From assembly GCA_032718475.1 (NCBI GenBank), contig JAUCBJ010004384.1:1-45964 (forward strand): a stretch of DNA of 45,964 nucleotides, given 5' to 3'. Every line of letters starts with the position of its first letter. Position 1 is the stretch's first letter. This DNA comes from Nemertoderma westbladi (taxonomy: Eukaryota; Animalia; Xenacoelomorpha). Positions 1 through 45,964 of this stretch are shown here, one piece after another. The notes beneath the pieces were generated by a model that was not told the DNA's origin, made no database searches, and worked only from the letters and a program-made list of their open reading frames with translations. Made by a program: the position numbers and the translations under genes.

Positions 1-3000
1 AGGTAGTAAATCAGTTGTACTTGTAGGAGGTAGTAAATCACTTGTACTTGTAGGAGGTAGTAAATCACTTGTACTTGTAGGAGGTAGTAAATCACTTGTA
101 CTTGTAGGACGTAGTAAATCAGTTGTACTTGTAGGAGGTAGTAAATCACTTGTACTTGTAGGAGGTAGTAAATCACTTGTACTTGTAGGAGGTAGTAAAT
201 CACTTGTACTTGTAGGAGGTAGTAAATCACTTGTACTTGTAGGAGGTAGTAAATCACTTGTACTTGTAGGAGGTAGTAAATCACTTGTACTTGTAGGACG
301 TAGTAAATCACTTGTACTTGTAGGAGGTAGTAATAGTAAATCACTTGTACTTGTAGGAGGTAGTAAATCAGTTGTACTTGTAGGAGGTAGTAAATCACTT
401 GTACTTGTAGGAGGTAGTAAATCACTTGTACTTGTAGGAGGTAGTAAATCACTTGTACTTGTAGGACGTAGTAAATCAGTTGTACTTGTAGGAGGTAGTA
501 AATCACTTGTACTTGTAGGAGGTAGTAAATCACTTGTACTTGTAGGAGGTAGTAAATCACTTGTACTTGAAGGAGGTAGTAAATCACTTGTATTTGTAGG
601 AGGTAGTAAATCACTTGTACTTGTAGGAGGTAGTAAATCACTTGTACTTGTAGGAGGTAGTAAATCACTTGTACTTGTAGGAGGTAGTAAATCACTTGTA
701 CTTGTAGGAGGTAGTAAATCACTTGTACTTGTAGGAGGTAGTAAATCACTTGTACTTGAAGGAGGTAGTAAATCACTTGTACTTGTAGGAGGTAGTAAAT
801 CACTTGTACTTGTAGGAGGTAGTAAATCACTTGTATTTGTAGGAGGTAGTAAATCACTTGTACTTGTAGGAGGTAGTAAATCACTTGTACTTGTAGGAGG
901 TAGTAAATCACTTGTACTTGTAGGAGGTAGTAATTCACTTGTACTTGTAGGAGGTAGTAAATCACTTGCACTTGTAGGAGGTAGTAAATCAGTTGTACTT
1001 GTAGGAGGTAGTAAATCACTTGTACTTGTAGGAGGTAGTAAATCACTTGTACTTGCAGGAGGTAGTAAATCACTTGTATTTGTAGGAGGTAGTAAATCAC
1101 TTGTACTTGTAGGAAGTAGTAAATCACTTGTACTTGTAGGAGGTAGTAAATCACTTGTACTTGTAGGAGGTAGTAAATCACTTGTACTTGTAGGAGGTAG
1201 TAAATCACTTGTACTTGTAGGAAGTAGTAAATCACTTGTACTTGTAGGAGGTAGTAAATCACTTGTACTTGTAGGAGGTAGTAAATCACTTGCACTTGTA
1301 GGAGGTAGTAAATCACTTGCACTTGTAGGAGGTAGTAATAGTAAATCACTTGTACTTGTAGGAGGTAGTAAATCACTTGTACTTGTAGGAGGTAGTAAAT
1401 CACTTGTACTTGTAGGAGGTAGTAAATCACTTGTACTTGTAGGAGGTAGTAAATCACTTGTACTTGTAGGAGGTAGTAAATCACTTGTACTTGTAGGATG
1501 TAGTAAATCACTTGTACTTGTAGGAGGTAGTAAATCACTTGTACTTGTAGGAGGTAGTAAATCACTTGTACTTGTAGGACGTAGTAAATCAGTTGTACTT
1601 GTAGGAGGTAGTAAATCACTTGTACTTGTAGGAGGTAGTAAATCACTTGTACTTGTAGGAGGTAGTAAATCACTTGTACTTGTAGGAGGTAGTAAATCAC
1701 TTGTACTTGTAGGAGGTAGTAAATCACTTGTACTTGTAGGAGGTAGTAAATCACTTGTACTTGTAGGACGTAGTAAATCACTTGTACTTGTAGGAGGTAG
1801 TAAATCACTTGTACTTGTAGGACGTAGTAAATCACTTGTACTTGTAGGAGGTAGTAAATCACTTGTACTTGTAGGAGGTAGTAAATCACTTGTACTTGTA
1901 GGAGGTAGTAAATCACTTGTACTTGTAGGACGTAGTAAATCACTTGTACTTGTAGGAGGTAGTAAATCACTTGTACTTGTAGGACGTAGTAAATCACTTG
2001 TACTTGTAGGAGGTAGTAAATCACTTGTACTTGTAGGACGTAGTAAATCACTTGTACTTGTAGGACGTAGTAAATCACTTGTACTTGTAGGAGGTAGTAA
2101 ATCACTTGTACTTGTAGGAGGTAGTAAATCACTTGTACTTGTAGGAGGTAGTAAATCACTTGTACTTGTAGGAGGTAGTAAATCACTTGTACTTGTAGGA
2201 GGTAGTAAATCACTTGTACTTGTAGGAGGTAGTAAATCACTTGTACTTGTAGGACGTAGTAAATCAGTTGTACTTGTAGGAGGTAGTAAATCACTTGTAC
2301 TTGTAGGAGGTAGTAAATCACTTGTACTTGTAGGACGTAGTAAATCAGTTGTACTTGTAGGAGGTAGTAAATCACTTGTACTTGTAGGAGGTAGTAAATC
2401 ACTTGTACTTGTAGGACGTAGTAAATCAGTTGTACTTGTAGGAGGTAGTAAATCACTTGTACTTGTAGGAGGTAGTAAATCACTTGTACTTGTAGGAGGT
2501 AGTAAATCACTTGTACTTGTAGGAGGTAGTAAATCACTTGTACTTGTAGGAGGTAGTAAATCACTTGTACTTGTAGGAGGTAGTAAATCACTTGTACTTG
2601 TAGGAGGTAGTAAATCACTTGTACTTGTAGGAGGTAGTAAATCAATTGTACTTGTAGGAGGTAGTAAATCACTTGTACTTGTAGGAGGTAGTAAATCACT
2701 TGTACTTGTAGGAGGTAGTAAATCACTTGTATTTGTAGGAGGTAGTAAATCACTTGTACTTGTAGGAGGTAGTAAATCACTTGTACTTGTAGGAGGTAGT
2801 AAATCAGTTGTACTTGTAGGAGGTAGTAATAGTAAATCACTTGTACTTGTAGGAGGTAGTAAATCACTTGTACTTGTAGGAGGTAGTAAATCAGTTGTAC
2901 TTGTAGGAGGTAGTAAATCACTTGTACTTGTAGGAGGTAGTAAATCACTTGTACTTGTAGGACGTAGTAAATCACTTGTACTTGTAGGAGGTAGTAATAG

Positions 3001-6000
3001 TAAATCACTTGTACTTGTAGGATGTAGTAAATCACTTGTACTTGTAGGAGGTAGTAAATCACTTGTACTTGTAGGAGGTAGTAAATCACTTGTACTTGTA
3101 GGAGGTAGTAAATCACTTGTACTTGTAGGACGTAGTAAATCAGTTGTACTTGTAGGAGGTAGTAAATCAGTTGTACTTGTAGGAGGTAGTAAATCACTTG
3201 TACTTGTAGGAGGTAGTAAATCACTTGTACTTGTAGGAGGTAGTAAATCAGTTGTACTTGTAGGAGGTAGTAAATCACTTGTACTTGTAGGAGGTAGTAA
3301 ATCACTTGTACTTGTAGGAGGTAGTAAATCAGTTGTACTTGTAGGAGGTAGTAAATCACTTGTACTTGTAGGAGGTAGTAAATCACTTGTACTTGTAGGA
3401 GGTAGTAAATCCCTTGTACTTGTAGGAGGTAGTAAATCACTTGTACTTGTAGGAGGTAGTAAATCACTTGTACTTGTAGGAGGTAGTAAATCACTTGTAC
3501 TTGTAGGAGGTAGTAAATCACTTGTACTTGTAGGAGGTAGTAAATCACTTGTACTTGTAGGAGGTAGTAAATCAGTTGTACTTGTAGGAGGTAGTAATAG
3601 TAAATTACTTGTACTTGTAGGAGGTAGTAATAGTAAATCACTTGTACCTGTAGGAGGTAGTAAATCACTTGTACTTGTAGGAGGTAGTAAATCACTTGTA
3701 CTTGTAGGAGGTAGTAAATCACTTGTACTTGTAGGAGGTAGTAAATCACTTGTACTTGTAGGAGGTAGTAAATCACTTGTACTTGTAGGATGTAGTAATA
3801 GTAAATTACTTGTACTTGTAGGAGGTAGTAAATCACTTGTACTTGTAGGATGTAGTAATAGTAAATTACTTGTACTTGTAGGAGGTAGTAAATCACTTGT
3901 ACTTGTAGGAGGTAGTAAATCACTTGTACTTGTAGGAGGTAGTAAATCACTTGTACTTGTAGGAGGTAGTAAATCACTTGTACTTGTAGGATGTAGTAAT
4001 AGTAAATTACTTGTACTTGTAGGAGGTAGTAATAGTAAATCACTTGTACTTGTAGGAGGTAGTAATAGTAAATCACTTGTACTTGTAGGAGGTAGTAAAT
4101 CACTTGTACTTGTAGGAGGTAGTAATAGTAAATCACTTGTACTTGTAGGAGGTAGTAATAGTAAATCACTTGTACTTGTAGGAGGTAGTAAATCACTTGT
4201 ACTTGTAGGAGGTAGTAAATCACTTGTACTTGTAGGAGGTAGTAAATCACTTGTACTTGTAGGAGGTAGTAAATCACTTGTACTTGTAGGAGGTAGTAAA
4301 TCACTTGTACTTGTAGGAGGTAGTAAATCACTTGTACTTGTAGGAGGTAGTAAATCACTTGTACTTGTAGGAGGTAGTAAATCACTTGTACTTGTAGGAG
4401 GTAGTAAATCACTTGTACTTGTAGGAGGTAGTAAATCACTTGTACTTGTAGGAGGTAGTAATAGTAAATCACTTGTACTTGTAGGAGGTAGTAAATCACT
4501 TGTACTTGTAGGAGGTAGTAAATCACTTGTACTTGTAGGAGGTAGTAAATCACTTGTATTTGTAGGAGGTAGTAAATCACTTGTACTTGTAGGAGGTAGT
4601 AATAGTAAATCACTTGTACTTGTAGGAGGTAGTAAATCACTTGTACTTGTAGGAGGTAGTAAATCACTTGTACTTGTAGGAGGTAGTAAATCACTTGTAC
4701 TTGTAGGAGGTAGTAAATCACTTGTACTTGTAGGACGTAGTAAATCAGTTGTACTTGTAGGAGGTAGTAAATCACTTGTACTTGTAGGAGGTAGTAAATC
4801 GCTTGTACTTGTAGGAGGTAGTAAATCACTTGTACTTGTAGGAGGTAGTAATAGTAAATCACTTGTACTTGTAGGAGGTAGTAATAGTAAATCACTTGTA
4901 CTTGTAGGAGGTAGTAAATCACTTGTATTTGTTGGAGGTAGTAAATCACTTGTACTTATAGGAGGTAGTAAATCACTTGTACTTGTAGGAGGTAGTAAAT
5001 CACTTGTACTTGAAGGAGGTAGTAAATCACTTGTACTTGTAGGAGGTAGTAAATCACTAGTGCTTGTAGGATGTAGTAAATCACTTGTACTTGTAGGAGG
5101 TAGTAAATCACTTGTACTTGTAGGAGGTAGTAAATCACTTGTACTTGTAGGAGGTAGTAAATCACTTGTACTTGTAGGAGGTAGTGAATCAATTGTACTT
5201 GTAGGAGGTAGTAAATCACTTGTACTTGTACGAGGTAGTAAATCACTTGTACTTGTAGGAGGTAGTAAATCACTTGTACTTGTAGGAGGTAGTAAATCAG
5301 TTGTACTTGTAGGAGGTAGTAAATCAGTTGTACTTGTAGGAGGTAGTAAATCACTTGTACTTGTAGGAGGTAGTAAATCACTTGTACTTGTAGGAGGTAG
5401 TAATAGTAAATCACTTGTACTTGTAGGAGGTAGTAATAGTAAATCACTTGTACTTGTAGGAGGTAGTAAATCACTTGTATTTGTTGGAGGTAGTAAATCA
5501 CTTGTACTTGTAGGAGGTAGTAAATCACTTGTACTTGTAGGAGGTAGTAAATCACATGTACTTGTAGGAGGTAGTAAATCAGTTGTACTTGTAGGAGGTA
5601 GTAAATCACTTGTACTTGTAGGAGGTAGTAAATCACTTGTACTTGTAGGAGGTAGTAAATCACTTGTACTTATAGGAGGTAGTAAATCACTTGTACTTGT
5701 AGGAGGTAGTAAATCACTTGTACTTGTACGAGGTAGTAAATCACTTGTACTTGTAGGAGGTAGTAAATCACTTGTACTTGTAGGAGGTAGTAAATCAGTT
5801 GTACTTGTAGGAGGTAGTAAATCAGTTGTACTTGTAGGAGGTAGTAAATCACTTGTACTTGTAGGAGGTAGTAAATCACTTGTACTTGTAGGAGGTAGTA
5901 ATAGTAAATCACTTGTACTTGTAGGAGGTAGTAATAGTAAATCACTTGTACTTGTAGGAGGTAGTAAATCACTTGTACTTGTAGGAGGTAGTAAATCACT

Positions 6001-9000
6001 TGTACTTGTAGGAGGTAGTAAATCACTTGTATTTGTTGGAGGTAGTAAATCACTTGTACTTGTAGGAGGTAGTAAATCACTTGTACTTGTAGGAGGTAGT
6101 AAATCACTTGTACTTGTAGGAGGTAGTAAATCACTTGTACTTGTAGGAGGTAGTAAATCACTTGTACTTATAGGAGGTAGTAAATCACTTGTACTTGTAG
6201 GAGGTAGTAAATCACTTGTACTTGAAGGAGGTAGTAAATCACTTGTACTTGTAGGAGGTAGTAAATCACTAGTGCTTGTAGGATGTAGTAAATCACTTGT
6301 ACTTGTAGGAGGTAGTAAATCACTTGTACTTGTAGGAGGTAGTAAATCACTTGTACTTGTACGAGGTAGTAAATCACTTGTACTTGTAGGAGGTAGTAAA
6401 TCACTTGTACTTGTAGGAGGTAGTAAATCAGTTGTACTTGTAGGAGGTAGTAAATCACTTGTACTTGTAGGAGGTAGTAAATCACTTGTACTTGTAGGAG
6501 GTAGTAATAGTAAATCACTTGTACTTGTAGGAGGTAGTAATAGTAAATCACTTGTACTTGTAGGAGGTAGTAAATCACTTGTATTTGTTGGAGGTAGTAA
6601 ATCACTTGTACTTATAGGAGGTAGTAAATCACTTGTACTTGTAGGAGGTAGTAAATCACTTGTACTTGAAGGAGGTAGTAAATCACTTGTACTTGTAGGA
6701 GGTAGTAAATCACTAGTGCTTGTAGGATGTAGTAAATCACTTGTACTTGTAGGAGGTAGTAAATCACTTGTACTTGTAGGAGGTAGTAAATCACTTGTAC
6801 TTGTAGGATGTAGTAAATCACTTGTACTTGTTGGAGGTAGTAAATCACTTGTACTTGTAGGACGTAGTAAATCACTTGTACTTGTAGGAGGTAGTAAATC
6901 ACTTGTACTTGTAGGAGGTAGTAAATCACTAGTACTTGTAGGAGGTAGTAAATCACTTGCACTTGTAGGAGGTAGTAAATCACTTGTACTTGTAGGAGGT
7001 AGTAAATCACTTGTACTTGTAGGAGGTAGTAAATCAGTTGTACTTGTAGGAGGTAGTAAATCACTTGTACTTGTAGGAGGTAGTAAATCACTTGTACTTG
7101 TAGGAGGTAGTAATAGTAAATCACTTGTACTTGTAGGAGGTAGTAAATCACTTGTACTTGTAGGAGGTAGTAAATCACTTGTACTTGTAGGAGGTAGTAA
7201 ATCACTTGTACTTGTACGAGGTAGTAAATCACTTGTACTTGTAGGAGGTAGTAAATCACTTGTACTTGTAGGAGGTAGTAAATCAGTTGTACTTGTAGGA
7301 GGTAGTAAATCACTTGTACTTGTAGGAGGTAGTAAATCATTTGTATTTGTAGGAGGTAGTAAATCACTTGTACTTGTAGGAGGTAGTAAATCACTTGTAC
7401 TTGTAGGAGGTAGTAAATCATTTGTATTTGTAGGACGTAGTAAATCAGTTGTACTTGTAGGACGTAGTAAATCACTTGTATTTGTTGGAGGTAGTAAATC
7501 ACTTGTATTTGTTGGAGGTAGTAAATCACTTGTACTTGTAGGACGTAGTAAATCACTTGTACTTGTAGGAGGTAGTAAATCACTTGTATTTGTTGGAGGT
7601 AGTAAATCACTTGTACTTGTAGGACGTAGTAAATCACTTGTACTTGTAGGAGGTAGTAAATCACTTGTACTTGTAGGAGGTAGTAAATCACTTGCACTTG
7701 TAGGAGGTAGTAAATCACTTGTATTTGTTGGAGGTAGTAAATCACTTGTACTTGTAGGAGGTAGTAAATCACTTGTACTTGTAGGAGGTAGTAATAGTAA
7801 ATCACTTGTATTTGTTGGAGGTAGTAAATCACTTGTACTTGTAGGAGGTAGTAAATCATTTGTATTTGTAGGAGGTAGTAAATCACTTGTACTTGTAGGA
7901 GGTAGTAATAGTAAATCACTTGTATTTGTTGGAGGTAGTAAATCACTTGTACTTGTAGGAGGTAGTAAATCATTTGTATTTGTAGGAGGTAGTAAATCAC
8001 TTGTACTTGTAGGAGGTAGTAAATCACTTGTACTTGTAGGAGGTAGTAAATCACTTGTACTTGTAGGAGGTAGTAAATCACTTGTACTTGTAGGAGGTAG
8101 TAAATCATTTGTATTTGTAGGAGGTAGTAAATCACTTGTACTTGTAGGAGGTAGTAAATCATTTGTATTTGTAGGAGGTAGTAAATCACTTGTACTTGTA
8201 GGAGGTAGTAAATCACTTGTACTTGTAGGAGGTAGTAAATCATTTGTATTTGTAGGAGGTAGTAAATCACTTGTACTTGTAGGAGGTAGTAAATCACTTG
8301 TACTTGTAGGAGGTAGTAATAGTAAATCACTTGTATTTGTTGGAGGTAGTAAATCACTTGTACTTGTAGGAGGTAGTAAATCATTTGTATTTGTAGGAGG
8401 TAGTAAATCACTTGTACTTGTAGGAGGTAGTAAATCACTTGTACTTGTAGGAGGTAGTAAATCACTTGTACTTGTAGGACGTAGTAAATCACTTGTATTT
8501 GTTGGAGGTAGTAAATCACTTGTATTTGTTGGAGGTAGTAAATCACTTGTACTTGTAGGACGTAGTAAATCACTTGTACTTGTAGGAGGTAGTAAATCAC
8601 TTGTATTTGTTGGAGGTAGTAAATCACTTGTACTTGTAGGAGGTAGTAAATCACTTGTATTTGTTGGAGGTAGTAAATCACTTGTACTTGTAGGAGGTAG
8701 TAAATCACTTGTACTTGTAGGAGGTAGTAATAGTAAATCACTTGTATTTGTTGGAGGTAGTAAATCACTTGTACTTGTAGGAGGTAGTAAATCACTTGTA
8801 CTTGTAGGAGGTAGTAATAGTAAATCACTAGTACTTGTAGGATGTAGTAAATCACTTGTACTTGTAGGAGGTAGTAATAGTAAATCACTTGTACTTGTAG
8901 GAGGTAGTAAATCACTTGTACTTGTAGGAGGTAGTAAATCACTTGTACTTGTAGGACGTAGTAAATCACTTGTACTTGTAGGACGTAGTAAATCACTTGT

Positions 9001-10882
9001 ACTTGTAGGAGGTAGTAAATCACTTGTACTTGTAGGAGGTAGTAAATCACTTGCACTTGTAGGAGGTAGTAAATCACTTGTATTTGTTGGAGGTAGTAAA
9101 TCACTTGTACTTGTAGGAGGTAGTAAATCACTTGTACTTGTAGGAGGTAGTAATAGTAAATCACTTGTATTTGTTGGAGGTAGTAAATCACTTGTACTTG
9201 TAGGAGGTAGTAAATCACTTGTACTTGTAGGAGGTAGTAATAGTAAATCACTAGTACTTGTAGGATGTAGTAAATCACTTGTATTTGTTGGAGGTAGTAA
9301 ATCACTTGTATTTGTTGGAGGTAGTAAATCACTAGTACTTGTAGGAGGTAGTAAATCACTTGTATTTGTTGGAGGTAGTAAATCACTTGTACTTGTAGGA
9401 GGTAGTAAATCACTTGTACTTGTAGGAGGTAGTAATAGTAAATCACTAGTACTTGTAGGATGTAGTAAATCACTTGTACTTGTAGGAGGTAGTAAATCAC
9501 TTGTACTTGTAGGAAGTAGTAAATCACTTGTACTTGTAGGAGGTAGTAAATCACTTGTAGGAGGTAGTAAATCACTTGTACTTGTAGGAGGTAGTAAATC
9601 ACTTGTACTTATAGGAGGTAGTACATCACTTGTACTTGTAGGAAGTAGTAAATCACTTGTACTTGTAGGAGGTAGTAAATCACTTGTAGGAGGTAGTAAA
9701 TCACTTGTACTTGTAGGAGGTAGTAAATCACTTGCACTTGTAGGAGGTAGTAAATCACTTGTATTTGTTGGAGGTAGTAAATCACTAGTACTTGTAGGAT
9801 GTAGTAAATCACTTGTACTTGTAGGAGGTAGTAAATCACTTGTACTTGTAGGAGGTAGTAAATCACTTGTATTTGTTGGAGGTAGTAAATCACTAGTACT
9901 TGTAGGATGTAGTAAATCACTTGTACTTGTAGGAGGTAGTGAATCACTTGTACTTGAAGGAGGTAGTAAATCACTTGTACTTGTAGGAGGTAGTAAATCA
10001 CTTGTACTTGTAGGATGTAGTAAATCACTTGTACTTGTAGGAGGTAGTAAATCACTTGTAGGAGGTAGTAAATCACTTGTACTTGTAGGAGGTAGTAAAT
10101 CACTTGCACTTGTAGGAGGTAGTAAATCACTTGTATTTGTTGGAGGTAGTAAATCACTAGTACTTGTAGGATGTAGTAAATCACTTGTACTTGTAGGAGG
10201 TAGTAAATCACTTGTACTTGTAGGAGGTAGTAAATCACTTGTATTTGTTGGAGGTAGTAAATCACTAGTACTTGTAGGATGTAGTAAATCACTTGTACTT
10301 GTAGGAGGTAGTGAATCACTTGTACTTGAAGGAGGTAGTAAATCACTTGTACTTGTAGGAGGTAGTAAATCACTTGTACTTGTAGGATGTAGTAAATCAC
10401 TTGTACTTGTAGGAGGTAGTAAATCACTTGTACTTGTAGGAGGTAGTAAATCACTTGTACTTGTAGGAGGTAGTAAATCACTTGTACTTGTAGGAGGTAG
10501 TAAATCACTTGTACTTGTAGGAGGTAGTAAATCACTTGTACTTGTAGGAGGTAGTAAATCACTTGTACTTATAGGAGGTAGTACATCACTTGTACTTGTA
10601 GGAGGTAGTAAATCACTTGTACTTGTAGGAGGTAGTAAATCACTTGTACTTGTAGGAGGTAGTAAATCACTAGTACTTGTAGGAGGTAGTAAATCACTTG
10701 TACTTGTAGGAGGTAGTAAATCACTTGTACTTGTAGGACGTAGTAAATCACTTGTACTTGTAGGAGGTAGTAAATCACTTGTACTTGTAGGAGGTAGTAA
10801 ATCACTTGTACTTGAAGGAGGTAGTAAATCACTTGTACTTGAAGGAGGTAGTAAATCACTTGTACTTGTAGGAGGTAGTAAA
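1..10882. repeat. 27-bp tandem array (consensus AGGAGGTAGTAAATCACTTGTACTTGT), ~400 copies, runs off the left edge
   Basis: Directly visible. Variants are point changes plus +6 (TAATAG) and -6 (TACTTG) indels. All ORF-track entries 4956-10975 are translations of this unit. Confidence 0.99.
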
Positions 10883-11289
10883 TTTGTTTGCACTCTTATT
10901 TTAACAACTCATTTTAAATGGGGGCTCAAAGCTATAAATTCCATATCAGAGGCGCCATTACAGCATTGTAAATAAATGTAAGCCTACTAAAGCGCTATTG
11001 GAGGAAGTTATGTGTGACAGCGCAATGTTAATCAAATTTAGAACAACAACTAGTGAGACCTTATCCCTTCTTTTGGTCTAACTTCATTTAACCAACGCAA
11101 CAACGCCTTATTATCTTGCTCCAACTCTCCCAAAAGAGAAGTCCTAACGTCTTGTGTTGATTCGATTTGCCCAAGTATTGAAACATAATAATTATAATAA
11201 TTAATGCTCGGGCTGTCGATAATCGTACTCATCGTAGCCGATTCTGTTTTCTGTTAAACGACTACACTGACATAATATATGTATTTTGT

Positions 11290-11555
11290 ACTTACATATA
11301 CATATGAAATGGATAAGATGTGTGTGTAAGTGTGTACCTGCCAATGTGCACTGTATTGGAGGTTTCATTATATATTCAATAAATCACAGACCCTAGCAAC
11401 CAATGGCATCTCTTCACTAACACTTGCATGTGAACTGAGGCTGGATCCGTTGACCCTCGAAAATTTAACGAAATAATAATAGCCTTAGGTTGAAATCGAA
11501 CCTGCTCCAGCTACCAATAGTGTAAAAAGAGCGGCGCCTAACTCATTGGGCCATA
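11290..11555 (-). mobile_element. Probable tRNA-derived SINE (degenerate)
   Basis: Minus strand has an A-box-like TGGCCCAATGAGTTAGG (~11553-11537) and a B-box GGTTCGATTTC (~11502-11492), followed by a non-tRNA body. The 3' end is uncertain. Confidence 0.45.
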
Positions 11556-11628
11556 TTTATTGCCGCAATAATTATTTATTGCTGCAATAATTATTTATTG
11601 CTGCAATAATTATTTATTGCCGCAATAA
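11554..11628. repeat. 18-bp minisatellite (TATTTATTGCYGCAATAA) x4
   Basis: Four direct copies, each internally palindromic (TTATTGC-Y-GCAATAA). Confidence 0.9.
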
Positions 11629-12196
11629 CAATTGAACATCTTTTAAAAATTTTCATGAGTGACTTAATTATTTCACACACTATTATATTATTTATAATTA
11701 TAAGAACTGCAGTAATGGTTATGATTTTGATCCTTTTGAGACGCCATACAGCTTCACGAAATGTTAATGAATTCGATTAAAGAAGTGGTAATGTTCTATA
11801 TCAGAATGTTTGGTCTGGAGGTTCATGTGCGAATAACACTGCCCTGTGCCAGTTGCACAGATAAAACTGTTAGGTAATAAAAACAAATGATAAAAAAGGT
11901 TATGGAATAATAATAATAATACATGAATAGTTGGTAATAGACCCAAGTAGGGCACAATCAAATACTATTTAGGTAGTCTTGGGCACAATAACATCACCTA
12001 GTCGGATTATAATTCGCGCAGTTACTACTAATGATACTTCAACTAATAGTCTAGCCTACCACTCAGGAGTTGGCGCACAAAAAACTCTATTCTAATCTAA
12101 AGTCTAAAGAGGAAACCCAACAGCGGCCTGTCTGTAGTTTGTCTAAAATCCTAACACAAAAATAATTAGTACCTCAAACCAAAGTAATAAATACAT

Positions 12197-13249
12197 TTAT
12201 TTGGGCGGATTCTTCCTCACAAAGTCTACTCCCTTCTGGATGGATGTCTTGAGTTCGTCCTTGGCGCCTTCGATTAGTGCAAGTTCCCGAGGGTTGAGCC
12301 CCCCGATGCCGAGGTTGCGAGCGATCCCATCGACGCCCAACTCGATTGGACTCGAGAAGAAGTCGAGCCCCGGAACCACATCGGAGGCGACGTAAGCGCA
12401 CTCTACGATACCGCGATCGCCCAGCAAAGCTTTAATAAGCGAGTTAGTGAAGCGCGCGCCGGCGAAGGCCATAGAGAGAGTGGCGCTGCCGGCGCCCGCC
12501 TTGGCCTTGACGACCTCCGTGCCGGCGTCCTGGATCCGCGGGATCAGTGTGTCCAGCTGGGCCTCGGATAGTTTCACCGGGGGGATCGACTTGGAGATAC
12601 ACGGGATAATGGTGATCCCGGCGTGTCCTCCGACCACGGGGACGTTGACCCCGGTGGGATCCATCCCGGCCAGCTCGGCCACGAAGGTGTTCGCGCGAAC
12701 GATATCCAAAGTCGTCACACCGAATATCCGCTTGGGGTCGTACTTACCCGCGGCCTTGAAGACCTCCGCGGTGATGGGAACCGTGGAGTTAACGGGGTTG
12801 GCTATGATGGCGATCATCGCGGTTGGGCAGTAACGAGCGCACGCGGTCGACAGACTCGCCACGATGGAGGCGTTCGTGTTGAACAGATCGTCTCGAGTCA
12901 TCCCGGGTTTACGGGGGACGCCGGCGGGGATGACGACCGCGTTGCAGCCGGTCAGACAGGCGGACAGCTCGTCCGGCCCGGTATGGCCTGTTACTGTGGC
13001 CGGAGTGTCGATGTGACTGAGGTCCGCCGCCACTCCGGGACAGTTGACGATGTCATAGAGTGCGAGGTGCTTGATGGAAGGGTTGTTTTTCAGGAGAAGC
13101 GATAGAGGTTGCCCGATACCGCCCACTGCTCCGAGAACGCCAACCTTCATTCCGCGGTTGGGAACGCCGGCGAATCGGTTGGGAACGGATGAAAGTCGAC
13201 TGGAAGAGGAGCGGAGAGAACGGGAGAGCGGTTGCAACAGAGACATCAT
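12197..13249 (-). CDS. MDH2: Mitochondrial malate dehydrogenase, single exon, 350 aa
   Basis: Arg/Ser-rich N-terminal presequence. Motifs [53 protein letters not shown] and [12 protein letters not shown]. Confidence 0.97.
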
Positions 13250-13599
13250 TACGGTATTACCTGATTACTGTGTTTGTGTACGGGGTACCGGTAGTTGTAC
13301 GTGGATAGGCCCTATCCAGCTATCAGTGCTGCAGTGTTATGACAGTATGATGTTATATCCTAATTACCAGAGTTCTTGTTATTTGACACACAAATTCAGC
13401 CTAATTCGTTTCTATGGTAGCTGCAGCTGGGTAGACCTTTCGATGGTAAAATAGGCTAGGCGTATTTAATCTCAACACGGGGTAGACGGACAGTATTCCC
13501 GGACCGCATGTTCCAGATAACTTAAGCTTTCTTTCGTTTGAGGGATAGGAAGTTTGTGAATATGTTTCGAGTGATAGCGGTGGAAAGCTTTTACAGTAT

Positions 13600-14370
13600 G
13601 ACAGTGGCCCTAAATCAGATGAGCGTATTGTCGTCTTTTGGACTCCCGAGGCAATTGAGTATTTCGTTTGTCATCGGAGCGGAGTGTTGACGGGACTTTT
13701 GGGATTTGTTCGAAGCTCTTACACAGGTCTACATCACATGTGCAAACTTACACGAGCGCATGTTGCCGCTTGGCTATTGTTTCTACGAAGGTAAAACAGA
13801 AACAACCTACACAATTTTTATTTAATTATTGCACTCCCAGGGTGCAATTCCTGAAATAGTTCATGTTGACTTTGAAGCGGCATCAAAGATGTTACACTTC
13901 TTTAGCGTATATTTCATTTTGAAGGAAAATGGTTGCACTGCAGTGGCATTCTTACCTCGATACTGTAGGTCTGTTGTGGAAGAGGCCACACCATCTGAGT
14001 GAGTGCACAGACATTGTCACGTATTTCGAGGCGACTTATGTAACTGGGCGGCGCCGCATTAAGCCAGCATCGAAAAACTCACTTGAGTCCTTCGTTTCCT
14101 CTTATGCTCCGCGTTATGCCCCACTTAGATGAAATGTTAACAAAAGCTGTCCTTGAAAAGCATGGAAAAACCAACAATGCCAACAAAAAAAACCATTAAC
14201 ATTTCAACATTATTAAGGCGCAAACATGGTTCAGTCTGGCAGCTGATAGACGTTATGAAGGTTAGATGCTGACTTTATGGCTCAACTGTCTCAGGCAGCA
14301 GTGGGACATGTAAATCCTGTGCGACGCAATCTGGACTCGTGTGGTTTGGATGAACGCCTGTCTTAAGCAA
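13600..14370 (+). pseudogene. Decayed MULE/MuDR transposase fragment
   Basis: Motifs in MULE order, broken by stops and frameshifts: RIVVF, VDGTF (13689), VDFEAA (13868), YFEATYV (~14022), TNN (~14170). Confidence 0.75.
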
Positions 14371-14464
14371 ATCTATTTCAAATGATGAGAATCTCATTAT
14401 TTGAAATAGATTTGCTTAAGACAGGCGATCATCCAAACCACACGAGTCCAGATTGCGTTGCACA
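14318..14464. repeat. 147-bp near-perfect palindrome (73-bp arms, 1-nt loop at 14391)
   Basis: TGTGCGACGCAATCTGG...TGAGA-A-TCTCA...CCAGATTGCGTTGCACA, with 3 mismatches. Confidence 0.95.
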
Positions 14465-14961
14465 ACTTACCGAAGGCGTTGCTTGAAACTCATTTCCGGC
14501 AGTGCAAATTCAATGTTCTTTCAGATCCTGATTATAAGAGAATAATGGGTCTTCTTGGACGCTGATTACAAATATGACACTCAAAAATATCGTATTATCC
14601 AACCAAAGTCGATTTTTGACGTTTGAAATTTTATGCTACTTGTATTTTTCGTCCCACAAGACAAGCACCAAAAACGATGGTTGCGATACCACGAATGATT
14701 TGTAACGAGTTGTAACGTGATCAGCGACCATGAAAACCAGTATACCTTCAGAATTATCAAACCAACCACAACATTTTTTAGTTTTACATTTTTTTACTTG
14801 TACTTTTTGTCGTGGGAGACCAAAATAGCCCCAAAAATGATGGTTGCAATGCCAGAAAATATTCTTAACAAGTTTTATCGTGATCAGCGGCCTCGAAAAC
14901 CCTTATACCATCAAAATTGAAATTTTTTAGACAAGATCTAAAAAATTTCTGAAATGCAACA

Positions 14962-14988
14962 CCCCCCCCCCCCCCCCCCCCCCCCCCC
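14962..14988. repeat. Poly(C) tract, 27 nt
   Basis: Directly visible. Confidence 0.95.
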
Positions 14989-15376
14989 GGGACCAATTAC
15001 ATTGTAAAATAGCCCGGGCCAGAGTGTTAATCATTTTGAGAGTTAGTAGCACTAAGGAGGAATAAGGAGACAAATTAATTCGCCTAGATTTGCGTCAATT
15101 TATTTAATAAATGTATCTTTAAAACATTAAGAGAAAGGAGCCGGTTTCAGTGGCATATGCAATAATAACAGCACAAGCACAGCTGTAATATATGCCATAC
15201 TATTCAATCTGACTAAAACCCAGTAGATATAAGAGGTACCTATTTCCAGACAGAACTAAATATCACCCGAACTTACGGTGTAGTTGTAGTTAGGCAATTG
15301 AGGCTCAGAAAGATGTCACTCATATCCCAGAAGGTACGTCTAGCATCTCGAGTAGCAAGTCGGGTATCCTTTGATG

Positions 15377-16270
15377 GGAACTAGGACAATTGCCCCCCCG
15401 AGGACAAATTGCCCCATGAGGACAATTACCACCCGAGGACAATTACCCCCGAGGACAATTGCCAACTGAGGACAATTGCCCCCCGAGGACAATTTCCCCC
15501 GGAGGACAATTTCCCCTGGAGACAATTTCCCCCCGAGGACAATTGCCCCCCGGATAATTGCCCCCCGGACAATTGCGCCACGGACTATTGCCCCCCCGGT
15601 CCATTTCCCGCGGACTATTGCCCCCCTATATTTTTATTTAAAGAATATATTTTAAATCTTGAAATCCTTTGAATATTTTCGTATAGTTTTATGAAATTAA
15701 AGTAATATTAACCTTGATCAACACTTACTTCTAAACATAATTTTTTTTTGCTTTTTTTCGAAAATTTTTTTCTAGAACAATTTGTTTTGATCTCCATTTC
15801 TAAACCTTTTAATTTTGTGTTTTTCAAAACATGCGCGATTTATTTCTAAAACAATGTTAGCTATAGCATTTTAATGACATAATTGAATGGCTTCAGCGCG
15901 TTAACATTTTATTTTTATTGTTAATGTTATATTTCGGTTGGAAAATATCGAAATTGTTGAGCACACAAATAAGCAAACATGGTTGTTTTATTTAATATAA
16001 AACGGACTTTAACTATATAAAATTATTGTTTAATTAATGTTGTACCAAGTTAGGAAGACTAAATTTCTATAAAAACCATATTTATTTTGCAATTTTCCTT
16101 GGGACCAATTTATTGTTTGGTGGGTAAGTGTAATTGGGGGGCAATTGTCCGGGGGGGTGCAATAAACCGTGGGGCAATTGTCCTCGAGGGGAAATTGTCC
16201 GTGGGGCAATAGTCCGGTGTGCAATTGGCCGTGGGGCAATAGTCCGGTGTGCAAATTATCCTGTCACTCA
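15377..16270. mobile_element. Non-autonomous DNA element with inverted arrays of 15-18-bp GGACAATTGCCCCCC subrepeats
   Basis: GAGGACAATTGCCCCC-type repeats at 15383-15626 and their reverse complements at 16130-16262 flank an AT-rich core. No clear TSD. Confidence 0.7.
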
Positions 16271-16542
16271 CTATCTCTATCATTTTCACATTCTTTATCA
16301 TTTCATAATATTATTATAATATTTTTTTGGAGAAATTTAATATAAAATATCAAACTTTTAAATTTAATATTTAGCTAAGTTTTAGTTGAGGCATAAAAAA
16401 AGTATAATTAATAATAAATATTACAAATAATATACTATAACTAAGTCTTATAAATAATATTAACTACCTGACTGCGTTACAGAGAAGGTAATTGAGCACA
16501 AAAATAAAGGGAAACATTAAGTACGGTGAAGTTGGTAAAATA

Positions 16543-17238
16543 TTAGGATAATTCGAAACCGGTGTTACTGTGGATGGAATAGCGGAGTTTATCTTTTAAT
16601 GTGGATTTCTTCGTATAATTCGGTAGTTTCAACAAGTTGAAACAGGTTGAGGATGTGGGTAGTCGGGAGATTGGTTCGCGTTTCCGGATGGAGAAGAAAC
16701 CGCGGACGACGGAACCGAGGGTATCGCCGGTGTCCTGTTCGTCGGCGACCTCGACGCAACGGACGGAGAACGGCGGCTCCAGATGGGCGAACCCGAGCAG
16801 CGGGGGCTTCGAGCAGCTCGTCACGAACTTGAGGAAGAGACGTCTCTCCACGGCGTCGAAGTCCCGCTCGACGACGTCCCACATCCACAGCACCACTCGG
16901 TGGTTGCCGTGGTACCCCCCGTAGTACTGCGTGTGTCTGCGGAGGTCCGCCACGTCTAGGTCCACCGTGTCCCCCGATATCAGCCGCTGCAGCTCGGCCG
17001 GGGAGAACATAGCGAGCCAGTCCGGGTCAATGACCTTCCGGAAGCCCCGCACGAAGGCCGCGGTCTGCTCTTTTATCTGCGTCACCATCCGGAAATGGGC
17101 CATGAGATGGACGTAGGATATTCGGTTCTCGTTAGTTACCGGTATGCGACTTCCTCCCGGGACCAGCTCGTGGGTTACGATCTCACCAAGGACTTCCTCG
17201 TCTGTAGAGAAACTCAGTCCCAAATCCTCCACGTCGCC
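16543..17238 (-). CDS. UBE3B: UBE3B exon 2 (HECT C-terminal part, 231 aa + stop)
   Basis: Acceptor TTTCTAG|GGC GAC GTG (GDVEDLGL...). Contains [17 protein letters not shown] with the catalytic Cys and the C-terminal TGFELS typical of UBE3B/C. Confidence 0.95.
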
Positions 17239-19444
17239 CTAGAAACCGGATGTTTACAATAATAAGATCCAACATAGTTCGCCGAATGATATTCAGTAAC
17301 CAAAATAATAAACGTTCCCTCAAATAAATTCGCAGGTAATAAACGGGACAGTTAATTTCGGAAAATAAATAAAAATGTTCTACTTCGATAGGAAATTAAT
17401 AAAATATTTGTTAAATTTTAAGTAATTAAACAGGACTAAGGATGATCCAACTCTATAGCAAATGGAGCGGAAAAAATGAATTCGCCACCAGCGGGGAATT
17501 GTTAAATTTAGTTTGAAAAATTAAAAACATTTAGAATACCATCGGGGTCACACAGGGATCGGGTTCTCTGATGGTCAGACCATAACGGTCACACAGGTGT
17601 CGGGTCCTCTGATGGTCAGATCATGACGGTCACACAGGTGTCGGGTCCTCTGATGGTCAGACCATAACGGTCACACAGATGTCGGGTCCTCTGATGGTCA
17701 GACCATAACGGTCACACAGGGGTCGGGTCCTCTGATGGTCAGACCATAACGGTCACACAGGGGTCGGGTTCTCTGATGGTCAGACCATAACGGTCACACA
17801 GGTGTCGGGTCCTCTGATGGTCAGATCATGACGGTCACACAGGTGTCGGGTCCTCTGATGGTCAGACCATAACGGTCACACAGATGTCGGGTCCTCTGAT
17901 GGTCAGACCATAACGGTCACACAGGGGTCGGGTCCTCTGATGGTCAGACCATAACGGTCACACAGGGGTCGGGTTCTCTGATGGTCAGACCATAACGGTC
18001 ACACAGGTGTCGGGTCCTCTGATGGTCAGACCATAACGGTCACACAGGTGTCGGGTCCTCTGATGGTCAGACCATAACGGTCACACAGGTGTCGGGTCCT
18101 CTGATGGTCAGACCATAACGGTCACACAGGGGTCGGGTCCTCTGATGGTCAGACCATAACGGTCACACAGGGGTCGGGTTCTCTGATGGTCAGACCATAA
18201 CGGTCACACAGGTGTCGGGTCCTCTGATGGTCAGACAATAACGGACACACAGGTGTCGGGTCCTCTGATGGTCAGACCATAACGGTCATACAGGTGTCGG
18301 GTCCTCTGATGGTCAGACCATAACGGTCATACAGGTGTCGGGTCCTCTGATGGTCAGACAATAACGGTCACACAGGTGTCGGGTCCTCTGATGGTCAGAC
18401 CATAACGGTCACACAGGTGTCGGGTCCTCTGATGGTCAGACCATAACGGTCACACAGGTGTCGGGTCCTCTGATGGTCAGACCATAACGGTCATACAGGT
18501 GTCGGGTCCTCTGATGGTCAGACCATAACGGTCACACAGGTGTCGGGTCCTCTGATGGTCAGACAATAACGGTCACACAGGTCTCGGGTCCTCTGATGGT
18601 CAGACCATAACGGTCACACAGGTGTCGGGTCCTCTGATGGTCAGACCATAACGGTCATACAGGTGTCGGGTCCTCTGATGGTCAGACCATAACGGTCACA
18701 CAGGTGTCGGGTCCTCTGATGGTCAGACCATAACGGTCACACAGGGATCGGGATCTCTGATGGTCAGACCATAACGGTCACACAGGTGTCGGGTCCTCTG
18801 ATGGTCAGACCATAACGGTCATACAGGTGTCGGGTCCTCTGATGGTCAGACCATAACGGTCATACAGGTGTCGGGTCCTCTGATGGTCAGATCATAACGG
18901 TCACACAGGTGTCGGGTTCTCTGATGGTCAGACCATAACGGTCACACAGGTATCGGGTCCTCTGATGGTCAGACCATAACGGTCACACAGTGATCGGGTT
19001 CTCTGATGGTCAGACCATAACGGTCACACAGGTGTCGGGTCCTCTGATGGTCAGACCATAACGGTCATACAGGTGTCGGGTCCTCTGATGGTCAGATCAT
19101 AACGGTCACACAGGTGTCGGGTTCTCTGATGGTCAGACCATAACGGTCACACAGGTGTCGGGTCCTCTGATGGTCAGACCATAACGGTCACACAGGTGTC
19201 GGGTCCTCTGATGGCCAGACCATAACGGTCACACAGGTGTCGGGTCCTCTGATGGTCAGACCATAACGGTCACACAGGGATCGGGTCCTCTGATGGTCAG
19301 ACCATAACGGTTACACAGGGATCGGGTCCTCTGATGGTCAGACCATAACGGTCACACAGGGATCGTCTGACGGTCTTAGGTTTTACATCTTAAGCGAAGA
19401 AGTTGGTGCGAAAACTTCAATGGATCAAAAAATTGTAAACATCC
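17239..19444 (-). other. UBE3B: UBE3B intron, 2206 bp, non-canonical GG..AG, transposon-like with TIRs
   Basis: The in-frame join KHYE|GDVEDL needs donor GAG|GGATGT and acceptor TTTCTAG|. TIR GGATGTTTACAAT-N5-GATCCA lies at 19444-19421 and 17248-17271. Confidence 0.8.
17546..19365. repeat. 41-bp minisatellite (GGTCACACAGGTGTCGGGTCCTCTGATGGTCAGACCATAAC), ~44 copies, intronic
   Basis: Directly visible; unit starts at 17587 and 17628 are 41 apart. Confidence 0.98.
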
Positions 19445-21943
19445 CTCATAATGTTTGAGAAAAGTGAGATTCTTATAAAGATCCTGGTCCAGAGACGGTA
19501 GATCGTCCATGCTGCTGTAAGTGGCTCTCTGTTTGCCCAGAATGTTACTGAGAAAGAAAGTAGCCAACGGTACTTCCACCAACAGCCCCTCGTACAAACT
19601 CTTGGCCAACATTTTGCCGACGAACTCGAATAGTTGCAGATGGGATTCCTGTATGGAACTGGAAGTAGACGGGTACAGCTGGTTGGACGAGGTCAGTTTG
19701 AATAGATTCAACCCGGGGTCGAACACCCGCTGTATGGTCTCTTCGAGGAACTCTTTGAACACGCCGTCCTGGTCGATGCCCGGCTCGTCGAGGCCCTGCG
19801 CGTTCACGAACTTCACCCGGATGACGCCCTTGACGCTCCGCGGCTCGAGCCGGGCGAGTTGCTCGTAGCCGTCCTCGACGACTCGATCGCGTCGGATCGT
19901 AACGACAGTCCGCAACACCGCCGAGTTCCGCCCGCCCCGCCCCCCAGTCGTTAAGGACTCACGCTCCCGGGCCACCAATTTGCGGAAGAGCGTGACCCGA
20001 TCGCGGTGTTCCAGAACATGGGGGATCGAGTGGAGAAGAAGATGGGAGCGCCGCGAGCCGCGTTCCTGTTCGGCGAGGAACGCGGGAGCTCGGAGTTCCT
20101 TAACGACCCAGGAACCGTCGGCTAGGAACGTTCGTCGGCTGTCCTTGTCGTAGAGGAGGACGAGGAGGGAATGGAGCGAGGAGAAGAGAGTCGGATGCGA
20201 ATCGACGAGTTCCAGATGGTTCCAGACGAGGTGGAACAGCGTCCAGTTTAGCAGCAGACCCATCGAGTTGAGGTCGTCCAGACGGAAAGGTTTCTCGTCC
20301 ACGTAGATCTCCGTCTCGTCCAGGACACCGACGAGATGCGCGGCGGCGTCGGCGAACAGAACGAGTAGCGGTTCCACCCTGAGTCGGATGTCCGGCTCCG
20401 AGAGGACCACGTCGCCCAGCAGGCGGAAGTTGCCGCCGCTGAGCACGCAGAGGAAGTGCCAGACCCTGAGAAGCAGGTCGGGATGGAAGGCGAGCCCGGA
20501 AAGAATGTCGAGTCGGAGTTGCGAGAGAGTCGACAGGCAGGAGCCATAGAGACTGGCGACACGGCAGACCAACTCAACCTGGGGGGTCGATATAAAGCAA
20601 ATTATATCCTTGGCTGACACTTTGTTTCCTTTACGAAGCAGCGAAGTCCCCTTCATAAATCCGAATGGTTTCTTCCCGGAATCCGCATTTCCCCTTTTGT
20701 GATTGGCTGTTACCACCACGGGGGGAGTCTCAGTCTGCCCCATGGAGGCGTCCAGCAGCAGACTCACCATGTCTGTCTGCCATAGTAAGCGGAGTTGTCT
20801 GCCCACGACAGGCATCGCCTCGTATATGCGAGAGTCGGTAGGCTGGTTGAACCAGCCCAGCACCGGATGCCAACTGGTCAGGTTGGACCGCTTGGACGAA
20901 ACGTAGGATTTACATTTCTCGAGGAGGGCGGCGATCACCCCGATAAACAGGGAAAGATTATTGGTCAGTCCGGTCTGGTCGCTCTGTCCCAACTGGATCA
21001 GGTTAGCTAATAAACAGAGAGCGTAGGTGCCTTCCAACGAGTTGAAGGCAATCTTGAGGGATTGTTCTACCGAGAGGAGTTGGAGGCAATGAGCGAGCAA
21101 CGAGTGACGTTTACACAGCTCCATACACTCGGGGGAGATGGCGGCTGAATGGTGGAGGAGTGAGGGGATAGATAGAATGTGGACGACGTAGTTGGCGAGG
21201 AGAGTCGGGGAGAAGTCTGCGGCGATTAACGGTCGTAGCGATAGTGTTAGTAAACTCGATAAAGAGGATCTCTTTAACTGCGGGGATGATCTCGCTAAAC
21301 CTTTAAGTAAAACCTCTTGCAGCACCAAATATAATCCATTCGTATGTAGGTGTCCCAATATATTGTGGCATATTTGGATTAAATTAGTTTTTAACTGATC
21401 CGTGACGCCTTTAGACTGTACAAGTTTCCAGGATGCCGTGTCAGTGAAGGTGATTAACATGTGCAGACACAATGTCATGTGGCGGCTGTCCGACGGGCTA
21501 GCCGGGTTAAGTTTCCGCAGCCAAGCGCTGCATTCCATGAGGAGTCGTTTAATATGCCGGATCCAATCGAGGGCGTGTTGCCGTGACAAAGCGACACTAA
21601 CATACCAACACCGGGGTTGGTTGGACTCCATAGAGGATAATATATAGCGGATAATAATCTCCAACATGGCGTCGTGTTCGCCATGGAACACGGCTAAATA
21701 CTTACGCACGATCTTGTAAACTTCTACAGCCCCAATAGTGCTCGAATTCTCCTCCGAGAGACATAAATTCCCATTAATCTCCTCGACTATGGAAGATTTT
21801 AACCGTTTCCTAACAAGGTAACCCTTGGCAACCGCTTGTATTGCAATGGCACTTCGTTCCTTCTTTTTATCCAACTCTCGTTCGAATCGCGCTTGTTTCG
21901 CTTGCGATAACAACTCATCCTTTTCCATAGCAACGCAGAACAT
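19445..21943 (-). CDS. UBE3B: UBE3B exon 1 (IQ motif to HECT N-lobe, 833 aa; spliced product ~1064 aa)
   Basis: N-terminal AIAIQAVAKGYLVR IQ motif, LTSWHPVLGWF, and the HECT start IRVKFVNAQGLDEPGIDQDGVFKEFL. Confidence 0.95.
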
Positions 21944-23179
21944 TCGTATTGTCTACTTCAGTAGCCCCTACTGCAGTATTTATATATTTATTAACACAAT
22001 TATTATTAAGAAATAAAACAATAAAGACCACCAAAGCCAAAGGTAATGACACTAACATGGTGGAATTCACAAAAAATATTCCAAATAAAAATACCAAAAG
22101 ACAACTAGTTAAAACAATACACAGTATAGCTATAGGGCCCACAGTAAAAACATGCAATTATAATTCGAGATTAAAAATAATTACCGGTACCGGTAATTAA
22201 AAATTTTAGATTTTTACGATCGTTTTTACATTAAATAGTACGATACAAATTAATCTACATGCGCTTTTTATTAAAAATAAAAAATAAAAATCATCGATGA
22301 TATTTACATAAAGATCTCAGATTAAAATTTGTCGAGATTTCACGACATAGATAGATAGATTTATTTATACATTATGTAACTACTACTACTAGGTAGTAGT
22401 AGTAGTAGTAGATTTATTTATACATTATTTAAAAACAATAACAAATACACCAAACAATATACCGGTATAAAGGTATTGTCTAACATACCATATTTACAAA
22501 GACTTACTTTGAATAAAATACATACATACAGGAAGATAATTACATAAGCATCGATATGATTTCAAAGTACAGTTCCAGTATAAGAAAATACAGTATGTCG
22601 AAAAAAGTACAGTATATTAATAAAAGTAATAAATAATAAGACAGATAAATTAATTTACGGTGCTAAATTAAGTCTAATAAAGTATACAATTGTCGAGTTA
22701 TTATGTTACAGTGTATGGATAGCCTCATAAGGGTCTCGTTTCCATGAGGGTCCAAAAATTAGTTTCTATCGACATCATTATAACAAAGATTAATAGTTTA
22801 AAACGATCGAGTTTAAAAGGTTGGGTTAATACGTATTGTGGTAATTAGTTTAAAACGAATTATCAGTATGTACATTAGTTAAAAGATAATTATCAGATAA
22901 AAACCAGAAAAGAGCAAAGTGAAAGTATTTAAAAATATGCAAAGATTGAGTAAGATAAGATGAGGTAGATAAAAGTTTGTGTTCAAGTGTCATTATACAT
23001 CAGGTTGGTTCTTAGAACATACTTTTTATGATTGTGTTTGAAAGAGACCAGGTTTTGAGAGCATTGGACAGTTGGATATCTACAGGTAGTTCGCTCCATA
23101 ACTTGGGACCCATGTAGCTGAAACTCAACTGGCCTGTCACATTGTTTCGACGTGGAATCGCGACTCTTTCGGCAGACCC

Positions 23180-23265
23180 CCGTCAGTCCGTAGCCCATAG
23201 CATCCTTCTTCGAAGTGGATGACCGTCAGCCCGTAGCCCATAGCATCCTTCTTCGAAGTGGATGA
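23180..23265. repeat. 43-bp tandem duplication
   Basis: CCGTCAGYCCGTAGCCCATAGCATCCTTCTTCGAAGTGGATGA x2. Confidence 0.9.
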
Positions 23266-23576
23266 GATCAGCTAGGTATGAGGGCGAGCAGCTTATTTCC
23301 AAGGGGGTCCTTTATGTTACTTGGGTAGGAGGCCCTACAATGTACAAATACAATATTACACTATGCTAACCTAAAACCAATATAAAACGTAATTACACTA
23401 TGTACATGTACAAACTTTACCGAGAGCGTGACAATGTCCGACTCAACGATAAAGATGTAATGTACAGAACAATTTATTATAAAACGTAATTACAGTATAA
23501 ATAGTAAATAATTAATAAACTAATAACTTACTGTAGGACTATTGCTGTATTGTACCTATTTTTACATTGCACACGG

Positions 23577-23818
23577 GGTTAACGTTCATATGCGTACCTC
23601 TGGCAAAAGAAGCAGGTTACAGTGGTGGAGTTTTCTAACAGTCTAACCAAAACAATAAACTAATCTCCATTACTTAATTAACGGAAAGGAGCAGGTTACA
23701 GTGGTGGGCTTTTCTAACCAAAACAATCAGACAATAAACAATATCTCAATAACATAGGGTATTTCATACTTATAGTCTTACCGCGAAAATACCAGAGGTA
23801 CGGATATGAACTATAACT
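23577..23818. mobile_element. MITE, 242 bp, 8-bp TSD GCACACGG (Merlin-like)
   Basis: TIR GGTTAACGTTCATATGCGTACCTCTGG versus reverse complement AGTTATAGTTCATATCCGTACCTCTGG. TSD at 23569-23576 and 23819-23826. Internal AGCAGGTTACAG and AACCAAAACAAT motifs. Confidence 0.85.
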
Positions 23819-25124
23819 GCACACGGACAGACGGAGGTGAGATTTAACTGCAGATTTAAAAGAATGTTGATTATCTAGTTATCTAAACTACTCAACTAAA
23901 TCTATTTATCTAAGTAAGTCTATCTTTTCACAGACAGAAAGACTGCAAGGATTTGCACTCGACTACATACGATGGCAGTTGGTTCCAGTCCAGATTGTAT
24001 TTAATAATATATATAATAATTAATTAATTAATATCATAATAGGCCTAATCAATTAACAATTAAGGATAGTAATTTATAAATTACAAATTAATGACGAATA
24101 ATTCGGTAATATAAAAACAGCATTATAGCATTAGCCATTATGCATTAGGCCTACATAAACACCACCTTTCTGCCTTTACTACATTACAGCATTAGGCCTA
24201 GCCTAGGCCTTCAGAAAAACAGTATTAATTAATATACAGGAAATAATGCCAACAGTACCGGGCAGTAGGTAATACTAATAGTTTGTTATCTTCGTGCAAC
24301 ACACGAATACTGATAACAGTCCAAAAAAGTTATAGCTTTTGTTTCAAGTTCAGCCATTGCCATTGTCTGCCGCTCTGTATTTTTTGAACAGCTGAATGTC
24401 GGCTAATGTTTGATAACTACGAAAGAATAAACTCAATCAGTGTCTGTAGAAGTTAAACCTGAGAGTAAAAAAAAACCACAAAAATACCATACCAGACATC
24501 TTTTAATATAAAAATTAGCATTATTTTTTGAACGATTATTATAGTAATATAATATTTCAATTATTATGTAAATATACAGGCCTACATTATTATAATACAT
24601 TTTCGGAAATATCTGCTGATCACACGCTTACATTTAAATTTTACAGGGCCTCCCGGGCCAGTGGGGCCCCAAAAGCCTAGCCCTTAATTAACAGAGACAA
24701 ATTTGAGCAAAAATAATTTTTTTTTATTTTTAAAATTTTTTTTTAATTGAAAAAAAAAGACCATTTCATATTTGCAATACTACACAACGTTTAAAAAATC
24801 CCCTCGCTTCGCTCGCGTTTTGCTTTACATTCATTTAAATGATATGTTTGATCGCTTGCGATCTAGGTGGCGTCCAGCATCACATCATCAATATCATTAA
24901 ATATTTCAATGAATTCTAGTTACATACTATAATTGTTACATAACAGTGCAATATTTTAGTTTTTTTTTCTTTATGCGAATAAATAAATCAAATGTCAATT
25001 ACTTATGTCTATGACCTAGATATAACTTGTCTGTAAACTACTTGTCTATAAATTGTCTATTACTGGATCTGGGGCTGTGTGGCTGTGGCTAACATGTAAG
25101 TCAGCTGAATTATGTAACTATGGC

Positions 25125-26710
25125 CAATTGTTTGCTGACCCACTGTAAACCGACGACCTTATAATGCATTGGCCACTGTTTGCTGCCGACCAGTAAACCG
25201 ACGACCATAATGCACTGGCCACTGTTTGCTGCCGACCAGTTGTTTGCTGCCGACCAGTAAACCGACGACCATTTAATGCACTGGCCACTGTTTGCTGCCG
25301 ACCAGTAAATCGACGACCTTATAATGTACTGGCAACTGTTTGCTGCCGACCAGTAAACCGACGACCATTAATGCACTGGCCACGGTTTGCTGCCGACCAG
25401 TAAACCGACGACCAAATATGCACTGGCCACTGTTTGCTGCCGACCAGTAAACCGACGACCATTTAATGCACTGGCCACTGTTTGCTGCCGACCAGTAAAC
25501 CGACGACCATATAATGCACTGGTCACTGTTTGCTGCCGACCAGTAAACCGACGACCATATAATGCACTGGCCACTGTTTGCTGCCGACCAGTAAACCGAC
25601 GACCATATAATGCACTGGCCACTGTTTGCTGCCGACCAGTAAACCGACGACCATATAATGCATTGGCCACTGTTTGCTGCCGCCCAGTAAACCGACGACC
25701 ATATAATGCACTGGCCACTGTTTGCTGCCGACCAGTAAACCGACGACCATATAATGCACTGGCCAATGTTTGCTGCCGACCAGTAAACCGACGATCATAT
25801 AATGCACTGGCCACTGTTTGCTGCCGACCAGTAAACCGACGACCTTATAATGCACTGGCCACTGTTTGCTGCCGACCAGTAAACCGACGACCATATAATG
25901 CACTGGCCACTGTTTGCTGCCGACCAGTAAACCGACGACCATATAATGCACTGGCCACTGTTTGCTGCCGACCAGTAAACCGACGACCTTATAATGCACT
26001 GGCCACTGTTTGCTGCCGACCAGTAAACCGACGACCATATAATACACTGGCCACTGTTTGCTGCCGACCAGTAAAAAGACGACCATATAATGTACTGGTC
26101 ACTGTTTGCTGCCGACCAGTAAACCGACGACCATATAATGCACTGGCCACTGTTTGCTGCCGACAAGTAAACCGACGGCCTTATAATGCACTGGCCACTG
26201 TTTGCTGCCGACCAGTAAACCGACGACCATATAATGCACTGGCCACTGTTGGCTGCCGACCAGTAAACCGACAACCATATAATGCACTGGCCACTGTTTG
26301 CTGCCGACCAGTAAACCGATGACCATATGCACTGGCCACTGTTTGCTGCCGACCTGTAAACCGACGACCATATAATGCACTGGCCACTGTTTGCTGCCGA
26401 CCAGTAAACCGACGACCATATAATGCACTGGCCACTGTTTGCTGCCGACCAGTAAACCGACGACCATATAATGCACTGGCCACTGTTTGCTGCCGACCAG
26501 TAAACCGACGACCATATAATGCACTGGCCACTGTTTGCTGCCGACCAGTAAACCAACGACCATATAATGCACTGGCCACTGTTTGCTGCCGACCAGTAAA
26601 CCAACGACCATATAATGCACTGGCCACTGTTTGCTGCCGACCAGTAAACCGACGACCATATAATGCACTGGCTACTGTTTGCTGCCAACCATAAACCGAC
26701 GACCATATAA
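25125..26710. repeat. 48-bp minisatellite (GCCGACCAGTAAACCGACGACCATATAATGCACTGGCCACTGTTTGCT), ~33 copies
   Basis: Directly visible. Some units carry frame-breaking indels, so the overlapping ORFs are artefacts. Confidence 0.98.
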
Positions 26711-27663
26711 TATGGTCACATAAAACCAACGAAAAGTGGAAAAAATCTTCTGAGTCGCCAACCACATTCGACGTCAATTAATAATTCTCGAATAGTTATT
26801 TAAACTGTTGGAACACAATTATTGTTACATTATTATATAAATTTATCATCAATCTGGATTTATCCTCGTACCACTTTGCAGCGTTACGGCCTATAGGACG
26901 GAACTTTGTAAAGTAATCACCAACTTAGTAACAAAACACTTCTAGAACTCGTCTTGAATATTCGTCATTGTTGATAGTCATTGTAGGCTAAGTAGGGATG
27001 GCATAACGAAACGAGAAAATAACGTAGCGAAAAAATCTTAAACGAAACTAAATAAAAAATACATGTAAAAAAACGACACGAAATAATTAGTGTTTCGTTT
27101 CGTTAAATTTTTTTCGTTTCATTAAATTAAAAAGTAATTAATCATTACGATCTAAATTTATTAATATATTAAAATAGTACTTTTTTTCCCTAGGAAATAA
27201 AAAGGTAATCAATAGGATTGCATTGATTTTTTCCCGGCGAAAAAAAGTAAAATTAAATATTTTTGGTGGAATTTCTTAAATTGTATTCCATATATTGAAA
27301 GAGCATCGACGTAGAAAAGGTTTGGAAGTCATTTGACCCAAAATGGCTCAAAAGTTATTACAACTTTAGAGTCTGTAAGACGAACTCCAAAACGGAACTC
27401 AATATCCAATATTGGTTTATTTTGTTAATCGGCTCTCTAGTTACGTAATAAATATCCGAGAACACTAAATTATTTAACATTGAGTAAGGCAGCATCAGGA
27501 GTTGAAGAGTACAATAATTAGAATCGCAGTAACTATGGAAGCAAAAATAGTAAAATACTACAGTTCAATTTATTTAGTAACACAACTGTACTGTAGTATA
27601 TCGCTCTATTTTTTATTAAAGAATTGAGCAACAAAAAAGTAACAATTTAGGAATAAAGTTACG

Positions 27664-27796
27664 TATTACATGGGAAAAAAACGTAGAACATCTTTTCCAA
27701 TATTATCTCGACCCTTTATTAACCTCGGTGACGCTCGGTAAATAAAATACCTCGAGAATATTGAAAAAAAAGTTATACTTTTTTCCCATGTAATAA
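27664..27796. repeat. Imperfect palindromic element (~130 bp)
   Basis: TATTACATGGGAAAAAAA...CTCGA / TCGAG...TTTTTTCCCATGTAATA around a central CCTCGGTGACGCTCGG. Confidence 0.75.
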
Positions 27797-28916
27797 ATAA
27801 TTATATTTTGCCGATAATATATTTACTCATGGAAATTCTGCGTAAATTTCCATTATACAAGCCAAACAAAAGGAACATTAGGGAAGAATAAGTTGCAATA
27901 TTAGTTAATGTTCTAGAATGTTCCAAAATGAATTTTGCAATAAGCTGTGATTCAACGGGAAATTAGTAATATTTACACTGGCGTGTTACATATTAATCGC
28001 GATATCTCGGTAACTAGGAAGTCGCATACAGTTTTTAAATATATCAAAAATTGTCCCAAACGGATGCAAAAAATTGTATAATTGCACTTGCACTACAAGT
28101 AAACTTCTTTAATTTCAACTAATGTATTGATTTTATGTAAAATTGATTTGTCTGTTTTTTTTTGTTTAAAACCGTAATTCCAATTATGATATAACAATTA
28201 TTTTTTTTAGGGACGATGTGTTTTTGAGGTCGACTAATCTGATGGGGGAGGTTACATTACACATTGGTAACAAACAACAAGTAATCCGCATAATTTATAT
28301 TCATAGACATGTTTGTGGGACGTGGGTAGAATAAAAAATGGTTCAGGTGAATTAGTTTTGGTTTACTTAGATTTGCCTCTAGGTGACTGGACTTTAGAGA
28401 CAATCAAAAGTCTTATTGTAAAAAGAAGTCTTATTCTAATTTTCCAGTTAAATTTAAAAATGATTTAATTGAGAAATATGCCACTTCAATAGAAACGCAT
28501 GCGCGAAACAATGTTTTTATATAATTAAGTTACGATGCATGCCTATAATTATGATTTCTTCAATTTGTAAAAATATAAGTATCTCATCTTGAAATTATCT
28601 TATTAATAATAGATTAATTTATACTATATTATTATTATACACATTAGGCCTAACAAATCGCATACCGACGCTGTGCGGCACAAACGGAGGTCAAAAGTAG
28701 TTGATACCCGAACTCAAATAATTTGGTACTAATACATACATACCTTACATAGGCCCCCGCCTACTGACATACATTTATACATTATTATTATACACTATAC
28801 ATTAACATTACCCGCCCGATATATACAATAAATTTATACAGATTTACAATTCAATAAATTATTGCTAATTATCTTATGAAAAACGGATAACAAATAAATA
28901 GGCCTACATAAATATA

Positions 28917-29450
28917 TTAACTGTAAAAATCGTAAACCGATTCTGAAGCATTGAGTTTGTTGTCTGACTCAGGATCCGAGCTGTCCCAACCACTGGCGTC
29001 CTGGGAGACACTAAAATCCATCTGTTTATCGTAAATGTAGTCTGGATCCCCAGGGCCCTTCCTATTCTTCTCAAACAACTCTTCCATAATCGCTTTCTTA
29101 AGATCGAGAATTCCATCGTCGACCTTATTGAGGTCCTCATCAGGGTCTATAGATTGCTCCTTTTTCAGTCTTTCCAATGTTTCTACCATTTCAATGCCAT
29201 TAAGGTGGTCCCTTATGATGATCAACATCTTCTCGAGCAGCCACAAAGGTACGTTCTCGAGGTAGCGGGAATGTCTCACGTTGCTCCGAATCTCGAGCGC
29301 AACGGCTTCAATGGAGGAATTCTTATCCAAGTTTCGTACCGGCATCGTTCGCTGACGCGGTCTCGGAGTAGAATCGTCCCTGTAAACAACGATAACAGCC
29401 GGTGGATCGAATCTGATTCCAATCTTGCTAACAGATATAGAAGCCATCAT
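28917..29450 (-). CDS. CEP19: Centrosomal protein of 19 kDa, single exon, 177 aa
   Basis: KIGIRFDPPAVIVVY, RQRTMPVRN, IDPDEDLNK, MEELFEKN...DPDYIYD and a terminal GWD. First ATG at 29450; the ORF track starts at an upstream TTG. Confidence 0.93.
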   Translation of the reverse strand: MMASISVSKIGIRFDPPAVIVVYRDDSTPRPRQRTMPVRNLDKNSSIEAVALEIRSNVRHSRYLENVPLWLLEKMLIIIRDHLNGIEMVETLERLKKEQSIDPDEDLNKVDDGILDLKKAIMEELFEKNRKGPGDPDYIYDKQMDFSVSQDASGWDSSDPESDNKLNASESVYDFYS

Positions 29451-30034
29451 CAGCTGCGACAGTGTGAAGTCCAAAGTCCTTACACGTACCAGCGTACAGC
29501 ATGACAGTTGAAAACAGCAATCAGGCAGTAGTTGACTATTGCTGTATTGGACAAGCTAGTAACTAAGTTGGTACCGGTAGCCTACTGCGGTACTGCGTAA
29601 TACTGTAATATTTATTTTGTACACTAACAGTTTTGCGTCTCGTGTGATAATGTAAACTTATTTAAAAATCGACTTGATTGTGCCATGAAGTCCAAAATGA
29701 ATGTTTATAGTGATATACCAGTTAGACAAGTTGCCACTGCCCAGTTTACATTCCATCGGTACTAGACCGATCCGAAAATATTCAAATTGAGATACAGAGA
29801 AGACTTGTCAGCTTAATTGGTTCTATTTCCCATAATATTAAGTTGTGCCAAGTATGGAATCATAATGTTGAACATGCAAGCTACTGGAGCTAAATGAATT
29901 TTTGACTTATCGCAAAATTTATCGCCCGATGAGCTTGAGCGCGGTTAAGGGACAGTTTTCATGGAATGCATTAGATTTGAAAAATACTGATAACATCATG
30001 TTTGTCATATGTTTATCTTTAATTTTAGGATGGC

Positions 30035-31678
30035 TAAAACGTCTGTCCTTATCTGATCTGATCTGATCTGATCTGACGGTATCTGACACTTGTTCCACCT
30101 TGGTTCAGAGCGCACCTTGGTGTAGTGGTTATATTGAATTCACATCTCTCGGAGGTTGTGGGTTCAACCCCGGCATGGGGCCAAGGTAGTTTTCGTTTCG
30201 GCACGAATGTTTTGAAGGGTTTAGCGAGGCATCTCTGCCTTGCATCCTTAAATGGTAGCTAAATGAGTACTGGACTTTCTGCCTATGTCAGCATGTGAAG
30301 TTTCCCCGGTATTCCCCTTTTAAACCCGGGGGGTGTCAATATAATACTTCCCGCTCTGAAACTAACGATACTAACTAAAATACTAACTGAAACTAACTAA
30401 AAGGAATTCAAATAAAATAAGCTAGAAATTTTAAATTTGTTTTTAGCGGCTGGTGCCAAATTTTGGTGTCGGTCCATGTGAAGAATACCGCCCATGTGAA
30501 GCATACCAGGATTTCACTTTTCGGTTGACTTTTATTGGAATTTTATATTTGAAGGTTTTAATTCTTTTTTAATTTATCTTTATTGAGTGTATTATAGAGC
30601 TTATTTATGTCTTATAACCTGCACATATACTAATTCGTTTATTGTTTTGGTTATATTCAGTGTAACCTGTGTTTTTGGTGAAAACCTGGTATTCTTCACA
30701 TAGGGGTAACTGCAAAGTGAAATAAAACTGCAGAAAGTCTGGTATTCTTCGCCCATGTGAAGAATACAAGGATTTCATTTTTCGGTCGATATTTTTTATT
30801 AAATTTGTCTTTATTAAGTGTTTTATGCGCGTGCGCGATGTCCTTTATTTTTTGAGGGGGATGATCTATTGATCAGTCAGTGGGACGGTTAGTAAGAAGG
30901 TGACCGGTGTAACTGTGTAAACAAGCCGCCGCGGTAACATATTCTACTTTCCCTCAATTGGTAGGTAACAAAATCGTTTATTGTTTTGGTTAGAAAACCC
31001 TGTCTCGGTAACCTGCTCCTTTCCCAATTTGTAGGTAACAACGTCGTTTATTGTTTTGGTTAGAAATTACAGCCGCTGTAACCTGCTCTTTTCCTTCAAT
31101 TGGAAGGTAATAAGTGTTTATAAATTCCCACATTCCCATCCACCTTCCCCTATTCTTTAATAAATAGTAAAATTAATAAATTTCTTAAATTTCATACATA
31201 TTTTAAATGTAATATATTAATAAGAATCATTACCGTACTTAATTAATAATATTAATTATAATTAATATAATTAACTTTAACTATTAATAATGATAACTAT
31301 TAACAAGAAAGATTTACGAGAAAAATATTGCAGCAAATGCTGTATTGTTTTTAATAAAAGTTTAATATTTCAACACCAACTAACAGACTAAATCTACGAC
31401 TTTCATACCCACCATCCTTCATCCTACTGTATATCGCATTTTTAATATATAATAACATGCCTTTGTGCATTTAGATGCATACCGATATGCCTGTACTGCT
31501 ACTTCATATGATGATACTGATACGTAACAGGCAACCTGAAACGTGATCCCCTATTCAGCTATTGGCTATTTACCTAACAGACAGTTAGGTAAATATTATA
31601 TCTCTTTCTCCTGATTGGTTATAGGATCAGATGCTGTCAGATCAGATCAGATCAGATCAGATAAGGACAGATGTTTTA
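30035..31678. mobile_element. Nested non-autonomous element with 52-bp inverted arms containing (ATCTG)n
   Basis: TAAAACGTCTGTCCTTATCTGATCTG...ATCTGA (30035-30086) and its reverse complement at 31627-31678, 3 mismatches. Confidence 0.8.
30108..30400 (+). mobile_element. tRNA-derived SINE
   Basis: A box TGGTGTAGTGG, B box GGTTCAACCCC, non-tRNA body and a (CTAA/CTGAAA)-like simple-repeat tail at ~30355-30400. Confidence 0.65.
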
Positions 31679-32025
31679 TTCTACCTCCTTTAATTTGAAT
31701 GGCTGCTTTAGGGTACTGTACTGTACAGTTGTAGTAATGTAATACCTGTAGGCCTATACAAATGACACTACATGACGCCTATACTGCGCTACTGCACTTC
31801 TGATCCACTCTTGCATTTTGGATGTTCTGCATTCCACTGTCCTACCTACCGGTACCGGTAGGCCTACCCTAAAACACAGGCCTTTGTACTATCTTCTACT
31901 GAGGTAGCCTACTACATACAGTAGGTTTAGTGAGTGATATTCAGTTACTACAGTACTGTACCGGTAGCCTATTATCCAATAATCGAATTTTGAGTTATAT
32001 ATTATAAGGTATAGATTATAATATA

Positions 32026-34347
32026 ATGGCAAGTTGCTACAGTACACGGAAACAACGATCTGAATATCTCCTGATTGGAAAGAGCCTTGATAGTAATTTT
32101 CGAAATTGCCATTTACCATTTAACATTTCTGTTCTTCAAAAAATGGTCTATTTTTGTCGAGAGGAAGGTATTCCCAAGAATAAGTCAGCTGGATTAGTCG
32201 CATCAGAAATCCGGAAAATATGGATGGAGGCAGGTTCTATGTACTATCATAATGAATTGAATGTCCTTGACAAGGTAAGAAAGCTGTATGAGAGGTGGCT
32301 TTCAATTGATAAACAACCACCTGAATGTAGAAAAACTGGCAAAACATTGGAAAGGATAAATAAATTGTCTGAAGAGATGAACAAGCTATTTGATATTTCT
32401 GTTAAGAAACACGATGGTATGCTGCTGCCTGAAGAACGTGAATGGATTCAAAAACTTAGACAGGGAGAAGATCTACCATTTCTGAAATCAAGGGATTTGA
32501 AATACGAAGAGGAAGCTATGAAACAAAAAGACAAACTGGACCGTAAACTTGACAGGGAACGGAAAGAAATGCTTAGAAAGCAAAATGACTTGGACAAAAT
32601 TGTTGAACTTGATATGTCGAGGTCTGCTTCAGAGGATGATAGTACTGACTCTGATGTTGACTATCTTCCACCATCTTCAGCAACATCAAGCAAGAGGTGT
32701 GCCTCAGTGCAACTGATGATGCCACGGAACATAATGAATGACCAGACAGTAGCTCAGACTGCTGATCGCATTGGAATTTCATCTGGAGCTGCAACAGCCT
32801 ACACTGCAGCAATTATCAAGGCCAGTGGAGGTAATCTAGATCAGGTCACACTCAGCAAAAGTAGCACACGAAGTGGCCGGTCAGCATCTCGAGCAGCAAG
32901 GGCCAAATATATCAAGGACTCCTTTGATCCTGGAGAACACAAAATTGCAGTCCACTGGGATGGGAAAAAAATGGCTCATCTGAAATGCTCCCTTACAGAT
33001 GTTGATCGATGTGTTGTAGCCATAACTGGCAGTGGTATCCCAAATGCTGATGGCAGCACAAAGTACACAAAACTGTTGGGAATTGGAGCTGCAAGTACTA
33101 GTTCCTCTCGGGACATTACTTCAATAGTACAACGTTACATTTCTGAATGGAATATCAAAGCCTTGGTAGCATTTCTTGTCTTTGACACGACTAATTCTAA
33201 TTCTGGTTGGCTGGATGGCACCTGTGTACAGCTGGAGAAGTGGTTAGATCGGCGAGTGATATGGCTTGCCTGCCGCCACCACATTGGGGAGGTTATAGTC
33301 AGTGCAGTACACAGCCTGGTATTTGGTGCAACCAGTGGCCCTAGTCCCCGATTCCATGGTAGACTACGAGAACAATGGATAGCCCTAGATCTAACAAAGG
33401 GTCAATGTCTACCTGATACTGATAAATATGTCCAGGAAAGACATGACCTTAAGGAACTGTTGGGCACTATTAACTGCCGTGCCGATTATCGAGAACTTCT
33501 CGTACTTGCCATTTTTCTACTTGGTGGCGAATACCCACATACATTCTATCAGCCTGGTGCTGATTCCAACGCCAGGTGGATGGCCAGCCTGATGTATGCT
33601 TTTAAATTATATATATTCAGAGGTCAACTTCACCAGAAGACACAAGGTAGTATCCATCTTGAGCAGCGACTTGAGCGCTTTGTTCAGTTTGTTGCCAGCA
33701 CATATGTTGGATGGTGGATACGGTGTCCAGTGCTAGTGGATGCTCCCAGAAATGATTTGGAGTTATATTTCAGGGCACTGAATTTATCTGATGTTGAACT
33801 GGGACAAGTGGTAATAAAGAAACTAACTGGCCATCTGTGGTACCTGAGGCAGGAAGTGGTACCTGTTAGTCTGGCAAATGATCGGGTCTCCAATGAACAA
33901 AAGGAGAGGATTGCTATTGCGATGCTCGAAGCTAAACCAAATGATGATCGACGGGATCTTTCTGTGGCAGCAGTGGTCAAGAAAGGAACCAAGATTAGTC
34001 GTGAGGTTCCACCAAACAATGTAAACCTGAACAATGGCACAACTTTGGAGGATCTCATTGGCCCTGATTCATGGCTAATGCCCCAGTTGTTGGGGTTGTC
34101 ATTTGATTGGTTACACCAAAAACCAGCAACTTGGGTACTCTATGATGATTACAATCAATTTTGTTGTATTATCAATGACAAGGATCCCGTGAATGACCTG
34201 TCAGAAAGACTTATCCGTACCCAGGCAATTTACAATGGACTCCTTACTAAGGATGAGAAGGAACATCAAGCTGTACTACAAGTCGTTGAAGACAGTCGCA
34301 AGAAAGTTCCAGATTTTCAAAAGCGTACTCTCAAGAAAAGACTCTGA
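32026..34347 (+). CDS. DDE transposase, 773 aa, intact
   Basis: VHWDGK (D), FDTTNSNSG (D), LACRHH (CxxH), ARWM, HLWYL and VNDLSER (E). No stops; lies inside the TIR/TSD-bounded element. Confidence 0.9.
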   Translation: MASCYSTRKQRSEYLLIGKSLDSNFRNCHLPFNISVLQKMVYFCREEGIPKNKSAGLVASEIRKIWMEAGSMYYHNELNVLDKVRKLYERWLSIDKQPPECRKTGKTLERINKLSEEMNKLFDISVKKHDGMLLPEEREWIQKLRQGEDLPFLKSRDLKYEEEAMKQKDKLDRKLDRERKEMLRKQNDLDKIVELDMSRSASEDDSTDSDVDYLPPSSATSSKRCASVQLMMPRNIMNDQTVAQTADRIGISSGAATAYTAAIIKASGGNLDQVTLSKSSTRSGRSASRAARAKYIKDSFDPGEHKIAVHWDGKKMAHLKCSLTDVDRCVVAITGSGIPNADGSTKYTKLLGIGAASTSSSRDITSIVQRYISEWNIKALVAFLVFDTTNSNSGWLDGTCVQLEKWLDRRVIWLACRHHIGEVIVSAVHSLVFGATSGPSPRFHGRLREQWIALDLTKGQCLPDTDKYVQERHDLKELLGTINCRADYRELLVLAIFLLGGEYPHTFYQPGADSNARWMASLMYAFKLYIFRGQLHQKTQGSIHLEQRLERFVQFVASTYVGWWIRCPVLVDAPRNDLELYFRALNLSDVELGQVVIKKLTGHLWYLRQEVVPVSLANDRVSNEQKERIAIAMLEAKPNDDRRDLSVAAVVKKGTKISREVPPNNVNLNNGTTLEDLIGPDSWLMPQLLGLSFDWLHQKPATWVLYDDYNQFCCIINDKDPVNDLSERLIRTQAIYNGLLTKDEKEHQAVLQVVEDSRKKVPDFQKRTLKKRL

Positions 34348-36599
34348 TGGACCTAGTATAGAAACATATACTGAAATTAATACAGTACTAACTTTGTTGA
34401 GTTGATTAGATCATAGGTAGGTACTATTCTAATAATTGTTCTGATATCTGTTGCATTGTATTTTCTATGTTTTATATACCAGTCCTGCCAAGAATTAAGT
34501 AGTGCTTTCAGAGTTATATACTGGGCGATATGCGATATATGAAATTGCGTTATTATGATATATTAGTAATAGCTTAAAAAGTTACAAAAAGCATATATTT
34601 CAGCCATTCAAATGAAAGCTTATGGCATTATGATCACATTAGTAACATCACATTTTTAAAAAAATGGAACCATAAAAAATTTATCGAATTTCGCGATAAA
34701 CTATACCGGCGCTTGATCCAGTAAACTTTATTAACCCCCAGTAGCCCACATGATAAAGTTATCACGAAACAGCTTATCATTTGGTGGTCAGTGACCAAAT
34801 TGGAACAAATTTCATCAACAAGTCTTCATCATTTTGAAAAAAGTTAAAATTTCAGTGCAGTCTAATCGGTACTTATATTAAATTTTACTTTTGTATCATT
34901 GTAATTACAATTTTTACTTAAAAATATCAGGTTCTTTGTTTTTAACATTTTCATATGAAGTGCGTAGTATTTTTTATTATTTTTATTATTTTTTATTTGT
35001 TTTTTATATTGTTGCACACATCGAAGTTTTTACCGTATCATTATTAACAGAAAAATTTTAATCATAACTTGCCAACTAAATTTTTTAATGTTTATTGTTT
35101 ATTATTGCAATATGTAAAATTATCAACATTGTGATTTTTACTTACAATCTACGTCGTATAATTTTGAACCCCACTATCTGATTATTGTTTATTTATGTTT
35201 GTAATATGTTATACAGTTATATGTTTGTACCTATAATGTATGTAACTTACCTGCAGTACTTTATAAAATAAATATACGCATATGCGTAGAATCCTTATAG
35301 ATTTGCCAATTCATTGTGTTATATAAGGATTTATGTGCTGTATGTATTAATTTTTGTTTGCATTTGGCGTATTAAACTAAACTAAACTAAACTAAACATA
35401 CCCCAGTTCAGTTGGCGTAGTATAATACAGTGTAGAACAGTCAGCCAGTTTAGGTTGACGCCGTCAAACAAATTCTGAAATTGCGTTGTACAAGTACAAT
35501 CTCCTGTTTCCCCGACTGTAAATGCATTCAAAATAAATATAATTGCTATTGAAAAAAATACATAAACGCGGAAAATTAATTTTTATATCAAATCCGATGT
35601 CAAAATTAGTTAGGGCCTAACCATTTTGTGTAATACTGTACTAGGTTATTTAAATTTATGTTCCGTTCTTTTTTTATTTCAATTTTTAAAAGTGTCAACC
35701 TGATTAGGTTGCCAGAACATGGCCTTGATCTTTATCAGAACCATGCATTGAGACATAGAACATCAGCTCAACAGGTACGGTATGGCCGTTAAGGCCACTG
35801 TACTATATAATAATAATCATCAATGATGCTGACGACAGCAGGCAATCATTCCAGGCATGGAGATCGATCAACTTGCTTTGGGCGGAAAAGCCAACCAACC
35901 ACCATAAGGCAGAATCACCAGCATTCTTAATAAATATGTAATAAATACAATGCAGCTGCAATTCAGCATGCCGACCTTAGTACTGTAGTAGCAGTAGTAG
36001 CATCGAGCTAATAATATTTTTAAAACAAGGTACACCCCTAGCGGGGTAAAAGCTAATAATATTTAGTCTATAATTAATACAATTTACCCAGAAGAAATGA
36101 TTCAGTTATTAGCTTTATTTGCGGTGTGTGCGAACGGGTTCCCGTTCCACAATAATTATTTAGCTTTCTTTTGACCTAAACTTTTAAATCGAAACGTCAT
36201 CATAGAGATCATATCTGTAGCGTGAATCATAGTATACTCTATTTCTATTGGATGTTTCCCCATGACAATTGAGCAACATTTTACAGCTGACATTGTACAG
36301 TTGTAGAGGCCAGTTTGTTTATTTACATTACAGCATTACAAGTACAACAGTACTGCAGTATGCTGGTATGGACCGATACCAGCTGACCAGGCAGTCAGAT
36401 TGTATGACACTAACCGTATACAGGAGGTGCTACAGTTACCTACTACAGTATTAAGGCCTATAGGAAAAAGATAGGCGGCTGACCGGTATTGCCAGACTGA
36501 TGGCTGGCTGGATGCCAGATGCTGGAATGCTGTCCCCTATTTTAGTCCTGTAGTCGTAGTCAGTCTGTCTGTCTGTCAGTAACTGCAGTAGTCACTAGC

Positions 36600-37907
36600 C
36601 AGTCGGTGAGAAGTCAAAAATTGGACTTCAAGTCCAATTTTAGACTTCAAGTCCAATTTTGGACTCCAAAGTCCAATATTGGACTTTAGTACAACTCCGA
36701 GTGTACCCATGCTGCCATACTGTACATCGGTATTTAAATCAAAACTGCATCCCGTATCAGTACATATATATTACATAATTACAATGCAACATTATTTTAA
36801 TGATCAAATTAATTATTATATGTATTATAAACAGGCAGACAGGGATCGCACACGTACAGTCAGACATCAGTCAGTCAGTTCAGTAGTTACTTTTTGCGGT
36901 AGTGGTATAGCTTTGCGGTAGCCTTACTGCCTTTGCGGTGTATACCGCGGCAGCGTAGTGGAGTTATAGCTGTATAGTTCATTCATACCCATACTGCCAT
37001 TCCTGTGGTATTTTCGTATGGCAAAAATAAGACTACTGTAAACTGTAACCTATTATGTTATTGAGTTAATGTTTATTGACTAATTGTTTTGATTAGGTTC
37101 ACTGTGTCAAGTTCAAGTACAATGCACACATCTCTGCATCTCCAACCAAACACTATATAACATTGGAGTTGGAGGTGTCTCATTCAGTCATTGGTTCCCC
37201 CAAGCTTGACACTAGAACAAAGCCGCCTCCGCTTTGCAGGACATCGCTTTAAGCCGTGAGGACCAGCCAGTGCACCTCATGGAGTGAATAAGCATGGTGG
37301 ACAGCCCATAACTTTCTTGAGACGCATCTTTCTTACTGTCTTAAAGGACACTGGCCTTGAAGATGCAGATGATCTAGCAAATGTCATGGGCTGATGGGTG
37401 ATAAGGCTGTAAGAGTGTAAGGGAGTTGTGGAGGCGCACTTTTGTCAACAATCCGGCACAGCATTCTTAATACATAATAGGGCCTATATATATAATGCAG
37501 TTGCAATGAATCATGCCGATTGTAGTAGTAGTATGTGGTGAGGTTATAGGGCTCCTTCAATTGGTAAAGTCAAAAGTGGCCGTTTATTATTTAGCTAGAA
37601 AAGCCTGCATCTGTAACCTGTTCCTTTCCCTCAATTGGTTTATGATTATGACGTGTGTTACTTGTTACTTCTGTACTTATTATATGGAGACCCCAACACG
37701 TTAATCAGTTACTAATCCCATTTCATTATCCTGTTATCCAGCCGTTTTATAATACCCTTCCTGTTGTATGGAAAAATTAGAAGAGATGGTGGTAGCATCA
37801 ACTTGTAGTATTTCTTTCTGATAGGGTTCCCATAGCCTTAGACTGCTTGAACTGGAGTCGAAGTCCAATTTTGGACTCAAGTCCAATTTTTGACTTCTCA
37901 CCGACTG
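36600..37907. mobile_element. Non-autonomous DNA transposon, 1308 bp, 29-bp perfect TIR, 5-bp TSD CTAGC
   Basis: CAGTCGGTGAGAAGTCAAAAATTGGACTT at both ends, subterminal AAGTCCAATTTTGGACT repeats, CTAGC at 36595-36599 and 37908-37912. Confidence 0.88.
37095..37535 (+). mobile_element. 3' fragment of the RTE-like LINE, degraded
   Basis: Closely similar to 39320-39690 (e.g. AAGGACACTGGCCTTGAAGATGC, CCGGCACAGCATTCTTAA), with small indels. Confidence 0.9.
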
Positions 37908-38097
37908 CTAGCAGAGTAGTCAAATAGTCTGCTAGTACTGTAGTACCTTCGCTTGCTACCTCCTACCTCTGCAGCTCTGTGCTCTACCCAGCTACTTCCA
38001 GAACTGTAGGTCATGTAGGTAGTGTAAGGCTGTAAGGTAAGGTAGGCTTACTGCATACTGTGTCTGTCTGTCTGTGTACCTGTACCGGTACTGTACC

Positions 38098-39690
38098 GAT
38101 ATCTCCTTTGCAGAAGTGAAGGCTGCTGCAAAGAGCATTAAGACCAATCGTGCCAGTGGAGTAGATGGTGTTCCCCCTGAGGTCTTTAAAATACCTGAGG
38201 TTTTAAAGCTCATCTATCCCATCATAGTAGACATGTACCGTACAACAAGAGTCCCACAAGAAATGAAAACAAATAAGTTGGTGCCAGATGCCAGTTCCCA
38301 AGAAGGGCAACCTATGGTTCTTTTCGGGGAATCTCATTGATCTCGATTGCTGCAAAGCTATACAATAGAATTCTATTAAATCGCATCAGGGATCCCATTG
38401 AGAGACTGCTCCGTGGAAATCAGAATGGGTTCCGTAAAGGTCGTGGGACCGACCATGGAGCCCATTTTGGCACTTAGAAGGATAATTGAAGAGTTATCAA
38501 AAAAGAAAGACAGGCATCTGGCTGTTATCTTTATTGACTTCTTCAAGGCCTTTGATTCAGTCTCTCGCTCACGTATGTTCAGCATACTTTCATTATATGG
38601 GATTCCTGATGAAATTATTGCAGCAATCAGATCAGTATACGATGGTTCGACAACATTTGTGTCTACTGTTGACGGTGACACAGAACCATTTGAAGTGTTA
38701 TGGGGCGTCCTCCAGGGAGACACACTTGCACCATTTTTGTTCATAATTGTTGTTGACTATGTTCTACGCATGTCCTTAGATCATCATAATGATGATGGGG
38801 TGATGATAACTCCACCTACTGGCTCCAGAAGTCGAGGAAATCCTGCCAAGTACCTAACTGATCTAGACTTTGCTGATGACTTGGAGTACTCTCAGAATCA
38901 CTAGAGGGAGCCCAACGGCTCTTCAGCTCATTAGAACATGCTGCTTCTAGTGTTGGTCTTTTTATTAACTCGGCAGAAAGACCAAAATTTTGACAGTTAA
39001 CTTTGAAAGTCCTCAGCAAGTCTCTGATCGGATGAGCATAAGCTCAAAAGATGGTATGCTGAGCATGTGGATGACTTCTGCTACCTGGGATCATGGATCC
39101 GGAAGTCAGGTGAGGACCTTCGAATACGTAAGGGAAAGGCATGGGCAGCCTTGAATAGGCTTTCCAGGATTTGGAAGTCACCGAGAATTAATCGGAAACT
39201 TAAGGTCCGATTATTTAGAGCAGCAGTAGTTCCAGTACTCCTCTATGGGAGTCCATGCTGGGCTCTAACTGCTGAGGACACCAAATCTCTGGATGGCACA
39301 TTCACAAGAATGCTACGCCGGGTTCATTGTGTCAAGTACAATGCACACATCTCCAACCAGACACTATATAACATTGGAGGTGTCTCATTGGTTCCCCCAA
39401 GCTTGACACTAGAACAAAAGCGCCTCTGCTTTGCAGGACATTGCTTTCGCCGTGAGGACCAGCCAGTGCATAATCTTGTACTTTGGCAGCCTCATGGAGT
39501 GAATAAGCATGGTGGACAGCCCATGACTTTCTTGAGACGCATCTTAAAGGACACTGGCCTTGAAGATGCGGATGATCTAGCAAATGTCATGGGTGATAGG
39601 GAGTTGTGGCGGTGCAATTTTGTCGATAAGCCGGCACAGCATTCTTAAAAATGCAGCTGCAATGCAGCATGCCGATCCTAGTAGTAGTAG
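38098..39690 (+). pseudogene. 5'-truncated non-LTR retrotransposon (RTE-like) reverse transcriptase, frameshifted
   Basis: ASGVDGVP, FIDFFKAFDSV, GVLQGDTLAPFLF, FADD, FCYLGS and C-terminal DRELWR, split across frames with internal stops. (TAG)n tail ~39679-39692. Confidence 0.9.
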
Positions 39691-39839
39691 TAGTCTGTGT
39701 ACCTGTACCGGTACTGTACGGCAGTACGGTACGTACCACTCGGTACCATTCACCATTACCACTTGCACTTGCAGACTTGCTATGTCTGTCTATCCTATCC
39801 AGTTTAAACTTGCATTTTCTATGGGCTGATAGGCCTATG

Positions 39840-40090
39840 GACACTAGTGTCAAATAGGGGAAGGGGACCCTCCTAATATGCTTCTGCTAACTGAAATCAC
39901 CTGCTAATCCTGATATTTAGCAGGTGATAACAATATTCCTAACTCTCGTTTATTATTTTGGTTCCTTTCAACTCGCCTCTGTAACCTGCTCCTTTACTAA
40001 CCGGGCACTAGTGACTTCAGTTTATGTGATTTCAGATTCAGGATTAGCAGGGTAGGACTGTAGGAGGGTTCCCTATTTGACACAAGTGCC
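39840..40090. mobile_element. MITE, 251 bp, 8-bp TSD GGCCTATG (Merlin-like)
   Basis: TIR GACACTAGTGTCAAATAGGG versus reverse complement GGCACTTGTGTCAAATAGGG. TSD at 39832-39839 and 40091-40098. Confidence 0.85.
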
Positions 40091-40815
40091 GGCCTATGTC
40101 TGTATGTCAGTACTGCAGTATGTATCTCTTTTTAGTTTTACTTACGGACTAAAGTTTGTCTGTCAATTGAAACTGTAAACAATTCAAATTACCGGTACTA
40201 CTGTACTACTGTTACTGCTGTACATGCGGTAATGCGGTAGTCTGGGTACTGCTATAGGCCAGTAGGCTGGCTGGCTTGTATTGGTTGGTTTGGCAGTTTG
40301 GTATCATAGTACACGTAGGCCTACAGTCAGGCAGTAGTATCGACAGATCGAGTACCGGTACCGTATGTCAGTATGTTATGTACTAAAAGTATTCTGTATA
40401 GCTGTATCTTACATATATACCATGTATATACCGGTATGTAGGCTAATGTCAGAATGTGTATGTTATGTATCGAGATTGCAATTTCATAGTACGGTACCGT
40501 TACCGTATAGAATAGGCCTGCATGTAACTGCATTGCATAGGCTAGTCTATGAAACTGCAATTGATTTGGTTATAATATTGAATATATTAACTTATTAATG
40601 CACACATATTTGACATTATATTTCCTGAAGTAAATTTGGACTGTTGGACATAAACTCAACAGCAACTCGTATAACGATCAATCAAAACAGGACTGTAAAA
40701 TTCATCCAAAGGTTACTAGTTGATCCTAGACAGCTAGATAGATAGTCTGATAGTACCGGTACTGGCTGACTGGTACTGATTTAATTAATCGTTCATCAAG
40801 CAATCTCTATTATAA

Positions 40816-40986
<171 letters not shown>

Positions 40987-41290
40987 TAAAAAATACCTAC
41001 AGACCTAGAGACCTTTGATTAATCACTGTGTTTCACTGTAAGATCACTGTCTGTAATAAAACACTGTGTTTGTGTACCATGCGTAAGGCGTAACACGGAT
41101 CTGAGCCTAAAGCACTCAGAGAGGTCTGCCGCAGAGCTGCACAGTCTCACTGATGCGGGGTCTACAGCCCGACTCCTTGTCCATACCCCATGTAGAATAG
41201 GTTACACCATGCCAACTATCATACATTTTAACTTCATTAGTAGCAACTATAATTATTTATTTATCGTTAACCAAAGGTGTATATCTATAA

Positions 41291-41605
<315 letters not shown>

Positions 41606-41767
41606 CTCTCGATGTCCTCTATACTCTTATACTCCTAACTATGTACGTACGCGCGTCTGTGTGTGTCGTGTGATCTTCACTTACTGTATATATATGTAGT
41701 TTGATTCAGAGTCGCCAATATTTTACACAACTGTAATTTTAAATTGCCGGTAATAACTATTTACATA

Positions 41768-41895
41768 TTTGTGTGTAAAGTGGCACTTTACATGTGATGA
41801 TCCGAGTGGCTTTGTTACACGAACGAACGTTAGTGAGTGAGTTAAAATAAAGCCACGAGGATCAGAACACTGTAAAGTACTTTGCAACAAGTTTG
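41768..41895. repeat. Imperfect palindromic element downstream of GABARAP
   Basis: ACTTTACA..TGATCCGAGTGGCTTT / AAAGCCACGAGGATCA..TGTAAAGT arms around ACGAACGAACGTTAGTGAGTGAGT. Confidence 0.65.
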
Positions 41896-42167
41896 TTTGT
41901 AGTTTTATTCCAAAATTTTAACATTACGTAATGATTGTACATATATTATAAGTGATAGAAACTGCACAAATTATATTAGTTGCTGTATAAATAAGTGTAA
42001 AAATGACATAAATTATGTTATAAATAAGTTAGCTTATATTTATGGTGGCGTTTGGAGCCATGTTATAATAATATAGCTAGGCCCTACTGGTTACTAATAG
42101 CTATACCCCGCCTACCGGTAGGTAATGCAGTAGGCCTATCTGGCTGTCAGGCAAATTTCCACCTATT

Positions 42168-42249
42168 TTTTACGGGGTATCCAATGACGGCGTTAAGTAA
42201 TGTCCCCTTAGTGGTCATTACTTGACGCCGTCATGGGTTACCACGTAAA
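42168..42249. repeat. ~80-bp hairpin
   Basis: ATGACGGCGTTAAGTAATG pairs with CATTACTTGACGCCGTCAT; the outer TTTACGGGGTA..TACCACGTAAA also pairs. Confidence 0.8.
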
Positions 42250-42473
42250 CAATAACACCAAATACAATACTAAATTTAGAGGCCAATACAATGCTGTAAT
42301 GTCCTCTAAAGTTGTAAAGTGGTAAATAACAACTCGCTGTTAATATTAAAAAGCGTTGAGTGTTACAATTTTGGAATAAAGTAATTAACCGCCTCATTGC
42401 TGTAGATTTGTAGTTTACCTACACGTAGATATAATACATTAGAGGTGCTTATTGATTGTTCGTTATCTATCTG

Positions 42474-42952
42474 TACGTACCGTAACGTACCGTACCGTAC
42501 CGTACCGTACCGTACCGTACCGTACCGTACCGTACCGTACCGTACCGTACCGTACCGTACCGTACTGTACCGTACCGTACCGTACCGTACCGTACCGTAC
42601 CTTACCGTACAGTACCGTACTGTACCGTGCCATACCACGTACCGTACCGTACAGTACCGTACCGTGCCGTACCACGTACCGTACCGTACCGTACCGTACC
42701 GTACCGTACCGTACCGTACCGTACCGTACCGTACCGTACCGTACCGTACCGTACCGTACCGTACCGTACCGTACCGTACCGTACCTTACCGTACAGTACC
42801 GTTCCGTACCGTACCGTACCGTACCGTACCGTACCGTACCGTACCGTACCGTACCGTACCGTACCGTACCGTACCGTACCGTACCGTACCGTACCTTACC
42901 TTACCTTACCGTACCGTACCGTACCGTACCGTACCGTACCGTACCGTACCGT
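42474..42952. repeat. (CCGTA)n pentanucleotide microsatellite
   Basis: Directly visible; the YRTVP ORFs are artefacts. Confidence 0.99.
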
Positions 42953-43476
42953 GAACTATACTGGGAGTACCTTCTTCTTTATTGTCCAGCTACCTATGAT
43001 TGTTATATATAATAATTAATTACCTTTTTGTATCTGTTATTTCCTTGGTATATATTTATTTTATCGCACGCACTGCTTTATTTCCTTGTAGAAGAAAACA
43101 ACATGATATCTCCCTACTCTTTACTCATTGCTACCCATACCCTAACGTTAGATGGTGGAGGAACTGCCCAATGTTATAATTCATTCAATTATGCGTGGGC
43201 GTGCGGTTTATTTATATAAATTTATTTATTATTTTATTTTGAAATGTATCCATAAACTTTTATATGGAAAAAGTCACCTATAGCCACATTGTTTTTGATA
43301 TGATATTTTATTGTTTGAATTGAAAAGCATCGAAGTTGAAAATGTAATTTGAAAAATTGGTCTGAAAGAATATAAAATCGAACTACCAGCGGTATGCCAG
43401 GGGTTTGTTTTTTTGATACTTCAGAGCAGTAACTGATTGAATACTGTATATAACTGTCCCTGTACTGTTCCTAAAC

Positions 43477-44141
43477 TGTATTTATCCCATGACGAGCGCA
43501 GCGAGGGATATTAACATGAATAAACGAGGCTTAAACGAAACTTAATTTATAATTATACCGGTATATATTCTATAATTACATAATATCGTAACATTATACC
43601 AGCTTATTATACGATACTATACGATCATTATCCATCCATTTCAGGCAATCCATTATAAATAATATATTAATTAAAATAATTAGCTATGAATTTCAACCCT
43701 CTAATGGTCCTCATCAGGCAACTAACAAGAGATTGCATATATAGATTAATATTACACAAGACATTTTACCAGATTTCATTTTTGTAGGAAAATTTCTTAT
43801 TGTTTTGATTAAATAAATCTCTACGAAATACGATAATTTATTATTTATAATCTATTTTATGATACAATACTGATACACTACTGATACAATACTGATACAC
43901 TACTGATACAATACTGATACACTACTGATACACTACTGATACACTACTGATACACTATTACTAAACGAAAATTTAATGTCGTATCGCGTCGTATCCTGTT
44001 CCTGCTGAAAAGTACCATTTAATAGCGTTGAACATTGTATATTTATATTGCAGCGTTGAAAGTTTTTGAACTATTCAGCGGCAAAGACCTCGTTTATTTA
44101 TGTAAACCACCCTCGCTGTTCTCGCTCGTTTCATAAATACA
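43477..44141. mobile_element. Inverted-repeat-bounded non-autonomous element containing an 11-bp (GATACACTACT)n array at 43861-43955
   Basis: TGTATTTAT..CAGCGAGGG..ACATGAATAAACGAGG at the left end and its reverse-complement counterpart at ~44085-44141. Confidence 0.6.
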
Positions 44142-44954
44142 CTCGAGTAAAAGCACTGAACAGTACTATTTTTCACAAAAATGTAATTAAATAGTTGTAA
44201 TATTAAATGTTTAATAACATCTAAGTGGGTCTGACATCCATGACATTATAAAATTGTTAAACAGAGAAAATGTAGAAAATAAAAAATGGTTAAACAGAAA
44301 AATGTATGTTGGATCGGTCGGCTCTGTATTTTCTCTAGATATCCTACCCTCTCACCCATACATTGCTACGTTATAACACTTATAATCCGCTTATGCATTT
44401 TATTTGGGTAGGTGTAAAACGCGGATCCGGATTCCAAAACTATAAATTCAGAGAAAGGAGCAGGTTACAGTGGCACGTTAAACAATAAACTAAAGTCAAA
44501 AGAACAGGTTATAGTTTTATTTTGGGGAACTCAATATGATCTATAGGTGGTACTTGTCGCATTAGTCTATTCTCTCAGTTATTAATAAATTTTTAACGTT
44601 CCTGCATAAGTTCTACTTTGCAGCGTTACGATAATTTACCAGAAAGCGCTGTTTATCGTTTATACCCAACCCAAATTTTATTTCCTGTAAAGTTTAACAA
44701 ATTATATGATTATATTTGGTAAGTTATATTTAACTGTATTTAGTGTAGTATAATATTAATTATAACATTAATTTTGTGCAAAATGTTACGTATTATTTAC
44801 GCAATAAAAATCGAAGTAATTGAATACCATTTCTACCATAATTCCGGTTTTAATAGTCCATTCTGCTATACGGGTCCTCCCATTGATGATGTCACTCTTT
44901 TGTGTGATTCTTAATCACAGGTTGTCACAAAATTCCTACCTAGCCCCCACTCCC

Positions 44955-45610
44955 CTAGAGCGCACTGGCTGGTCCTCACGGCGAAAGCAATGTCCTACAA
45001 AGTGGACGCGGCTCCGTTCAGGAGAGATTAATGAAACACCTCCAATGTTGTATAGAGTCTGATTGGAGTTGTGTTCATTGTAGTTGACACAATGAACCCG
45101 ATGTAACATTCTTGTGAAAGTGCCATCCAGAGATTTGGTGTCCTCATCAGTTAGAGACCATCATGGACTTACATATAAGAGTACTGGTTCTACTGCTGCC
45201 CTACATAATCGAACCTTGAAATTCAGTTTCATTCTATGGGAGTTCCAAATCCTGGACAGACTATTCAATGCTGCCCATTCCTTTCCCTTGCGTTTTCGAA
45301 GGTCCTCATCTGACTTCCGGTGTTCCAGATCCATAATCCACATACTGAATCATAATATCCTTTGAGATCAGAGGATTTACTGGTCAGAGACTTGCTGAGG
45401 ACTTTCAAAGTTAATTGTCAAAATTTTGGTCTTCTTCGAGTTAAAAAATAGATCACAACTAGAAGCAGCCTGTTCTAATGAGCTGAGGAGCAGTTGGGCT
45501 CCCTCTAGTGATTCTGAGAGTACTCCTAAGTCATCAGCAAAGTCTAGATCAGTTAGTGTACTTGGTAGGATTTCCTCGACTTCTGGAGCCAGTAGGTCGA
45601 GTTACCATCA
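44955..45610 (-). mobile_element. Degraded inverted copy of the same RTE-like LINE
   Basis: Reverse complement matches 38810-39470 (PTGSRSRGNP, EDLRKRKGKEWAALN, KVRL.RAAV.PVLLY). Confidence 0.9.
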
Positions 45611-45614
45611 CTAT

Positions 45615-45835
45615 AGTAGCCGTAGCTGCAAAATCAGTAGCTGTAACGCGACAGTAGCCGTAACGAGAAATTAGCTGTAACGGGACAGTAGCCATAGGGA
45701 TAACGTACAGTAGCCGTAACGCGACAGTACCGGTAATGGGACAGTATCCGAAACGCAACAGTATCGATAATGGTACAATAGCTGTAACTATGGACACTGG
45801 ACAGTAGCGGTAACATGAGAGTAGCCGTAACAATC
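45615..45835. repeat. Degenerate ACAGTAGCCGTAAC-type tandem repeats
   Basis: About 10 diverged copies are visible. Confidence 0.75.
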
Positions 45836-45964
45836 TATCAGATCACACACCAGTAATGACCACCTTCTCGATCACTAAAACGGACAATGCAACTACAGGT
45901 CATATTTGGAAGAAACAAGTAGCGAAGAAAGTACACCTTTTTGATACAGCCTCAACTTCGCAAA

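Follow-up and report, generated by a model that had tools for sequence, protein, structure and literature searches.

A putative introner-like insert with a predicted GG-AG junction in the UBE3B gene of Nemertoderma westbladi

In a 45,964 nt contig of Nemertoderma westbladi (JAUCBJ010004384.1; this whole stretch of DNA is referred to as the window), the UBE3B gene carries a single intron-like interruption and is otherwise uninterrupted. The insert responsible is likely a non-autonomous DNA transposon (MITE) with GG-terminal inverted repeats, and GG-AG is probably the junction at which it is spliced out, whatever the origin of that junction. On balance, and with less assurance, we also favour a fuller model in which a MITE-derived intron is spliced GG-AG and duplication of the insertion target gave the acceptor. 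The insert is likely introner-like, at a single putative locus.

The UBE3B gene and its insert

The closest proteins to both exons were animal UBE3B sequences, with a top identity of 45% for exon 1 (71 matches) and up to 75% for exon 2 (105 matches). The Pfam HECT profile is divided across the insert, positions 4-97 lying in exon 1 and positions 104-306 in exon 2 (Table 1). No protein from the same species or a close relative was found among these matches, or among the 9 matches to the neighbouring MDH2 (best 68%), and 0 of 5 exact look-ups gave one. In a tree of 59 UBE3B sequences, from which 5 partial rows were left out, the protein sits on a long branch, apart from the protostomes and deuterostomes sampled, with a support of 0.10 for the split. 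Third-position GC climbs along the gene (16546-21940, minus strand) from about 0.5 to 0.7-0.9 and drops to 0.53 over the final 32 codons ahead of the insert.

Introns are scarce in the other genes of the window. MDH2 and CEP19 have none, and the sole intron of GABARAP (430 nt, canonical GT-AG) is the only other one found, a scarcity that suggests heavy intron loss. For acoelomorphs, the available part of PMC10565955 reports a high repeat content and genes with few exons. Literature on acoels was searched for non-canonical splicing, and none was found; nothing was found on UBE3B exon structure in the literature searched.

Table 1 Features of the UBE3B locus and of other parts of the window
Feature	Position	Strand	Description
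UBE3B exon 1	19445..21943	-	Open frame, 833 codons from first Met; IQ motif and initial third of HECT domain
Last 9 bases of exon 1	19445..19453	-	His-Tyr-Glu codons, end AG; proposed upstream target-duplication copy
Insert, predicted phase-0 GG-AG intron	17239..19444	-	2,206 nt, begins GG, ends AG
Left terminal inverted repeat	19421..19444	-	First bases are the predicted GG donor
41-nt minisatellite	17546..19360		1,815 nt, 44.3 copies, 95% matches; units 2.6% off consensus
AT-rich unique interior of insert	17272..17545	-	
Right terminal inverted repeat	17248..17271	-	Ends CC on transcribed strand
Spacer	17239..17247	-	9 nt, ends in TAG acceptor; proposed decayed downstream target-duplication copy
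UBE3B exon 2	16543..17238	-	231 codons (17238-16546) and stop; remainder of HECT domain
MDH2	12197..13249	-	No introns
CEP19	28917..29450	-	No introns
GABARAP intron	40912..41341	+	
16-nt motif, other positions in window	23660 (-), 30637, 30976, 31046, 39948		
ORF, candidate transposase-like frame	32008..34347	+	About 773-779 codons

The coordinates and letters given for the insert in the initial annotation were confirmed against the sequence, as was the inverted repeat described there at the two ends of the insert. The arms match at 20 of 24 positions, comprising a perfect outer block (13/13), a divergent block (1/5) and a perfect inner block (6/6). Of 14 offsets tried, a single one gave this match, with 4-9 matches at the others, and it is the offset at which exactly 9 nt separate the second arm from exon 2, as had been proposed. 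None of 100,000 Markov-simulated ends reached the inverted-repeat score of 16 (simulated maximum 14), which places the repeat above chance. Without its minisatellite the insert measures about 390 nt, which is MITE-sized; its interior has no ORF of at least 80 aa and no transposase. The two ends of the insert can pair as a duplex (-35.5 kcal/mol, a value without shuffle control), and the 3′ 361 nt of the intron fold no better than shuffled sequence (z +1.11). The 41-nt minisatellite unit contains short palindromes.

The predicted splice junction

Candidate junctions were scanned by pairing every G-starting donor in a stretch reaching 90 nt upstream and 66 nt downstream of the proposed site with every AG in a stretch reaching 310 nt upstream and 90 nt downstream of the proposed acceptor. 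The joins were scored with a profile built from 63 homologues, the 71 matches less 8 that were distant or partial. The initial annotation had presented GG-AG as the only AG-ending in-frame boundary, which proved incorrect, as the scanned range holds 82 open-frame G-AG pairs, including a GA donor 3 nt upstream and weak GT and GC donors. Its choice of GG-AG as the favoured join was upheld: this pair ranks first of the 82 with 672.9 bits, followed by the GA donor 3 nt upstream (664.1 bits) and the best GT donor (654.5 bits), and it reproduces the residue spacing of 61 of the 63 homologues. Of 11 positions compared with the 5′ end motif of U1, the GG donor pairs at 7, the other donors compared at 5 or fewer, and the canonical GABARAP donor at 8. 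Neither the GG donor nor its 2-nt shifted, AT-starting form matches the extended U12 donor consensus. No clear branch-point motif was seen in the last 80 nt of the intron, and an Rfam search gave 0 matches in 11000-45964, hence no snRNA gene there.

The first residues encoded by exon 2 agree with the family consensus (of the 63 homologues, 57 have the G, 59 the D and 63 the L), and these codons are therefore still under selection. Retention of the insert would lead to a stop 22 codons in, ahead of most of the HECT domain. Because the arms have diverged at 4 of 24 positions and the array has grown, while both exons are open, UBE3B has likely worked with the insert in place.

Readings in which this junction is not used as predicted were weighed against the same data. 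An insertion that is simply disruptive, in a copy or allele that is not properly spliced and represents a null allele or young pseudogene, is unlikely. Across most animals a GG donor is a great rarity (a count of 32 among 222,263 human introns is cited in PMC5714493), and the organism's own protein is absent from the database matches to both exons; however, 833 and 231 codons are open, conserved residues run up to both junctions, an in-frame AG is present exactly where needed, and the insert is old enough for its arms to have diverged and its array to have grown. Splicing from another donor, either the GA 3 nt upstream (with Glu lost) or one of two weak GT sites, 29 and 58 nt into the insert, joined to an AG within exon 2, would draw on open-frame pairs that do exist, and GA is commoner than GG in copepods (PMC5714493) and in introners (PMC9860276) in the available parts of these sources. 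This is quite improbable given that these donors match U1 at 3-5 of 11 positions, that the GA site is without an exon-end AG, and that the GT options replace or delete conserved residues at a cost of 18-48 bits. Finally, the G at 19443 could be an assembly error or rare variant in a canonical GT intron, still transposon-derived, and a T at +2 would make a good canonical donor. The right arm, however, has the complement of this G, and an error that restores the repeat is unlikely, making this reading very improbable; the initial annotation had used the repeat to argue against a sequencing error in the same way, and its argument stands with the weight of one base.

Position of the insert and the proposed target duplication

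The position of the insert was checked in metagenome contigs, using the best 80 of 324 related loci, a sample that is biased toward transcripts and intron-poor genes and has no close relative among its loci. The insert site is spanned without an intron in 75 of these 80 loci, and 4 start after the site. Stop-containing insertions were present elsewhere in the gene in 9 of 12 loci checked, and at the insert site in 0 of 12. From these alignments the position of the insert looks new. The initial annotation had asked whether orthologues lack an intron here, as these 75 loci do; an older site 9 nt upstream had been missed.

Evidence for this older site came from one of the best 80 loci (L074, a distant HECT ligase), which breaks 9 nt upstream of the insert site. 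Between its Lys and His (2870-2895) lie 16 additional nucleotides, GT...AG, without counterpart in the otherwise identical L055, which we read as either a very short intron or a retained one that has collapsed. Gene models from Trichobilharzia (P0101) and Magallana (P0075) have intron-like sequence up to the same His, with Gln just before it. Together, these loci and models indicate an older intron site at K/H, exactly 9 nt upstream of the insert site and coinciding with the 5′ edge of the proposed target duplication. The corresponding Lys is residue 834 in the fish protein P0042, and a human UBE3B exon boundary presumably lies at the same Lys. Near-intron pairs normally mean either that an old intron was lost before the new one was gained, or that an intron slid (available part of PMC2891723). 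Loss followed by gain fits the window, where GABARAP has one intron, MDH2 and CEP19 are without any and UBE3B has no other. The exact 9-nt coincidence with the older K/H site is not accounted for by our model and speaks against it.

The 9-mers flanking the element had been proposed in the initial annotation to be copies of a target duplication. The 9-nt offset, the AG at the end of both 9-mers and the exact restoration of the frame fit that proposal, whereas the putative copies themselves are identical at only 4 of 9 positions, near chance (2/7 beyond the AG; 5/9 if the Tyr codon has changed), and 4 matches is the maximum for any duplication length between 2 and 13. The putative 9-mer copies would have decayed next to arms whose outer 13 bp match perfectly, and selection on the acceptor is needed to explain this contrast. 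The differences between the 9-mers run toward a better acceptor (GAG to TAG, with more pyrimidines), which fits such selection. A perfect 4-nt direct repeat, AG/GG, spans both junctions.

In the order of events that we propose, UBE3B would have lost its ancestral introns, including the one 9 nt upstream, and a Merlin- or MULE-like element of roughly 380 nt would have inserted after the His-Tyr-Glu codons, duplicating those 9 bases. The exon AG and the first bases of the element would then have made a donor whose main departure from the U1 consensus is at +2, with the acceptor AG coming from the second duplication copy, such that removal restored the message exactly. The intronic 9-mer would subsequently have drifted toward a better acceptor, and the 41-nt minisatellite expanded inside the intron. 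Removal from GG donor to AG acceptor would be by the major spliceosome, and base-pairing between the arms of the pre-mRNA might help to draw the splice sites together across the array.

Two other histories were considered for the same intron. The AG/GG repeat at both junctions would also be expected if a 4-nt AGGG target (or proto-splice) duplication gave both splice sites, with the element lying between the copies, and Polarella class 14 takes both sites from a 4-nt AGGH duplication (available part of 10.1101/2020.10.14.339549). The Polarella pattern forbids G at the fourth position, however, and three of the four bases are ordinary AG/G splice consensus; the element would moreover be asymmetric, one arm being flush and the other set in by 9 nt, and the complementarity of CC to GG would be down to chance. 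We hold this history to be unlikely, though not negligible. The K/H site indicated by the L074 extra and by the P0101 and P0075 models would allow an ancestral intron to have slid 9 nt, a distance divisible by three, with a MITE later filling or replacing most of it and GG secondarily replacing the GT donor; sliding explained 9 of 31 Drosophila near-intron pairs in the available part of PMC2891723. This is improbable, as the first 9 bases of the old intron must have become His-Tyr-Glu codons, which is unlikely without duplication, and loss then gain is simpler when the other ancestral UBE3B introns are all gone and MDH2 and CEP19 are intronless.

Related elements and known non-canonical introns

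The type of element that would have inserted in the favoured MITE model was considered from its ends. MULE/Mutator elements have a G-terminal TIR, a 9-bp target duplication and a MuDR-type transposase; the geometry of the UBE3B insert fits them as well as it fits Merlin, and does not separate the two. The TIRs of Merlin elements measure 24-462 bp and have a terminal GG; target duplications are 8-9 bp, and internal tandem repeats are often present (available part of PMC8101967). The UBE3B insert shares the terminal GG, a TIR of about 24 bp (imperfect here, with 20/24 matches), the 9-nt geometry and the internal tandem repeats, but it is without a transposase, that of Merlin being of the IS1595-type DDE kind, and its proposed duplication would have decayed to 4/9 identity at the offset of 9.

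A search with nhmmer found no second copy of the element ends in the window. The TIR pattern had 0 matches in viral contigs and 0 in metagenome contigs, collections in which the source organism was not found; among the best 80 of 324 loci it matched once, over 10 nt and by chance (L047). A 16-nt motif at 17313-17298, 41 nt inside the right arm, recurs five times elsewhere in the window (Table 1), where it sits in dispersed repeats, some with inverted ends, that are otherwise unrelated to one another. The motif is usually followed by a short complementary stretch 15-25 nt on, and occurred in 1 of 200,000 simulated segments, a frequency that applies to a motif picked after the fact.

A long ORF in the window (Table 1), which we take to resemble a DDE transposase, was examined as a partner of the element and rejected, having no Pfam family, no plasmid match and no GG-terminal repeat around it. 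No clear terminal repeats were found around this ORF, which falls in unnamed eukaryote clusters in the Atlas at 0.97. Small MITE-like elements with inverted ends, unrelated to the intron arms, lie at about 39842-40088 and 30470-30770. The window also contains two broken LINE-type reverse transcriptase copies that run opposite ways (38041-39648, plus strand; about 44960-45611, minus strand) and are 86-98% alike in matched pieces, as well as long tandem arrays at 1-about 11000, 25121-26711 and 42476-42952, with units of 27, 48 and 5 nt.

The GG donor type is already known in an animal. Among 297 curated introns of the copepod Eurytemora affinis, 5 have GG donors supported by RNA; GA and GG donors account for about 10-12% of introns genome-wide, and these donors occupy newly gained positions whose source was not named (PMC5714493). 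An exon-end AG is obligate for the GG donors, GA and GG donors nearly always have A at +3, and the three GG donors in the available part of the supplement all read AG/GGA (PMC5714493). The UBE3B donor has the same pattern, with an exon ending in AG and A at +3, and shares with the copepod introns a canonical acceptor, a position that looks recently gained and the fact that its use is required for a full-length protein. The copepod genes are intron-rich, their introns are RNA-supported and no transposon origin was proposed for them, whereas UBE3B is intron-poor and its predicted donor lies inside a visible TIR.

Introners with an element-borne donor and an acceptor borne by the target duplication have been described (available parts of PMC9860276 and PMC11282704). 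Introner families have from 5 to over 2,000 copies per genome, and introners are rare in animals, with two groups among 835 animal and plant genomes (available part of PMC9860276). The UBE3B insert has the corresponding arrangement, with one TIR flush with the donor and the other arm 9 nt from the acceptor. As described in the available parts of the same two papers, the introners of Micromonas (IE1) and Chrysochromulina share with it insertion into coding sequence, inverted ends, an acceptor AG predicted from the duplicated target and exact restoration of the message; their donors are GT, GC, GA and AT, in contrast to GG here, and family median lengths are 30-654 nt, in contrast to 2.2 kb and a 9-nt offset here. 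In the animal Fritillaria borealis, non-canonical splice sites are the TIRs of non-autonomous DNA transposons at new positions, as proposed for UBE3B (Henriet et al. 2019, as cited in the available parts of PMC11282704 and 10.1101/2025.08.15.670264). More than 90% of Fritillaria introns are non-GT/AG, mostly AG-AC and AG-AT, and its spliceosome is changed, whereas the UBE3B acceptor is canonical, the donor departs at +2 alone and the other intron of the window is GT-AG. The introner elements of the dinoflagellate Amoebophrya (PMC7789003) share non-canonical ends and an inverted repeat able to pair the intron ends; they differ in being short introns with inverted repeats of 8-20 nt, direct repeats of 3-5 nt and no fixed end dinucleotides.

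Transposon-to-intron conversion, animal introners with non-canonical ends and animal GG donors are thus each known separately, and the copepod and Fritillaria cases make the UBE3B intron less surprising than the initial annotation held. A GG donor from a GG-terminal TIR with a 9-nt offset was not found in the literature searched, and the supplementary tables of PMC9860276 and PMC12130899 may list such families. Searches combining GG-AG with introner, and Merlin with introner and intron gain, returned none, and GG-AG with splicing returned general surveys. Such cases would be apt to escape surveys of annotated introns, since GG donors are not called by standard tools (PMC5714493). As a single putative locus, the UBE3B insert is a good lead rather than a discovery. 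A GG donor inside a visible transposon end would be a concrete candidate source for GG donors, whose origin the copepod paper left unnamed. More broadly, it is conceivable, if doubtful, that a GG-end MITE family of Merlin or MULE type has been re-adding introns to an intron-poor lineage, creating a genome-wide class of GG-AG introners missed by gene finders and surveys, in which pairing of the intron ends may help a standard spliceosome accept GG.
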